This document shows, piece by piece, positions 1 to 64,000 of a stretch of DNA of 64,000 nt; positions within the stretch are counted from its first letter, which is position 1, and every line of letters begins with the position of its first letter. This DNA comes from a bacterium (GTDB lineage: Bacteria > SAR324 > JACQKK01), in the NCBI GenBank assembly GCA_965240465.1, contig OZ251219.1, positions 832,001 to 896,000 of the forward strand, in the 5' to 3' direction. The translations under genes were made by a program, and so were the position numbers. The notes under the pieces were generated by a model. The model worked only from the letters and a program-made list of their open reading frames with translations, had not been told where the DNA came from and made no database searches.

Positions 1-690
1 AAGGTCCCCACGGACGGTGAATTAACCAATGAACAAAATTATAAGATCTGTGAAGATATTCCCGAACCGCTACTGGAGCAATATTTATCCCAAAAGGAAA
101 TAGCCATAGATACCGAATTGCACGGTTTGGAGCTATTTCGGGATCAAGTTTGCTTGGTGCAAATATGTGATCGGCAGAAACGGGCCTGTTTAATTTCTCC
201 ACAGCCTGGTAGTTTGCCTCCTAATCTCAAGCATTTGTTGACATATGCTGGAGTAATGAAGGTATTTCATTATGCCATGGGAGATGTCACCTTTTTAAAG
301 GTCAGCAATGGAGTGGATGTACATCCATTTCGCTGTACTAAAATAATGAGTAAATTGGTGCGTACTTATGCTCGTTCTCACAGTTTGGAAGCTTTGATTA
401 GAGAAGTTATCGGCAAAACCGTAGATAAAAGTAACCAGAGCTCTGACTGGGGTAAGAAAAACTTGTCCTCCGATCAATTGCAATACGCGGTCAAGGATGT
501 CTTATACCTGCTGGAAATATACGACGTGTTGCTGGATATGATGAAGCGTCGGAAAAATTATGCTACTGGCTGTCCCGTACAGGAGCTCAATGAGCGTTGT
601 CAGGCTTTTCTTCCTTCCATGGTGGCTTTGGTAATAAATGGCTTTACAGCTCCAGAAGATAGGTTTAAGGTCAACCTTTACGAGCACTAA
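1..690 (+). CDS. rnd: RNase D-like 3'-5' exonuclease (DEDDy), 5'-partial
   Basis: Frame 1 is open from base 1 (KVPTDG...EIAIDTELHGL), so the ExoI motif AIDTE lies upstream of the track's 118 start; SDW...QLQYAVKDVLYL is the ExoIII motif. Confidence 0.8.
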   Translation, partial: KVPTDGELTNEQNYKICEDIPEPLLEQYLSQKEIAIDTELHGLELFRDQVCLVQICDRQKRACLISPQPGSLPPNLKHLLTYAGVMKVFHYAMGDVTFLKVSNGVDVHPFRCTKIMSKLVRTYARSHSLEALIREVIGKTVDKSNQSSDWGKKNLSSDQLQYAVKDVLYLLEIYDVLLDMMKRRKNYATGCPVQELNERCQAFLPSMVALVINGFTAPEDRFKVNLYEH

Positions 691-742
691 CGAAGAGTGT
701 AATTAGGCTATTGGTGTTGCGATTTTTGCCATTTGCTTTTTT

Positions 743-1381
743 ATGAGTACTGCCTCAAACGATTCTCCATTTTCACCTCCCTTGCTGTTAGCGGCTTTGT
801 TTGCAGGAACACTGGCTATCTCATCTGTGCTGGCAGTCAAGATAGTACAAATAGGCGGGCTCTTTGCTCCTGCGGGGGTATTGGCTTTTTCCTTCACCTT
901 TGCCTGCACCGATATAGCTTCTGAGGTCTATGGTAGAAAGGTAGCTACTCGCTTGGTATTGGTGGGCATGGTGGTGTTAGTAGTGGTGGGGCTGCTAAGT
1001 CTTTTAGCGGTGCTCTGGCCCGCAGCACCTATTTGGCAAGACCAAGAAGCTTTTGTAGCTATCATTGGTCGTAGCCCGCGTATAATAATTGCCAGTCTGG
1101 GTGCTTATCTGGTCAGCCAAAACTTGGACATCTTTATCTTTGAGCGTCTCAAGAGGGTTGAGAGTACTCGTTTTCTATGGCTACGCAATAATGTTTCTAC
1201 CGCGATATCGCAACTAGTAGATACCAACTTATTCATTGTACTGGCATTCTATGGCTCAGGATTCCCCCTTTGGCCGCTCATTTTTGGGCAATGGATGCTA
1301 AAGCTGGTGATCGCCGTCTTGGACACTCCCTTTGTCTATCTTGGCGTTTGGTTTTATAGAAGGAAGTCTCGCGTAGGCTAG
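743..1381 (+). CDS. yhhQ: Queuosine precursor transporter (VUT/YhhQ family)
   Basis: Hydrophobic 212 aa with TDIASEVYG, SLGAYLVSQNLD, WLRNNVST, SQLVDT and DTPFVY motifs. Confidence 0.85.
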   Translation: MSTASNDSPFSPPLLLAALFAGTLAISSVLAVKIVQIGGLFAPAGVLAFSFTFACTDIASEVYGRKVATRLVLVGMVVLVVVGLLSLLAVLWPAAPIWQDQEAFVAIIGRSPRIIIASLGAYLVSQNLDIFIFERLKRVESTRFLWLRNNVSTAISQLVDTNLFIVLAFYGSGFPLWPLIFGQWMLKLVIAVLDTPFVYLGVWFYRRKSRVG

Positions 1382-1456
1382 GTTCTCAGGGGGCGGGGTT
1401 CGGATGACATTGTTGATCTTCTGGTGGCAGGCTGGATTCAATCTCTAGAATATAAA

Positions 1457-2599
1457 TCACGCATTATTTTCTTGCTGTTCTAGTTGTTTCAGTACTTCCC
1501 GACCGATATTTAGCAAGGATTGTTGTATCAGAGGCAGTTTATTTTTGGCATTAGAGCTGATGAGGTCATTGACTAGCAGGGGTTGCCCTAGGTCACCGCT
1601 TTGGCGTAGGGCTAGATCTATCGGTATTCGCCCTAGGAAGGGGATGTTTTGCTGATGGCAGGCTTTTTGGACGGTTTGGCTATCAAAAATGGGACTTTCG
1701 GTTTGGCAGTGGGGACAGATAAAGCTACTCATATTTTCAACCATGCCCAAGACGGGGACGGAGATTTTTTCAAACATGGTAATCGCCTTGAGTGCATCCG
1801 AGAGAGCTACATCTTGTGGGGTGGAGACCATCACGGCTCCTGATAGTTGGACAATTTGAGATAGTGTCAGCGGGGCATCGCCGGTGCCTGGGGGCATGTC
1901 GATTACCATGAAATCACCGCCGGGCCAATCGGTATCTCTCAAGAGCTGTTCGATCACCTTATGGATAATAGGGCCTCTCCAAATGGTGGCGGCTGCTTGT
2001 TCTATCAGATTACCAATGGAGAGAACGGATAGTCCATAGGCGCGTAGAGGCTGGATACGTTGTTGTTCGCTGAGTTCAGGTTTTTGATTTTTGAGTCCGA
2101 GCATAATAGGCAGGCTGGGGCCATAGATATCGGCATCAAATATGGATACTCTATTTCCGAAGTGCTGGAGAGCCAGTGCTAGGTTGGTGGCTATGGTGGA
2201 TTTTCCTACTCCGCCTTTGCCGCTGCCGACTGTGATCACATGGCGATAGTTTTGCAGATAAGTATTTCGTGTTTTTGCTCTGGGAGTGCTATCAGGGAGG
2301 GTGTTTTCATTTTTTGGCAGGGTAGCTACAGGAGAGATTTGATCGGCCATTCCTATTTGGAGGTCAGTTAATCCTGGCAGTGCTTGGAGGTGCTGACGGA
2401 TTTGTTTAATTATCGTCCTTCGCAAAGCTACTTTAGGAGGTAGATCCAACAATATGGAGACTTTACCATTATTGGCTATCAGGCTACGGACAACAGGGGT
2501 TTTCTGCGGTGGGAGCTGGATTTTGCTGAGGGCTTGCTTGCACAGGTCTTGCAGTTTTTGCAGGTCGTGTGGTGGGTCTGGCGGTGGGTCGGAGGGCAT
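1457..2599 (-). CDS. mrp: Mrp/ApbC (NBP35) iron-sulfur cluster carrier ATPase
   Basis: SGKGGVGKST, DADIYGPS, DMPPGTGD, ENMS and CPHC motifs. Confidence 0.92.
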   Translation of the reverse strand: MPSDPPPDPPHDLQKLQDLCKQALSKIQLPPQKTPVVRSLIANNGKVSILLDLPPKVALRRTIIKQIRQHLQALPGLTDLQIGMADQISPVATLPKNENTLPDSTPRAKTRNTYLQNYRHVITVGSGKGGVGKSTIATNLALALQHFGNRVSIFDADIYGPSLPIMLGLKNQKPELSEQQRIQPLRAYGLSVLSIGNLIEQAAATIWRGPIIHKVIEQLLRDTDWPGGDFMVIDMPPGTGDAPLTLSQIVQLSGAVMVSTPQDVALSDALKAITMFEKISVPVLGMVENMSSFICPHCQTESPIFDSQTVQKACHQQNIPFLGRIPIDLALRQSGDLGQPLLVNDLISSNAKNKLPLIQQSLLNIGREVLKQLEQQENNA

Positions 2600-2623
2600 G
2601 GATAAAGAAGGAATAAGAAAGAA

Positions 2624-2697
2624 TAAGCCGGCTGGGGATCGAACCCAGGACCCTCTGATTAAAAGTCAGATGCTCTACCTAGCTGAGCTACCGGCTC
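2624..2697 (-). tRNA. tRNA-Lys(UUU), CCA not encoded
   Basis: Reverse complement GAGCCGGTAGCTCAGCTAGGTAGAGCATCTGACTTTTAATCAGAGGGTCCTGGGTTCGATCCCCAGCCGGCTTA forms a cloverleaf with anticodon TTT. Confidence 0.95.
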
Positions 2698-2762
2698 TTA
2701 GACATACTCACGCCAGCTGATGATGGTTTGCGATGGTGTTTGGTTTAGATTGCAGTTTGCAA

Positions 2763-2836
2763 TATCCCCAAGGGGATTCGAACCCCTGTTGCCGCCGTGA
2801 AAGGGCGGTGTCCTAGGCCGACTAGACGATGGGGAC
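2763..2836 (-). tRNA. tRNA-Glu(UUC), CCA not encoded
   Basis: Reverse complement GTCCCCATCGTCTAGTCGGCCTAGGACACCGCCCTTTCACGGCGGCAACAGGGGTTCGAATCCCCTTGGGGATA has anticodon TTC. Confidence 0.95.
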
Positions 2837-3093
2837 ATTATAGAAGCGGATGTTTTGAGTAAATGTCTGGCTGCCATTTTTTTTGAGCAAATAGACCAAG
2901 GTAGATGATTCTGGCGATATGGTTATCGTTCGTTAAAAACTGATGATAACGTTTGACTATCTGTCATGGAGATTTAATTTGTCAACCTGAGATCAGGATT
3001 TAGTATTCCAAGACCGCAAATGGTTTTTACCAAATCACTGGACTTATGGGTGATGAGCCGCGGCATGTAATATCTCAGCATCCTACCCCAGAT

Positions 3094-4548
3094 TTACCTA
3101 CGCCAGAAATAGGGAGTGAACAGCATGAAAACCGTCATCAGTTCTAAGCGTCCTGCCAGCATGCCCAGCATTAAAATCCATTTGGCAAAATCAGAGAGAG
3201 GTTCATAAGTTTGGCTAGGACCCAAAGTACCCACCGTAGGCCCGATGTTGTTCAAAGCCGAAATAGCAGCTCCCAAGCTAGTGAACAGATCCAGCCCGCT
3301 GAGGGTCAACAATAGGGTAAGTATCACAATACTCATAAAAAGTAGCAGCACGAAGCTATAAATCGCATACTGTATTTTTACGTCTATATGCAATCCGTTA
3401 AAGCGAGTATCCACCACCGCCCGCGGATGAGCTAAGCGGGTAATTTGGTTGCGAATGTTTTTTATCACCAGAGCCATTCGGATACATTTCATGCCTCCAG
3501 CAGTGCTACCAATGCAACCACCGGGTAGCATCATGGCTAGCAGTAGCAACTGGGAGAATGCTCCCCAAGCAACATAGTCCGCAGAAGAATATCCCGCCGA
3601 ACTAATGATAGATATGGCTTGAAAACTAGCCTTAGTAATGATTTGCTGCCAAGAAGGATAAACATTCTGGGCGTATAAATAGGCTACAAAGACCAAAACA
3701 CCGATCAAGCACACCGAAGCAAACCAGATTAATTCTTCATCCCGTAGCTGTCGCCAGCGATAACGCCGCGAGGTTAACAACCGATAATGCAAGCCGAAGT
3801 TAACCGCTCCCAAAAACATAAACACTATCACCACCCACTCAATCGCTAGGCTGTTCCAAGCCGCAATGCCATCGGGATGAGTACTAAAGCCTCCAGTGGA
3901 AACGTTGGTGAGAGCATGGTTTATGGCATCAAAAGTGCTCATTCCCAGCAACATTAAGATGGCGGTTTCTATAATGGTGAATAACAAATACACCGACCAT
4001 AAAATTCTAGCCGTATCATGTAAGCGAGGACTAAGCCCCCCCCTAGCAGATACACTAGCCTCACGCTGATAAAGTCGCAGGCTGGCAGCACCCCTTAAGC
4101 TAGGCAATACTATCAAACCTAAGGCAATCATCCCCATGCCCCCCAACCATTGAGTCAAACTCCGCCACAACAACATTCCCTTACCCATCCTACCGTAGTC
4201 CAAAAGCACAGTCGCACCAGTAGTAGTAAAACCAGAAACCGACTCAAATACCGCATCGGTAAATGAGGGCAGTACTCCACTCGCCCAATAAGGAATAGCT
4301 CCTGCTAACCCCGCCGCGCACCAAGACAAAGTGACCGCTAAAAAACCATCCTGCAAGGATAATTCATCGGTCTTACTTCCCCAATTCATTAAACCCCAAC
4401 CCACCGCTACCGATACCAGTGCCGAAAAAAGCAACACCCCCCAAGTAGATTCATTACTATAAAGAGCCACCAAGCTCGGCAATAATTGCACCGAACCAAT
4501 CAATAACAAACACACCCCCACCACTCTGAACACCGTCCTCAAGTGCAT
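3094..4548 (-). CDS. trkH: TrkH family potassium uptake protein
   Basis: P-loop motifs FESVSGFTTTGA, STGGFS, SSAGYS, LNNIGP; WLGGMG; MLAGRLE; AGGAG RBS upstream. Confidence 0.93.
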   Translation of the reverse strand: MHLRTVFRVVGVCLLLIGSVQLLPSLVALYSNESTWGVLLFSALVSVAVGWGLMNWGSKTDELSLQDGFLAVTLSWCAAGLAGAIPYWASGVLPSFTDAVFESVSGFTTTGATVLLDYGRMGKGMLLWRSLTQWLGGMGMIALGLIVLPSLRGAASLRLYQREASVSARGGLSPRLHDTARILWSVYLLFTIIETAILMLLGMSTFDAINHALTNVSTGGFSTHPDGIAAWNSLAIEWVVIVFMFLGAVNFGLHYRLLTSRRYRWRQLRDEELIWFASVCLIGVLVFVAYLYAQNVYPSWQQIITKASFQAISIISSAGYSSADYVAWGAFSQLLLLAMMLPGGCIGSTAGGMKCIRMALVIKNIRNQITRLAHPRAVVDTRFNGLHIDVKIQYAIYSFVLLLFMSIVILTLLLTLSGLDLFTSLGAAISALNNIGPTVGTLGPSQTYEPLSDFAKWILMLGMLAGRLELMTVFMLFTPYFWRR

Positions 4549-4847
4549 ACTGCTCCTTGATTTAATTTTAGGTTAAACAAAGGCAGACTCATTACTATAA
4601 AGAGCCACCAAGCTCGGCAATAATTGCACCAAACCAATCAATGACAAACACACCCCCACCACTCTGAACACCAAGTGCATACTGCTCCTTGACTTAATTT
4701 TAGGTTAAACAAAGGCAGATTCATTACTATAAAGAGCCACCAAGCTCGGCAATAATTGCACCGAACCAATCAATAACAAACACACCCCCCCCACTCTGAA
4801 CACCAAGTGCATACTGCTCCTTGATTTAATTTTAGGTTAAACAAAGG
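4447..4847. repeat. Three tandem ~132-138 bp copies of the trkH 5' end and RBS
   Basis: Copies start at 4447, 4585 and 4717; copies 2 and 3 lack 6 nt (gtcctc). Confidence 0.95.
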
Positions 4848-4880
4848 TGGTAAGTGCTTCCTATGGTTCTAAGCAAGGCA

Positions 4881-7472
4881 TCAAGATACAGCTTGGAGGA
4901 GGTTTTTGAATACGATGCGATTAAATTTTATATCCACGAGCACATCGTGTCCTGCTTGGAGTTGTCCTTTAAGGATGGCACGGCTGATGGGAGTTTCCAG
5001 TTCTTTTTTGAGTAATCTTTTTAAGGGTCGGACTCCAAAGCGAGGTTCATAGCCTTGTTCTCCGAGCCATTTTCTGGCAGAGTTAGAGATATTCAGTTTA
5101 ATTTGTTTTTTGCTGAGGCGTTCACGGAGTGTTTCTAGTTGGAGGTCTACGATTTCTGTGAGATGTTTTTTTCCTAGGCTTTCAAACATTATGATGTCAT
5201 CCAAGCGATTGGTGAATTCGGGTGGGAAGCAGCGATAGACCTCTTGGAGTACCAGTTTGGTGGCTTGATTAGTTGGTCGGCCGCGTTCTTGAGCTTCTAG
5301 GATGTGATGTGAACCTAAGTTGGAGGTCATGATAAGGACGGTATTTTTAAAGTCCACGGTTCGTCCGTGGGAGTCAGTCAGGCGTCCTTCATCTAGTACT
5401 TGTAGGAGCAGATTGAAGACATCGGGGTGTCCTTTTTCTATTTCATCCAGCAGTACCACCGTGAAGGGACGGCGGCGTACTTTTTCGGTGAGTTGTCCTC
5501 CCTCTTCAAAGCCCACATAACCCGGTGGAGCCCCGATTAAGCGGGCGACTGAATGTTTTTCTGAGTACTCAGATATATCTATACGAACCATGTGGCTTTC
5601 GCCGCCGAATAGCTGTTCCGATAGCACCCGTGCCAGTTCTGTTTTGCCGACGCCAGTGGGTCCTAAGAACAGAAAGCTTCCCATCGGTTGAGCGGGATCA
5701 TTTACTCCAGCTCGGGCTCTCAGGATGGAATCGGCGACGGTTTTAACGGCTGCATCTTGTCCGATGACGCGTTCTTTCATATCTGTTTCAAGGTGCAAGA
5801 GTTTGTTGCTTTCGCCTTCTTTCAGGCGTGAGACAGGGACTCCCGTCCAGCGAGATACTACTTCAGCAATATCATCTGCGGTAACTTCTTCATTCAGCAA
5901 TCTTTGGCCTCCGCTAGCTGGTTTTTCTTCTAGGGCTACTTGACGTTTTTCCAGTTCTGTCAGTACTCCGTATTTCAGTTCAGCTACTCGCTGGAGGTTA
6001 TATTCTCGCTCGGCGACTTCCATGGCGTGCTTGGTTTCTTCTATCTTCTGCTTCAATTGATGACGCAAGCTCAGCTGTTTTTTCTCTTGTTCCCAGCTGG
6101 CTTTTTGCACTGACAACCGTTCGCCTAGGTTGACGAGATTTTTTTCTAGTTCCTGTAAGCGTTCTTTGGAGGCAGCATCTTTTTCCTTCAACAGCGATTG
6201 CTTTTCTACTTCCAGTTGTAGCACTCGCCGTGATAACTCATCCATTTCCGCGGGCATTGAGTCAATTTCGGTACGCATTTTGGCGGCTGCTTCGTCCATC
6301 AGGTCAATGGCTTTATCGGGCAGGAATCTGTCGGCAATATACCGATGAGATAACTCGGCGGCGGCTACCAAAGCCCCATCCTTAATACGCACCCCATGAT
6401 GAGCTTCATAGCGATCCTTCAAGCCTCGCAAAATGGAAATCGTGTCATCCACATTGGGCTGATCAACCATCACGGGTTGAAACCGTCGCTCTAAGGCTTT
6501 GTCTTTTTCCACGTACTTGCGATATTCATCCAGAGTGGTAGCTCCAATACAGTGCAACTCACCCCGTGCCAGCATGGGCTTGAGTAAATTACCCGCATCT
6601 AGTCCGCCTTCTACCTTGCCTGTTCCTACCACGGTGTGCATTTCATCAATGAACAAGATCACTTGTCCTGCGGTATCACGAATTTCCTTTAGTACCTTTT
6701 TTAGGCGTTCTTCAAACTCACCCCGAAATTTTGATCCTGCCAATAGACCGCCCAAATCCAATGATACAATTTGCTTATTTTGCAATCCATCGGGAACATC
6801 TCCTCGCACGATCCTTTGTGCTAGACCTTCTACAATGGCGGTTTTACCTACCCCTGGCTCGCCTATTAAAACGGGATTGTTCTTGGTACGACGGCTCAAT
6901 ACCTGCATCACGCGACGAATCTCTTCATCCCTCCCGATGACCGGGTCCAATTTCCCTTCCCTGGCCATAATGGTTAAATCACGACCGTATTTTAGCAAAT
7001 TCCCTTCTGAATTTTCCTCGCTTGAGCTACCTACTTTCTTGTTTTTATGCATTTCATTTACCGCAGTTGATAATCTTTGCCTGCCTACTATTGATAATAC
7101 CTTCGCGGCTTCATCATTACTACCCCCTCCTGCCAAAGCCAATAGCATATGCTCGGTACTAATGTATCCATTATGTAGCCTGCGTGCCTCAGATTCGGCT
7201 TCTGCTAATACCCGAGCAAAACCACGACTAGCATGAATTTGACCACCACCACTTACCTGCGATTGACGCTTGAGAACATTACGGGCTTCCTTTTGTATCT
7301 TTTCTACATCGCCCCCCGCCTTTTCTATCACCAGAGCCGCCAAGCTATCGGATTGTTCTAACAGGGTTTCCAGTAAATGTAACGAGGTTAACTCTGCGTG
7401 TTGCATGCTAAGAGCTTTATTTTGGGCGTCTTCCAAGGCTTGTTGAGCTTTGTCTGTGAAATTTTCTTGCAT
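4881..7472 (-). CDS. clpB: ATP-dependent chaperone ClpB
   Basis: Two AAA modules ([16 protein letters not shown]), middle coiled coil, GAPPGYVG. Confidence 0.97.
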
Positions 7473-7532
7473 GTTATATTTTGATAATGGCTAGTGGATT
7501 GTTCTTTATCTATGATGGGAAGAAACAAGCAA

Positions 7533-7618
7533 TTAATTCTTAGGATAGTTAATTCTTAGGATAGTTAATTCTTAGGATAGTTAATTCTTAGGATAGTCAA
7601 TTCTTAGGATAGTTAATT
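7533..7618. repeat. 16-bp tandem repeat (ttaattcttaggatag x5) duplicating the greA 3' end
   Basis: Directly visible; one unit contains the greA stop codon. Confidence 0.95.
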
Positions 7619-8079
7619 TTTGCGATAAGCACATTCAGGCATCCTTTGGGAATATGGATTTCCACCATATCATCTATTTTTTTGCCGATAAGAGCTCGTC
7701 CCACTGGAGTTTGAAAGGAAATGCGATTTTGTTTTAAGTCGGCTTCATCTGGACCCACGATCTGATAGCAGAGTTCTTCACCAGTATCTTGATCTTCTAA
7801 GTACACTGTAGCTCCAAAGGCGATCCGATCACTGGGATGATCGGAGAATTCCACCACTTGCAATTTGGGAAGCCGAGCATTTATCTCCTGAATTCGTCCT
7901 TCAATAAAACCCTGACGTTCCTTCGCAGCATGGTATTCGGCATTTTCGCGTAAATCGCCGTGTTCTCTGGCTTCAGCAATGGATTTTTTAATCGCAGGAC
8001 GCTCTACCGAAACTAAACGCTCCAATTCCTGTTTCAATTGCTCCATACCTATTTTGGTAATGGGAATTTGTTCTGACAT
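7597..8079 (-). CDS. greA: Transcription elongation factor GreA
   Basis: AREHGDLRENAEYHAAKE motif; ISFQTPVGRALIGK. Confidence 0.96.
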   Translation of the reverse strand: MSEQIPITKIGMEQLKQELERLVSVERPAIKKSIAEAREHGDLRENAEYHAAKERQGFIEGRIQEINARLPKLQVVEFSDHPSDRIAFGATVYLEDQDTGEELCYQIVGPDEADLKQNRISFQTPVGRALIGKKIDDMVEIHIPKGCLNVLIAKINYPKN

Positions 8080-8355
8080 AAACCCTCACTTATTTACTTG
8101 AATTTGAAACCGGTATGAAAAGTATCCTTCATTAACACGGTTTTTCAGTTGATTATTCGGTTGCTAGTTCACACTGCCACCGGCGTAATTATCCCATGTT
8201 TCGTACTATAAAAACAATAGGATGCATATTTTCTACCGCAGCAGAAAAATGTCTATGAAGAATTCGGGAAAGAGGGATATAAACTTGGGTGCGATTATTT
8301 TTTCTAGGGCCGCTAACTTTGCACCTTTATTGCAATACTTTTAGAAATTCACTTT

Positions 8356-8409
8356 TTTAGGCATTTGTTTAGGCATTTGTTTAGGCATTTGTTTAGGCAT
8401 TTGTTTAGG
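8356..8409. repeat. 12-bp tandem repeat (tttaggcatttg x4) in the divergent greA/M23 intergenic region
   Basis: Directly visible. Confidence 0.9.
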
Positions 8410-8566
8410 GATGTGTTTAGATAGTGCTAGCCTAGGAGTTCCATTAAAAAGTTGATATTTTACTCAGAATGGGAAACAATTAAGAAATAGTTATTGCCAT
8501 TGATTTTTATATCAGATAGGCTCGGATTCTGTGTTTTAATGGTACGCTTATATTTTGGAAGTGATT

Positions 8567-9499
8567 ATGTCGTGGAAAGATAATTGTGAATTCGTAATTA
8601 TATCTCCGGTGCATTCTCACATGTGGCGTTTTGCGGTTCCCGTTTGGGGACTGGTCGCCGTTTCCGTGCTAGCGATTACTTTTGCCATCGTGGGAGGACA
8701 TAGCCTGTATAACAGCTGGCAGAAAAATGCCGGCTATGCCAAAGCAGAAGTACTGCAGAATGACTACAATGAACAGCAAACAGAATTGCAACAGTTGAAT
8801 AATCAGCTGCTCTCTTTGGAGCATAAGATGGATCGTCTGGGCGAATTAGACCAAAAAATTCGTTTGATGACCAATCTTCAGGAACCGAGGGAAGATGGAT
8901 TCTTTGGAACTGGCGGCAGTACTGCTAATATCCACGCCTTACAAGTAATTGATGCCGAAAAACTTTCGCTGACGGAAATCCTAGAAAGAAACATTGAACA
9001 CCTGAGCGTACTAGCCACTCTGCAAGAAGACAGCTTTCATAACCTCAAAAGCCACCTAGCCGACAATAAAGATATCCTTGACCGTACCCCCTCTATTTGG
9101 CCCGTCAAGGGATTTATCTCTTCTCCTTATGGACCTCGCAAGGATCCCTTCACTGGTGAAATTAACATGCACCAAGGGGTGGATATTGTTGCTCCAGCAG
9201 GTGCCCCTATTAGAGCCTCTGCCGATGGCATTGTAACCGTGCAATCCGCTGACCCAGGTATGGGGCTGATGCTGGTGATAGACCACGGATATGGCGTGAT
9301 TACTCGTTATGGACACAATCAATCAAATCTGGTCAATGAAGGACAACGCGTAAGCCGCGGTGATGTCATTGCCCTGGTCGGCTCTACTGGGCGTAGCACT
9401 GGACCGCATACTCACTATGAGGTCCTCATCAGCAACATCCCCATTGATCCATCCCAGATGATGATCAGTAAAACTGCTCTACTCAACCACAATTACTAG
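8567..9499 (+). CDS. M23 family metallopeptidase (N-terminal TM helix and coiled coil)
   Basis: PSIWPVKG, HQGVDI, YGH and STGPHTHYEV motifs; ATG 8567 preferred over TTG 8555. Confidence 0.9.
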   Translation: MSWKDNCEFVIISPVHSHMWRFAVPVWGLVAVSVLAITFAIVGGHSLYNSWQKNAGYAKAEVLQNDYNEQQTELQQLNNQLLSLEHKMDRLGELDQKIRLMTNLQEPREDGFFGTGGSTANIHALQVIDAEKLSLTEILERNIEHLSVLATLQEDSFHNLKSHLADNKDILDRTPSIWPVKGFISSPYGPRKDPFTGEINMHQGVDIVAPAGAPIRASADGIVTVQSADPGMGLMLVIDHGYGVITRYGHNQSNLVNEGQRVSRGDVIALVGSTGRSTGPHTHYEVLISNIPIDPSQMMISKTALLNHNY

Positions 9500-9534
9500 C
9501 CTATAATACTAGCCCAGTTGCCCATGGCTGGGAG

Positions 9535-9700
9535 GGTCAGGGATGATGGTCAGGGATGATGGTCAGGGATGATGGTCAGGGATGATGGTCAGGGATGATG
9601 GTCAGGGATGGATGGTCAGGGATGATGGTCAGGGATGATGGTCAGGGATGATGGTCAGGGATGATGGTCAGGGATGATGGTCAGGGATGATGGTCAGGGA
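9535..9700. repeat. 13-bp tandem repeat (ggtcagggatgat, ~12-13 copies)
   Basis: Directly visible, no spacers; followed by catggttttggagg x3 at ~9732-9775. Confidence 0.95.
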
Positions 9701-9775
9701 ACTGCCTTAGCAACTACAATTACCAGCTTGGCCATGGTTTTGGAGGCATGGTTTTGGAGGCATGGTTTTGGAAGG

Positions 9776-10552
9776 TTATGGCTTTGGAGGAGACGCGCTG
9801 AGTTTATTCAGCAGTTGAGTGCGATTGGTGACTTGTTCTACTTGCTTAGTTACAATAAGTCTTAGGTGGTCGGCGAATGTCTGGGGATCATCTAAGAAAA
9901 CCATGGTAACTGCATAGCATTCCTTCTTATCGAGAAATGCATCTGGACCGGAATTCTTAATTTTGGTAAGTTTCACCCGTGCTACGCCTACCCGAATATC
10001 CAAATGAGGGCGTTCGTTGATGCAGCTTTCTATTCTTATTAGGAGTTCTGTGCCGGGCATGGGGGGGGGATGAGTCACATAGCATACTTCTATCCAGGCG
10101 GGAGCCAGTTGAATTGAATATCCCATGCATCCTTGCTGATAAATATGGGCGGGGAGTGCCCTAGTAGTCAGGTGTTCTGTCCTATAGCTATCTTCCCATA
10201 AACGCATAAATTCGCTGAGACGAACTTTCTCCTTATCGGGGATGGTGTGGTAGAGGTATTCGTTGTCCTGCTCTATATTAGGCACAGATTTATTATCTAC
10301 CCAGCCCAACATACCGCCATTGCGAGGAATATAACGATCATAATTTTCTCTTCCTTCTGGCGATTCACTATCCATATGGGGTATAGCTTGTTCTGGCTCT
10401 ACATCCCAGGTCTCTCGCCAGTTGGCATCATCCACTTCTTCCCCTGGTTCTGCGGGGTCCGCCCCATCGGCAAGGTGGGATGATGAAAATGTACGACTTT
10501 TTTCTATATCAGCTGGATGAGATTTTTTCATAGAACTGGAAGAATAATTCAT
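9776..10552 (-). CDS. Hypothetical protein, possible degenerate PilZ-like C-terminal domain
   Basis: 258-aa ORF filling the gap; acidic N-terminus and beta-rich C-terminus; canonical PilZ motifs not clearly present. Confidence 0.55.
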   Translation of the reverse strand: MNYSSSSMKKSHPADIEKSRTFSSSHLADGADPAEPGEEVDDANWRETWDVEPEQAIPHMDSESPEGRENYDRYIPRNGGMLGWVDNKSVPNIEQDNEYLYHTIPDKEKVRLSEFMRLWEDSYRTEHLTTRALPAHIYQQGCMGYSIQLAPAWIEVCYVTHPPPMPGTELLIRIESCINERPHLDIRVGVARVKLTKIKNSGPDAFLDKKECYAVTMVFLDDPQTFADHLRLIVTKQVEQVTNRTQLLNKLSASPPKP

Positions 10553-10816
10553 TGGGTATAATGGAAAAGAAGAAAATTTTTATGGCACAGTTGCTTCTAT
10601 TAAGCATCAGACTAGCAAGAAGTAACAAATTATTCACACATGAAAAACAGGGCTGTATTAGAGAATCATTTTTTTGGAAAGAAAACAAAATAAACAATCT
10701 ATAACTGATGATAAAAAATATCTTTTGTTATTGCAAATCTGTTGCCAGTTTTTCTCAGATTATCCATCTTACCAGAATGGTAACCCCCAAAAGGGCAATC
10801 CTTTTGATATAAAAAC

Positions 10817-10845
10817 TTGACAAACTTAACCGTTATGGCGAAAAT
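10817..10845 (+). promoter_or_regulatory. Putative sigma70 promoter for rpsA
   Basis: TTGACA-17 nt-GAAAAT ~110 nt upstream of the rpsA start. Confidence 0.5.
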
Positions 10846-10956
10846 GGTGTCGCCTTGATTGATGCAGGGCAAAAAATTATTTCTTTGTATCCCTTTATTT
10901 TTTTGTGTTTGTCAGTGTGCTTTGATATCTGACAAATTTTTTAGCCCTTAACTTGT

Positions 10957-13293
10957 ATGACTGAAGAAAAACAAACCTCCTTAGCTGATACTCCCACTTC
11001 TTCTATTTCTCCCGCTGCCAAGACTGAACCTCTGCCTGCATCCTCTGCTGTGGTGGAAGAGGGTGGTATTGTCTTTTACGATGACGATGACGGTGCCGAT
11101 TTCTCTGAGCTGCTCAAAAAGGATCAAACAGAGTTAAAAGAGCATCGGGTTGTGCGTGGAAAAGTGGTGGCAGTGGGCAGTGAATTTGTCACGGTAGATA
11201 TTGGTTATAAATCCGAGGGTCAGATTTCTATTGATGAATTCCGCAATAATGAAGGCAAATTGGAGGTTAAAGATGGCGATGAGGTAGAGGTGTTCTTAGA
11301 AAGCATGGAAACTGCGGATGGGGAAGTTTTATTATCCAAAGACAAAGCCAATAAATTACAGATATGGGAGGAAATGGAGCAGGCATTTGAAGAAAAAAAG
11401 ACGGTGCGAGGTAAAATACTGTCGCGTATAAAGGGAGGATTGGCAGTTGATATTGGCATCAAGGCTTTTTTGCCCGGCTCTCAGATAGACCTACGCCCAG
11501 TACGCCAGCTAGATAAAATGCTGAATGAAGAATTTGATTTCAAGATCATAAAATTTAATAAAAAGCGTGCCAACATTGTTCTTTCTCGCCGCACCCTGCT
11601 GGAAGTGGATAGACATAAAAAACGACAGCAAACCCTAGATGAACTCAAAGAAGGAGCCCTGATCACTGGATGCGTTAAGAACATCACCGACTACGGACTA
11701 TTTGTTGACCTCGGAGGCATTGATGGCTTGCTACATGTCACCGATATCTCCTGGGGACGAGTTGCCAACCCTGCCGATGTCTATAGCGTCGGTGAAGAGG
11801 TTAAGGTGTTGGTACTGAAATTTGATAAAGAAAGCGAAAAAGTGTCCCTAGGAGTTAAGCAACAATATCCTAATCCTTGGGAAAAGGCGATTGATAAATA
11901 TCCAATCGGTAGTCGTGCCAAGGGCAAGATTGTCAGTCTGATTGACTACGGTGCCTTTGTGGAAATTGAATCCGGCATAGAAGGGCTGGTACATGTCTCA
12001 GAGATGTCTTGGACCCGCAAAGTGCATCGCCCTTCTGCTTTGTTTCAAATTGGAGATGAAGTAGAAGTGATAGTGAAAAGTATTGATATAGAAAATCAAC
12101 GCACTTCGCTGTCAATCAAGGAAGCCATTAGCAACCCTTGGGACGAAATCCACGAGCGTTATCCTGCTGGGGAAATTGTCACTGGAAAGGTTCGCAATGT
12201 GACAGACTTTGGGGTATTTGTCGGTCTGGATGAAGACATTGATGGCTTAGTGTACGTATCCGATATTTCTTGGAATACTCGCGATAGAAAACCCACCAAT
12301 TTTAAGAAAGATGATGAAATAACCGTCAAGATCTTAAGCGTAGACAAAGAAAAAGAACGGATATCTTTGGGAATCAAGCAATTGAATAGAGACCCTTGGG
12401 AAGAAATAAACCACACCACCGCTATAGGAGATGAAATAGAAGGACACGTGATGAGCGTCGCCCCCTTTGGGGTATTCGTGGAAATAGATTCAGGAGTGGA
12501 AGGATTGCTACACGTTTCTGAAATGGGTAGATACTCACCTCGCACAGCATTAGGCGAACTATACCCCATCGGAAGCCCTGTTAAGGTGATCGTACTTAAA
12601 CTGGAAATAGAAGAACGCCGCATCGGATTGGGATTGTCTGAAGAAGAACAGGAAGCACGCCGTATGCCAGAAACTCCCAACTCTGAAAATCTGCGTGAAG
12701 CGGTGAAAGAAGTAGCCGAAGAAGAAGCAATCGCAAATAAGGAAAAAAACGCAGTGACAGATAAAGAAGAAGCAACCAAAGAAGCTCTAGCAGATAAAGA
12801 AAAAGTATCCGAAGAAGCAACCAAAGAAGCCGTAGCAGATAAAAAAGAAGCATCCGAAGAAGCCCCTAAAGAAGCCATAACAGATAAAGAAGAAGCAACC
12901 AAAGAAGCTCTAGCAGATAAAGAAAAAGTATCCGAAGAAGCAACCAAAGAAGCCGTAGCAGATAAAAAAGAAGCATCCGAAGAAGCCCCTAAAGAAGCCG
13001 TAGCATATAAAAAAGAAGCAACCAAAGAAGCTCTAGCAGATAAAGAAAAAGTATCCGAAGAAGCAACCAAAGAAGCCGTAGCAGATAAAGAAGAAATTCC
13101 TGCCAACCCCGAGTCCACCGATTCTAAGTTCACCGATTCTAAGTTCACCGATTCTAAGTTCACCGATTCTGAGTTCACCGATTCTAAGTCCACCGATTCT
13201 AAGTCCACCGATTCTAAGTCCACCGATTCTAAGTTCACCGATTCTAAGTCCACCGATTCTGAGTTCACCGATTCTAAGTCCACTGACTCTTGA
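10957..13293 (+). CDS. rpsA: 30S ribosomal protein S1 with long repetitive C-terminal extension
   Basis: Six S1 domains (VDIGYKSEG, AFLPGSQID, DYGLFVDLGGIDGLLHVTDISW, GLVHVSEMSW); C-terminal ~200 aa low complexity. Confidence 0.95.
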   Translation: MTEEKQTSLADTPTSSISPAAKTEPLPASSAVVEEGGIVFYDDDDGADFSELLKKDQTELKEHRVVRGKVVAVGSEFVTVDIGYKSEGQISIDEFRNNEGKLEVKDGDEVEVFLESMETADGEVLLSKDKANKLQIWEEMEQAFEEKKTVRGKILSRIKGGLAVDIGIKAFLPGSQIDLRPVRQLDKMLNEEFDFKIIKFNKKRANIVLSRRTLLEVDRHKKRQQTLDELKEGALITGCVKNITDYGLFVDLGGIDGLLHVTDISWGRVANPADVYSVGEEVKVLVLKFDKESEKVSLGVKQQYPNPWEKAIDKYPIGSRAKGKIVSLIDYGAFVEIESGIEGLVHVSEMSWTRKVHRPSALFQIGDEVEVIVKSIDIENQRTSLSIKEAISNPWDEIHERYPAGEIVTGKVRNVTDFGVFVGLDEDIDGLVYVSDISWNTRDRKPTNFKKDDEITVKILSVDKEKERISLGIKQLNRDPWEEINHTTAIGDEIEGHVMSVAPFGVFVEIDSGVEGLLHVSEMGRYSPRTALGELYPIGSPVKVIVLKLEIEERRIGLGLSEEEQEARRMPETPNSENLREAVKEVAEEEAIANKEKNAVTDKEEATKEALADKEKVSEEATKEAVADKKEASEEAPKEAITDKEEATKEALADKEKVSEEATKEAVADKKEASEEAPKEAVAYKKEATKEALADKEKVSEEATKEAVADKEEIPANPESTDSKFTDSKFTDSKFTDSEFTDSKSTDSKSTDSKSTDSKFTDSKSTDSEFTDSKSTDS

Positions 13294-13360
13294 GTCCACT
13301 GACTCTTGAGTCCACCGACTCTCGAGTCCACTGACTCTCGAGTCCACTGACTCTTGAATC
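12758..13360 (+). repeat. 123-bp units (~2.7 copies) then 15-bp units (DSKFT/DSKST) running past the rpsA stop
   Basis: 123-bp units start at ~12758, 12881 and 13004; 15-bp array ~13111-13290 continues in degenerate form to ~13360. Confidence 0.9.
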
Positions 13361-13395
13361 CGCTAACAAATAGTCCTATTCCCTCTTCATGCCCT

Positions 13396-13620
13396 ATGGA
13401 AGAAAAAAATACGGAATCTAAAAATATCTTTGAAAAAAAGCTGGAACAGCTAGAAAACTTGGTAACCCAGCTGCAAGAGGAATCATTGCCGCTGGATAAA
13501 TCCCTGCAGGTATTTGAAAAAGCGGTAAATCTAAGCCGTGAATGCGACACTCACCTGAGCAAAACCGAACAAAAAATAAAAATGCTCATGCCGCTGGAAA
13601 ACTCTGAAGGCGACCGATAA
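13396..13620 (+). CDS. xseB: Exodeoxyribonuclease VII small subunit
   Basis: FEKKLEQLENLVTQLQEESLPLDKSLQVFEKAVNLSRECDTHLSKTEQKI matches the XseB pattern; ATG at 13396. Confidence 0.9.
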   Translation: MEEKNTESKNIFEKKLEQLENLVTQLQEESLPLDKSLQVFEKAVNLSRECDTHLSKTEQKIKMLMPLENSEGDR

Positions 13621-13857
13621 CTGGCTTCTCCGACTGACATATCAGAGATGCCCCCAATAATAAGTATTACCCGATGCCGAGGGGGCGTTGTCCTTTTGGC
13701 AAAGAAGGTGAAATAGCGAACCACTTGCTTTTGCCGAGGGGGCAAAAAGAGGTAAAAATCTCTATCATATTCAGACAATTACTGGCTTTTTTCTTGCATA
13801 TACAAGCTCTGGAAGGATTTTCTCAGCTTTTCTAGACTTTCTTTTGCTTTTAGTGCC

Positions 13858-16800
13858 ATGGATATCAATCTGCATAAAAATATCAGGCTGATAAGCAAAG
13901 CCGTAATTCTGGCATTAGGGTTGATAGCTTTAGGGATGGGTCAGGCTACCGCCCAGTCTAAGGGAAAGAACAAGAAAAATAATTCCAAGCAGGTGCAATC
14001 TCAATTAGAGAAGAAGCTACTATTAGAAGATGCCGCCCAAGGTTTAATTCCTGATGGAGCCTTGTTTGGTCCAGGGAGTAGTAATACCCAGCTGGATAGC
14101 GAGAATGTGGAAACTTTGGAGATTGAGGATATTGATGATGAACTAGTGGATTTGGAAGATATCATTCGGGCAATGGAGGCTGCCGAGCAAGAGGAATTAG
14201 CGGTGGAAGAACCTCCCGTTGAGAGACCCGAGATAGTTGAAGAGCCAGTGGTAGTTGAAGAGCCAGAGGTGATTGAAGAGCTCGAAATAGCTGAAGAGCC
14301 AGAAATAGCCGAAGAACTAGAAATAGCTGAAGAGCCTGAGATAGTTGAAGAGCCAGAAATAGCCGAAGAGCCAGAGATAGTTGAAGAATTGGTGGTAGTG
14401 GAACCTGAACCTGAATTAATAGTTCGGGAGCCATTGGTTTTTTCAGGGGTTCGGCTGAGGCGGACGAAAGGGCAGCTGAGGTTGGATATTTTGTCTGATG
14501 AAAAGGTGGAGTTTGTGCGGGAGGAATCAGGTGATGATGGTTTGGCAGTGCGGATGCTATTTGCGAGGGATATTTCTTTTGCAAATGGAAGGAAAGAATT
14601 GCAATACAATGACGCCCTCTTGGAGCGTATTTTTGTAGAGAAAGCCCCTGAGAGTAAATTTCGTTTGGTGGTGGAGTTAAAATCTTTGGCTCCGAGCAAG
14701 GTCAGTGCTGGTAGGAGTGGTTTGGTGGTGCGGCTGGATGAGTCTGTTCAAGCAAGGGAATTACTGGGGGTGCGTTTAATTAGTGGCAATGATTTAAGTC
14801 GCTTACTGCTGGATTTATCATTGAGTACCCGATTTTCTTCTGTGTTTAGGCATGGCGAGCTGTGGGTGTTACTGCGAGATGTTAAACCTCTGACGAGCTT
14901 GCCGATTAGGCATGAAGATGGCAGATTGCGTTTGGAGTGGATAAAAAAGCAGCGCGGTAACACCATATTGAAGATACGGGTGAAGAATGAGGAGCTTGTT
15001 TCGCGGGTGATTCCATTGGATAATCCTGCTCGGTTGGTGATTGATATTATAGGCAAGCTTCCCTCATCGGGATTGCAAGGGGCTGATTCAATTGATTTGG
15101 GGCCTTACGCTCGGGAAAGGCGAGGAGGATATATTTCTTTGGATGAGGAGATGATTCGGGCACAGCAATTATTTGAGCAGGGATTGGGGACTATAGTAGG
15201 TCAGCAAGCATTTTGGGAGATTGGTGATATATTATTTCGTAAGGCCCAAGCGGGTGTTCGTAGTGGTTGGTATCGGGTGGTGCAGTTTTATGAGAACGGT
15301 CTGAGGGATTTACCTCGGGCGATGCTGTCGAGATATGGGGGGCGAGGATTTTATCAATTAGGGGCTGCTTATCGGGGGTTGGGTTTGCGGGAGCAATCGG
15401 ATGAGGCTTTAATGCGTTTGGGTGAGTTTTCAGGAGCTCCTGAGGAAGCCGATGCTTATTATTTGCTAGCTCGCAATGCTCTGGAGGTAAATAATGTTGC
15501 CCGAGCGGTGGATTGGTTTAGGAAGATGCGAGCTTTGGTAGTGACTGTATCGGCTGATGCTAGTGGTGCCGCGGGGGTGGAAGCCTTGTATTGGGAAGGG
15601 ATAACTTTGGAGCTGGGTGGTCATCATGACGAGGCTCTGGAAACTTTGGAGAGTGCCCTGCAATTGAACCCTAAATACACCCATAAAAAACCAGCTTTAC
15701 TGTTTGGCATCGCAGAGACTTTTGCGACAGAGGGTCCTTTGAAGGCACGAGGATTTTATACTCTTTTATTTGAGCTGGAAGGACGACGGTATTATGGGCT
15801 ACTTACCGCACGTGCTAGACAGCTCAATGCGGCTGGAATCCTACCAGAAGCCTTGTCAGAATTAGCTAAGTTGCGAGATTATGCTCCTCCTTTGCTGGCA
15901 CTGGCTGCGGAGCTACAAATGGCAAATCTCAGAGCATCTGGCGATGAGGAAGAACGTCAGCAAGCGATTCGGGGTTATCAACGGGTGATAGTTAGTGCTA
16001 GTGCCGATGCCGAATTAAAAAGGCGGGCGACCGAGGGCTTAGCAGCTTTATCTCGGGGACAGGCGGAACGTCTTTTGAGCGAAGGTCGGGTGAGTGAAGC
16101 CATAGCTCATTTGGAGCATTTACTAATCTTAGCAAGAGGGGCAGAACGGCGTTTATTGTTATCACGGTTAGGGGAATATCAATCTCAGCTGGTAGTGATG
16201 CTCGGCAGGCAGAGTGATTGGAAAGCTATTTTAACTAAGCAGCAGGAATTTGTCAGTCGTTGGCGGCAACTGCAATTTGCTCCTTTGGCGTTGTACTACA
16301 CTGCAATGGCTTTTGAGCGTAACAATAGAGCCACCGAGGCTGAATCAGCCTATGCCGAGGCCCTGCGAGCTGATTTTGGTCTGCTGAATGGCAAAGCTGC
16401 CTATCAACAAGGACAACTCTTATCCCGTCAGGGACGCTTTGATCGTTCCCGTAGGATCCTGGAACGCTTGCTACGCAGTGAATATGCAGACCAATACTTT
16501 CCTCAAGCAGGCATTCTGCATGCCTATGCCCTGGAAAAAATCGGACGCTTTAATGATGCTACCAGAGGTTATTTAGCCATAGTAAAACGATTGCGTCTTG
16601 ATAACTCATTCGCAGCCAAAATGGATCTAGCAGAAACACTCTATCAACTGGGTAAGCTCTACACCAACACAGAGCAACATCAAAAGGCTTTTAATGCCTA
16701 CCTGCAAGCCTCGCAACTGAAACCACGGCGTAAATCAACCCCACCAGAAATCCAGCATAGCACCTTCTTAGCTGCCGAAGCCCTCGCTCAACTCGGAAAA

Positions 16801-17034
16801 CCTCGGCAAGCACTGGCTCAATACAAAAAGGCTTTGGCTCAATATCCCAAACATACTCAAGCTCCTTGGGCACATTATCAAATTGGAGTACAATGGATGC
16901 GCTTAGGAAATTTCTCCCAAGCCCGCTCACAATTCAAACTGGTATCACAACTACCAGGAAAACCAAATGCCCTCTGGCGTTCACTGGCTCTGGAAAAAGA
17001 AAAGGATTTGGCTAAACGCACCGCAGGAGGCTAA
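13858..17034 (+). CDS. Large exported tetratricopeptide-repeat protein
   Basis: Signal peptide, acidic EEPEIA 18-bp repeats (~14205-14410), AMIN-like beta region (NPARLVIDI), many TPR helices. Confidence 0.75.
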   Translation: MDINLHKNIRLISKAVILALGLIALGMGQATAQSKGKNKKNNSKQVQSQLEKKLLLEDAAQGLIPDGALFGPGSSNTQLDSENVETLEIEDIDDELVDLEDIIRAMEAAEQEELAVEEPPVERPEIVEEPVVVEEPEVIEELEIAEEPEIAEELEIAEEPEIVEEPEIAEEPEIVEELVVVEPEPELIVREPLVFSGVRLRRTKGQLRLDILSDEKVEFVREESGDDGLAVRMLFARDISFANGRKELQYNDALLERIFVEKAPESKFRLVVELKSLAPSKVSAGRSGLVVRLDESVQARELLGVRLISGNDLSRLLLDLSLSTRFSSVFRHGELWVLLRDVKPLTSLPIRHEDGRLRLEWIKKQRGNTILKIRVKNEELVSRVIPLDNPARLVIDIIGKLPSSGLQGADSIDLGPYARERRGGYISLDEEMIRAQQLFEQGLGTIVGQQAFWEIGDILFRKAQAGVRSGWYRVVQFYENGLRDLPRAMLSRYGGRGFYQLGAAYRGLGLREQSDEALMRLGEFSGAPEEADAYYLLARNALEVNNVARAVDWFRKMRALVVTVSADASGAAGVEALYWEGITLELGGHHDEALETLESALQLNPKYTHKKPALLFGIAETFATEGPLKARGFYTLLFELEGRRYYGLLTARARQLNAAGILPEALSELAKLRDYAPPLLALAAELQMANLRASGDEEERQQAIRGYQRVIVSASADAELKRRATEGLAALSRGQAERLLSEGRVSEAIAHLEHLLILARGAERRLLLSRLGEYQSQLVVMLGRQSDWKAILTKQQEFVSRWRQLQFAPLALYYTAMAFERNNRATEAESAYAEALRADFGLLNGKAAYQQGQLLSRQGRFDRSRRILERLLRSEYADQYFPQAGILHAYALEKIGRFNDATRGYLAIVKRLRLDNSFAAKMDLAETLYQLGKLYTNTEQHQKAFNAYLQASQLKPRRKSTPPEIQHSTFLAAEALAQLGKPRQALAQYKKALAQYPKHTQAPWAHYQIGVQWMRLGNFSQARSQFKLVSQLPGKPNALWRSLALEKEKDLAKRTAGG

Positions 17035-17213
17035 TATACTATTAGCTAACTGTTTCATTGCTCCTCCATTTAGAGTAAAACTACCAAAATGCTTTAATTC
17101 AATGTCTCCTAGCTCCTTATCTACCAAGCCACTATTCCAACCCCCTCAGCTCACTAAAGACAAAATAACCGAGCCAAAATAACCGAGCCAAAAGCAATAA
17201 ACTAAGAGCAAGC

Positions 17214-18560
17214 ATGGATGCTTTAAACCCCACCGATGTCCAAGACGCTGTTCACCCCGCTACTGAACCGCAGCCAGAAGATCGTACCACCTACAAGGCT
17301 TCTGCTATGGCTTTGATACCAGATCTCTTCTTGAAAAACCTGCAAAGGCTGGAAGAAGAAAATCGCATGCTCAAGCTTCGCCTTCAACAACAGCAAGAAC
17401 TGATGAGCGAAGGCTTTCTCGCCTTCCAGCAAAGTGCAGAAGAACTCCGAATTAAAATAAAAGGCGAAGCCCAAAACTACCTAGCTCATATCTTCGAAAG
17501 CCTACCCGTCGGCGTCATAGTTACCTCACCCCAAGGCCGTATAACTGCCATTAATCAAACTGGATCCGCCCTACTCGGACACAAAACCCCCCAACTATTA
17601 GGAAAATCCGCCCAGAAATTGTTGAAACTCCCCCACTCACCTAAAATGGCTATTACCAAAAACGCCCGCCAACACACCATCACATGGCAAACACCCCTGC
17701 ACGAATCACGAACCATTCATATCTCCATCTCACCACTGCTAGGAAGCGGCAAAACACTGGGCTTCCTTCTCAATATGGAGGATATGACCCTCATTCACAA
17801 ACTTAAAAAAGAAGCTCAAATGCAAGAACGCCTCGCCGCCATGGGACAAGTAGCCGCACATATCTCCCACGAAATCAGAAACCCCCTCGGTAGCATCGGG
17901 CTATTTACTTCTCTTATACAAAAAAATCTGCCCCCAGATGATAACAATCAACAACTGCTTACTCATATCTCCCGCGGCGTATCCAGCATGAATCACATCC
18001 TTACCGATTTGTTGCAATACACTTCTCCTAAAAAAATAACACTCCTAAAAAATGATCTTAACCCCTTGCTCACCGAAATCATTGACTTCAATCGCTACCT
18101 AGCTACCGAAAATCACCTCCTTATCAAAACCAACCTTGATAAAAAACCACAACTCATCAATGCCGATAACCTCCAACTTAAGCAATGCCTGCAAAACTTG
18201 CTCCTTAATGCCATCCAAGCTGCCAAACAACATGCAACCATACAAATATCCTCCCAAACTAAAACCATTACTGAAACCCGCCAACTCCGCACCCTAGGGC
18301 TAAGCCAGCCAGCTTCCGTCTGTGAAATACAAATCATTAATGAAAGCAATAATATCCCTCAGCACGTTATTAAGCAACTCTTTGAGCCATTCTTTACCAC
18401 TAAAACACACGGCACCGGACTCGGACTGACCATCGCACAGCAAATCATCCGCCAACACCAAGGCGATATTTTTGCCCAAAATACCCCCCAAGGAACCTGC
18501 TTTACCATCCGACTACCTCTAATTAAACCCCTAACCCGACGCCGAACGGTACTCAGTTAA
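17214..18560 (+). CDS. PAS-domain sensor histidine kinase (FleS/FlrB/NtrB-like, cytoplasmic)
   Basis: IFESLPVGVIVT PAS start; H-box SHEIRNPL; NLLLNAIQA; FEPFFTTK.HGTGLGL. Confidence 0.9.
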   Translation: MDALNPTDVQDAVHPATEPQPEDRTTYKASAMALIPDLFLKNLQRLEEENRMLKLRLQQQQELMSEGFLAFQQSAEELRIKIKGEAQNYLAHIFESLPVGVIVTSPQGRITAINQTGSALLGHKTPQLLGKSAQKLLKLPHSPKMAITKNARQHTITWQTPLHESRTIHISISPLLGSGKTLGFLLNMEDMTLIHKLKKEAQMQERLAAMGQVAAHISHEIRNPLGSIGLFTSLIQKNLPPDDNNQQLLTHISRGVSSMNHILTDLLQYTSPKKITLLKNDLNPLLTEIIDFNRYLATENHLLIKTNLDKKPQLINADNLQLKQCLQNLLLNAIQAAKQHATIQISSQTKTITETRQLRTLGLSQPASVCEIQIINESNNIPQHVIKQLFEPFFTTKTHGTGLGLTIAQQIIRQHQGDIFAQNTPQGTCFTIRLPLIKPLTRRRTVLS

Positions 18561-18647
18561 ACCATGCCTACCCATTCCAAAACTATTCTTGATTGACCGT
18601 TTTTTAATCAACCCCCCCCACCCCCCCCCCAAGAAAGGAAATTAATC

Positions 18648-20081
18648 ATGGAACCGATACTGATTGTTGATGACGAGGTAGAAATGCGTATTGCCATGTC
18701 AGAGACCCTGAAACACTCGGGGTACGAGGTAGAGCTAGCCCACACTGCTGCTGATGCTTGGAAAAAGCTCTCCCAAAAACCCTACTCGCTGGTAATTACT
18801 GACATGACCATGCCCAAAAAGAGCGGGTTAGAACTGCTGAAAGATATTAAAAAAGCTCAGCTGTCAATGCCCGTGATAATGGTAACTGCCTACGGCACCA
18901 TTGATACTGCCGTCAAGGCCATGAAAGAAGGTGCCTTTGATTACATCTTAAAACCTTTTAAGTTTGAGGTGTTCACCTTTGTGGTGGAAAGAGCCTTGTG
19001 CATCACTAAGAGCACTGCCAAATATAATTCTACCAGCCTGCAAAGCAAAGGTGAACCTCCCCTTGCCCTTAAAACAGATGATGCTGGCAAATCTAAGCAG
19101 GATTTTATCACCGCAGATGATGCCACCCAGAAATTGATGGACATGGCTAAGAACATCGCCAAGAGCAATGCCACAGTGCTGATTGAAAGCGAAAGCGGTA
19201 CGGGCAAGGAAATGCTAGCTAGTTTTATTCATCAACATTCGCCGCGGGCTGAAGGTCCTTTTGTGGCTGTCAATTGTGCTGCCCTGCCTGAGTCATTATT
19301 AGAGAGCGAGTTATTTGGTCACAAAAAAGGTGCCTTCACTGGGGCGATCCAAGATCACAAAGGAAAGTTTGAGCAAGCCCACAAAGGTACAATCCTGTTG
19401 GATGAGATCAGCGAGATGGCTCCCGCACTGCAAGCCAAGCTGCTGCGAGTGCTCCAAGAACATGAAATAGATAAAGTCGGTGGCAAAGAACCCCTAGCGA
19501 TAGACGTTCGTGTTATAGCCACTACCAATCGCGATTTATTTGCCTGCGTGGAAGCAGGAGAATTCCGCGAGGATTTATTCTACCGCGTCAATGTAATCCC
19601 CCTCTCTCTTCCTCCCTTGCGAGAGCGTAAGGGTGATATTCCCCTCCTAGCCGAGTACTTTGTACTCCGTCACGCGGCTAAGAATGCTTGCCAAGCCGTA
19701 GAAATATCCCCCGCCGCAATGGAAGTCCTATACCACTACAACTGGCGCGGAAATGTGCGTGAACTAGAAAATATCATGGAACGTGCTCTGCTGATGGTTG
19801 ACTCAGGAAACATAGAGCCAGCTCACCTTATGATGAATGCTGCCTCCATCAAGAAAAAAGCCCTCCTAGCACAAATAGGAATAACCATCGGCATGTCCAT
19901 GCAAGAAGCAGAACGACGCTTGATTATCGGCACCCTCAAAGCCACCCATGGCGAGGTCGCCAAAGCTGCAAAAATCCTAGAACTGCCGCTGAATACCTTG
20001 CAAGACAAAATAGATACCTACCAAAAAAAACTTCTCCTTCCTGAAGAACTGTTGGTGTCCTTATCTGCTAAAGCTAGCTAG
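18648..20081 (+). CDS. Sigma54-dependent response regulator (FleR/FlrC/NtrC family)
   Basis: REC domain (LIVDDE, TDMTMP), ESGTGKE, GAFTGA, FREDLFYR, WRGNVRELEN, Fis-like HTH. Confidence 0.93.
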   Translation: MEPILIVDDEVEMRIAMSETLKHSGYEVELAHTAADAWKKLSQKPYSLVITDMTMPKKSGLELLKDIKKAQLSMPVIMVTAYGTIDTAVKAMKEGAFDYILKPFKFEVFTFVVERALCITKSTAKYNSTSLQSKGEPPLALKTDDAGKSKQDFITADDATQKLMDMAKNIAKSNATVLIESESGTGKEMLASFIHQHSPRAEGPFVAVNCAALPESLLESELFGHKKGAFTGAIQDHKGKFEQAHKGTILLDEISEMAPALQAKLLRVLQEHEIDKVGGKEPLAIDVRVIATTNRDLFACVEAGEFREDLFYRVNVIPLSLPPLRERKGDIPLLAEYFVLRHAAKNACQAVEISPAAMEVLYHYNWRGNVRELENIMERALLMVDSGNIEPAHLMMNAASIKKKALLAQIGITIGMSMQEAERRLIIGTLKATHGEVAKAAKILELPLNTLQDKIDTYQKKLLLPEELLVSLSAKAS

Positions 20082-20231
20082 GGAATAATCCTCATTCATA
20101 GCAGTAATACTCATTCTTCGGGTATGTTTATAATCTCAAGATTTTAGGGTACGCTGAGGTGGGCTAGGTTTTTAGCCTTAGGGCAATGTTTTTGGCCTTA
20201 AGACAATGTTTTCATCGGATAAGGAAAAATC

Positions 20232-21218
20232 ATGAAAAATCCTGTGCAAGTTGCCATAAGCGGGGCTGCTGGTCAATTGGCATATGCATTGCTGTTTCGC
20301 TTGGCTAATGGGGACGTGTTCGGTGCTGATCAGCCAGTGGAATTGCGTTTATTGGAAGTCTCGGCTGCGATGGGAACTTTGGAAGGGGTGGCTTTGGAAC
20401 TGGAAGATTGTGCTTTACCGCTATTGAGCGGTCTGCATCTTTCTGACCAGCCTGAGCAAACATTTGAGGGTGCCAATTGGTGCTTGCTAGTGGGTAGCAA
20501 ACCGCGGGGTGCGGGGGAGACTCGGGCTGATTTATTGTCTGATAATGGGAGCATTTTTGTATCTCATGGTCGGGCATTGGGTAGAGCTGCTAAGGATGTG
20601 CAAATCTTGGTGGTAGGCAATCCCGCTAATACCAATTGCTTAATTGCCTTGAGCAATGCGGTAGATGTTCCCAAAGAACGCTTTCAAGCGATGACAAGAC
20701 TAGATCATAATCGGGCGGTAACACAGCTGGCTAATAAGGCGGGGGTCGCGGTGGAAGAGGTCAGTGGTATGACCATTTGGGGTAATCACAGTGCCACCCA
20801 ATTTCCCGATTTTTATCATGCTCGCATCCGTGGTAAGCCTGCAATAGAGGTGATTGATGAGCTGGAGTGGTTAAAAAATGATTTTATTCAGTCTGTCCAG
20901 CAGCGAGGGGCTGAGATTATTAAGGCTCGGGGGTTATCTTCGGCGGCTTCGGCAGCCAATGCGGTGATAGATCATGTGCGTTCTATGATAAGTGCTACTG
21001 CAGAGGGCGAATGGTTTTCCAGTGCTGTTTATTCCTCGGGGCAATATGATTGTCCTGAGGGTTTAGTGAGTTCATTTCCCATTGCTGCCGATGGGAAAGG
21101 TGCTTGGAAGATTATTGAGGGATTGGAACATCCTCAGTTTGCCCGCGATAAAATAGTGCTGAGTTTTCGAGAGTTGCAAAGCGAGCGGGATTTAGTGCAA
21201 GAGTTGATTCCCGTCTGA
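20232..21218 (+). CDS. mdh: Malate dehydrogenase
   Basis: GAAGQ, VVGNPANTN, MTRLDHNRA, IWGNHSATQFPD, RGLSSAASAA. Confidence 0.96.
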   Translation: MKNPVQVAISGAAGQLAYALLFRLANGDVFGADQPVELRLLEVSAAMGTLEGVALELEDCALPLLSGLHLSDQPEQTFEGANWCLLVGSKPRGAGETRADLLSDNGSIFVSHGRALGRAAKDVQILVVGNPANTNCLIALSNAVDVPKERFQAMTRLDHNRAVTQLANKAGVAVEEVSGMTIWGNHSATQFPDFYHARIRGKPAIEVIDELEWLKNDFIQSVQQRGAEIIKARGLSSAASAANAVIDHVRSMISATAEGEWFSSAVYSSGQYDCPEGLVSSFPIAADGKGAWKIIEGLEHPQFARDKIVLSFRELQSERDLVQELIPV

Positions 21219-21262
21219 GCGGGGCTATTGGAGAAATATATCAAGGGGAGAGAGGATGTGGT

Positions 21263-22219
21263 TTGTTGTCTGAGTTATTGTTATTCAGCCCTGCCAAGGT
21301 GAATTTATGTTGGCAGGTAGGAGGTCGTACTGATGAGGGTTGGCATGAGGTTCGTGGGGTAATAGCGGCGGTTTCTTGGTATGATCGTTTGCGTATTAGG
21401 AGGACTCAGTTAGCAGGGATTCGGTTAAGGGTGAAGAAGGGGAAGTATGCTGAGGGTTTGGGTCCTCTTCGGGACAATTTAGTTTTGCGAGCAGCGCGGT
21501 CATTTGAGAGTGATTGGCTTAGGCGTCCCTTATCGGTAGAGATTGACTTAGAGAAGCGGATTCCCTTACAGGCGGGTTTAGGGGGAGGTAGTAGCAATGC
21601 GGCTTCGGTGTTGGTGGGCTTGCAACGTTTGTATGGAGATTGTGAGCATAAAAGAGGTGGTTATGGCTGTGGTGTTTGTGCGTGTTGTTCCCGCGAGCGA
21701 GATTCATTGACGGGGATTGCAGCTGAATTGGGAGCTGATGTGGTGTTTTTTTTACGTGCTCGTCCTAGTTGGGTAAGCGATCGTGGTCAGATGGTGCGAC
21801 CGTTAACCAATCCACTCCCGTGCTTGTGGTTGTTGATTGTCAAACTTCAGTTGGATATTAGCACTGCTTGGGCTTATCAGCAGTTGGGGCGACCACAAAC
21901 TTCTGCTTGGCGATGGAACAAGTCCCACCCGATGGAAAGTCCTTATCAGGTGGCAGCCCAAATGAAGAATGATTTTACTAGCCTGTTGTTGCAGCACTAC
22001 CCTGCTTTGCAAGAAGGACATACTCAGTTGCTAGCTACGGGAGCTCTGCAAGCCATGATAAGTGGTTCGGGTTCGGCAGTGTTTGGAATCTTTCCCGACT
22101 CCCAAACCTGCCAAATAGCTTGGAATAAGCTGGCTAGAACTCATCCTCAATGGACGGTACATGGATGCCACACATTACCTTTCCATGTGCATGGTTCTAA
22201 GCACCATACCATCGCCTAG
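21263..22219 (+). CDS. ispE: 4-diphosphocytidyl-2-C-methyl-D-erythritol kinase
   Basis: SPAKVNL, KRIPLQAGLGGGSSNAA, LGADV, SGSGSAVFG. Confidence 0.92.
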   Translation: MLSELLLFSPAKVNLCWQVGGRTDEGWHEVRGVIAAVSWYDRLRIRRTQLAGIRLRVKKGKYAEGLGPLRDNLVLRAARSFESDWLRRPLSVEIDLEKRIPLQAGLGGGSSNAASVLVGLQRLYGDCEHKRGGYGCGVCACCSRERDSLTGIAAELGADVVFFLRARPSWVSDRGQMVRPLTNPLPCLWLLIVKLQLDISTAWAYQQLGRPQTSAWRWNKSHPMESPYQVAAQMKNDFTSLLLQHYPALQEGHTQLLATGALQAMISGSGSAVFGIFPDSQTCQIAWNKLARTHPQWTVHGCHTLPFHVHGSKHHTIA

Positions 22220-22254
22220 CACTTATATCCTTTTAGCTCGCCCATAATTTATGG

Positions 22255-23793
22255 CTACAAGGTACCTCGTCTTAAAAACAAAATACACAAGGTTACCACC
22301 TCCAACTTACCTATTAGCATCGCTGTGATTGCAACCGTTATTCCTGTACTAGAAAAACTCTCCCAACCAGCCAATACCGTTAACCCCTTGGCTCCTTCGG
22401 CTGTTGTAAAGGCTGGACCCACATTGTTCAGGACACTCAAAATAGATGCCAAAGCTCCTAAGGCAGAATGACCATCCAGGGTCAGCAACAAGGATAACAC
22501 CAACCAGCAACTTAAATGCAGTAACAAAAAAGCTAACACTCCTCCTAAATCACTCCAACTATCATCGCCTGATAAATCTGTACTATGTCCCCACACCCCC
22601 GCAGGATGAAGTATCTGTAACATCCCTCTTTTAAGGTTATGACCCATCAATATAACCCGCTGCCAACGCACCCCACTACCTCCGCTAGCCGTACAAGCTC
22701 CCACCCACATCAGCAACAACGATAATGCCTGCATAAACGAACTGCCCGGTAAACCCCAACCATGTGAATACCCAGTCGTGCTTAACATGGATGCCGCATG
22801 AAAAAATCCCTCCCGAATGCCCTGCTCCAAGGAAACCCCAAACTTGCTCCATGACCACATCAAAAATACCGCCCCCAACACTACTAATACCACATACCAA
22901 AACCACTCCCGACGCATCCCAATACTAACTGCCCACCATCTCCTCCAACATACCAACCCCAGTAAAATAAAATTCATGCCTCCCAAACACATCCCCAAAC
23001 TTAACAGCCACATCCCCTCGGTACCCAAATCAGCAGGCAGTCTTCCTAATAAACCACCTGTGGACAAGGTACCCATCGCATATACCCCAGCTTCCCAAAC
23101 AGATAATCCCGTCCCCTTTAATAACAATGCCAAACACAGCGTCCCTCCCACATACACAGGAAGAACCCACCGCAATACCTGATTAAACTGCCAACCTAAA
23201 CCAAAATTGCTCCCTCCTTGAACTCCAAAACCCGGCAAAGGTAATAAACCTTGTATCAATAAAATAGTCCCCATCCCTCCCAACCACTGAGAAGAACCCC
23301 GCCACCAAATCAGCATCTCCGATAACTCCTCATCAGCTGAAAATAAACTAGCCGCAGTACCCGTAAAACCAGCTACCGACTCAAATAAAGCCCCACCCAA
23401 CCCCACCCCAGGCAAAACCAACCAATATGGAATACTTCCCAGCACAACCGCTACCCCAAAACAATAACTCGCCATCAAAAAAGGATTGCCCGATAACCAA
23501 CCCATCCCAACAACCGAAAACCAACGACCAGCTACCAAAAACCTTAGACCCAAACCTCCCGCCAACCATAAAAAACCCAATACCAACAACTTGCTCCAAG
23601 CCCGATCGCCTAACACTCGCCCCCAAATCGCGGTGCCGAGCAACATAATACCCAGCAATAACAACAATACCCCTGTTGTTCTAGCGGCTTCACTGCCAGA
23701 TATAACCCTGCTCCATCTATATTGTGTGAGGTTATATCTTAGAGAACCTATTTTTTTACTTATTATAGTAAGAATAAGCATTATTACATCCAT
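22255..23793 (-). CDS. trkH: Second, divergent TrkH family transporter (true start uncertain)
   Basis: FESVAGFTGT, QWLGGMG, STGG, STTGYS, LNNVGP, GKLE; the N-terminus runs into AT-rich DNA and may be over-extended. Confidence 0.8.
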   Translation of the reverse strand: MDVIMLILTIISKKIGSLRYNLTQYRWSRVISGSEAARTTGVLLLLLGIMLLGTAIWGRVLGDRAWSKLLVLGFLWLAGGLGLRFLVAGRWFSVVGMGWLSGNPFLMASYCFGVAVVLGSIPYWLVLPGVGLGGALFESVAGFTGTAASLFSADEELSEMLIWWRGSSQWLGGMGTILLIQGLLPLPGFGVQGGSNFGLGWQFNQVLRWVLPVYVGGTLCLALLLKGTGLSVWEAGVYAMGTLSTGGLLGRLPADLGTEGMWLLSLGMCLGGMNFILLGLVCWRRWWAVSIGMRREWFWYVVLVVLGAVFLMWSWSKFGVSLEQGIREGFFHAASMLSTTGYSHGWGLPGSSFMQALSLLLMWVGACTASGGSGVRWQRVILMGHNLKRGMLQILHPAGVWGHSTDLSGDDSWSDLGGVLAFLLLHLSCWLVLSLLLTLDGHSALGALASILSVLNNVGPAFTTAEGAKGLTVLAGWESFSSTGITVAITAMLIGKLEVVTLCILFLRRGTL

Positions 23794-24273
23794 ATTTTAC
23801 TTAAAAAAATACCATATTACTATCAATATTATTTACAATTTCCTTACAATCCTTTTATCAATAAACTTTACAATAAAGACATCAACGTGTAGAACAGAAC
23901 TAATAGCAGTTAAACACTCGTTGTAGAAGTAAATGTCTTTAATAAATGTGCTACACCTGAAGAGTCGCATAAAATAAGGTGCTTAAAAAAAAACAGGTGT
24001 TTAATCAAAGGAAAACAAGACATGTAATTCATGGTTCTGCCGTTATTTTGAGAAAATACGTTGATATTAACGGAGATGATTTTACTGAAAACTGATCATT
24101 TCAAATATTTTTTATTTTCAATAGCACGCAGTTTAGTCAATACATAATAAATAAAGTTGTGAGAAATAAATTAAAAAATGAGTCATATGTTTCTATTATG
24201 CTTTAATGCATAAAAACAATTCATACAAGTGACTATAACTGGCAAGTGCCATTTATTAGCATAGGAGAAAGTC

Positions 24274-24831
24274 ATGCAAAAGTTCCAAGATATTATTGAA
24301 AGAGTCGAACATGTTCGCATTCAATTGGGAAAGAACAAAAGTAAGTTTGCGGCTGAAATTGACATGAAGCCACAGACCTACAATAACTTTATTGGATCAC
24401 AGGCTAGCAAGCCCAATGTGGAGCTAATCTACGGAGTGGTCAATTCTTACGATGTGCATCCTCTCTGGATGCTCACCGGCAAGGGCCCCATATTTCAATC
24501 GTCCAAGCACGCTTCCAGCTTAGAAAACAAGAAACGTTTTGAGCTTCGCAGTGCTTTTCAATGGGATAATGGAGTCCAAGAAGACGACGTTTCTTCTCCC
24601 ATCAGCGAAGAAGAAATTCTAAAAGAAAGTCTGGATGATATAAACCCGCTTATGGAAGATCTAGATGCCCAAATACAGCAGCTAGAACGCTCTCAAATGC
24701 CAACCATGGAACGCATGGTCTATCTGTTGCAACGATACTTCAGAGTGCAGCCCCTGTTGGTATGCGAAGAAATGAAAAAAATGCTGGTGAACCTGCAAAA
24801 GCAACTCACTAAGCAAGAAAACTCTTCCTAG
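24274..24831 (+). CDS. XRE/CI-like helix-turn-helix transcriptional regulator
   Basis: FAAEIDMKPQTYNNF HTH and WMLTGKGPIF; AGGAG RBS; AT-rich upstream region. Confidence 0.75.
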   Translation: MQKFQDIIERVEHVRIQLGKNKSKFAAEIDMKPQTYNNFIGSQASKPNVELIYGVVNSYDVHPLWMLTGKGPIFQSSKHASSLENKKRFELRSAFQWDNGVQEDDVSSPISEEEILKESLDDINPLMEDLDAQIQQLERSQMPTMERMVYLLQRYFRVQPLLVCEEMKKMLVNLQKQLTKQENSS

Positions 24832-24846
24832 TAATCCACCCACAAC

Positions 24847-24955
24847 CCAGGAGGGAAAAAACCAGGAGGGAAAACCAGGAGGGAAACCCAGGAGGGGAAA
24901 AACCAGGAGGGGAAACCAGGAGGGGAAAAACCAGGAGAGGAAAAACCAGGAGGGA
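24847..24955. repeat. Degenerate 14-16-bp tandem repeat (ccaggagggaaaa)
   Basis: Directly visible after the regulator stop codon. Confidence 0.85.
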
Positions 24956-25113
24956 GCTTAGCTCCCTCCGACCCTCTATCCCATCTCATATCCCTACGGG
25001 GACAACACAAGCGACCTGTACCCTCCCCGAGACATAATAACTACCCGAAAATCTCCCCCCCCTCCCCCCGTAAAAAAACCCTAGCACTCCAAAGCTCCGC
25101 CCCCTCTGTCATC

Positions 25114-25390
25114 CCTAGCCCGCCCTTATCTCTCGCCCCCGCCCTGTATCTCTGCCCTGTATCTCTTAGCCCGCCCTTATCTCTCTCGCCCCCGCCCTGT
25201 ATCTCTGCCCTGTATCTCTTAGCCCGCCCTTATCTCTCTCGCCCCCGCCCTGTATCTCTGCCCTGTATCTCTTAGCCCGCCCTTATCTCTCTCGCCCCCG
25301 CCCTGTATCTCTTAGCCCGCCCCCTTATCTCTCTCCCTCCTGCCTGTATCTCTGCCCCGCCCTATCTACCCGCCCCTGCCCTATCTCTTG
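25114..25390. repeat. C-rich ~50-bp compound tandem repeat (tagcccgcccttatctctctcgcccccgccctgtatctct...)
   Basis: Directly visible, ~4-5 degenerate units. Confidence 0.85.
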
Positions 25391-25391
25391 C

Positions 25392-26540
25392 TTAGCTGAA
25401 AAAGCGATTGATTTCAATCACCCCAAGGGTGTCAAGCACTTGGCTAACGAAGTACAAGCCGTAAAGACCCAACAACAACAAACCGCCAACTCGTCCCATA
25501 CGCCAACGGCTGATAATCAGGGAGAAGAGCAAGGCTACCACCGTAAGGAGCAATAAAACAGTAGAGGCAGTAAGGCTCTCATTGCTGATCGGGATGTTCT
25601 CACCACGAACCGCAATGATAAACAACCACACCACTCCCAATCCTACCAAAATGTCAAAGATATTACTGCCTACCGCGTTGCTAATCGCCATATCGGCTCT
25701 GCCCCGACGGGCTACAAATAGCGAGCTCAACAGATCTGGCACAGAAGTACCCACCGCTAAAACAATCAAGGCGATAACCGCTTTGGGGATTCCCAGCGTA
25801 CTAGCCAAAATAACACCGCATTCTACCAATATCCAGCTCAATACGCTGATGCTGACAACCGACATCACGAATAGCCACACCTGATTGCTGTTTTTCTTGC
25901 CGGGCATTATAACCCGAAATATGCCGTCAATTACCCTAGTGACTCCTCTCCAAACTTGTGCGAACAGCGAGCCTCCCTTGGATTCATCCTTTTGTTTATC
26001 TTCTATTATGTCATCCAGTCCTTCTGCTTGATCCTTATAGGGAAATAGCTTACGCCATAGTGGTAGGGCAGCCAGATATACAAAATAAAATACCACGAAT
26101 ATCGCGGCTTCAGAAATTACTATTACACCATCGGCAAAAGCCCACAGTAGCAAACCAATGGAGATCAGATAAAAAGTCAAATCTCGCACCACCGGTTGCC
26201 AACTGACCATGGCACCAGTTACTAATGCAGAAGCCCCAACAATTACCAAAATATTGAATATCGCAGAACCCACAATGGTACCCGCACCTAATTCACCTAA
26301 CTCCACCGCTTTAGAAAGAGCAATCAAGGAAGTAAAAAACTCGGGCGCACTGGAACCCATAGCCATCAGAGTCGCCCCCGCCATATCCGAGGTAAGCTTA
26401 AGACGCCCAGAAAGATATTCCAGACTGTGAATGAAGTACTCATCGGTTACATGTGCCAAAGCATAAAACACCAAAACCAGCCCCACAGAAGCACCTAGAA
26501 CAATTAAAATATCCACAAAACTTTCTCCATTGAGAACCAT
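25392..26540 (-). CDS. Calcium/sodium antiporter (CaCA, YrbG/NCKX-like)
   Basis: Alpha-1 repeat GATLMAMGSSAPE...GTIVGSAIFN and alpha-2 repeat GTSVPD...GSNIFDI. Confidence 0.9.
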   Translation of the reverse strand: MVLNGESFVDILIVLGASVGLVLVFYALAHVTDEYFIHSLEYLSGRLKLTSDMAGATLMAMGSSAPEFFTSLIALSKAVELGELGAGTIVGSAIFNILVIVGASALVTGAMVSWQPVVRDLTFYLISIGLLLWAFADGVIVISEAAIFVVFYFVYLAALPLWRKLFPYKDQAEGLDDIIEDKQKDESKGGSLFAQVWRGVTRVIDGIFRVIMPGKKNSNQVWLFVMSVVSISVLSWILVECGVILASTLGIPKAVIALIVLAVGTSVPDLLSSLFVARRGRADMAISNAVGSNIFDILVGLGVVWLFIIAVRGENIPISNESLTASTVLLLLTVVALLFSLIISRWRMGRVGGLLLLGLYGLYFVSQVLDTLGVIEINRFFS

Positions 26541-26735
26541 TCAGTAACGGCCAAAAATAAATACCAAGTATCAAAAGCCTGCCAAATCCTGCCAAATCCT
26601 GCTATCAATGATGATAGTACTGATGCCGATAAGCAATACCAAAAAAGCACTGATAATGTCTAGACCAGATTGATAAAAATATAACCAAAACAGTTGCTAA
26701 ACCCTCACAAATGCGACACATAACCTATAAGCCAA

Positions 26736-27596
26736 ATGTATATGAACCAAGCCAACCCTAAGGCACAAAGTCATGCAGAAAGTCATGCAGAAAGCCATAC
26801 AGAAAGTCATGCAGAAAGTCCCCTTAGCCATAAGCATTTATCTGATGAGAGCATAAGCTACTTGTCTCTGAATCAGGTGCAACCCTGGCTGAATAAAGAA
26901 ATACCCTGTCTGAACTGTGGATTTGGAATCGCAGAACCTTGGCAAACAGATAGGCAACTAGCCATTAAATTATCCCAGAATTTGAAATTAGATAATCCAA
27001 GGGCATCGGTACAGCTTTTTAATCAGGTGCATGGAAATCGCTACTGGAAGGCAATCTCTACCAAAGAACAGCTCTATGATGCCCGAGGGAATTCTTGCCT
27101 TCAATATGATGGTGCCGAGGGTAAGCTAGATGTACTTCTGGTAATAAAAACTGCCGATTGTGTACCTATCCTGCTGGTAGATGGTCAAACAGGTCGCTAT
27201 GCGGTCTTGCATGCGGGCTGGCGAGGGATAGCTAGTGGAATTCTTATTCGCATCCTCCAAAACTGGCAGGTCTCAGGAGGATTAAAACAGGTACGACTAG
27301 TACTAGGGCCACATATCTGTACCAGCTGCTTTCAAGTAAAAACCGATTGTCTTCAGCAATTTTCGTCTCAATGGTTGTCGGGAGCGGTTCTAGAAAAGGC
27401 AAATCATTACTGGCTGAACTTGACTGCGGTCTTGATAACACAGGCTCTTTGGTGCGGATTGCAGACTCATCAACTAGGACTGGTTCCCCACTGCACCACT
27501 TGTGAAACCGATGAACAAGGGAAATATCAGTACGCTAGCTATCGGCGTATCGCCCCGCAACCGCGCCAAGTTAATCTATCTTATATTGGTGTTTAG
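26736..27596 (+). CDS. yfiH: YfiH/PgeF family purine nucleoside phosphorylase (laccase-domain)
   Basis: QVHG, TADCVPILL, HAGWRG, GPHIC, CT and SYRR motifs; SHAE repeat at the N-terminus. Confidence 0.85.
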   Translation: MYMNQANPKAQSHAESHAESHTESHAESPLSHKHLSDESISYLSLNQVQPWLNKEIPCLNCGFGIAEPWQTDRQLAIKLSQNLKLDNPRASVQLFNQVHGNRYWKAISTKEQLYDARGNSCLQYDGAEGKLDVLLVIKTADCVPILLVDGQTGRYAVLHAGWRGIASGILIRILQNWQVSGGLKQVRLVLGPHICTSCFQVKTDCLQQFSSQWLSGAVLEKANHYWLNLTAVLITQALWCGLQTHQLGLVPHCTTCETDEQGKYQYASYRRIAPQPRQVNLSYIGV

Positions 27597-27621
27597 CCAG
27601 CCAGAACAGGCATAGTATTCA

Positions 27622-28686
27622 CTATCTAATGGTGCTCATTTTAATGGTCAATAATATAATCGGTAGGAGCATTATCGGTAGCAAAAGCAACCAGATTTGT
27701 GGAGGTTGGGGGATCTGATTAATGTTCATGGTTATCGTTGTCTGGGGAGGAATGTTGGAACGCTGCCATGTTTGCCAAGTTACGCCATCAATGTTGCGAG
27801 GCAATGCTGGTTGAAGGGAGGCACCCTCGGCTTGGAGTAGTTTATCTGGGGTGATCAGGGACAGCTGCCTAAGGGCAACGGGAAATTTTCTTCGGATGGT
27901 CTTACTCCCCCACCAAGCAGGAAGAAAGTAACGATAAGCAGTCACTATTTCTCCGCTGGGTAACTCGCCCGAAAGCAACAGGATACTACCTTCAAAACGG
28001 TGCTTGATTCCCTCTGCTAGATAAATAATCTCCGCATACCGAGCTTCCTTAGGTAAATGGATAGGCTGAGCCTCCCAACTGAGGGGAGTTTTATTACTCC
28101 AGTGTAGTACCTCGGTGATCCAAATGCCTCCCACTTGAGCTTCGGTAGCCAGCACCGCTTCTTGGATAAATAACGCCGACTCAGCTGGACTTAAAAAACT
28201 AGGAACCGTGGCTACTGGAAGCGATATTTTGGCGTTCAGTTGGGCGTCCGATTTGGCAGTTTTGTCAAAGGCTAGGAGCTTGCTCTTCCAGACCTTTTCA
28301 TCCAGCTGAGCAAATACTTGGAACACCGCTCGGGGATTGGTACTTAATCCCTCAAAGAGATGTTTTCCCTGCTCATCAGCTTCAGCGACAGCCTGAACCT
28401 CGCCTTGCGGAAGATTTTGCTCGTCCAGTATAAATCGCACTAGCAACATCCTAGCTCCAGCTACTTTGGGAAGCTGAATGTCTAGCTGAGCATGTATCCT
28501 CCCTTTGCCGATACGCAAATCAACCTCAGCACTGCCAGCCTCAGCACTGCCGTTCTCAGCAGAAACGCTAAATCCAAGGCTCAACGCCCACAGAAAAAAT
28601 GGCACTGCCAGTAATCTAGCCCGCCATGACGAGAACAATGACGAGAACAATAACGCGATAAACAAGTAAATAAAATGTACCAACAA
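27622..28686 (-). CDS. Hypothetical membrane-anchored protein
   Basis: 354-aa ORF with an N-terminal hydrophobic/signal region and a C-terminal TM helix; no family recognised. Confidence 0.6.
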   Translation of the reverse strand: MLVHFIYLFIALLFSSLFSSWRARLLAVPFFLWALSLGFSVSAENGSAEAGSAEVDLRIGKGRIHAQLDIQLPKVAGARMLLVRFILDEQNLPQGEVQAVAEADEQGKHLFEGLSTNPRAVFQVFAQLDEKVWKSKLLAFDKTAKSDAQLNAKISLPVATVPSFLSPAESALFIQEAVLATEAQVGGIWITEVLHWSNKTPLSWEAQPIHLPKEARYAEIIYLAEGIKHRFEGSILLLSGELPSGEIVTAYRYFLPAWWGSKTIRRKFPVALRQLSLITPDKLLQAEGASLQPALPRNIDGVTWQTWQRSNIPPQTTITMNINQIPQPPQIWLLLLPIMLLPIILLTIKMSTIR

Positions 28687-28852
28687 GTGTTAATAAAACC
28701 GCCTGACAAGCTCCATCCTATTATGATCACAAATGCCTGCCTAATAAAAAACATCTTCTTCGCACAATTTTATTTGCACGATACCATTCGCCCGATCCCA
28801 TTCGCGTTCTGTAGGGACAGAACTCAAATAATCTCAGCTTTCCCCGAAGTGA

Positions 28853-30058
28853 CTAACAAGGAAAGCTGATCTTCCCTAGCCCAGGGATAAGACTTTCTCC
28901 TCGGAGGGTTTCATTGGCAAGGGCTGCAAATAGTAGGGCTTCTTTGGCTCGGGAAGGAACTCCCAGCTGTTGTGGATCCTGCCATTGCAGCTGAGGAAGG
29001 TGCTGCTGAAATTGGCGGCGAATATTATTCATAAGGGCTTGGTTGTGAATGCCACCCCCGCTGACAAAAAGAGGCAGGGGCTGGTCAGGCAGATTTTCCG
29101 CCCTTAGTGCCTGAGTTAGAGAATGAGCGGTAAATAAGCAGAGGGTAGCTAGAACATCTGCGGGGGATAGCTTTAGCTTTTGAGATTGGGAGAGATGCTG
29201 TTGCAGAAAGGCTTCCCCAAAGGCTTCAGGCCCGCTACTTTTTTGCTGAGATTGAGCAAAATAAGGATGCTGGCACAGCATCTTTAACCAGCCCTGATGA
29301 GGAGTTCCTTGTAGGGCTAGCTTTCCATCGTGATCCCAAGCTAGGTCGTTCCGAGGCCAGTAATGGCGGAAAGCCGCGTCCAGCAAGGAGTTAGCTGGTC
29401 CGCTGTCTTGGTATCGGGGTGGTTGGGCTGAATTTTTTTCTGGCAGCCAAGTATAGTTGGCAATCCCACCGAGATTGATGAAGAGACGGGGTTCAGAGGC
29501 AGAAAAGAGTAAGGCTTCGGCATAGGGTGCTAGCGGGGCTCCTTCTGAGCCCTGGGCGATTGCCTTTTGTCTAAAATCAGATATGGTAATGATGCCAGTT
29601 TTAAGGGCGATGTGATCGCCATCTACTATTTGGAGGCTTGCATGGCGGATTTTTTGATTATCTTTCCAGCTTTGGGGAGCATGATAAATGGTTTGCCCGT
29701 GGGAAGCGATGCAATCCACTTGCTGGGGGGCGATTTGCCAATCTTGAAGAGTTTTTAGGATCATGCGGGCGTGCTGGATTCCCAGCTGAGCGTTCAAGGT
29801 GGTAATTTTAGCCAATGGTGCTTGAGGCTTAAAAGCTACTTCTCTAATCAAGTTCCTTTGTGCCTTGGAATAAGGTACTCCCAGCTGCTTAAGCAGCTTC
29901 CAACAAGTGTTGCTACCATGTCCGCTGAATTGGGCTAGGGCTAGTTCTAAGCCATCCAGAGAAGTACCCGACATCAACCCTAGGATGCAAAAGCTGGGTT
30001 GAGAGACCCGTTTGATCAACTCTCCCAGACGATTATTCAGCGGGTGTTTGGGTGTCAT
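28853..30058 (-). CDS. anmK: Anhydro-N-acetylmuramic acid kinase
   Basis: GLMSGTSLDG, SHGQT, DFR, GAPL, NLGGIAN, DSGP.N, GGG..N, KEA..FA. Confidence 0.93.
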   Translation of the reverse strand: MTPKHPLNNRLGELIKRVSQPSFCILGLMSGTSLDGLELALAQFSGHGSNTCWKLLKQLGVPYSKAQRNLIREVAFKPQAPLAKITTLNAQLGIQHARMILKTLQDWQIAPQQVDCIASHGQTIYHAPQSWKDNQKIRHASLQIVDGDHIALKTGIITISDFRQKAIAQGSEGAPLAPYAEALLFSASEPRLFINLGGIANYTWLPEKNSAQPPRYQDSGPANSLLDAAFRHYWPRNDLAWDHDGKLALQGTPHQGWLKMLCQHPYFAQSQQKSSGPEAFGEAFLQQHLSQSQKLKLSPADVLATLCLFTAHSLTQALRAENLPDQPLPLFVSGGGIHNQALMNNIRRQFQQHLPQLQWQDPQQLGVPSRAKEALLFAALANETLRGESLIPGLGKISFPC

Positions 30059-30117
30059 TTTATCTTTTCTGGTTGGCGGGAGGAAGAATAAGAGTCAATA
30101 GCTGATAGCGAGTTTTC

Positions 30118-32427
30118 TCACTTAAAGGCGCGTCGCAGCTGGATCTGTAGTGCCGTGTGCCTTAGCAAAGGACGGTCGTTTTTGGCAGCGATGGCAATGG
30201 CTTTGGGGCTACCCACTAAGATTGCCAGCTGCTTGGCACGGGTGATGGCAGTATAAAGGAGGTTCCGTTGAAGCATTATATGATGCTGAGTGACCATGGG
30301 GGTGATCACGGCAGCGTACTCGCTACCCTGGGCTTTGTGGACGGTAGTAGCATAGCCCAGCACGCAAGATTCCAACTCCTGATCTTGATAGGTGACCTTA
30401 CGCCCATCAAAGAGCAACAAGGTTTGGTTCTTATGAGGAAAATGAGCCACTATTTCACCGATATCACCATTAAAAACTTCATTATCGTAGTCGTTCTTGG
30501 TTTGCAGGATGCGGTCTCCTACTCGGTATTGCCTGTTCCCGCATTGGAAGGTCTGTCCAGTAGGATTTAGCTCTTGTTGCAATAATCGGTTCAGTTCATC
30601 TACTCCTACGGCTCCTCTTTTCATGGGTGCCAAAACTTGAATATCTCTTAATGGGTCTAGGTTAAATCTTTTGGGGATGCGTTCTGTAATCATGTAGATA
30701 ATCTTCTTAGCGGCGTCCTGAGGAGAATCAGCTGGCACAAAAAAGAAATCCTGAGGCTGTTGAGGATTCGGCTTGGTTAGGTCGGGCATGTTCCCTCTGA
30801 GAATGGCATGGGCATTAATAATAATGCGGCTAGACCTAGCCTGACGAAAAATGCTCTCCAAACGCACCGCAGGTAGTAATTTGCTTTTAAGCAAATCATC
30901 CAGCACCCGACCCGCTCCCACCGAAGGTAATTGCTCAACATCGCCCACTAGTACCAAATGACATCGCTCTGGTATCGCCCGTAACAAAGAATACATCAGC
31001 AGGGTATCCAACATGGAACTCTCATCTACAATCACCCACTCCGTAACTAAGGGATGCGAACGATTGCGTCCAAAACCCCTGGGAGAAGCCTCCAATAAAC
31101 GATGTACGGTAGTAGCTGTATGTCCTGTCGCAGTGGCTAGACGCTTGGCAGCTTTACCAGTGGGAGCACATAAAGCCAACTTGTCTAGCCTATCCCCTAA
31201 CAAAGCCAATATAAAATGCACAATGGTGGTCTTGCCCGTACCCGGACCTCCAGTGATAATCAGTACCTTAGATCTTAAGGCTTGCAAAATCGCTTCCCGT
31301 TGCTGCTCGCTGAGAGTCATGCCCGTATCCAACTCCGCCTTCTTTAGCTCCTCCTGCAACAGAATCTTTGAACTCGGCTGATCAGTGCTTCCCATCAATC
31401 TGCTTAGCATTTCCGCTATTTCGCGTTCGGCATGTTCTAGCTTATTCAGCTGTAACCATTGATTAGGTTCTGCTAGAATATCAGCATCAGCACCATCCAC
31501 AGCACCACCCACAGCACCACCCACAGCACCACCCACAGCATCATCCGCAATACCATCCACTTGCGTGCCATTTCCACTCTCAGTCTCCAAAGCATGAACA
31601 TATCCTGCTAAGCAGATCTTGTTGGCAGCTTCATCCATATCCTCCACTGAAGATCCCAGCATCTCGGCTGCCTGCTGCAAAATTGCACCCCGAGGCATGG
31701 CGGTGTGTCCACGATTGCTAGCCTCCTCCAAAGCATACAAAAGCCCCGCCTCCAAACGCTGAGGGTCATCCTGCCCAAGACCATTATGACGTGCCAATAC
31801 ATCCGCACTCCGAAACCCAATCCCCGATACCTCCAATGCCAACTGATAAGGCTTCTTCTGCATCACCTCCAAAGATCTATCCCCGTACAAGCTGTGAATC
31901 CGACCAGCAAACAAAGGCGATAAACCCGCTCCATGCAAAAATAAAAGCACCTCCCGTTGCTGACGCTGAACCTGCCACTCCTCCTCTAAAACCTTTATCA
32001 CTGGACGAGTTATCTTAGGAACCTCCCGCAATCGCTCAGGATGATTATCAATCACCGAAAATGTCTGCTCTCCAAAAGTCTGCACAATCCGCTTGGCAGT
32101 CCGAATGCCAATCCCCTTAAAACTGGCTGCTAAATAACGCTCCATCCCCTCATTTGTATTAGGAGGCAAGGGCTTATATTTCACAAATACAAACTGCAAT
32201 CCATAATCCACATGCTCATCCCAACTACCGCGCAACAATAATCGCTGACCCTCCCTCGCATCTGGCAATAAACCCCGAACAGTTACCACATCCCCACCCT
32301 CCTCGTTGGAAAACCTCCCCACCAAAAAACAATTGTCAGGATTATAAAACGTCACCCGCTCCAACATCCCCACCATCTCTTGACCCCCGCAATCCCTACC
32401 AAACAATAAGTTCTGCTCGCTGTCCAT
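30118..32427 (-). CDS. recD2: ATP-dependent RecD-like DNA helicase RecD2
   Basis: N-terminal OB/HhH region, TGGPGTGKT, APTGKAAKR, VDESSM, GD..QLPSVG, YATTVHKAQGSE, YTAITRAK. Confidence 0.93.
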   Translation of the reverse strand: MDSEQNLLFGRDCGGQEMVGMLERVTFYNPDNCFLVGRFSNEEGGDVVTVRGLLPDAREGQRLLLRGSWDEHVDYGLQFVFVKYKPLPPNTNEGMERYLAASFKGIGIRTAKRIVQTFGEQTFSVIDNHPERLREVPKITRPVIKVLEEEWQVQRQQREVLLFLHGAGLSPLFAGRIHSLYGDRSLEVMQKKPYQLALEVSGIGFRSADVLARHNGLGQDDPQRLEAGLLYALEEASNRGHTAMPRGAILQQAAEMLGSSVEDMDEAANKICLAGYVHALETESGNGTQVDGIADDAVGGAVGGAVGGAVDGADADILAEPNQWLQLNKLEHAEREIAEMLSRLMGSTDQPSSKILLQEELKKAELDTGMTLSEQQREAILQALRSKVLIITGGPGTGKTTIVHFILALLGDRLDKLALCAPTGKAAKRLATATGHTATTVHRLLEASPRGFGRNRSHPLVTEWVIVDESSMLDTLLMYSLLRAIPERCHLVLVGDVEQLPSVGAGRVLDDLLKSKLLPAVRLESIFRQARSSRIIINAHAILRGNMPDLTKPNPQQPQDFFFVPADSPQDAAKKIIYMITERIPKRFNLDPLRDIQVLAPMKRGAVGVDELNRLLQQELNPTGQTFQCGNRQYRVGDRILQTKNDYDNEVFNGDIGEIVAHFPHKNQTLLLFDGRKVTYQDQELESCVLGYATTVHKAQGSEYAAVITPMVTQHHIMLQRNLLYTAITRAKQLAILVGSPKAIAIAAKNDRPLLRHTALQIQLRRAFK

Positions 32428-32603
32428 GCATCACCTCTTACTAAGTCACCTACCCCTACCCCCTCTTAGCATATGCTATTTACTTTCGGTAATGAAAGAC
32501 AAAGCATGATAGCCTTTTAACCAAAAAACATGGAAATATATCTCAATGAAATGAGGCTTTATTGTACCTCCCAACTCGTTAATGTTTATCTGGAATATTC
32601 TCC

Positions 32604-34511
32604 GTGAATGTTTTTACCCAAGAGATTAAAAAACTACTAGGGCATCATCTAAATTTGATGTGGGAGAAACATCCCTCTAAACCAGTCACATATAATTTAG
32701 ATCTGGAAGCCTCGATTGAACATGCCCTGAGTACTCCTCCCCAGCCTGACATGGGAGATTATGCCTTCCCTTGCTTTGTGATGAGCAAGAAAATAACCCT
32801 GACGCCCGCTGAAATTGCCAAGCAATTAGCTGAGTCGGTAGCTGAGCAATTAGCTAAATCGGTAGCTGATGAAGAGCTGAAACCGCTCATTAAGAAAGTC
32901 CAAGCCCAGGGGGCCTATCTAAATATCTGGGTGGACAAGGAAATAATGGTACAAGAGAGCATTCCCAAGGCACTGGATGGCAGTTTATTCAAACCCAAGG
33001 AACTTGAACCTCAAAAGATAGTGGTGGAATACTCTCAGCCCAATACTCACAAGGGCTTTCATGTTGGTCATATGCGTAATGTGGCTTTGGGAGATTGCTT
33101 GGTACGACTACTAAAACAGCAAGGACATGAAGTAATTGCGGCTAGCTACTATGGGGACATGGGTACTCATGTCGCCCGTTGCTTGTGGATGATGAAAAAC
33201 TGTCAAGAGCTAGCTCCTCAGCTGGCTACTAAAAAGCCCAACCCTAGCTATCATATGCGAAGCGAGTGGCTGGGTGAATGCTATACCGCTGCTTGTCAAT
33301 ATTTGCAACAAGCTGACTCACCAGAGCAACAACGCTGCCAGCAGGAGATCGGCAAGTTACTTAAGGATTTAGAAGCGGGAGAAGCGTCTATCCGTAAAAA
33401 TTGGAAAATGACTAGAGAATGGTCTTTGGGCTCATTTAGGGAGATTTATGAATGGCTGGATGTCCGCTTTGATAAAGAATACTACGAATCTGATATGGGC
33501 GAAGAAGGGAAGCGTCTAATCAATAAATATCTGGAGGAAGGAAAGCTGATCCGTTCTGAGGGAGCCATCGGCATTGATCTAGATGAGGGATCCTCGCAAC
33601 AAAAGCTTGGCTTCTTAATGTTCTTGAAATCCGATGGTAATACCCTCTATGCCACCAAGGATTTAGCTCTCGCTAAGACCAAGTTTAATGACTACGACAT
33701 GGACATCTCCATTTATGTAGTGGGAGATGAGCAATCATTTTATTTTAGACAGTTATTTGCGGCCTTTCTCAAGCTGGAAATATCAGCTAGCCCCTATGAT
33801 TTTAGTAAGCGTGTACCTAATGTTTCGCAATCTATTAAGCGTGCCATAAAGTATTGCACATATGATCATCTCTCCTATGGGCTGGTCACCCTGCCCGATG
33901 GCAAGATGAGTTCCCGAGCTGGCAATGTCGTTCTTTTCTCTAAACTCAGAGCAGCAATGACTGAGTACATCTTGAGGAACTACCTTGATAATCGGCAAGG
34001 CGAGTGGACGGAGGAGGAGATTCTAGAAACCACTCGTCGCATTAGTACCGCAGCCATCCGTTATCAAATGGTGAAGCAAGATCCTCTTAAGCCGATTGTC
34101 TTCAGGCTGGATCCATGGCTAGTCAGCGAAGGAGATACGGGGGTTTATCTTTGCTATGCGATGGTACGCATGAATAGCTTGCTGCAGAAAGCAGCCCAAA
34201 AGGGAATTTATCCCGATCCCGCAGCTGACTTCCAAACCCTCACAGACCCTCTGGAGCATATCCTCATCCGCCATATCCATGACCTTCCTTCCATCACTCA
34301 CAAGGCTGCCGAAAGGCTAAAGCCGAGTCTGCTAGCTAATGCCATCTTCCAATTTGCTAAGGATTTCCATCGCTTCTATACGGTTTTGCCCATTCTTAGA
34401 GCGGAAGTGCCGAAGCTTCAGACGGCTCGGTTGACGCTGGTCAAGGCTGCCAGAGAGACCTTAGTGCATGGATTAAATTTGTTAGGTATTACTTCTCCTG
34501 AGCGGATGTGA
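32604..34511 (+). CDS. argS: Arginine--tRNA ligase
   Basis: GDYAFPCF, VEYSQPN..K.FHVGH, KSDG..LY..KDLA, KMSSRAG, C-terminal PERM. Confidence 0.95.
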   Translation: MNVFTQEIKKLLGHHLNLMWEKHPSKPVTYNLDLEASIEHALSTPPQPDMGDYAFPCFVMSKKITLTPAEIAKQLAESVAEQLAKSVADEELKPLIKKVQAQGAYLNIWVDKEIMVQESIPKALDGSLFKPKELEPQKIVVEYSQPNTHKGFHVGHMRNVALGDCLVRLLKQQGHEVIAASYYGDMGTHVARCLWMMKNCQELAPQLATKKPNPSYHMRSEWLGECYTAACQYLQQADSPEQQRCQQEIGKLLKDLEAGEASIRKNWKMTREWSLGSFREIYEWLDVRFDKEYYESDMGEEGKRLINKYLEEGKLIRSEGAIGIDLDEGSSQQKLGFLMFLKSDGNTLYATKDLALAKTKFNDYDMDISIYVVGDEQSFYFRQLFAAFLKLEISASPYDFSKRVPNVSQSIKRAIKYCTYDHLSYGLVTLPDGKMSSRAGNVVLFSKLRAAMTEYILRNYLDNRQGEWTEEEILETTRRISTAAIRYQMVKQDPLKPIVFRLDPWLVSEGDTGVYLCYAMVRMNSLLQKAAQKGIYPDPAADFQTLTDPLEHILIRHIHDLPSITHKAAERLKPSLLANAIFQFAKDFHRFYTVLPILRAEVPKLQTARLTLVKAARETLVHGLNLLGITSPERM

Positions 34512-34554
34512 GGGGTGGGGGGTCGGAGGTGAGAGGGGGGGGGTGGGGGGTGGA

Positions 34555-36045
34555 TTATTTGAACAAGCCCATTTCCTGCAAGCTGGTGTAGTGTTCTTGT
34601 CCAATGATTATGTGGTCTTGGAGGGGAATGCCTAGGGTATTGCCAGATTGAATTAATCCCTTGGTGACGGCAATATCCGCTTTGGATGGTTGAGGATCTC
34701 CCGAGGGGTGATTATGTACCACGATTATGGAGTGAGCATTGTACTTAATGGCTGGGTTGAACACTTCACGTGGATGGATGGGGCTGGCATCCAGAGTACC
34801 TTGGGTGATTAGACATTCTCCGATAAAGCGTCTTTTTTTATCTAGCATTATGATGAAGAATTGCTCTTGTTTAAGAGTTCGGAAGCGAGCTTGGAAGTGT
34901 TTGAAGATTTCCCAAGCAGTTTTAACGGGAGCATGGGTAGGGATGAGTTCAATTTCGAATCGGCGGCAGATTTCCAGCAAGGCACGCAAGTTATCTGTAG
35001 GGATAGATAAGGTTCGGCACCATTGCTGAAGTTCCTGAGGAGGCAGTTCTACCAGGGATTTCAGTCCGTGTTTAGGCAATATATCGGTCAAGGTTTGTGT
35101 TTGCGATTTATCTAGGGAGAAGATGGTTTCCATCAATTGAGGTAGCAAGAGATGTTGTTCTTGTGCTGAGGAAAAGAGTGCTCCTGGGCTATAGTGTGAT
35201 TGAGCTGGGATCTTGAGATACCAGCTGCATGATTGTCGCAAGCAACATTTATAGCAATGGGGTTTTTCTTGGCAGGGTCCCTGGGCATTGAGAGAACCGA
35301 AACCATCACCGAAGTTGGCTAATAGGAAATGGACGGCAGCTGGTCCATATTGAGGATCTTGGAGCATTTGCTGGCTGTCAGCACCGAGTTTGAGAGTTGG
35401 TGATTTCAGCAGTATTTTTTGTGCTACAGATAGGATATTTTCATCAAAGAGCGAGTGCCATACTGGATGATTTAATTTACCGCTGAGGTATCTCCATAAT
35501 AATCTACAGGTAGAAAGGCTAGCTGATGGAAGTAGTCCTGCCGATTGTAGGATAGTCAAGCTGGGAAGTTTCCATTCTGAGGGGAAGCAACCGAGCCAGC
35601 GGTGGGTATCCAGCAAGCTGATCAAGGGAGAAGGGAAAGAACTAGGAAAGCCTTGGCTGTTGAGTACCATAATATCGGAGATGGTTCTTACCACCTTGTG
35701 ATGCCAATGTTTTTCCATGCATTCCAGCGTGTTTTCTATTTGCTCTGGCATGATGTAGAGCGGGTCGGCAACTGAATGAAGACGAAATAGCTCCGCCCAC
35801 TCTCGGTATTTGGAACCTGGAAAGTCGGGAGTTCCGGTCCATTCCAGCAGGGAATGGCAAAGGGATTGGTAAATTTGTTCCTGCAATTCAGAACGGCTGA
35901 AGGCAATCGGCTTCAGGTGGTAACGACGGAATAATCTAAGCACTTCGGGAGTGTATTCCCACGCAGCTAATTGCTCAAACAGCAATACGACCCGATCTCT
36001 TTGAGTCGGCGATTCTGGTATCTGGATCCCCGATCCAATAGCCAT
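34555..36045 (-). CDS. radC: RadC (JAB domain) protein with a large N-terminal extension carrying a four-Cys motif
   Basis: C-terminal QEQF, GTLDASPIHPREVF, HNHPSGDPQPSKAD, DHIIIG; 496 aa, about twice a typical RadC. Confidence 0.85.
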   Translation of the reverse strand: MAIGSGIQIPESPTQRDRVVLLFEQLAAWEYTPEVLRLFRRYHLKPIAFSRSELQEQIYQSLCHSLLEWTGTPDFPGSKYREWAELFRLHSVADPLYIMPEQIENTLECMEKHWHHKVVRTISDIMVLNSQGFPSSFPSPLISLLDTHRWLGCFPSEWKLPSLTILQSAGLLPSASLSTCRLLWRYLSGKLNHPVWHSLFDENILSVAQKILLKSPTLKLGADSQQMLQDPQYGPAAVHFLLANFGDGFGSLNAQGPCQEKPHCYKCCLRQSCSWYLKIPAQSHYSPGALFSSAQEQHLLLPQLMETIFSLDKSQTQTLTDILPKHGLKSLVELPPQELQQWCRTLSIPTDNLRALLEICRRFEIELIPTHAPVKTAWEIFKHFQARFRTLKQEQFFIIMLDKKRRFIGECLITQGTLDASPIHPREVFNPAIKYNAHSIIVVHNHPSGDPQPSKADIAVTKGLIQSGNTLGIPLQDHIIIGQEHYTSLQEMGLFK

Positions 36046-36178
36046 TTTTTATTATTCCATGACAGAGAACAATGGATGCACCCTTAATACAAGGAGATCG
36101 CTTCTTTCTACACCACTTCTTTTGTCTTATTCATTAATTACAATAAACAGCAATCCTAAATTATAATAAATAACAATC

Positions 36179-37315
36179 CTAAAGCGAACCCACTTCCAAC
36201 ACAGAAGGAAATTCACTTATAAATCCTAAAAATAATTGCCACAAATCTATCGGTACCAAATTGCACTTCACCCTAGCACATCCTATACTTCTAAGCAATA
36301 TAAATCTTAAACTTCCTTGAAAAAATTTCTTATCCCGACTCAATAATTGACAGAACTGCTCTTCCGTTAACGGAGGAATAACAATTGGTTTCATCAAGGG
36401 TAACAATGCCTCGCAAATCTGCTGCCACTCCTCTTTTGATAACCCCTCCTTATGATAAGATACCCAAGACGCAAATAACATGCCTACCGCCACCGCCTCA
36501 CCATGAAGACAAGCACCATACTGAGTGTGAGTTTCAATCAAATGACCCAAACTATGCCCAAAATTAAGCAATACTCGCCTACCTTGCTCCCTTTCATCAG
36601 CAGCTACCACCTTCGCCTTAACCCGACAACTTAATTCCACCAACCGAATCCAACCATCAGAAGATATTTCACCCAGCTCGGTCACTCGCTTCTGATAGTC
36701 AAGGGCTCGTTGAAACAAACCCGCATCCGCAATTAAACCATGCTTAATCAACTCAAACCATCCGCTACACAACTGACGCTCTGGCAAGGTGTGCAAAAAC
36801 CTAGTGTCCATCACTACCCCCACCGGATGCTTAAAAACACCAATCATATTCTTGCCTAAGGCATGATTAACTCCCGTCTTTCCCCCAATACTACTATCCA
36901 CAAATGACAGCAAGGTAGTCGGAACATGCCATAAAGGCAAACCTCGCATATAACAAGCAGATGCAAACCCACCCATATCTCCGATAACTCCGCCTCCCAA
37001 AGCAATCACCCCACTCGCACGAGATATACCCAAATCCAACATCTCATTCCAAATCAAGGTCAGCGTATCCAGATTCTTATGCTCTTCGCCAGCCGATACC
37101 TGTATGAAGTCCAAAGGTAATCGCAATGAAACCGCAATTCCCCTCAAGGCTCTTTCCGACCAGCTATTCAAAGAAAGCATCCTCTCATCGGCAATCACTA
37201 CCAACCTCTCCAAACCCAGTGGATTCAATAACTTTTCCAACTCCAAAGCTAAGATCCTCTCCCCGATCAACAAGGGATATTCCCCTCCATCCAGCCTGAC
37301 AATCACCTCTTTCAC
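36179..37315 (-). CDS. aroB: 3-dehydroquinate synthase
   Basis: GGGVIGD, PTTLL..VDSSIGGKTG, KNMIG, LNFGH, HGEAV. Confidence 0.95.
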   Translation of the reverse strand: MKEVIVRLDGGEYPLLIGERILALELEKLLNPLGLERLVVIADERMLSLNSWSERALRGIAVSLRLPLDFIQVSAGEEHKNLDTLTLIWNEMLDLGISRASGVIALGGGVIGDMGGFASACYMRGLPLWHVPTTLLSFVDSSIGGKTGVNHALGKNMIGVFKHPVGVVMDTRFLHTLPERQLCSGWFELIKHGLIADAGLFQRALDYQKRVTELGEISSDGWIRLVELSCRVKAKVVAADEREQGRRVLLNFGHSLGHLIETHTQYGACLHGEAVAVGMLFASWVSYHKEGLSKEEWQQICEALLPLMKPIVIPPLTEEQFCQLLSRDKKFFQGSLRFILLRSIGCARVKCNLVPIDLWQLFLGFISEFPSVLEVGSL

Positions 37316-37459
37316 TTTAGCTTATCTCGTAGGATAATAATTTATTAGCTCATAATTTGATAAAATCTTAATACTATACTCAGTAACAAAGCATTCTTTT
37401 AGCATAAGAAACCATAAAGAATAATCAGACCTATAATACCCCTCCAAGGTCCCCCCGAA

Positions 37460-39406
37460 ATGCCTGTTTCAACAGAAAAAACATCCACAGAAACCTCCCA
37501 GTCCCTCAAAGAAAGCTTGGCTCAACTGCCTTATCAAGTAGGTGTCTACTTGCACAAGGATTCTGAAAATCGCATCCTGTATGTAGGTAAAGCCAAAAAT
37601 CTACGCCATCGGGTGAATAGCTACTTTCAGCCCTCTGCCAAGCTGGGAGTACGATTATCGTCTTTGGTGAGCAAGGTGCATAAAGTGGAGACCATCTGCA
37701 CCGAATCCGAGGCAGAAGCACTCATCCTAGAAGCTAATCTAATCAAAAAACATCGCCCTCGCTACAACATCCACTTCAAAGATGATAAATCCTACCCTTT
37801 CTTCAAACTTACCACCAACGAAAAATACCCCCGCTTGTCCCTCACTCGCGAAAAATGCGAACCCGATGCCGAATACTACGGACCCTTCGCTTCCATATCC
37901 GATGCTCGCGAGACCCTACGACTTCTACAAAAACACTTCCAACTCCGTACCAGCAAAATGAACCTAAACGGCATCAAAACCTATCAACCCTGCATAAACT
38001 ATCAACTGAAAAAATGCCTCGCTCCCTGCAAAGGCGATGTCCCCGTAGCTGAATATCAAAAAGCAGTCCAAAAGGTACGACTATTCTTCCAAGGACGCGA
38101 CCAAGAACTACTCCAATACCTGCGAGAAGAAATGAAAACTCAATCCCAAACCCAACAATATAGAGAAGCCGCCCGCACTCGCGATGCCCTGCACTCACTA
38201 CAACGATTGCTGGAAAAACAACGCGTGGTCCTACCTAATCAGAACGCTCAAATAGATATGTTCGGGCTTGCTCGGCAGTCTGGAGTAGCTGGCATCCAAA
38301 TAATGTTCGTACGCGGCGGACGGCTTATCGGCTCCGATTTCCAACTGCTTGAAACAATCGCTGAACGCTCCAATGCAAAAATACTAGAAGCCTTCCTCAG
38401 TAGATTCTATAGCCGACCACATATAATCCTTCCCCAAGAAATCTGGATCCCCGAATCCTCCACAAAATATGCCGTCCTGCAGCAGTGGCTTATGAAATCT
38501 CACGCAGTCAAAATTACCACTCCCCAACGCGGAAAACGAGCAGCCCTCTTCCAAATGGCACAAGAAAATGCCGCCAAACAACTTAAAAATCGCCTCACAG
38601 GATACCTCCAATCCGAACAACTCACCCTTGTACTACAACGAACCCTAAAACTAAAACACCTCCCCGAACACATTGAAGCCTGCGACGTCTCTCACTTGCA
38701 AGGGCAACATTCTACCGCCGCAATCGTCTGCTGGCAACACAACCAACCCCTCCGTTCTCAATACCGAAGCTATCGCATCCACAAGCATCTAGACACTCCC
38801 GCTCCCGACACTGCTCCCGACACTGCTCCCGACACTGCTCCCAATGATACTGCCGCCATCTATGATGCCATCCTCAGACACGGAAAAAATAAAATCAAAC
38901 TACAACAGCCCATGCCACAACTACTCCTGATAGATGGCGGTAAAGCACAAGCCAATGCAGCCCTTAAAGCCTTGCTAGAACTTGGCATCAGCCCTACCCA
39001 AATGGATATATGTGCTCTGGCTAAAGGACGCAGCCTTAAAAAATCTCCCAATCAAACGCGAAACCCTCTGCGGCAAAGACTAAACACACCTGAATACATC
39101 GTCTTTCCACACCGCAAAGCCCCGCTCTTCCTGCCCGCACACTCCCCGAGCTTATTGTTGCTACAACGCATCCGAGATGAAGCTCATCGCTTTGCTCTGC
39201 ATAAACACCAAAAAATGCGAACCAAATACACCCTCACCAGTACCCTCCAGCAAATCCCCGGGGTAGGAAAACAACGCACCGCCCAACTCCTCAAAACCTT
39301 AGGCAGTCTCAAAAAAGTGAGATCCGCTAGCTTGCAACAACTAGAACAAATCCAAGGCTTTTCAAAGAAACTCGCTAGTACTATTTATCAGCAATTTCAC
39401 CCCTAG
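37460..39406 (+). CDS. uvrC: Excinuclease ABC subunit C
   Basis: GIY-YIG (GVY...YVGKAKNLR), DDKSYP, IDGGK.Q, RDEAHRFA, C-terminal HhH. Confidence 0.95.
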   Translation: MPVSTEKTSTETSQSLKESLAQLPYQVGVYLHKDSENRILYVGKAKNLRHRVNSYFQPSAKLGVRLSSLVSKVHKVETICTESEAEALILEANLIKKHRPRYNIHFKDDKSYPFFKLTTNEKYPRLSLTREKCEPDAEYYGPFASISDARETLRLLQKHFQLRTSKMNLNGIKTYQPCINYQLKKCLAPCKGDVPVAEYQKAVQKVRLFFQGRDQELLQYLREEMKTQSQTQQYREAARTRDALHSLQRLLEKQRVVLPNQNAQIDMFGLARQSGVAGIQIMFVRGGRLIGSDFQLLETIAERSNAKILEAFLSRFYSRPHIILPQEIWIPESSTKYAVLQQWLMKSHAVKITTPQRGKRAALFQMAQENAAKQLKNRLTGYLQSEQLTLVLQRTLKLKHLPEHIEACDVSHLQGQHSTAAIVCWQHNQPLRSQYRSYRIHKHLDTPAPDTAPDTAPDTAPNDTAAIYDAILRHGKNKIKLQQPMPQLLLIDGGKAQANAALKALLELGISPTQMDICALAKGRSLKKSPNQTRNPLRQRLNTPEYIVFPHRKAPLFLPAHSPSLLLLQRIRDEAHRFALHKHQKMRTKYTLTSTLQQIPGVGKQRTAQLLKTLGSLKKVRSASLQQLEQIQGFSKKLASTIYQQFHP

Positions 39407-39467
39407 CCAACAAAAGAGAGAGAGGGGAGGAGGGAGCGGGAGCAGCTAGCAACAACGTGCAGTCCTC

Positions 39468-39502
39468 AAAAAGAAAAAGGTAGTGAATTAATACTCACTC
39501 CC
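39468..39502 (-). terminator. Degenerate rho-independent terminator for lipoprotein 1
   Basis: Imperfect copy of the gggagtgagt/actcactccc hairpin followed by a U-run on the minus strand. Confidence 0.55.
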
Positions 39503-39550
39503 AGAAAAATGCTCGGCTACCTTTTTTAAGCAGTCGGGAGGGGGTCTAGC

Positions 39551-41278
39551 CTAAGGCGTAGTGGGAGGGGGACACTGAACGAAGTCTTCTTCGGGTAATT
39601 GCCCACAGAGTAATTTGCCCTTAGCTTTTAGAGTGGGGTAGAAGCCAGCGGTGAACTGCCAGTTCTTGGCACTCCAGCCTGTAGTGCGGGTATTTAAGGC
39701 TTTTAGTTGGCGGCTGGGTTTGCCTTTAGCCTGGGCGTTTTTAAGGGTTAACACGGTCTCACCATTTTTCAATGGACTAGTACTATTATAATAGTTGCTG
39801 GTAATTGTAATTCTCCCAGTACCTTTTTTGCCAAGCAAGCGACCCACATGATCCATACCAGCACCCCCATCAACAATACCTAAGGAATAACTGTTAGCGA
39901 TAGTCCCAGAATCAATAAATCCCACCAAGCCACCCACATCGTCATCACCATCACGGACACCGGCACCATCGCCAGTGGCATCGCCAGTGGCATAGCTGTT
40001 CTGGATCGTGCCACTATTCACACCTACCAAGCCACCCACATAGTCATCACTTTCACCGCCAAGAACAAATCCAGTGGCATAGCTGTTCTGGATCGTGCCA
40101 TCATTTAAACCTACCAAGCCACCCACAAAGTCCCTACCATCACCGAAAGAAATAACAGAGCCAGTGGCATAGCTATTACTGATGGTGCCTTTATTTTCAC
40201 CTACCAAGCCACCCACAGAGTCATGGATACCAGCACCACCATTGGCATAGCCAGTGGCAGAGCTATTACTGATGGTGGCATCACTACTATTACGACCTAC
40301 CAAGCCACCCACATATCTACCGCCAGTGGCAGAGCCAGTGGCATAACTATCTTGGATGGTGCCTTTGTAATTAGCACCCACCAAGCCACCCACATTGTCA
40401 TCACCATCACCGCCAGTGGCATCGCCAGTGGCATAACTATTACCGATGGTGCCATAATTCCCACCTACCAAGCCACCCACAGAGGAACTGCCAGTGGCAT
40501 CGCCAGTGGCATAGCTATTACTGATGGTGCCAAAATTTAAACCTACCAAGCCACCCACACTATCATAACCACCATCACCACCAGCAACAAAAAAGCCAGT
40601 GAAATAACTATCACCGCCATCGGCATAGCTATCTTGGATGGTACCGCCATTACTACCTACCAAGCCACCTACTAAGTCATAGTAACCTCCGCTGGCAGAA
40701 ACTGAGAACCCAGTAACAGAAACACCCGATATTGTTCCATTATTTATGCCTGCCAGAACCCCTACATGGTTACGTTCGTCACTAGTACCATTAGTGTATC
40801 TAGTAGCAACTGAACCTGTTGCAAAGGACAAATTTTGGACTTTACTACCAGAAGCTAAGGATGTAAAGAAGCCAGTGTACTTGGTAACATTGTCAATGGT
40901 TAAGTTGCGGATGGTTTTGCCATTGCCTTCTAAGGTAGAGGTAAAATCCCCAGCAATTGGGACCCAGTTTCTAATGGAAGCTAGGCTAATATCATCCGCT
41001 AGTTCGTAGCCCTTGCAACCTCTCTTGATAGGACAACCCTTATTGGATGGATTACCTGTCCTGTCATTATAGTGGCTACCGTCCAAATCATAGCGGATGT
41101 TATTGAGCTCGGCAGCATTGTGAAGCTCTATTAGACCGTCATTGTCGTCATCTACATCAACGGAGTTAGGAATGCCATCACTGTCTTTATCAACATTGAT
41201 AATGCTACTGATAATACTACAGCTGCCTAAAAAAAGAGTAAGAACAAAGCTGGCTAAGAGTAGCGATAATCTCTTCAC
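39551..41278 (-). CDS. GLUG-repeat lipoprotein 1
   Basis: Likely GTG start at 41278 (GGAGG RBS; VKRLSLL...FLGSC lipobox); DKDSDG; VGGLVG repeats; ends LLCGQLPEEDFVQCPPPTTP. Confidence 0.85.
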   Translation of the reverse strand: MKRLSLLLASFVLTLFLGSCSIISSIINVDKDSDGIPNSVDVDDDNDGLIELHNAAELNNIRYDLDGSHYNDRTGNPSNKGCPIKRGCKGYELADDISLASIRNWVPIAGDFTSTLEGNGKTIRNLTIDNVTKYTGFFTSLASGSKVQNLSFATGSVATRYTNGTSDERNHVGVLAGINNGTISGVSVTGFSVSASGGYYDLVGGLVGSNGGTIQDSYADGGDSYFTGFFVAGGDGGYDSVGGLVGLNFGTISNSYATGDATGSSSVGGLVGGNYGTIGNSYATGDATGGDGDDNVGGLVGANYKGTIQDSYATGSATGGRYVGGLVGRNSSDATISNSSATGYANGGAGIHDSVGGLVGENKGTISNSYATGSVISFGDGRDFVGGLVGLNDGTIQNSYATGFVLGGESDDYVGGLVGVNSGTIQNSYATGDATGDGAGVRDGDDDVGGLVGFIDSGTIANSYSLGIVDGGAGMDHVGRLLGKKGTGRITITSNYYNSTSPLKNGETVLTLKNAQAKGKPSRQLKALNTRTTGWSAKNWQFTAGFYPTLKAKGKLLCGQLPEEDFVQCPPPTTP

Positions 41279-41343
41279 GCGAAATACCTCCATTAGCTTT
41301 CCAAAAGGGCTTTCCCAGAACACAGGAACAAGCAACATCGCCC

Positions 41344-41372
41344 ACGCTAACCCTAGTAGGTGGCGTTGTCAA
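41344..41372 (-). promoter_or_regulatory. Putative sigma70 promoter for lipoprotein 1
   Basis: TTGACA-17-TAGCGT. Confidence 0.55.
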
Positions 41373-41419
41373 ATTTCTCGGGCAAAAAGCCTGAGGAAAG
41401 TAAGAGAAAATGGAGGGGA

Positions 41420-42997
41420 CTACGGACACTGAACGAAGTCAGCTGCACGCTGCCCGCAGAGCAGAGTGCCTGGGATTTGGATAGGATTGCCATCGGCGTC
41501 AGTACCTTCTGTCTGGTAGGATTTCAGGCTGGGGTATTTGCCGTTAGTGAAATCCCAATTTTTAGTGTCCCAGCCCGTGCCAAAGTCAGTTTTGGTGTTA
41601 TTGGCGGTCAAGGCTTTTAAGCTACTGCTGTTTTTGCCTAGTGCTTCTCTAGCTGTAAGGGGTGTGATGGTTTCGCCATTTAAGGCACTAGCACTATTAT
41701 AATAGTTGCTGGTAAATATAATACTTGAAAAACCATGTTGGGTGCCAAGCAAGCGACCAACTTCATCGCTACCACTCCCCCCATTCACATTGCCTAAGGC
41801 ATAACTGTTATCGAGGCTCATATAACCATGTTGAGAATTTGAAATCTCTCCCACTAAGCCACCCACAGAGTCATTACCAGCACCGCCTTTGGCATCACCA
41901 GTGGCATAGCTATTACCGATGATGCCCTCATAACTATAACCCACTAAGCCACCCACAGAGTCATTACCAGCACCGCCTTTGGCATAGCCAGTGGCATAGC
42001 TATTACCGATGGTGCCAATAAAATGATTACCTACTAAGCCACCCACAGAGTCATTACCAGCACCGCCTTTGGCATAGCCAGTGGCATAGCTATTACCGAT
42101 GGTGCCATAATTATTAAAACCTACCAAGCCACCCGCAGCGTCTGCACCAGCATCGCCATTGGCATTGCCAGTGGCATAACTATTACCGATGGTGCCAACA
42201 TTATAACCTACCAAGCCACCCACCCTATCATAATGACCAGCACCGCCTTTGGCATTGCCAGTGGCATAACTATCTTGGATGATACCACCATCATAAAAAT
42301 GCGACCCATTATAACCTACCAAGCCACCTACTGAGTCATTTTCACCTGTGCTAGCAAAAACCGATAAATCCGAAGAAACACCCGATATTGTTCCAATATT
42401 TCTACCTGCCAGAACCCCTACACAGTTGGGATAATCTGTACTACCACTATTGTTGCTACTGGCAACTGAACCTGTTGCAAAGGACAAGTTTCTGACTGTG
42501 CTACTCGTACCCAAAACCGCAAAGAATCCCGTGTATAGGGTGGAATCGGTGGCAATTTTTAGGTTACTGATGGTGTAATCATTACCTTCAAAGGTAGCCG
42601 TGAAAGGATTGCCTAATTGTCCAATGGGAACAAAGTTGGTAATGGAAGAGAGATTAATGTTGTCGGCTAGTTCGTAGCCATTACAACCAGAGCTAGGACA
42701 GCCCGTACTAGATGGAGCATTCGTGCCATCATTATAACTAGTGCCTGCCAAATTATGTCGGATGTTGTTTAGCTCGGTAGCATTGTGAATCTCTATTAGA
42801 CCATTGCCGTCTTTGTCGGCAGCAGATCTACCACCCTCCCCGATGTTGTTTAGCTCGGTAGCATTGTGAATCTCTATTAGACCATTGCCGTCTTTGTCGG
42901 CAGCAGATCTACCACCCCCGATGCTGCTAACCCCGCCACAGCTGGCTAAAAGCAAAGCAATAACAAAACTGATTGATAGTAGCGATAATTTTTTCAT
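41420..42997 (-). CDS. GLUG-repeat lipoprotein 2
   Basis: MKKLSLL...LLASC; duplicated 26-aa N-terminal unit; GLUG repeats; ends LLCGQRAADFVQCP. Confidence 0.88.
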   Translation of the reverse strand: MKKLSLLSISFVIALLLASCGGVSSIGGGRSAADKDGNGLIEIHNATELNNIGEGGRSAADKDGNGLIEIHNATELNNIRHNLAGTSYNDGTNAPSSTGCPSSGCNGYELADNINLSSITNFVPIGQLGNPFTATFEGNDYTISNLKIATDSTLYTGFFAVLGTSSTVRNLSFATGSVASSNNSGSTDYPNCVGVLAGRNIGTISGVSSDLSVFASTGENDSVGGLVGYNGSHFYDGGIIQDSYATGNAKGGAGHYDRVGGLVGYNVGTIGNSYATGNANGDAGADAAGGLVGFNNYGTIGNSYATGYAKGGAGNDSVGGLVGNHFIGTIGNSYATGYAKGGAGNDSVGGLVGYSYEGIIGNSYATGDAKGGAGNDSVGGLVGEISNSQHGYMSLDNSYALGNVNGGSGSDEVGRLLGTQHGFSSIIFTSNYYNSASALNGETITPLTAREALGKNSSSLKALTANNTKTDFGTGWDTKNWDFTNGKYPSLKSYQTEGTDADGNPIQIPGTLLCGQRAADFVQCP

Positions 42998-43063
42998 CGG
43001 TAATCCTCCAATATAGATATGAAAGACTAGGGCATTCCTCAGCTTTGAGAAATCGCCAATCTT

Positions 43064-43092
43064 ACCATAGCAAGCATAGGTGGCGTTGTCAA
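43064..43092 (-). promoter_or_regulatory. Putative sigma70 promoter for lipoprotein 2
   Basis: TTGACA-17-TATGGT with an upstream A-tract. Confidence 0.6.
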
Positions 43093-43138
43093 GTTATTTT
43101 TTTTCATGCCATCTGACATGCCTTTAAGAGCAGGGTGA

Positions 43139-43162
43139 TAAAGGGAGTGAGTACTCACTCCC
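43139..43162 (-). terminator. Terminator-like palindrome after lipoprotein 3
   Basis: Perfect palindrome gggagtgagtactcactccc (43143-43162), weak U-tail. Confidence 0.55.
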
Positions 43163-43206
43163 AGAAAAATGCTCGGCTACCTTTTTTAAGCAGTCGGGGG
43201 GCTAGC

Positions 43207-44646
43207 CTAAGGCGTACACTGAACGAAGTCTGCTTTGGGTAATTGCCCACAGAGTATTTTTCCAGTAACTTGTTCACCACTGGAATTCTCTTTGTAAGAC
43301 TTCAGGCTGGGGTATTTGCCGTTAGTGAAATCCCAATTAAATTCACTCCAGCCATTACCAGTGAATTCAGTTTCGGTGTTACTGACATTCAAGCTTTTTA
43401 AGCCACCGCTGGTTTTGCCAACCGCCTCGGCGGCTGGAAGGGTTAGTGTGGTTTCGCCATCTAAGTTACTCCCGCTATTATAATAGTTGCTGGTGGCGTT
43501 ACCACTGCTTTTTACGCCAATCAAGCGGCCTATCTTATCGTCTCCAGTCCCTCCATCAACAGCTCCTAAGGAATAACTATTATTGATAGATACACCATCA
43601 AAATATCCCACCAAGCCGCCTATTTTGTCATCACCAGCACCGCCATCAGCAGTACCTGAATAATAACTGTTTCGGATGGTACCAAGAGAACGTCCCACCA
43701 AGCCGCCAACCTCGTCATTACCCCCTTGGCCGTTAACCTCACCAGTGCTGTAGCTGTTCTGGATAACGCCCTGAAGATATCCCGCCAAGCCACCAATAAA
43801 GTTCGGACCGTTATTGCCGTTAACATTACCAGTGCTATAGCTGTTTTGGATAACACCACTATTATTAATACTAACGTCTTGGTAACCACTGCCTATTAAG
43901 CCACCTACCATTGTGTTATCATTACCAGTAGCAGATACCGGCAAGTTTGAAGAAACATTGTCTATAAATCCACTATTCCGGCCTGCTAGAGAACCTACAT
44001 GGTCAACTCCTCCATAACTGGCAACCGAACTAGAGGTACTAGATAGGTTAAGATTTCTTACCGTGCCATTTTTACCTATATAACTAAATAAGCCTACAGA
44101 AAGTTGATTACTATTGATATTCAAGTTAAGTATGCTAAAGCCATTGCCTTCAAAAACAGTCTGAAATCTGACGAATCTACTCTGAGCAACATTGCCAATG
44201 GGTTCCCAATCTGATTGTGAAGCCATATCAATGTCATTGAGTAGCTCATGACCGATGCAACCTCGAGCAGGACAACCCACATCAGAGGCTACATTATTAA
44301 TATAATCTTTGATATCACTGCCGTCGTACAGGTAGTAACGAACCTCGTTTAGTTCCTTGTAAGTGGTAATATCTCTAAGACCGTTGTTGTTATCATCAAC
44401 ATCTTCCGTATCATTTTTGCCATCGTTGTCATCATCGGTGTCTTCGCCAGCATCCTCGCAACCGTCGCCATCAAAGTCAGTGATGGGGGTGCTAGTGAAA
44501 GACTCAGGGCTATCTGGGCATACTGTATCTTGGTCGTTAGGTATGCCGTCACCATCTTTGTCGGTACTTTCATCCTCTTTATCGCCACAGCTGGCTAAAA
44601 GTAAAACAATAACAAAACTGATTGATAGTAACGATAATTTTTTCAT
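43207..44646 (-). CDS. GLUG-repeat lipoprotein 3
   Basis: ATG 44646 with GAGG RBS; LLASC; TSP3-like DxDxDGC repeat; ends ILCGQLPKADFVQCTP. Confidence 0.88.
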   Translation of the reverse strand: MKKLSLLSISFVIVLLLASCGDKEDESTDKDGDGIPNDQDTVCPDSPESFTSTPITDFDGDGCEDAGEDTDDDNDGKNDTEDVDDNNNGLRDITTYKELNEVRYYLYDGSDIKDYINNVASDVGCPARGCIGHELLNDIDMASQSDWEPIGNVAQSRFVRFQTVFEGNGFSILNLNINSNQLSVGLFSYIGKNGTVRNLNLSSTSSSVASYGGVDHVGSLAGRNSGFIDNVSSNLPVSATGNDNTMVGGLIGSGYQDVSINNSGVIQNSYSTGNVNGNNGPNFIGGLAGYLQGVIQNSYSTGEVNGQGGNDEVGGLVGRSLGTIRNSYYSGTADGGAGDDKIGGLVGYFDGVSINNSYSLGAVDGGTGDDKIGRLIGVKSSGNATSNYYNSGSNLDGETTLTLPAAEAVGKTSGGLKSLNVSNTETEFTGNGWSEFNWDFTNGKYPSLKSYKENSSGEQVTGKILCGQLPKADFVQCTP

Positions 44647-44725
44647 AATAGACACCTCTACGAGATTTCTAAAAAATCCCAGGATCTAAAAAATCCCAGA
44701 ACACAATAATAAGCAAGATAACTCC

Positions 44726-44755
44726 ATGCTAACTCATAGAGGGGGACTTCGTCAA
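44726..44755 (-). promoter_or_regulatory. Putative sigma70 promoter for lipoprotein 3
   Basis: TTGACG-18-TAGCAT. Confidence 0.5.
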
Positions 44756-44879
44756 GCTCAGGTAGTTGGGGGGGGGCAGGGTGATGGGGTGATGCAGGGT
44801 GATGGAGAAATCAAGGTGAGGGGGGAGAGGGTTTTTTTTGGGGGGGGGGTGGGTTTTTGGGGGGGGGTAGAATGAAAGA

Positions 44880-45533
44880 GGCTTGGTGAGGAATGTCATC
44901 GCTTGCTCCATTATTCTCAAAAATCCTCACCCTGAGATGATGGCACGGTCCTCCCGCGAAGTCTTACGGTTTGCAATGACGACCTCAGCTTCGCTAGTGG
45001 CTACCGAAAGGATGCCACTAAGTGAACCGAGACTTACGTTCGCTTTCGCTCTGGCAATGCAAACTAGCAATGCAAACTGGCAATTAATTAAAATTGCTCA
45101 GTCCCAGCTCGGTACTAGGCGTGAAATTATACCTTGGAAAAAGTACTAAAAGTACTCACCAAAACAGAAACGGCGTTCCACGACCTTCGGAGCTATTAAA
45201 CTCCCGCCAGTGTTTCTGCGACTGCTTGATCCGCGTTTTAATCCCTTAATGGCAGGAATCTAGGACTTGCCTAGGTTCTACTCATTTGCGGAGGGGAGAA
45301 GAGATTTCGGTGCAATCTACCTCCTCATCTTCCTCGTCATTTGCGTGTGCCAAAACATATGCCAAAAAGCAAACAAAGGACACACATGATCCACCCTTCG
45401 GTATGAACGGAACCTCAGGCGGTCACTACCCACCAATCCCCTTTCATTCGTTATCTAAAACCCTTAGCGAACCTATCCTTACCAGCCTAGGTTTGGCATA
45501 ACTGCAGTTTGGATCACTAAAAATGTTTTGATA
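44880..45533 (-). ncRNA. Candidate large structured non-coding RNA (~650 nt), class unknown
   Basis: Own promoter immediately upstream, no credible ORF, about a dozen hand-found stems; boundaries approximate. Confidence 0.6.
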
Positions 45534-45538
45534 ATGTG

Positions 45539-45567
45539 AGTGTAGGGTATCGCGATCGGTTTGTCAA
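45539..45567 (-). promoter_or_regulatory. Near-consensus sigma70 promoter firing into the 44880-45533 non-coding region
   Basis: TTGACA (45567-45562), 17 nt, TACACT (45544-45539). Confidence 0.7.
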
Positions 45568-45597
45568 GTGCTGAAAAGAGATTAGTTGTCCCCCCAG

Positions 45598-45630
45598 AAA
45601 GAAAAAGGGAGTGAGTATTAACTCACTCCC
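45598..45630 (-). terminator. Rho-independent terminator for lipoprotein 4
   Basis: Minus strand GGGAGTGAGT-TAAT-ACTCACTCCC followed by TTTTTCTTT. Confidence 0.8.
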
Positions 45631-45676
45631 AAAATGGTCTGCTCTATTTTTCAAGCAGTCGGGGGGGGGGTCTAGC

Positions 45677-46948
45677 CTAGTTTGTAGTACACTGAACGAA
45701 GTCGGTGGGTTGGTTACAGAGTAGATCACCTGCGATTTGGGCATTGCTAGCATTCACCTTGAAGGATTTCAGGCTGAGGTATTTGTCAGCGGTGAAATCC
45801 CAGTTTAATGCCTTAAAGCCTGTACCATTAACAAACTCAGTTGCAGTTGCAACTGTTACAGATGCATCTGCAAGTTCATCGCCACCTGCCGCCACTGCTT
45901 TTAGTTCAGTGCCGCTCTTTCCAATGGCCCCGTTTACCCCTGTAAAGGCCAATGAAACATCGGTGCCAGTGGAATCGGCAACCAGTTTGTCGGTAGTGCT
46001 GTCAAAGTAGTTACCAGTAACTGTAACATCCGAAGCTGCTACTTTGCCAATAAAGAGGCTAACTAAATCATCTCCAGCACCACCATCAACGGTACCCAAG
46101 AAGGAGAAGCTGTTCGTGACTGTTCCACTAACAAGTTCTCCAAGCAAGCCGCCTATCTGGTCAACTCCAGCACCGCCAACAACATTGCCAGTGGCAAAAG
46201 TATTTTGGATGGTACCAGAGGTATTTTTACCTACCAAGCCGCCTACAGAGTTAGCCGCAGCACCGCCAGTAACACTGACACTGGCAAAGCTATTTTGGAT
46301 GGTACCACCATTACCATTATAGCCCACCAAGCCACCTAAGGAAGAAGCATTGCCAGTTACAGAACCGACAGCGGTAGTAGCAGTAGCAGAGCTATTTTCT
46401 ACGGTACCGGTATTATTACCTACCAAAACACCTACGGTGCTATTAGCAGCAGTACTAGTACTGGAAACCGTGGCCCCAACAATACTTAGATTTTTTATCG
46501 TTCCAGATGAGTCGGCGAAGAAACCGGTGTTTACGGAGTCACCACCAATTACCAGGCCAGTGATTTCCTTGTTACCGCCATCAAAGATACCTGTGAAACC
46601 TACAATGGAGGCAAAGTTGCTGGTATCACCTGTGAAGGCAATGTCATTGTCTAGTTCATAGCCTTTGCAAGTTGCTTTTTTGGCAGTTCCTGTACCAATT
46701 TCAGGGCAACCAGAAGCATCGCCTTCACCTGTTGCACTTGTTTTATAGCTAGTACCATCCAAGTTGTTCTTGATGTTTTTCAGCTGGGCAATAGTGCTAA
46801 TATCTATTAGACCATTGCCATCATCATCAGCATCAACTTTTTTGGTTGTTGCCTTAGTGGTAGATTTCTTGTCGTCACCACTGCCACAGCCTGCTAACAC
46901 AAGAGCAAAAGCGACCAAGAATAGTGATAATAGTGATAATTTTTTCAT
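45677..46948 (-). CDS. GLUG-repeat lipoprotein 4 (shortest member)
   Basis: MKKLSLL...LAGC; GLIDI, CKGYEL, GLUG repeats; ends LLCNQPTDFVQCTTN. Confidence 0.88.
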   Translation of the reverse strand: MKKLSLLSLFLVAFALVLAGCGSGDDKKSTTKATTKKVDADDDGNGLIDISTIAQLKNIKNNLDGTSYKTSATGEGDASGCPEIGTGTAKKATCKGYELDNDIAFTGDTSNFASIVGFTGIFDGGNKEITGLVIGGDSVNTGFFADSSGTIKNLSIVGATVSSTSTAANSTVGVLVGNNTGTVENSSATATTAVGSVTGNASSLGGLVGYNGNGGTIQNSFASVSVTGGAAANSVGGLVGKNTSGTIQNTFATGNVVGGAGVDQIGGLLGELVSGTVTNSFSFLGTVDGGAGDDLVSLFIGKVAASDVTVTGNYFDSTTDKLVADSTGTDVSLAFTGVNGAIGKSGTELKAVAAGGDELADASVTVATATEFVNGTGFKALNWDFTADKYLSLKSFKVNASNAQIAGDLLCNQPTDFVQCTTN

Positions 46949-46971
46949 TTTAAGCCCTTTTCAACTTAATG

Positions 46972-47323
46972 TTATAAATTACTTGCTACAAAAACGTAGC
47001 CTCAGGGTGATAAGACACCTAAGCTTCGGTTGTATAGGACAATTTGAGCTAGTGTCAAGTCTTTTTATTCAGATATTTGCTTTAATCTAAGATTATAAAA
47101 TTACTTGCCACAAAAACGTAGCCTTAGGTGATAAGACACCTCAGCTTCGGTTGTATAGGACAATTTGAGCTAGTGTCAAGTCTTTTTATTCAGATATTTG
47201 CTTTAATCTAAGATTATAAAATTACTTGCCACAAAAACGTAGCCTCAGGGTGATAAGACACCTCAGCTTCGGTTGTATAGGACAATTTGAGCTAGTGTCA
47301 AGTTTTTTTATTCAGATATTTGC
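46972..47323 (-). repeat. Three tandem ~121-bp copies of the lipoprotein 4 promoter and leader
   Basis: -35 TTGACA at 47053-58, 47174-79 and 47296-301, each 18 nt from TACAAC. Confidence 0.92.
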
Positions 47324-49642
47324 CTAAGGCGTGGTACACTGAACGAAGTCAGCTACGGGTAATTGCCCACAGAGTAGATTGCCCATATCGGCATCCTCTT
47401 CGTAAGACTTCAGGGTGGGATAGAAGCCAGCAGTGAAATTCCAGTTGAATTCATTCCAGCCGTTGTTGTCGCCTTCAAAGTCAGTTTCGGTGATGTCGGC
47501 AGTCAAGGCTTTTAGTTTGGCGCTGGTTCTGCCAAGCCCCTCGGCGGCGGTATAGGTTAATACGCTCTCAGCACCCTCAAATCTACCCCCACTATTATAG
47601 TAGTTGCCGGCAAGTGTAGTATCAGCATCTTCTTCTGGTTCCCTCCCGCCGATCAAGTAGCCAACATAGTCATCACTACCAGCACCCCCATCAACATCGC
47701 CTAAGAAATAACTATTATTGATGCTTCCAGAAGCAATATATCCCACCAAGCCACCTACAAAGTCATCACTCGCATCTCCAGTAGCATTACCAGTGGCATA
47801 GCTGTCTTGGATGATGTTGAAATTAGTACCCGCCAAACCACCCACAGCAATACCGCCAATAGCATTGCCAGTGGCATAGCTATTTTGGATGTTACCATCA
47901 GCACTATTGGTACCTACCAAACCACCCACGTGGTCAGTTCCATCACCTCCAGCAGTAACACCTCCACCAGTAACCTTGCCAGTGGCAGAGCTGCTTTGAA
48001 TGATGTCAAAATTACGACCCACCAAGCCACCTACAAAGTCATTATTCGCACCTCCATCAACCTTGCCAGTAGCAGAGCTGTCTTGGATCATGCTGTAATT
48101 ATCACCCACTAAGCCACCTACACGGTCATCACCAGCATTGCCAGCAGCATTGCCAGCAGCAGAGCTGTCTTGGATGATGTTGAAATTAGCACCCACCAAG
48201 CCACCTACATAGTCATCACTCGCATCTCCAGTAGCATTACCAGTGGCATAGCTGTCTTGGATGATGTTGAAATTAGTACCCGCCAAACCACCCACAACAA
48301 TACCGCCAATAGCATTGCCAGTGGCATAGCTATTTTGGATGTTACCATCAGCACTATTGGTACCTACCAAACCACCCACGTGGTCAGTTCCATCACCTCC
48401 ATCAGTAGTACCTCCACCAGTAACCTTGCCAGTGGCAGAGCTGCTTTGAATGATGTCAAAATTACGACCCACCAAGCCACCTACAAAGTCATTATTCGCA
48501 CCTCCATCAACCTTGCCAGTAGCAGAGCTATTTTTAATGGTGCTAATATTACCACCCACTAAGCCACCTACACGGTCATCACCAGCATTGCCAGCAGCAT
48601 TGCCAGCAGCAGAGCTGTCTTGGATCATGCTGTAATTAACACCCACCAAACCACCCACAAAGTCATAATCACCAGCACCACCAAAAACATTGCCAGTGGC
48701 AGAGCTGTCTTGGATTATGTTGTAATTACCACCCACCAAGCCACCTACATAGTCATAATCACCACCGACGGCAGTAACCGAGATCCCCGTAATAGAAACA
48801 TCGGATATAAATCCATCATTGGCGGCGGCTAGAACCCCTACATAGTTGGGACTGTTTTGAATGCCATTAACATAGTTACTGGTAACTGAACCTGTTGCAA
48901 AGGATAAGTTCCGTACCGTGCTATTAGCAGTCAAGTGTATAAATAAGCCCGCGTCTTTGGTGTTAGCGTCAGTGACAATGATTAGGTTGCTGATGGTGTT
49001 GTCATTGCCTTCTAAGATAGCGCTAAAACCACCCATAATGGGTTCAAAGCTGATGGATAGCAAGTCAATGTTATTGACTAATTCATAGCCCTTGCAAACA
49101 GGACCTGAACCTATGTCTGACTTTGGACAGCCTACATTATAGCCTACATTACTGGGGCTGCCATCCAGGCTGTAGCGGATATTGTTTAGCTCGGTAGCAG
49201 TGGCAATCTCTATCAGACCGTCATTATCATCATCCACGTCCACTGCATCGCCAAATCCATCGCTATCAGTATCGGTATCATCGCTACCATTGCCATCATC
49301 ATCGTCGTCTTCATTTTGGTCTCGACAGCCATCAGAATCGTAGTCGTTGATATATTTAACGCTGATAAAACTTATGAGGCTTTTTTGGCAACCATCAACA
49401 CCATCTTCTATGCCATCATTGTCGTCATCGGTGTCTTCGCCGTCATCTTTGCAACCGTCTCCATCGTAGTCGTTTTCGGGGGTACTGACGAATTTCTTAT
49501 AAGCACTAGGGGAGCATTGGTCTACAGTATCAAGGACGCCATCGCCATCGGTATCAGCAGGCTTGGAACTGCCAGTACCGCCTCCGCAGCTGGCTAAAAA
49601 TAGAGCAAAAATACAAGCTGAAATTAAGGATAATCTGTCCAT
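47324..49642 (-). CDS. GLUG-repeat lipoprotein 5
   Basis: MDRLSL...FLASC; TSP3-like repeats; internal ~150-aa GLUG block duplication; ends LLCGQLPVADFVQCTTP. Confidence 0.88.
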   Translation of the reverse strand: MDRLSLISACIFALFLASCGGGTGSSKPADTDGDGVLDTVDQCSPSAYKKFVSTPENDYDGDGCKDDGEDTDDDNDGIEDGVDGCQKSLISFISVKYINDYDSDGCRDQNEDDDDDGNGSDDTDTDSDGFGDAVDVDDDNDGLIEIATATELNNIRYSLDGSPSNVGYNVGCPKSDIGSGPVCKGYELVNNIDLLSISFEPIMGGFSAILEGNDNTISNLIIVTDANTKDAGLFIHLTANSTVRNLSFATGSVTSNYVNGIQNSPNYVGVLAAANDGFISDVSITGISVTAVGGDYDYVGGLVGGNYNIIQDSSATGNVFGGAGDYDFVGGLVGVNYSMIQDSSAAGNAAGNAGDDRVGGLVGGNISTIKNSSATGKVDGGANNDFVGGLVGRNFDIIQSSSATGKVTGGGTTDGGDGTDHVGGLVGTNSADGNIQNSYATGNAIGGIVVGGLAGTNFNIIQDSYATGNATGDASDDYVGGLVGANFNIIQDSSAAGNAAGNAGDDRVGGLVGDNYSMIQDSSATGKVDGGANNDFVGGLVGRNFDIIQSSSATGKVTGGGVTAGGDGTDHVGGLVGTNSADGNIQNSYATGNAIGGIAVGGLAGTNFNIIQDSYATGNATGDASDDFVGGLVGYIASGSINNSYFLGDVDGGAGSDDYVGYLIGGREPEEDADTTLAGNYYNSGGRFEGAESVLTYTAAEGLGRTSAKLKALTADITETDFEGDNNGWNEFNWNFTAGFYPTLKSYEEDADMGNLLCGQLPVADFVQCTTP

Positions 49643-49836
49643 CAAAAGTTTTTCAATTTAATCTTTTGTGAAATATTGGCTAAAAAGTATTGCCAAGCCC
49701 AACCAGCACCCTACCCACATGAGTATGCTATTTAACTCCTTGTCAAGCTTTTTTTTTTGATGAGACGATATTTTTTTAAGTGCCGAGTTTAGATAGGTTG
49801 TATTTCACAGAAGCGGGCAATCAGTCGGGGTCTAGC

Positions 49837-51894
49837 CTAAGGTGTGAGACACTGAACGAAGTCGGTGGGTTGGTTACAGAGTAACTTGCCATGAATTTGG
49901 GCATTATTGGAATTCTCCTGATAGGATTTCAGGCTGGGGTATTGGCTTGTTGAACCAAAATCCCAATTTTTGGCACTCCAGCCGTTTGTAAAGTCAGCTT
50001 CGGTGATGGCAGCAGTCAAGTTTTTTAGGTCGGTGCTGGTTTTGCTTTTAACATTGTCGTCGCTAAGGTTTAATACGTTCCCATTATTCAACTGGCTATT
50101 ACTATTATAATAGTTGCTGGTAATTGTAATTGTCCCAGTCCCAGCACCTTTTTTGCCAAGTAAAACCCCCACTTCATCGGTTCCTTCGTCCCCATCCACA
50201 TTGCCTAAGGAATAACTGTTCTGGATGATTGTTACATAAAAATGCTCATCATTATCAATATATCCCAGCAAGCCACCTACAACGTCATTTTCGGTACCGC
50301 CAGCAACATTGCCAGTGGCATAGACATTTTGGATGATGCTGTTGCTGACAGATCCTGCCAAACCACCTACCTTGTCATCACCAGCACCTCCAGTAGCTTT
50401 GCCAGTGGCATAGACATTTTTGATGATGTTGTTGCTGACAGATCCTGCCAAACCACCTACCTGATCATCACCAGCACCTCCAGTAGCTTTGCCAGTGGCA
50501 GAGCTGTTTTGGATGGTACTAAAATTACCACCCACCAAGCTACCTACAACGTCATTTCCGGTACCGCCATCAACATCGCCAGTGGCATAGCTGTCTTTGA
50601 CGGTGCCAAGTGAAATACCAACACCTACCAAGCCACCTACCTGGTCATCACCAGCACCTCCAGTAGCTTTGCCAGTGGCAAAGCTGCTTTGGATGGTACT
50701 AAAATTACCACCCACCAAGCTACCTACAACGTCACTATCACCTTTACCACCATCAACATTGCCAGTAGCAGAGCTGTTTTGGATGGCACCGAAATTAATC
50801 CCTACCAAACCACCTACAACGTCACTATCACCTTTACCGCCTGTAACGACAGTAGTAACAGCAGAGCTATTTTCGATGGTGCCAGTATTATTACTCACCA
50901 AGCCACCCAGTTTATCATGATCATCATAACCGCCAGTAACAGAGCTATTAGTGATAGAGCTATCTTGGATAATGTTCAAATTATCACCTACCAAGCCACC
51001 TACATAATTAGACATACCAGCACCGCCAGTAACAGAGCTATTAGTGATAGAGCTATTTTCGATGATGCCAGTAACACCATTATAACCCACCAAGCTACCT
51101 ACATAGTCATAATTACCACCGCCGGCAATAACCGAGATCCCCGTAGTAGAAACATTGGATATTGTTCCCATATTACCGGCAGATAGGACCCCTAAATAGT
51201 TGGCACTTTTTGAAGTGCCGCCAGTATAGCCACTGGTAACTGAACATGTTGCAAAGTACAGGTTCCGTACCGTGCTACCAGCAGCCAAGAATATAAATAA
51301 GCCCGCGTCTTTGGTGCTAGCGTCAGCGACAATGACTAGGTTGCTGATGGTTTTATTATTGCCTTCTAAGGTAGCGGTAAAATCACCAGCGATAGGCACC
51401 CAGTTTCTGGTATCAGGAGCAGTTGGAGCGTCTAAGATAATGTCCCTGACTAGTTCATAGCCACTACAAGCTGGACCTGAACCTGTGTCTAGACAGCCTG
51501 CATTAGAGCCTTGATCACTGGCACCTTCTTTATAGAGGCTGCCGTCCAGGCTGTAGCGGATATTGTTTAGCTTCTCAGCAGTGGTAATCTCTATCAGACC
51601 GTTATTATCATCATCCACGTCCACTGCATCGCCAAATCCATCGGTATCAACATCGGTATCGGGGTTACCATCGCCATCATCATCGGAGTCTTCATCTTGG
51701 TCTCGACAGCCATCAGAATCGTAGTCGGTGCTACCATCACTGATGAAGCCTCTGGGGCTGTTGGGGCACTTATCTACCAGATCGGTGATGCCGTCGCCAT
51801 CGGCATCATTAGTTCCGCTACTGCCACTATTATTGCCACAGCTGGTTAAGAAAACAGCAAAAATACATACTGAAGTTAAGAATAATTTGTTCAT
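49837..51894 (-). CDS. GLUG-repeat lipoprotein 6
   Basis: MNKLFL...FLTSC; TSP3-like and GLUG repeats; ends LLCNQPTDFVQCLTP. Confidence 0.88.
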   Translation of the reverse strand: MNKLFLTSVCIFAVFLTSCGNNSGSSGTNDADGDGITDLVDKCPNSPRGFISDGSTDYDSDGCRDQDEDSDDDGDGNPDTDVDTDGFGDAVDVDDDNNGLIEITTAEKLNNIRYSLDGSLYKEGASDQGSNAGCLDTGSGPACSGYELVRDIILDAPTAPDTRNWVPIAGDFTATLEGNNKTISNLVIVADASTKDAGLFIFLAAGSTVRNLYFATCSVTSGYTGGTSKSANYLGVLSAGNMGTISNVSTTGISVIAGGGNYDYVGSLVGYNGVTGIIENSSITNSSVTGGAGMSNYVGGLVGDNLNIIQDSSITNSSVTGGYDDHDKLGGLVSNNTGTIENSSAVTTVVTGGKGDSDVVGGLVGINFGAIQNSSATGNVDGGKGDSDVVGSLVGGNFSTIQSSFATGKATGGAGDDQVGGLVGVGISLGTVKDSYATGDVDGGTGNDVVGSLVGGNFSTIQNSSATGKATGGAGDDQVGGLAGSVSNNIIKNVYATGKATGGAGDDKVGGLAGSVSNSIIQNVYATGNVAGGTENDVVGGLLGYIDNDEHFYVTIIQNSYSLGNVDGDEGTDEVGVLLGKKGAGTGTITITSNYYNSNSQLNNGNVLNLSDDNVKSKTSTDLKNLTAAITEADFTNGWSAKNWDFGSTSQYPSLKSYQENSNNAQIHGKLLCNQPTDFVQCLTP

Positions 51895-51978
51895 AAGCGA
51901 CACTACGGTTCAATTGTTGTGAAATGCTGGCTAAAAAGTGGGGCGTTCTGTTAGTATGGTTGCAAAAGACCAGTCTTA

Positions 51979-52003
51979 AGGCATTCCTTAAAAAGGAATG
52001 CCT
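51979..52003. other. Inverted repeat after lipoprotein 7 (possible terminator or operator)
   Basis: AGGCATTCCTT-aaa-AAGGAATGCCT; related hairpin at ~54691-54714. Confidence 0.5.
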
Positions 52004-52035
52004 AATGTCAGGAAAAGCAACAACAGATAATCTGC

Positions 52036-54588
52036 CTAGGGATCAACCTGGGGACACTGAACGAAGTCAGGGTCGGGTTGCCCACAGAGTAACCTGCCAT
52101 GAATTTGGGCATTACCATTATTGGGATTCTCTTGGTAGGATCTCAGGCTGGGGTATTGTTGGGTGGTACCAAAATCCCAGCTGAATTCATTCCAGCGATT
52201 GCTCTCCCCAAAATCAGTTTCGGTAGTACCAACAATCAACCTTTTTATTGCATCGTTGGTTCTGCGGACAGCTTCATTATTGCCGTCAAGCACTTCTTCT
52301 GTATCATCATCATCAATAGCTAAGCTACTAGTACTACTATAATAGTTGCCGGCGACTGTGATCGTAGAATATCCTTTATTGCCAATAAAGTGGCCTACAA
52401 GGTCTGTACCACCACCACCAGTAACACTGCCTAAGGAATAATTTGTCTGGATGGTTCCACCAGCTAAATATCCCACCAAGCCGCCGACCCTATCATAATC
52501 ACCAGCACCGCCAGCAACATTGCCAATGGCATAGCTATTTTCAATGATGCTGCCATAATTTTCACCTACCAAACCTCCCATCCTATTATCATTACCAGTA
52601 ACATCATTACCAGCAGCATTGAAAGCGACACTGATAGCGACATTGCCAGTGGCATAGCTATTTTTGATGTTGCCACCATCATTGTGACCTGCTAAACCGC
52701 CCACAAGACCTTTAAGACCATTACTGCCAGTAACATTGCCAGTGGCATAGCTATTTTCGATGGTGCCACCATCATTTGAACCTACCAAACCTCCCGCCCT
52801 ATTATTATAACCACTAGCGACAATAACACTGCCAGTGGCATAGCTATTACTTATGGTGCCGCTAGCCCTATTAACACCTGACACGCCGCCTACACTATCT
52901 AAGGAACCAGCACCGCTAGTGATATCTCCAGTGGCAGAGCTGTTTTGGATGGTGCCGAAATTGTCACCCACCAAGCCACCTACATAGTCACCTGCAGAAC
53001 CACCCGAACCGCCAGCAATCAAGCCTCTAGAGTAGCTGTTTTGGATGGTTCCAAAATTTAACGCCGCCAAGCCACCTACATAATCACTACCCTTACCGCC
53101 ATGGACATCTCCTAAGCATCGATTGCCTTGGATATTGCTATTTTTATTGTACCCCACCAAGCCGCCTACTCCGTCATTATCCTCATCGCCATAGACATTT
53201 CCAGAGATTTGGTTGTTCTGAACGGTACTATCACGGCTGTAAGCTATCAAGCCAGCTACATAATCATTACCCTTACCGCCATGTGTATTTCCAGAGACTT
53301 GGTTGTCTTGGATGGTGCTTTTCTCACTGTACCCCACCAAGCCACCTATAGATTCCCTACCACCACTGCCATATGTATTTCCAAAGACTTGGTTGTTTCG
53401 GACAGTGTCAATATAACTGTAACTTACCAAGCCTCCCACATAGCCACCGTCACCGTAAGCTCCTCCATAGCCAGTCACATTTCCAAATACTCGATTGTCC
53501 AGGACGATGCCACCCCTATTGAAACCTACTAAACCGCCCACAAAGCCGTAACCAGCGACGTTCCCATAGGTTTTGCTGTTTTGAATGGTGCCCCCCGAAT
53601 TAAGAGCAACCAAACCACCCACATAACCGTAATTTTTATTGTCAGCTCCAGAAGAGATCGCAACTTTCGAAACAATATTACTTAATACCCCTCTGTTCAA
53701 CCCAAAAACACCCACATGACCCTTATGCATTATAATCCCTTCATGGCTACTGAAAATTGAACCACTCTCAAATATCAAGTTCTTCACCCTGCCATAAATA
53801 CTCACATTCGCAAAAAAGCCAACATATTGCTCATCAGAAACAATGGTCAAATTACTGATGGTATGACCATTTCCATTAAAAATAGCTGAAAAATATCCTC
53901 CTAAACCACCTATCGGCACCCAATTGCTGATAGCAGGAGCAACCAGATCCGCTAAATCAACGTCAGCTTCTAACTCATAACCCCGACAACCCGTACTGGG
54001 ACAACCTACCTCAGAACCTATATTCTCACCCTCGTCATCCTCCTCATCATCGTAGTGAGTACCATCCAAGTCATAGCGAATGTTACTTAAACCTTCAGCA
54101 TCGTAAAGCTCTATTAAACCATCGCCATCAGCATCCAAGTCTTCGGTATCTAGCACGCCATCATTGTCGTCATCAGTATCCACTGCATCCGCCACCCCAT
54201 CATTGTCCGCATCAGTCCCAGCACCACCATCTTTGTCTTCGCCTCCCTCATCTCGGCAACCATCGCCATCCTTGTCGGTGGTTGTTTTGTTGCTAGTCCA
54301 GCCAACATCACCTCTTTCACAAGCGTCAAATATGTCTTCTACCCCATCATTATCATCATCAGCGTCCTCTGAGCCATTATCTTGACAACCATCGCTGTCA
54401 TGGTCGGTACTCTCGTTACTGACAAAACCCGCAGGACTATCCGGGCATAGCAAATCTTCGCCATTGAGGACGCCATCTGAATCGGTATCAGCAGACCTTC
54501 CACCATCGCTGTCTACAATCCCACCACCACAATTGGCTAAAACAATGGTAAAAATAATACTGACTGAAAGTAGTGATAGTTTTTTCAT
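52036..54588 (-). CDS. GLUG-repeat lipoprotein 7
   Basis: MKKLSLL...LANC; TSP3-like repeats; long GLUG region; ends LLCGQPDPDFVQCPQVDP. Confidence 0.88.
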   Translation of the reverse strand: MKKLSLLSVSIIFTIVLANCGGGIVDSDGGRSADTDSDGVLNGEDLLCPDSPAGFVSNESTDHDSDGCQDNGSEDADDDNDGVEDIFDACERGDVGWTSNKTTTDKDGDGCRDEGGEDKDGGAGTDADNDGVADAVDTDDDNDGVLDTEDLDADGDGLIELYDAEGLSNIRYDLDGTHYDDEEDDEGENIGSEVGCPSTGCRGYELEADVDLADLVAPAISNWVPIGGLGGYFSAIFNGNGHTISNLTIVSDEQYVGFFANVSIYGRVKNLIFESGSIFSSHEGIIMHKGHVGVFGLNRGVLSNIVSKVAISSGADNKNYGYVGGLVALNSGGTIQNSKTYGNVAGYGFVGGLVGFNRGGIVLDNRVFGNVTGYGGAYGDGGYVGGLVSYSYIDTVRNNQVFGNTYGSGGRESIGGLVGYSEKSTIQDNQVSGNTHGGKGNDYVAGLIAYSRDSTVQNNQISGNVYGDEDNDGVGGLVGYNKNSNIQGNRCLGDVHGGKGSDYVGGLAALNFGTIQNSYSRGLIAGGSGGSAGDYVGGLVGDNFGTIQNSSATGDITSGAGSLDSVGGVSGVNRASGTISNSYATGSVIVASGYNNRAGGLVGSNDGGTIENSYATGNVTGSNGLKGLVGGLAGHNDGGNIKNSYATGNVAISVAFNAAGNDVTGNDNRMGGLVGENYGSIIENSYAIGNVAGGAGDYDRVGGLVGYLAGGTIQTNYSLGSVTGGGGTDLVGHFIGNKGYSTITVAGNYYSSTSSLAIDDDDTEEVLDGNNEAVRRTNDAIKRLIVGTTETDFGESNRWNEFSWDFGTTQQYPSLRSYQENPNNGNAQIHGRLLCGQPDPDFVQCPQVDP

Positions 54589-54737
54589 TAGAAATCCTGT
54601 TTTCCGGTAAAGTGAAAATAAAACTGTCTAAAAACAACGATAATTTCTTCATGGTAAATTCTATATCTTGATAATGGAGAGATGGCTAGAAGGCATTCCG
54701 CAGAAGGCATGCCTCAAACGCAAAAACAACTAGCTTC

Positions 54738-54767
54738 ACCATATAACCAAATTGATACAAAAGTCAA
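54738..54767 (-). promoter_or_regulatory. Putative sigma70 promoter for lipoprotein 7
   Basis: TTGACT-18-TATGGT with an upstream A-tract. Confidence 0.5.
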
Positions 54768-54793
54768 GTTTTTTGTATTAGTTAAAATTACCC

Positions 54794-57640
54794 CTAAGGC
54801 GTAGGACACTGAACGAAGTCAGCTTCGGGTAATTGCCCGCAGAGTAGAGTGCCTGCGATTTGGGCATTGCTGGAATCCACCTTGTAGGACTTGAGGGTGG
54901 GATAGAAGCCAGCTTGGAATTCCCAGTTGAAGGCGTTCCAGCCAGCTAGATTCCCGCCAGTACATGTATTAGAAGCATGCCAAGTTCCGCCAGCTGCTTC
55001 GCAAGCAGCCTGATTATTGGGGGTATCCAGATTGATGGCTTTCAGCTGGGCTTTGGTTTTGCCTATCCCCAAGACTAATAGAGTACCGCCTGTAGCAGTA
55101 CTATTTTTATCATAATAGCTGCTCGCAATACTACCACTAACTCTATTGCCAACCAAGCGACCCACCTTATCGAATCCAGCCCCTCCATCAACAGCACTTA
55201 GGGAATAACTGTTACCGATGGTTCCAGAAACATAATCTCCTACCAAGCCACCTACCTTATCCCTACCACCAGCACCGCCAGTGGCAGAGCCAGTGGCATA
55301 GCTATTTTGAATGGTGCCAGCATTTATACCTACCAAGCCACCCACCCTATCATTATCACCAGCACCACCATCGGTCTTGCCAGTGGCAGAGCCATTTTGA
55401 ATGGTGCCAGTATTCCTACCTACCAAGCCACCCGCCCTATCATCATCACCATCACCGCCATCAACCTTGCCAGTGGCAGAGCTATTTTGAATGGTGCTAG
55501 AATTAAGGCCTACCAAGCCACCTACACTGTCATTATTACCATCACCGCCATCAACCTTGCCAGTGGCAGAGCTATTTTGAATGGTGCCAGTCTTATTATA
55601 ACCTACCAAGCCACCTACACTGTCAGCAATAGCACTGCCATTAACATCGCCGGTGGCAGAGCTATTTCGGATGAGGGCTGCACCATTACCGTGATTAGTA
55701 CCATTATTACCTACCAAGCCGCCCACATCGCCATAGGAACCTGAGTTGACAGATACCAAGAGCCCCGTAGCAACACCCGATATTGTTCCATAATTATAAC
55801 CTGCCAGAACCCCTATATAGCCCCGACCCCCGTGCGTACTGGTAACTGAACCTCCTACAAAGGACAAGTTTTGGACTGTCCCCCCCAGGGCCCCCAAAAA
55901 GCCCGTGTACTGGGAGCCATTGCTAATGGTTAGGTTTCTGATGGTGAAACCATTGCCTTCTAAGGTAGCGGTAAAAGGATAGGTAAAGTTACCAATGGGA
56001 TCCCAGTTGCTAGTGTCAGAGCCAGTTAGATCTGCTAATCTGATGTCCTGAGTTAGTTCATAGCCCTTGCAACCTACGGGATTAGTAGTAGGACAGCCCT
56101 CGTTAGATGAATTACTGCCATCATTATAGTGAGTGCCGTCCATATCGTGGCGGATGTTGATTAGCTCCTCAGCAGTGGCAATTTCTATTAGACCGTTGTT
56201 GTCGTCATCCACGTCATCGGTATCTAGGATGGTGTCATTGTCGTCATCGGTATCCTCACCAGCATCCCGACAACCATCGCTGTCGTTGTCGGTGTCGCTT
56301 CCGCTCGTCCAGCCTTTGTCGCCGTTCTCGCACTTATCAAGCTCAGCATTATTGATGTCAGTGCCAGAAATACCATCATTATCTTCATCAGTGCCATCAC
56401 CACCATCTCGGTCCTCGCTAGTAGCATCCTGACAACCATCATCATCTTTGTCAGTGCCAGTGGTGGCGTCAGTGGTGCTGAGCCAATTTGTGTCACCTTC
56501 GGGACAGCTATCATCAACATCAGCTTTGCCATCATTGTCGTCATCAGTGCCATCACCACCATCTCGGTCCTCGCTAGTAGCATCCTGACAACCATCATCA
56601 TCTTTGTCAGTGCCAGTGGTGGCGTCAGTGGTTCTGCTCCAACCTATGTTACCTTTGGCACAGCTATCACTATCATCATCTTTGCCATCATTATCGTCAT
56701 CAGTGTCTTCAGTGCTGTCATCTTGGCAACCATCGGAATCGTAGTCGGTGGTGTCGTCGCTGGTGAAGAAATTGCCTTTTCGGCATTCGTCTAGATCGCT
56801 ACCGACTGCATCAACATCGTCTACCCCGTCATTGTCGTCATCAGTGTCTTCAGGGCTGTCATCTTGGCAACCATCGGAATCGTAGTCGGTGGTGTCGTTG
56901 CTGATGAAGAAATTGCCTTTTCGGCATTTGTCTAGCTCGCTGCCGTCTGCATTAACATCGTCTACCTCGTCATTGTCGTCATCGGTATCCTCGCCAGCAT
57001 CCCGACAACCATCGCTGTCGTAGTCGGTGGTGTCGTTGCTGATGAAGTCTTTATCAAGACTTTTTCGGCATTTGTCTAGCTCGCTACCGTCTGCATCAAC
57101 ATCGTTGACCTCGTCATTATCGTCATCGGTGTCCTCGCCAGCATCCCGACAACCATCGGAATCGTAGTCGGTGGTGGTGCTGCTGATGAAGTCTTTATCA
57201 AGACTTTTTCGGCATTTGTCTAGCTCGCTGCCGTCTGCATTAAAATCGTCTACCTCGTCATTGTCGTCATCAGTGTCTTCAGGGCTGTCATCTTTGCAGC
57301 CATCGGAATCGTAGTCGGTGGTGTCGTCGCTGATGAAGTCTTTATCAAGACTTTTTCGGCATTTGTCTAGCTCGCTGCCGTCTGCATTAAAATCGTCTAC
57401 CTCGTCATTATCGTCATCGGTGTCTTCAGGGCTGTCATCTTGGCAACCATCGGAATCGTAGTCGGTGGTGTCGTCGCTGATGAAGTTCTCGTTAAGGCTA
57501 TTTTCACACAGATCCTTGCTGTCGGGGACGCCATCGCCGTCTTTGTCAGCAACTCCACCTCCTCCACCCCCACTGCTCCCCCCGCAGCTAGCTAGAAATA
57601 GAGCGAAAATACAAGCCGAAAGTAGTGATAATTTTTGCAT
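54794..57640 (-). CDS. GLUG-repeat lipoprotein 8 with expanded TSP3-like repeats
   Basis: MQKLSLL...FLASC; many ~48-aa DYDSDGC repeats; ends LLCGQLPEADFVQCPTP. Confidence 0.88.
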   Translation of the reverse strand: MQKLSLLSACIFALFLASCGGSSGGGGGGVADKDGDGVPDSKDLCENSLNENFISDDTTDYDSDGCQDDSPEDTDDDNDEVDDFNADGSELDKCRKSLDKDFISDDTTDYDSDGCKDDSPEDTDDDNDEVDDFNADGSELDKCRKSLDKDFISSTTTDYDSDGCRDAGEDTDDDNDEVNDVDADGSELDKCRKSLDKDFISNDTTDYDSDGCRDAGEDTDDDNDEVDDVNADGSELDKCRKGNFFISNDTTDYDSDGCQDDSPEDTDDDNDGVDDVDAVGSDLDECRKGNFFTSDDTTDYDSDGCQDDSTEDTDDDNDGKDDDSDSCAKGNIGWSRTTDATTGTDKDDDGCQDATSEDRDGGDGTDDDNDGKADVDDSCPEGDTNWLSTTDATTGTDKDDDGCQDATSEDRDGGDGTDEDNDGISGTDINNAELDKCENGDKGWTSGSDTDNDSDGCRDAGEDTDDDNDTILDTDDVDDDNNGLIEIATAEELINIRHDMDGTHYNDGSNSSNEGCPTTNPVGCKGYELTQDIRLADLTGSDTSNWDPIGNFTYPFTATLEGNGFTIRNLTISNGSQYTGFLGALGGTVQNLSFVGGSVTSTHGGRGYIGVLAGYNYGTISGVATGLLVSVNSGSYGDVGGLVGNNGTNHGNGAALIRNSSATGDVNGSAIADSVGGLVGYNKTGTIQNSSATGKVDGGDGNNDSVGGLVGLNSSTIQNSSATGKVDGGDGDDDRAGGLVGRNTGTIQNGSATGKTDGGAGDNDRVGGLVGINAGTIQNSYATGSATGGAGGRDKVGGLVGDYVSGTIGNSYSLSAVDGGAGFDKVGRLVGNRVSGSIASSYYDKNSTATGGTLLVLGIGKTKAQLKAINLDTPNNQAACEAAGGTWHASNTCTGGNLAGWNAFNWEFQAGFYPTLKSYKVDSSNAQIAGTLLCGQLPEADFVQCPTP

Positions 57641-57680
57641 GGAAAGTCCTATGTCAGAATGCCTGAAAATGCCAGCCCCT

Positions 57681-57710
57681 AAGGTAGCACCCGAAGAGGC
57701 AAGAAGTCAA
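57681..57710 (-). promoter_or_regulatory. Putative sigma70 promoter for lipoprotein 8
   Basis: TTGACT-18-TACCTT. Confidence 0.45.
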
Positions 57711-57725
57711 GAGGTAAGGAATAGC

Positions 57726-60700
57726 CTAAGGCGTAGGAGGACATTGAATGAAATCGGTGGGTTGGTTACAGAGTAGAAAGCCATAAACTTGGGTTACTAC
57801 GCCATAGATATCAGTTATAGTCAGGTAAGACCTTAGGCTGGGGTATTTGTCAGTTCCAGCGTCCTCCCAACTTAAGGTATCCCACTGATTGCCAACACCA
57901 AAGTCAATAGCAGTGGTACCGATATACAATTCTTTTAGTTCATTGCTAGTTTTTTCCGTGCCAATGATTAGTACGGTATCATCAGCACTATCCAGGATAC
58001 TATCACCGTAATAATAGTTGCTAGCAATTGTTGCAGCGGTCTCTTCACTGCCGATTAAGCGGCCAATTAGATCGCTTCCAGTGCCTCCAGCGACAGCACC
58101 TATGGAATAAGTGTTTTTGACGGTTCCAGAAGCAACATATCCCACTAGGCCACCTACTACGTCATCATCATCATCGCCAGCGGCAGAACCTGTAGCATAG
58201 CCGTTTTGGATGGTATCGCCGCCAGTATAACCTATCAAGCCTCCTACATAGTCCATACCGTCACCGCCAGTGGCACTGCCGTGTGCAGCCCAGCTGTTTT
58301 TGATGGGCCCCAGGTTATCACCGACCAAGCCTCCGACCCTGTCATCACCCGTACCGCCAGTGGTAGAGCCAGTGGCACTGCTATTTTGGAGAAAGGCACC
58401 GGTACTATTATCACCGACCAAGCCGCCGACATTGTCATTATCGGTGCCGCCAGCGACAGGACCGATTGCAGAGCCGTCTTCAATGGTGCCGTAGTTACTA
58501 CCGACCAAGCCGCCGACATTGTCATTATCGGTGCCGCCATCTACAGAGCCGATTGCAGAGCTGTTTTCAATGGTGCCGTAGTTACTACCGACCAAGCCTC
58601 CGGCCTTATCGCTACCCGTATCGCCATCGACAGAACCGATTGCAGAGCTGTATTCAATGGTGCCGTAGTTACTGCCGACTAAGCCGCCGACATTGTCATT
58701 ATCCGTGTTGCCAGCGACAGAGCCAGTAGCAGAGCTGTATTCAATGGTGCCGTAGTTACTACCGACCAAGCCGCCGAGGTTGTCGTAGCTACTAGTGCCA
58801 GCAGAAACTGGGAGTTCAGCAGAAATGTCGTCGAGGTCGCCGCTACTCTTACCCGCTAGAACTCCTATATGGCTAGCGTTGGCATTAGTTCCAGTATGGA
58901 AGCCACTGGTAATTGAACCTGCTACAAAGGACAAGTTTTGTATTGTGCTATTAGAACCCAGGATAGTAAAGAAGCCAGTATATTGGGTATTATTGTCAAT
59001 GGTTAGGTTTCTGATGGTATTATCGTTGCCTTTTAGGATGGCGTTAAAGTTTCCTGGGATAGGGATCCAATTTCTAGTATCAGTGCCAAGTGGGGTTGTC
59101 AGAATGATGTTATTTACTAGTTCATAGCCATTGCAACCAGAGGGAGGACAGCCCAAGTTATATTTATTACCCGTATTGTCATCATAGTGAGTTCCATCCA
59201 GGTCATAGCGGATGTTGTTTAGTTCGGCAGCCGTGGAGATTTCTATCAGGCCGTTGTTATTATCATCTATGTCTTCGTCTGAGTCTCGGCAGCCGTCGCC
59301 GTCGTAGTCGGTGGTGGGGGTGCTGATGAAGCCAGAGGGACTTTTGGGGCATATGGTGTCATTTATATCTAGTATGTGATCACCGTCGTCATCATCGTCT
59401 TCAGAATCTTTACAGCCGTCGCCGTCGTAGTCGGTGTCGGTGAGGGGACTTTCTGGACATGCTGTGTCATTGATGTCTAGTACGCCATCATCGTCGTCAT
59501 CGTTGTCTTCAGAATCTTTACAGCCGTCAGAATCGTAGTCAGGCCCGGTGAGGGGGCTGAAATGGCATATGGTGTCATTGATGTCTAGTACGCCATCATC
59601 GTCGTCGTCGTTGTCTTCAGAATCTTTACAGCCGTCAGAATCGTAGTCAGCTTCGATGAGGGGGCTGAGAGGGCATATGGTATCATTGCCATCTAGTAAG
59701 CCATCATCGTCGTCGTCGTAGTCTTCGGAATCTTTACAGCCGTCACCATCGTGGTCAGGGTGGGTGAGGGGGCTGAAATGGCATAGGGTGTCATTTATGT
59801 CTAGTACGCCATCATTGTCGTCGTCGGGGTCTTCGGGGTCGTCATCTTTACAGCCGTCGGAATCGTGGTCGGTGTCACTGTCGCTGAGGAAGTTGTGATC
59901 ATTGCTTTTTCGGCATTGGTCTAGGTCAGTGCCGTCTAGCTTATAATCGTTGATGCCATCATCGTCATCATCATCGTCTTCAGAATCTCTACATCCGTCA
60001 GAATCGTAGTCTATTTCGTTGAAGGGACTGAGAGGGCATATGGTGTCACTGGCGTCTAGTACGCCATCATTATCGTCATCGGTGTCTTCGGGGTCGTCAT
60101 CTTTACAGCCGTCGGAATCGTAGTCGGTGATATTGTCGCTGAGGAAGTTGTGATCATTGCTTTGTTGGCATTGGTCTAGGACAGTGTCGTCTAGATTATA
60201 ATCGTTGATGCCATCATTGTCGTCATCATCGTCTTCAGAATCTCTACATCCGTCAGAATCGTAGTCAATTTCGTTGAAGGGACTGAGGGGACATATGGTG
60301 TCACTGGCGTCTAGTACGCCATCATTATCGTCATCGGTGTCTTCGGGGTCATCATCTTTACAGCCGTCGGAATCGTAGTCGGTGATATTGTCGCTGAGGA
60401 AGTTGTGATCATTGCTTTGTTGGCATTGGTCTAGGGTAGTGTCGTCTAGATTATAATCGTTGATGCCATCATTGTCGTCATCATCGTCTTCAGAATCTCT
60501 ACATCCGTCAGAATCGTAGTCAATTTCGGTGAGGGGGCTGAGAGGGCATATGGTGTCACTGGCATCTAGTACGCCATCATTGTCGTCATCGGTGTCTTCG
60601 GGGTCGTCATCTTTACAGCCATCGGAATCGTAGTCGGTGATATTGTCGCTGAGGAAGTTGTGATCATTGCTTTTTTGGCATTGGTCTAGGTCAGTGCCGT

Positions 60701-61700
60701 CTAGCTTATAATCGTTGATGCCATCATTGTCGTCATCATCGTCTTCGGGGTCGTCATCTTTACAGCCGTCGGAATCGTAGTCGGTGGCACTATTGCTGAT
60801 GAAGTTGTGATCATTGCTTCTTCGGCATTGGTCTAGGGTAGTGCCGTCTAGCTTATAATCGTTGAGGCCGTCATTATCGTCATCGTGGTCTTCGGGGTCG
60901 TCATCTTTACAGCCGTCGGAATCGTGGTCGGTGGCACTATTGCTGAGGAAGTTGTGATCATTGCTTTTTTGGCATTGGTCTAGGGCGGTGTCGTCTGGAT
61001 TATAATCGTTGATACCATCATTGTCGTCGTCGGTGTCTTCGGGGTCATCATCTTGGCAGCCGTCGGAATCGTAGTCGGTGGCGGAGGTGCTAACGAAGTT
61101 TTTATCGTTGCTTTTTTGGCATTGGTCTAGGTCAGTGTCGTCTGGATTATAATCGTTGATGGCATCATTATCGTCATCGGTATCTTCGCCTGAGTCTTGG
61201 CAGCCGTCGGAATCGTAGTCGGTGGCGGGGGTGCTGATGAAGTTTTCATCATCGCTTTTTTGGCATTGGTCTAGGATTTCTTTTCTTCTATCAATATCAT
61301 TGACTCTATCATTGTCGTCATCGGGGTCTTCGTCTGAGTCTTGGCAGCCGTCGCCGTCAAAATCGGTATTAGAGTTGCTATTCCATTCTTTGGATCCGTC
61401 TTCGCATTTATCACGTTCGGTGTTATCTAGATTGGTGCCAAATAAGCCATCATTATCTTTATCTTCACCAGTACCGCCATCTTCATCTTCGGTGAAGTCT
61501 TGGCAGCCATCGGAATCTGCATCAGATATGCTGTTGCTGACAAAGGTTTGATCAGCACTTTTTAGGCATAAATCTGTGCTATCAATGATGTTATCACCAT
61601 CGGCATCAGCGGGCTTGGTACTGCCATCATTAGTATCACTACAGCCAGCTAGGAAAAGGATGAGAATAAAATTGGATAAGAATAGTAGGAACCTTTTCAT
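57726..61700 (-). CDS. GLUG-repeat lipoprotein 9 with ~800-aa Asp-rich TSP3-like stalk
   Basis: MKRFLL...FLAGC; roughly 20 D(Y/H)D(S/G)DGC units; ends LLCNQPTDFIQCPPTP. Confidence 0.88.
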   Translation of the reverse strand: MKRFLLFLSNFILILFLAGCSDTNDGSTKPADADGDNIIDSTDLCLKSADQTFVSNSISDADSDGCQDFTEDEDGGTGEDKDNDGLFGTNLDNTERDKCEDGSKEWNSNSNTDFDGDGCQDSDEDPDDDNDRVNDIDRRKEILDQCQKSDDENFISTPATDYDSDGCQDSGEDTDDDNDAINDYNPDDTDLDQCQKSNDKNFVSTSATDYDSDGCQDDDPEDTDDDNDGINDYNPDDTALDQCQKSNDHNFLSNSATDHDSDGCKDDDPEDHDDDNDGLNDYKLDGTTLDQCRRSNDHNFISNSATDYDSDGCKDDDPEDDDDDNDGINDYKLDGTDLDQCQKSNDHNFLSDNITDYDSDGCKDDDPEDTDDDNDGVLDASDTICPLSPLTEIDYDSDGCRDSEDDDDDNDGINDYNLDDTTLDQCQQSNDHNFLSDNITDYDSDGCKDDDPEDTDDDNDGVLDASDTICPLSPFNEIDYDSDGCRDSEDDDDDNDGINDYNLDDTVLDQCQQSNDHNFLSDNITDYDSDGCKDDDPEDTDDDNDGVLDASDTICPLSPFNEIDYDSDGCRDSEDDDDDDDGINDYKLDGTDLDQCRKSNDHNFLSDSDTDHDSDGCKDDDPEDPDDDNDGVLDINDTLCHFSPLTHPDHDGDGCKDSEDYDDDDDGLLDGNDTICPLSPLIEADYDSDGCKDSEDNDDDDDGVLDINDTICHFSPLTGPDYDSDGCKDSEDNDDDDDGVLDINDTACPESPLTDTDYDGDGCKDSEDDDDDGDHILDINDTICPKSPSGFISTPTTDYDGDGCRDSDEDIDDNNNGLIEISTAAELNNIRYDLDGTHYDDNTGNKYNLGCPPSGCNGYELVNNIILTTPLGTDTRNWIPIPGNFNAILKGNDNTIRNLTIDNNTQYTGFFTILGSNSTIQNLSFVAGSITSGFHTGTNANASHIGVLAGKSSGDLDDISAELPVSAGTSSYDNLGGLVGSNYGTIEYSSATGSVAGNTDNDNVGGLVGSNYGTIEYSSAIGSVDGDTGSDKAGGLVGSNYGTIENSSAIGSVDGGTDNDNVGGLVGSNYGTIEDGSAIGPVAGGTDNDNVGGLVGDNSTGAFLQNSSATGSTTGGTGDDRVGGLVGDNLGPIKNSWAAHGSATGGDGMDYVGGLIGYTGGDTIQNGYATGSAAGDDDDDVVGGLVGYVASGTVKNTYSIGAVAGGTGSDLIGRLIGSEETAATIASNYYYGDSILDSADDTVLIIGTEKTSNELKELYIGTTAIDFGVGNQWDTLSWEDAGTDKYPSLRSYLTITDIYGVVTQVYGFLLCNQPTDFIQCPPTP

Positions 61701-61763
61701 GATGACTCTACTCCCCTTATTAGAAGGGGAGGGCTGGAGATTAAGAAAGTATGTCTACTTAAT

Positions 61764-61793
61764 ATAGTATCAGTAAAAAGGTTCTCAGGTCAA
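61764..61793 (-). promoter_or_regulatory. Putative sigma70 promoter for lipoprotein 9
   Basis: TTGACC-18-TACTAT. Confidence 0.5.
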
Positions 61794-61872
61794 ATTTAAG
61801 GAGAATCTCCCCTTGGTCCCTCCCCTTACACTCCCTCTATCCCCCTACTCCTCCTAGTCCTCCCCTTAAAAT

Positions 61873-61907
61873 AAAGAAAAAAAGGGAGTGAGTTAATACT
61901 CACTCCC
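61873..61907 (-). terminator. Rho-independent terminator for lipoprotein 10
   Basis: Minus strand GGGAGTGAGT-ATTA-ACTCACTCCC followed by TTTTTTTCTTT. Confidence 0.8.
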
Positions 61908-61985
61908 AGAAGGATTCGGTTGCCTTTTTCAAGCAGTCTGCCGAAGGTATAGCCTAGGGTGCAATTGGGGGGGGGGGGGTCTAGC

Positions 61986-64000
61986 CTAGGGATTACTGGT
62001 ACACTGAACGAAATCGGTGGGTTGCTTGCAGAGTAACTTGCCTGCGATTTGGGTGATAACGGAGGGGGTGCTGGTATCAGTGGTAGTCTTATAAGACTTG
62101 AGGGTGGGATGGAAGCCAGCTTGGAATTCCCAGTTGAAAGCGTTCCAGCCAGCTAGATTTCCGTCAGTACATGATGATGCAGTGTCATTCCAAGTTCCCC
62201 CAGCTGCTTCGCAAGCAGCCAGATTATTGGGGAGATCCAGATTGATGGCTTTCAGCTGAGATTTGGTTCTGCCTTTAGCTTCATTAGTACCTGTAAGTTC
62301 TTCTATGGTCTCACCATTATTCAACTGGCTCTCACTATTGTAATAGTTGCTGGCAATTGTAAGTGCCCCAGTCCCAGTACCTTTTTTACCCAGCAAGCGT
62401 CCCACTTCATCGGTTCCCTCGCCCCCATTCACATCGCCTAAGGAATAACTGGTACCGAGGGTGACAGAAGCATACTCATTATCAGCATATCCCATCAAGC
62501 CGCCTACATTGTCATCATCAGCACCGCCATTAGCGGTGCCAGTGGCATAGCTATTTCCGACGGTGCCATTATAACCCACCAAGCCGCCTACATTGTCATC
62601 ACCAGCACCGCCATTAGCAGTGCCAGTGGCGTAGCTATTTTGAATGGTGCCACTATCACCAACAGAACCCACCAAGCCGCCTACATAGTCATTACCAGCA
62701 CCGCCATTAGCAGTGCCAGTGGCGTAGCTATTTTGAATGGTGCCACCATAATTTTCACCTACCAAACCACCTACATAATCACCATTACCATTACCGACAC
62801 TCACATTGCCAGTGGCAGAGCTGTTCTGGATCGTGCCAGCCTCATTAACACCCACCAAGCCACCTACATAGTTATTGGAACCTGAGCCAGCAACAACCGA
62901 GATCCCCGTAGAAACACCCGATATTGTTCCATTATTTCTGCCTACCAGAACCCCTATCCTGCTGGGGGTAGAGGCAATGCTCCTGCGCGTACTGGTAACC
63001 GAACCTTCTACAAAGGACAAGTTTTGGACTGTCCCATCCAATACCGCAAAAAATCCCATATTTGGGGTATCACTAACTATGATAAGGTTACTGATGGTAT
63101 TGTCATTGCCTTCTAAGGTAGCGGTAAAAGGATCTGCGTTGCTACCAACGGGATCCCAGTTTTTAGTGTCAGAGCCAGTTAGATCTGCTAGTCTGATGTC
63201 CTGAGCTAGTTCATAGCCCCTGCAATCCGTGCTGGGACAGCCCGCATTAGATGAATTACTGCCATCATTATAGTGAGTGCCTGCCAAATTACGGCGGATG
63301 TTGTTTAGCTCCTCAGCAGTGGCAATATCTATTAGACCATCGTTGTCGTCATCCACGTCAGTGACGTCTAGGATGGTGTCATTATCGTCATCATCGTCCT
63401 CGTCTGAGTCTCGGCAGCCGTCGCCATCAAAGTCGTTGATGTTATCGCCAGTGCTAATGCTGGTGAATAACTTGCCTTTGGGGCATCCGTCATCTTTGGT
63501 AGCGTCGCCGCCTGGATCAACATCGGGGACCCCATCATTGTCGTCATCTTTGTCTTCTCCATTAGGGTCGTCATCTTTGCAACCGTCGCCATCATAGTCG
63601 TTGATGTTATCGCCAGTGCTCATGCTGGTGAATAAACTGCCTTGGGGGCATTTGTCATCTTTGGTAGCGTCGCCGCCTGTATCAACATCGGGGACCCCAT
63701 CATTGTCGTCATCGGTATCCTCGCCAGCATCCCGACAACCATCGGAATCGTAGTCGGTGATAGTTACAGCAGGGTCAGTGCTAGTGCTTATGCTCGTCCA
63801 GCCTTTGTCGCCGTCTTCACACTTATCACGCTCAGTTCTAGTAGCGGGGTCGTCGCCATAAATACCATCATTATCTTCATCACTGCCATCACCACCATCT
63901 TGGTCTTCGGTACTGTCCTCGCAACCGTCCTTGTCGTCGTCGGTGGTGCTGCTGCTGATGAAGTTCTCCTCAAGGCTATTTTTGCACAGATCCTTGCTGT
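61986..64000 (-). CDS. GLUG-repeat lipoprotein 10, 5'-partial
   Basis: Frame is open to the window edge (SKDLCKNSLEENFIS..., paralogous to residue ~41 of lipoprotein 8); ends LLCKQPTDFVQCTSNP. Confidence 0.85.
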   Translation of the reverse strand, partial: SKDLCKNSLEENFISSSTTDDDKDGCEDSTEDQDGGDGSDEDNDGIYGDDPATRTERDKCEDGDKGWTSISTSTDPAVTITDYDSDGCRDAGEDTDDDNDGVPDVDTGGDATKDDKCPQGSLFTSMSTGDNINDYDGDGCKDDDPNGEDKDDDNDGVPDVDPGGDATKDDGCPKGKLFTSISTGDNINDFDGDGCRDSDEDDDDDNDTILDVTDVDDDNDGLIDIATAEELNNIRRNLAGTHYNDGSNSSNAGCPSTDCRGYELAQDIRLADLTGSDTKNWDPVGSNADPFTATLEGNDNTISNLIIVSDTPNMGFFAVLDGTVQNLSFVEGSVTSTRRSIASTPSRIGVLVGRNNGTISGVSTGISVVAGSGSNNYVGGLVGVNEAGTIQNSSATGNVSVGNGNGDYVGGLVGENYGGTIQNSYATGTANGGAGNDYVGGLVGSVGDSGTIQNSYATGTANGGAGDDNVGGLVGYNGTVGNSYATGTANGGADDDNVGGLMGYADNEYASVTLGTSYSLGDVNGGEGTDEVGRLLGKKGTGTGALTIASNYYNSESQLNNGETIEELTGTNEAKGRTKSQLKAINLDLPNNLAACEAAGGTWNDTASSCTDGNLAGWNAFNWEFQAGFHPTLKSYKTTTDTSTPSVITQIAGKLLCKQPTDFVQCTSNP

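What the first reader, a model, noticed from the sequence alone, without database searches (positions are those of the whole stretch)
44880..45567. Candidate ~650-nt structured ncRNA with its own promoter inside the lipoprotein array
Seen: just past the lipoprotein 4 terminator, a TTGACA-17-TACACT minus-strand promoter (45567-45539) fires into ~650 nt with no credible ORF; the next gene has a separate promoter at 44755. This is by far the longest unique intergenic stretch in the array. It is non-repetitive and rich in stems. Minus-strand examples: GTGATCCA/TGGATCAT (45517-10 with 45393-86), GTGTGTC/GGCACAC, GAGGAG-AGATT/AATCT-CTTCTC, CTAGG/CCTAG, ATTCCT/AGGGAT, CAGAAAC/GTTTCTG (45218-12 with 45171-65), GGAGT/GCTCC, AGTAC/GTACT, GCAATT/AATTGC, a GC-GAAA-GC tetraloop, AAGTCT-CGGTT/AACCG-AGACTT enclosing TAGTGGC/GCCACTA (45020-14 with 45001-44995), and a terminal GGTGAGGA/TCCTCACC. 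The loop of that last hairpin (GCGATGAC) could pseudoknot with upstream GTCATTGC. Several G-U pairs work on the minus strand, agreeing with the promoter direction. Known: OLE, ROOL and GOLLD are 600-800-nt ornate bacterial RNAs. The segment AGGGATTAAAACGCGGATCAAG (45246-45225) reminds me of an OLE segment, but that is from memory and unverified. I found no RNase P, tmRNA or group II domain V hallmarks. Inference: a new or highly diverged large RNA, possibly linked to surface-lipoprotein biology.
Basis: partly seen in the sequence, partly recalled or inferred. Interest (0 to 1): 0.88.

Follow-up and report, generated by a model that had tools for sequence, protein, structure and literature searches.

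The report
New multi-copy large structured RNA
The stretch is very probably a gene for a roughly 665-base folded RNA that makes no protein, one of seven related copies in this small bacterial genome, and it matches no known RNA family, so its job is still unknown.

Summary
Window 45567-44868 (minus strand) is a self-contained unit: a sigma-70-type promoter followed by about 665 nt with no conserved reading frame.

It is not unique. The genome holds 5 long copies (100/97/95/74/69% identity) and 2 short forms of about 220-250 nt. Similarity between the diverged copies starts at the -35 box and stops at the end of a long closing helix.

- **Structure:** compensatory changes among the copies support the fold. 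In the 7-copy core, 14 of 34 pairs changed on both sides and 96.6% of cells pair. Full length, 21 of 190 pairs changed on both sides.
- **Strand:** G-U excess and alignment folding energy favour the promoter strand.
- **Known families:** no Rfam match.
- **Distribution:** no homolog in 87 other genomes of the phylum, including the same-genus genome. Motif scans of public genome, metagenome and viral contigs, and blastn against phage and plasmid records, found nothing real.
6 are confirmed and 3 are replaced or not conserved. The two key long-range helices were missed.
- **Lipoprotein link:** circumstantial only.
- **Not shown:** expression could not be tested, and function is unknown.

The parts
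45607..45630 (-). Intrinsic terminator of the upstream GLUG lipoprotein gene. It separates that gene from the RNA unit.
   Evidence: 10-bp stem with 6 G-C pairs, followed by TTTTTCTTTC. The same 3' module follows at least 15 GLUG genes.
45539..45567 (-). Sigma-70-type promoter of the RNA: TTGACA, 17 nt, TACACT. The inferred transcription start is near 45533-45530.
   Evidence: 10 of 12 positions. The -35 box and the 17-nt spacing are kept in 6 of 7 copies; the -10 box reads TACACT, TATACT or TAGATT. Similarity among the diverged copies begins a few nt upstream of the -35 box.
45452..45533 (-). 5' leader, a long irregular hairpin of about 82 nt. The motif AAACUGCAG is identical in all 5 long copies.
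   Evidence: helices 1-4: 4 pairs changed on both sides. The leader is weaker in short form p6 and is replaced by a tandem repeat in p7.
45429..45449 (-). P1 closing helix, 5' strand (GAAUGAAAGGGG A UUGGUGGG).
   Evidence: This is the longest inverted repeat in the region (I1). It pairs with 44870-44890 in all 7 copies, with compensatory changes and a matched deletion on both strands in c5.
45386..45426 (-). P2 hairpin with a conserved apical part (UGAGGUUC..).
   Evidence: helix 1: 5 of 10 pairs changed on both sides across the 7 copies.
45345..45385 (-).
   Evidence: helix 3: 7 of 7 pairs changed on both sides.
45334..45344 (-). P4 long-range helix, 5' strand (GCAAAUGACGA).
   Evidence: Pairs with 44973-44982 in the long copies and with the matching 3' segment in the short forms. 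The A-to-G change is compensated in p7 and becomes G-U in p6.
45297..45333 (-). P5 hairpin, the most conserved segment (GGAAGAUGAGGAGGU..GCACCG.AAUCUCUUCU).
   Evidence: helices 5-6: 9 of 11 pairs never vary and 1 changed on both sides. One search shows the sequence conservation.
44983..45296 (-). Insertion domain found only in the long forms (several hairpins). It is absent from the two short forms.
   Evidence: helices 14-26. It holds a 13-nt tandem repeat at 45054-45084 whose copy number differs among c1, c2 and c3.
44973..44982 (-). P4 long-range helix, 3' strand (UCGUCAUUGC).
   Evidence: helix 11 (100% of cells paired).
44891..44972 (-). 3' region with two small invariant hairpins and the conserved single-stranded stretch AGCAAGC.AUGACAUU.
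   Evidence: helices 27-30. Part of the motif is also kept in the short forms.
44870..44890 (-). P1 closing helix, 3' strand. Similarity between the copies ends at about 44868.
   Evidence: No canonical intrinsic terminator follows.
44760..44867 (-). C-rich, G-poor tract with homopolymer runs, lying between the RNA's 3' end and the next gene's promoter. Shared only with c2 and in part c3, so it is not part of the conserved unit.
45677..46948 (-). Upstream GLUG-motif lipoprotein gene (423 aa).
43207..44655 (-). Downstream GLUG-motif lipoprotein gene (482 aa), with its own promoter-like site at 44755-44726.

Best explanation
Window 45567-44868 (minus strand) is one of seven paralogous genes for a lineage-specific structured non-coding RNA.

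Each gene brings its own sigma-70 promoter. The primary transcript of the long form (about 665 nt) has two parts:
- an 82-nt 5' leader hairpin;
- a body of about 580 nt closed by a two-part helix of about 19 bp (P1).

Inside P1 lie hairpins P2 and P3 and a second long-range helix, P4. P4 encloses the highly conserved hairpin P5. In the long forms P4 also encloses an accessory domain of about 310 nt. The two short forms (bodies of 219 and 249 nt) keep P1 to P5 and part of the 3' single-stranded motif, so this junction core is the functional unit.

Inferred, not shown: the RNA acts in trans through its fold, as a stable scaffold for a protein partner or for RNA-RNA assembly. It is probably trimmed to the P1-closed body, because no copy has a canonical terminator. 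It does not act by long antisense pairing or as a cis leader.
For: **Shown by calls**
- Copy number: 5 full copies and 2 short forms; the covariance models find exactly these 7.
- Gene-like boundaries: similarity between the diverged copies runs from just upstream of the -35 box to the end of P1 and no further. The -35 box and 17-nt spacing are kept in 6 of 7 copies.
- Core structure, 7 copies: 34 pairs, 96.6% of cells paired, 14 pairs changed on both sides. Shuffles gave 4.8 +/- 1.6 (0 of 500 reached 14). Slid controls gave 1-6 pairs and 36-56% paired.
- Full-length structure, 5 copies: 190 pairs, 95% paired, 21 pairs changed on both sides. Shuffles gave 6.6 +/- 2.2 (0 of 500). Slid controls gave 3-7.
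- P1 and P4 form in all 7 copies. P1 is the longest inverted repeat in the region.
- Strand: 86 G-U cells against 12 A-C cells. Alignment folding energy is -151.7 on this strand against -119.3 on the opposite one.
- Folding against 60 dinucleotide shuffles: z -4.9 (c1), -4.9 (c5), -7.4 (p6).
- No conserved ORF and no meaningful Pfam match.
- Not a leader: an upstream terminator precedes it, and c2, c4, c5 and p6 are followed by convergent genes.
Against: - No expression data exist. No RNA run was listed for this sequence, so transcript, ends and strand are untested.
- All comparative evidence comes from paralogs inside one genome. These amount to only about 5 distinct sequences, and 3 of the 7 are near-identical. 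The 7-copy alignment was fitted to the model, which favours the structure.
- Copy c4 folds no better than shuffles (z -0.85), and single-sequence z-scores do not separate the strands for c1.
- No homolog turned up in 87 other genomes of the phylum, including the same-genus genome. No real hit came from the motif scans of genome, metagenome or viral contigs. Conservation over evolutionary time is therefore unproven.
- No canonical terminator follows the unit.
- Copy p7 has lost the promoter region and may be dead.
- The scaffold mechanism is inference only.
Confidence: 0.72

Rival explanations
1. It is a trans-acting regulator of the GLUG surface-lipoprotein family. The RNA base-pairs with, or otherwise senses, lipoprotein mRNAs and tunes their expression or variation.
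For: - Four of the 5 long copies lie directly 3' of a GLUG gene on the same strand. There are only about 50 such genes, covering 7.7% of the genome.
- The adjacent genes are not each other's closest paralogs, and the RNA sits at different places relative to homologous genes (A-RNA-B at one locus, A'-B'-RNA at another). Adjacency is therefore not one block duplication.
- Both the RNA family and the GLUG expansion are specific to this genome within the phylum. GLUG hits at E<=1e-5 number 69 here, 1 and 2 in two other genomes, and 0 in 85 others, including the same-genus genome.
- A conserved, predicted-unpaired 11-mer of the RNA (45219-45229) is perfectly complementary to the 3' UTR of the upstream GLUG gene (I7). 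A 9-nt core of that motif lies 16-49 nt after 11 GLUG stop codons.
Against: - Antisense 11-mer matches to GLUG mRNAs are at chance level: 2 clusters observed against a shuffle mean of 1.21, and 179 of 500 shuffles reached 2 or more (totals).
- Duplex energies with GLUG 5' regions do not differ from 150 control genes (p 0.16-0.41).
- No long complementarity exists anywhere in the genome (best 17 nt, E 0.05).
- Copies c5, p6 and p7 are not beside GLUG genes.
- The arrays share flanking modules, so adjacency may only reflect recombination-prone, insertion-tolerant DNA.
- Co-occurrence rests on a single lineage.
Confidence: 0.1
2. It is a non-autonomous mobile or selfish DNA repeat (MITE-like). 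Its inverted repeat and copy number reflect transposition rather than RNA function.
For: - It is multi-copy.
- It carries a 26-nt inverted repeat.
- Its position differs relative to homologous flanking genes at the c2 and c3 loci.
- A second copy of the flanking module lies behind c2.
Against: - The inverted repeat is not at the ends of the repeated unit: 117 nt of promoter and leader lie upstream of it.
- No target-site duplications are visible at c4, c5 or p6.
- The arms evolve by compensatory and G-U changes that work only on one strand. That is the signature of selection on RNA, not on a transposase-binding site.
- Thirty helices are conserved, not just the ends.
- No reverse transcriptase gene is in the genome. 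Other transposase families were not searched.
Confidence: 0.07
3. It is a cis-acting element: a 3' UTR or processing signal of the upstream lipoprotein gene, or a long leader or riboswitch for the downstream gene.
For: It lies between two lipoprotein genes on the same strand. No terminator follows it.
Against: - It has its own conserved promoter and is preceded by a strong terminator.
- Copies c2, c4, c5 and p6 are followed by convergent genes, and the neighbouring genes are unrelated to one another.
- The next gene has its own promoter-like site.
- No riboswitch family matches.
Confidence: 0.04
4. It is a decayed gene, or a small-protein gene family.
For: Stop-free frames of up to 92 aa exist in c1.
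Against: - Frames shift and shorten between copies, and similarity appears in all six frames.
- Indels are not multiples of three.
- No Pfam match above noise.
- No blastn match to phage or plasmid records.
Confidence: 0.02

Closest known systems
Large ornate bacterial RNAs: OLE, GOLLD, ROOL
   Same: - It is several hundred nucleotides long, non-coding and multi-domain.
- It has many conserved unpaired stretches between covarying helices.
- It is independently transcribed.

The abstract start of PMC12286853, seen in the search listing, states that these three RNAs form homo-oligomeric RNA-only complexes. That makes assembly a plausible way for this RNA to work.
   Different: - No sequence or structure match to any of them, at Rfam gathering scores or at E<=10.
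- There are seven paralogs per genome in two size classes. My recollection, from no call, is that those RNAs are usually single-copy.
- No tRNA is nearby and no phage record matches by blastn.
- It is seen in one species only.
Housekeeping RNAs closed by a 5'-3' terminal helix and matured by trimming (RNase P RNA, 6S RNA, tmRNA)
   Same: A long terminal helix joins the two ends of the body. The copies have strong promoters and no terminator of their own, which suggests processing. The processing step is established knowledge for those RNAs and is only inferred here.
   Different: - No model match.
- The genome's real RNase P RNA lies elsewhere, at 225900-226344.
- ARAGORN finds no tmRNA here.
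- The multi-branch core is unlike the 6S rod, and the RNA is multi-copy.
CsrB/RsmZ-type protein-sponge RNAs
   Same: It is a non-coding RNA with its own promoter that could act by binding a protein. A csrA gene is present in the genome.
   Different: GGA and A.GGA motifs are no more frequent than in dinucleotide shuffles in any of the 7 copies. The covarying long-range architecture is unlike the repeated-hairpin design of sponge RNAs.
MITEs and other interspersed bacterial repeats (for example Correia or ERIC elements)
   Same: It is multi-copy, intergenic and contains an inverted repeat.
   Different: The inverted repeat is internal, there are no target duplications, and the changes are RNA-type compensatory ones.

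Membership tests
OLE RNA (Rfam model; accession not checked here) | Match to the family covariance model | tested here: not met
   No OLE hit at gathering score over the whole window, at E<=10 over 44600-45750, or at E<=5 over loci holding four other copies.
GOLLD / ROOL RNAs | Match to the family covariance models | tested here: not met
   no hit.
GOLLD / ROOL RNAs | Usual setting near tRNA genes or in prophages (recalled, not from a call) | tested here: not met
   No tRNA or tmRNA in 44500-45800. No blastn match in 50,697 phage records. Neighbours are lipoprotein, DNA-repair and metabolic genes.
RNase P RNA | Match to RF00010 and single-copy housekeeping status | tested here: not met
   The region has no match. 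The genome's RNase P RNA is at 225900-226344 with 256.8 bits.
tmRNA | tRNA-like domain plus tag reading frame | tested here: not met
   ARAGORN finds none. Rfam finds none.
6S RNA | Match to RF00013; rod with a central bubble | tested here: not met
   No RF00013 match anywhere in the genome (the control rang in only 5 of 14 known genomes, so sensitivity is low). The consensus fold is a multi-branch junction, not a rod.
Group II intron / retron / diversity-generating retroelement RNA | A reverse transcriptase gene in the genome, and an intron domain V model match | tested here: not met
   No RVT_1 match in the genome. No intron model hit. nhmmer finds no template-like second copy in gene ends.
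CsrB/RsmZ-type sponge | Many GGA motifs, enriched over chance | tested here: not met
   GGA counts were 14, 13, 14, 14, 18, 5 and 2, against shuffle means of 12.1, 11.7, 12.6, 11.2, 14.6, 4.9 and 2.2.
MITE-type mobile repeat | Terminal inverted repeats at the element ends and target-site duplications | tested here: not met
   The inverted repeat starts 111-122 nt inside the unit. No flanking duplications are seen in the alignments.
Structured non-coding RNA gene (generic) | Compensatory base-pair changes above controls | tested here: met
Structured non-coding RNA gene (generic) | Own promoter and no conserved ORF | tested here: met
Structured non-coding RNA gene (generic) | A discrete transcript of the predicted strand and size | not testable with these tools
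   No RNA run is listed that holds the sequence. The laid runs are DNA-type contigs.

The most novel reading that the evidence does not exclude
This is a new class of large ornate RNA that comes in long and short isoforms sharing one junction core. It arose or was acquired together with the huge phase-variable GLUG surface-lipoprotein arrays of this reduced-genome bacterium. It works as a higher-order assembly (RNA-only, or RNA with protein, possibly mixing paralogs) that serves the biology of those surface proteins.
Probability: 0.18. Interest if true: 0.85.

Novelty: categorically new. Interest (0 to 1): 0.68.

Why it matters
Bacterial non-coding RNAs longer than 500 nt with elaborate conserved folds are rare, and each one found so far has pointed to unexpected biology. 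This one has no relative in Rfam 15.

It has unusual features:
- seven diverged paralogs, each keeping its own promoter, in a 1.6-Mb genome;
- two size classes that define a minimal core;
- co-occurrence with a lineage-specific expansion of about 50 surface-lipoprotein genes.

The paralogs alone give enough covariation to draw a testable secondary structure. That makes it a ready target for transcript mapping, chemical probing and cryo-EM.

Its limits are that it is seen in one uncultured species only, and that neither expression nor function has been shown.

Tried and rejected
**Searches for known families**
- Rfam at gathering score and at permissive E-values gave only noise: snoRNA and miRNA models at E>2.

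**Searches for homologs**
- BLAST in 40 relatives: none.
- Model R1 in 63 other genomes of the order and model R2 in 87 other genomes of the phylum: none.
- The same-genus genome G001 gave one 11.9-bit match that lacks P5 and the P2 loop, so it is chance-like.
- The G001 region downstream of its uvrB gene holds tightly packed genes and no match. The p6-neighbour protein used as a second synteny anchor found no match in G001.
- R2 on the two other genomes with GLUG hits: nothing significant.
- Motif scan of genome contigs: 6 loci, all chance.
- Motif scan of metagenome contigs: 22 loci, matching only the pattern itself.
- Motif scans of viral contigs: 0 and 2 loci, with no nhmmer support.
- blastn against phage and plasmid records: none.
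- Earlier notes of this scan: no look-alike.

**Expression**
- No RNA holder was listed.
- Laying contigs of three runs showed only the source-like sample plus near-identical low-depth pieces in a second study. This added no new variation.

**Function ideas tested and dropped**
- CsrA sponge.
- Retroelement RNA.
- Long antisense targets anywhere in the genome.
- Pairing with GLUG 5' regions.
- Enrichment of antisense words in GLUG mRNAs.
- Hammerhead and kink-turn likenesses in P5 were judged by eye only and dropped.

**Not resolved**
- One search shows that the 5' strand of P4 could alternatively pair with the P2 loop. Only one position covaries, so this is left open.

Full report
**The observation**

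The minus strand carries TTGACA-17-TACACT at 45567-45539 (10 of 12 consensus positions). This lies just after a strong terminator of the upstream GLUG-motif lipoprotein gene at 45630-45607. The gap between the two lipoprotein ORFs (44656-45676) is the longest in the array within the window.

No credible ORF lies in it. Of the 7 local ORFs, 6 have no Pfam match at E<=1. The seventh has a sub-threshold Mucin hit at E 0.057.

The claim 'unique and non-repetitive' is wrong at genome scale. The window is part of a single-contig 1.599-Mb genome, and the 688-base query recurs there at 97, 95, 74 and 69% identity. An nhmmer profile adds two partial matches.

**Anatomy**

Aligning the copies shows where the unit begins and ends. 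In the two diverged long copies (c4, c5) and in short form p6, similarity starts a few bases before the -35 box. It stops right after the motif CUUUCAUUC, near window 44868.

The -35 box and the 17-nt spacer are kept in 6 of 7 copies. The -10 box reads TACACT, TATACT or TAGATT. In p7 a tandem repeat occupies the promoter and leader region.

The consensus fold of the five long copies has 190 pairs. It consists of:
- an 82-nt leader hairpin;
- a two-part closing helix P1 (45449-45429 with 44890-44870), which is the longest inverted repeat in the region;
- hairpins P2 and P3;
- a second long-range helix P4 (45344-45334 with 44982-44973);
- the very conserved hairpin P5 (45333-45297);
- a multi-hairpin domain of about 310 nt;
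- a 3' region with a conserved single-stranded motif.

The short forms p6 and p7 (bodies of 249 and 219 nt, against 550-588 nt for the long forms) keep P1 to P5 and lack the large domain. This defines a minimal core.

**Is the structure real?**

For the 160-nt 5' core I built a covariance model from the long copies. It finds exactly the seven copies in the genome. The next hits score E 0.96, and by their coordinates they fall on the opposite strand at the 3' ends of c1-c3.

| Measure | 7-copy core | 5 long copies, full length |
|---|---|---|
| Pairs | 34 | 190 |
| Cells paired | 96.6% | 95.0% |
| Pairs changed on both sides | 14 | 21 |
| Same, in shuffles | 4.8 +/- 1.6 (0 of 500 reach 14) | 6.6 +/- 2.2 (0 of 500) |
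| Same, partners slid | 1-6 | 3-7 |
| Cells paired, partners slid | 36-56% | 38-45% |

In the core, P3 covaries at 7 of 7 pairs and P2 at 5 of 10. P1 and P4 form in all seven copies with compensated changes, including a matched deletion on both strands of P1 in c5.

Caveats:
- The sequences are paralogs from one genome.
- Three of the seven are near-identical.
- The 7-copy alignment was fitted to the model.

**Strand**

In the consensus pairs of c1, c4 and c5 there are 86 G-U cells against 12 A-C cells. The alignment folds to -151.7 kcal/mol on the promoter strand against -119.3 on the opposite strand.

Single-sequence z-scores (60 shuffles, full transcript) are:

| Copy | Sense | Antisense |
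|---|---|---|
| c1 | -4.9 | -4.9 |
| c4 | -0.85 | -0.78 |
| c5 | -4.9 | -3.7 |
| p6 | -7.4 | -4.3 |

Folding stability is clear for three of the four copies, but it does not by itself decide the strand. The weaker z of -1.89 came from cutting the sequence at 44880, inside P1.

**Not coding, not a known RNA, not a retroelement**
- Stop-free frames differ in frame and length between copies, and similarity shows up in all six frames.
- Rfam 15 gives nothing at gathering scores. At E<=10 and E<=5 it gives only eukaryotic snoRNA or miRNA models and one viral element, all at E>2.
- ARAGORN finds no tRNA or tmRNA.
- The genome's RNase P RNA is elsewhere.
- No RVT_1 reverse transcriptase is found in the genome.

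**Distribution**
- No BLAST match in 40 relatives.
- No model match in 63 other genomes of the order or 87 other genomes of the phylum.
- The single-contig same-genus genome G001 gives only one 11.9-bit alignment, which lacks P5. G001 is fairly distant: its UvrB is 76% identical at protein level.
- A 19-base gapped motif from P5 found 6 loci in 185,579 species' genomes, 22 loci in metagenome contigs and 2 loci in viral contigs. None extends beyond the motif.
- A second motif found nothing in viral contigs.
- Phage and plasmid records have no blastn match.
- Contigs from a second study hold near-identical low-depth pieces, so the organism occurs elsewhere, but this adds no variation.
I did not verify that.

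**Surroundings and the lipoprotein question**

Four of the five long copies sit directly 3' of a GLUG lipoprotein gene on the same strand. The genome has about 50 such paralogs, covering 7.7% of its length.

The adjacent genes are not each other's closest paralogs. At two loci the RNA sits at different places relative to homologous genes: A-RNA-B at one and A'-B'-RNA at the other. The flanks reuse a terminator module common to at least 15 GLUG genes.

Within the phylum the GLUG expansion is specific to this genome. At E<=1e-5 there are 69 hits here, 1 and 2 in two other genomes, and none in 85 others, including G001. The RNA and the arrays therefore co-occur in one lineage.

A direct pairing mechanism is not supported:
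- The best antisense match in the genome is 17 nt at E 0.05.
- GLUG 5' regions pair no better than 150 control genes.
- Antisense 11-mers in GLUG mRNAs are at chance level: 2 clusters against a shuffle mean of 1.21, with 179 of 500 shuffles reaching 2 or more.
- This holds despite one eye-catching 11-nt perfect complement to the GLUG 3' UTR module.

The other copies lie next to unrelated genes: uvrB, an Smr-domain gene, an aromatic amino-acid lyase, and a helicase/ATPase pair.

**How it most likely works**

Shown:
- a promoter-to-P1 unit kept under selection in seven places;
- an RNA-type covarying fold on the promoter strand;
- a core shared by two size classes.

Inferred:
- It acts in trans as a folded RNA. 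Four copies are followed by convergent genes, and a terminator precedes it, so it is not a leader or a 3' UTR.
- Many invariant unpaired stretches suggest tertiary contacts or a bound partner.
- The lack of any terminator, together with a terminal helix, suggests trimming to the P1-closed body.
- A CsrA-sponge role is unlikely. csrA is present, but GGA motifs are not enriched.
- By analogy with OLE, GOLLD and ROOL, which form RNA-only homo-oligomers (PMC12286853, abstract start seen in the listing), assembly into a larger particle is a reasonable but untested mechanism.

**Verdict**

This is a real and new structured RNA family. It is well supported by comparison within one genome, but it is so far known from one uncultured species, with no expression data and no known function.

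Noticed in passing
window 44760-44867 (minus strand; also 45661-45670): C-rich, G-poor tract with long homopolymer C runs. It reads as G runs on the plus strand. It lies between the RNA's 3' end and the next lipoprotein promoter, and a C10 run follows the upstream gene's stop codon. It could be a Rho-loading site, a slippage-prone phase switch or a G-quadruplex former. It is shared with c2 and in part c3 only.
   Followed up: partly
window 45054-45084; L006 and L007 equivalents: A 13-nt tandem repeat lies inside a variable loop of the RNA. It has 2.4 copies in c1, more in c2, and is absent in c3. Replication slippage is therefore reshaping a peripheral loop of the RNA gene.
   Followed up: partly
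L011 about 6380-6550 (G000:C1 about 1328380-1328550): In short form p7 the promoter and leader region is occupied by about 10 copies of a 16-nt tandem repeat. This copy may be silent or driven by another promoter.
   Followed up: no
L009 3709-6096 (+) and 6872-8761 (-): Copy c5 lies between two convergent genes. One is a 795-aa UvrD-like helicase (GajB-like and DRT-associated helicase models). The other is a 629-aa AAA_15 ATPase (AriA/OLD/GajA-like models). This may be a defence-type gene pair.
   Followed up: partly
whole genome G000: GLUG-motif lipoprotein genes are hugely expanded: about 50 paralogs covering 7.7% of the genome, in several same-strand arrays. They are almost absent from the other 87 genomes of the phylum, including the same-genus genome.
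   Followed up: partly
window 45219-45229 versus 45651-45661: A conserved, predicted-unpaired 11-mer of the RNA is perfectly complementary to the 3' UTR of the upstream GLUG gene. A 9-nt core of that motif lies 16-49 nt after 11 GLUG stop codons. Overall antisense matching is at chance level.
   Followed up: yes
window about 45410-45400 (P2 loop) versus 45344-45334 (P4 5' strand): The P2 loop (CGUCAU in long forms, CGUCAC in short forms) is complementary to the 5' strand of P4 (AUGACG or GUGACG) and changes together with it. This could be an alternative pairing or a folding intermediate. Only one position covaries.
   Followed up: partly
L006 about 6863-6963 (G000:C1 716863-716963): A second copy of the GLUG 3' terminator module lies just behind RNA copy c2 with no gene before it. 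It looks like the remnant of a deleted downstream lipoprotein gene.
   Followed up: no
whole genome G000: No 6S RNA (RF00013) match anywhere in the genome. The control search rang in only 5 of 14 known genomes, so this is weak evidence.
   Followed up: no
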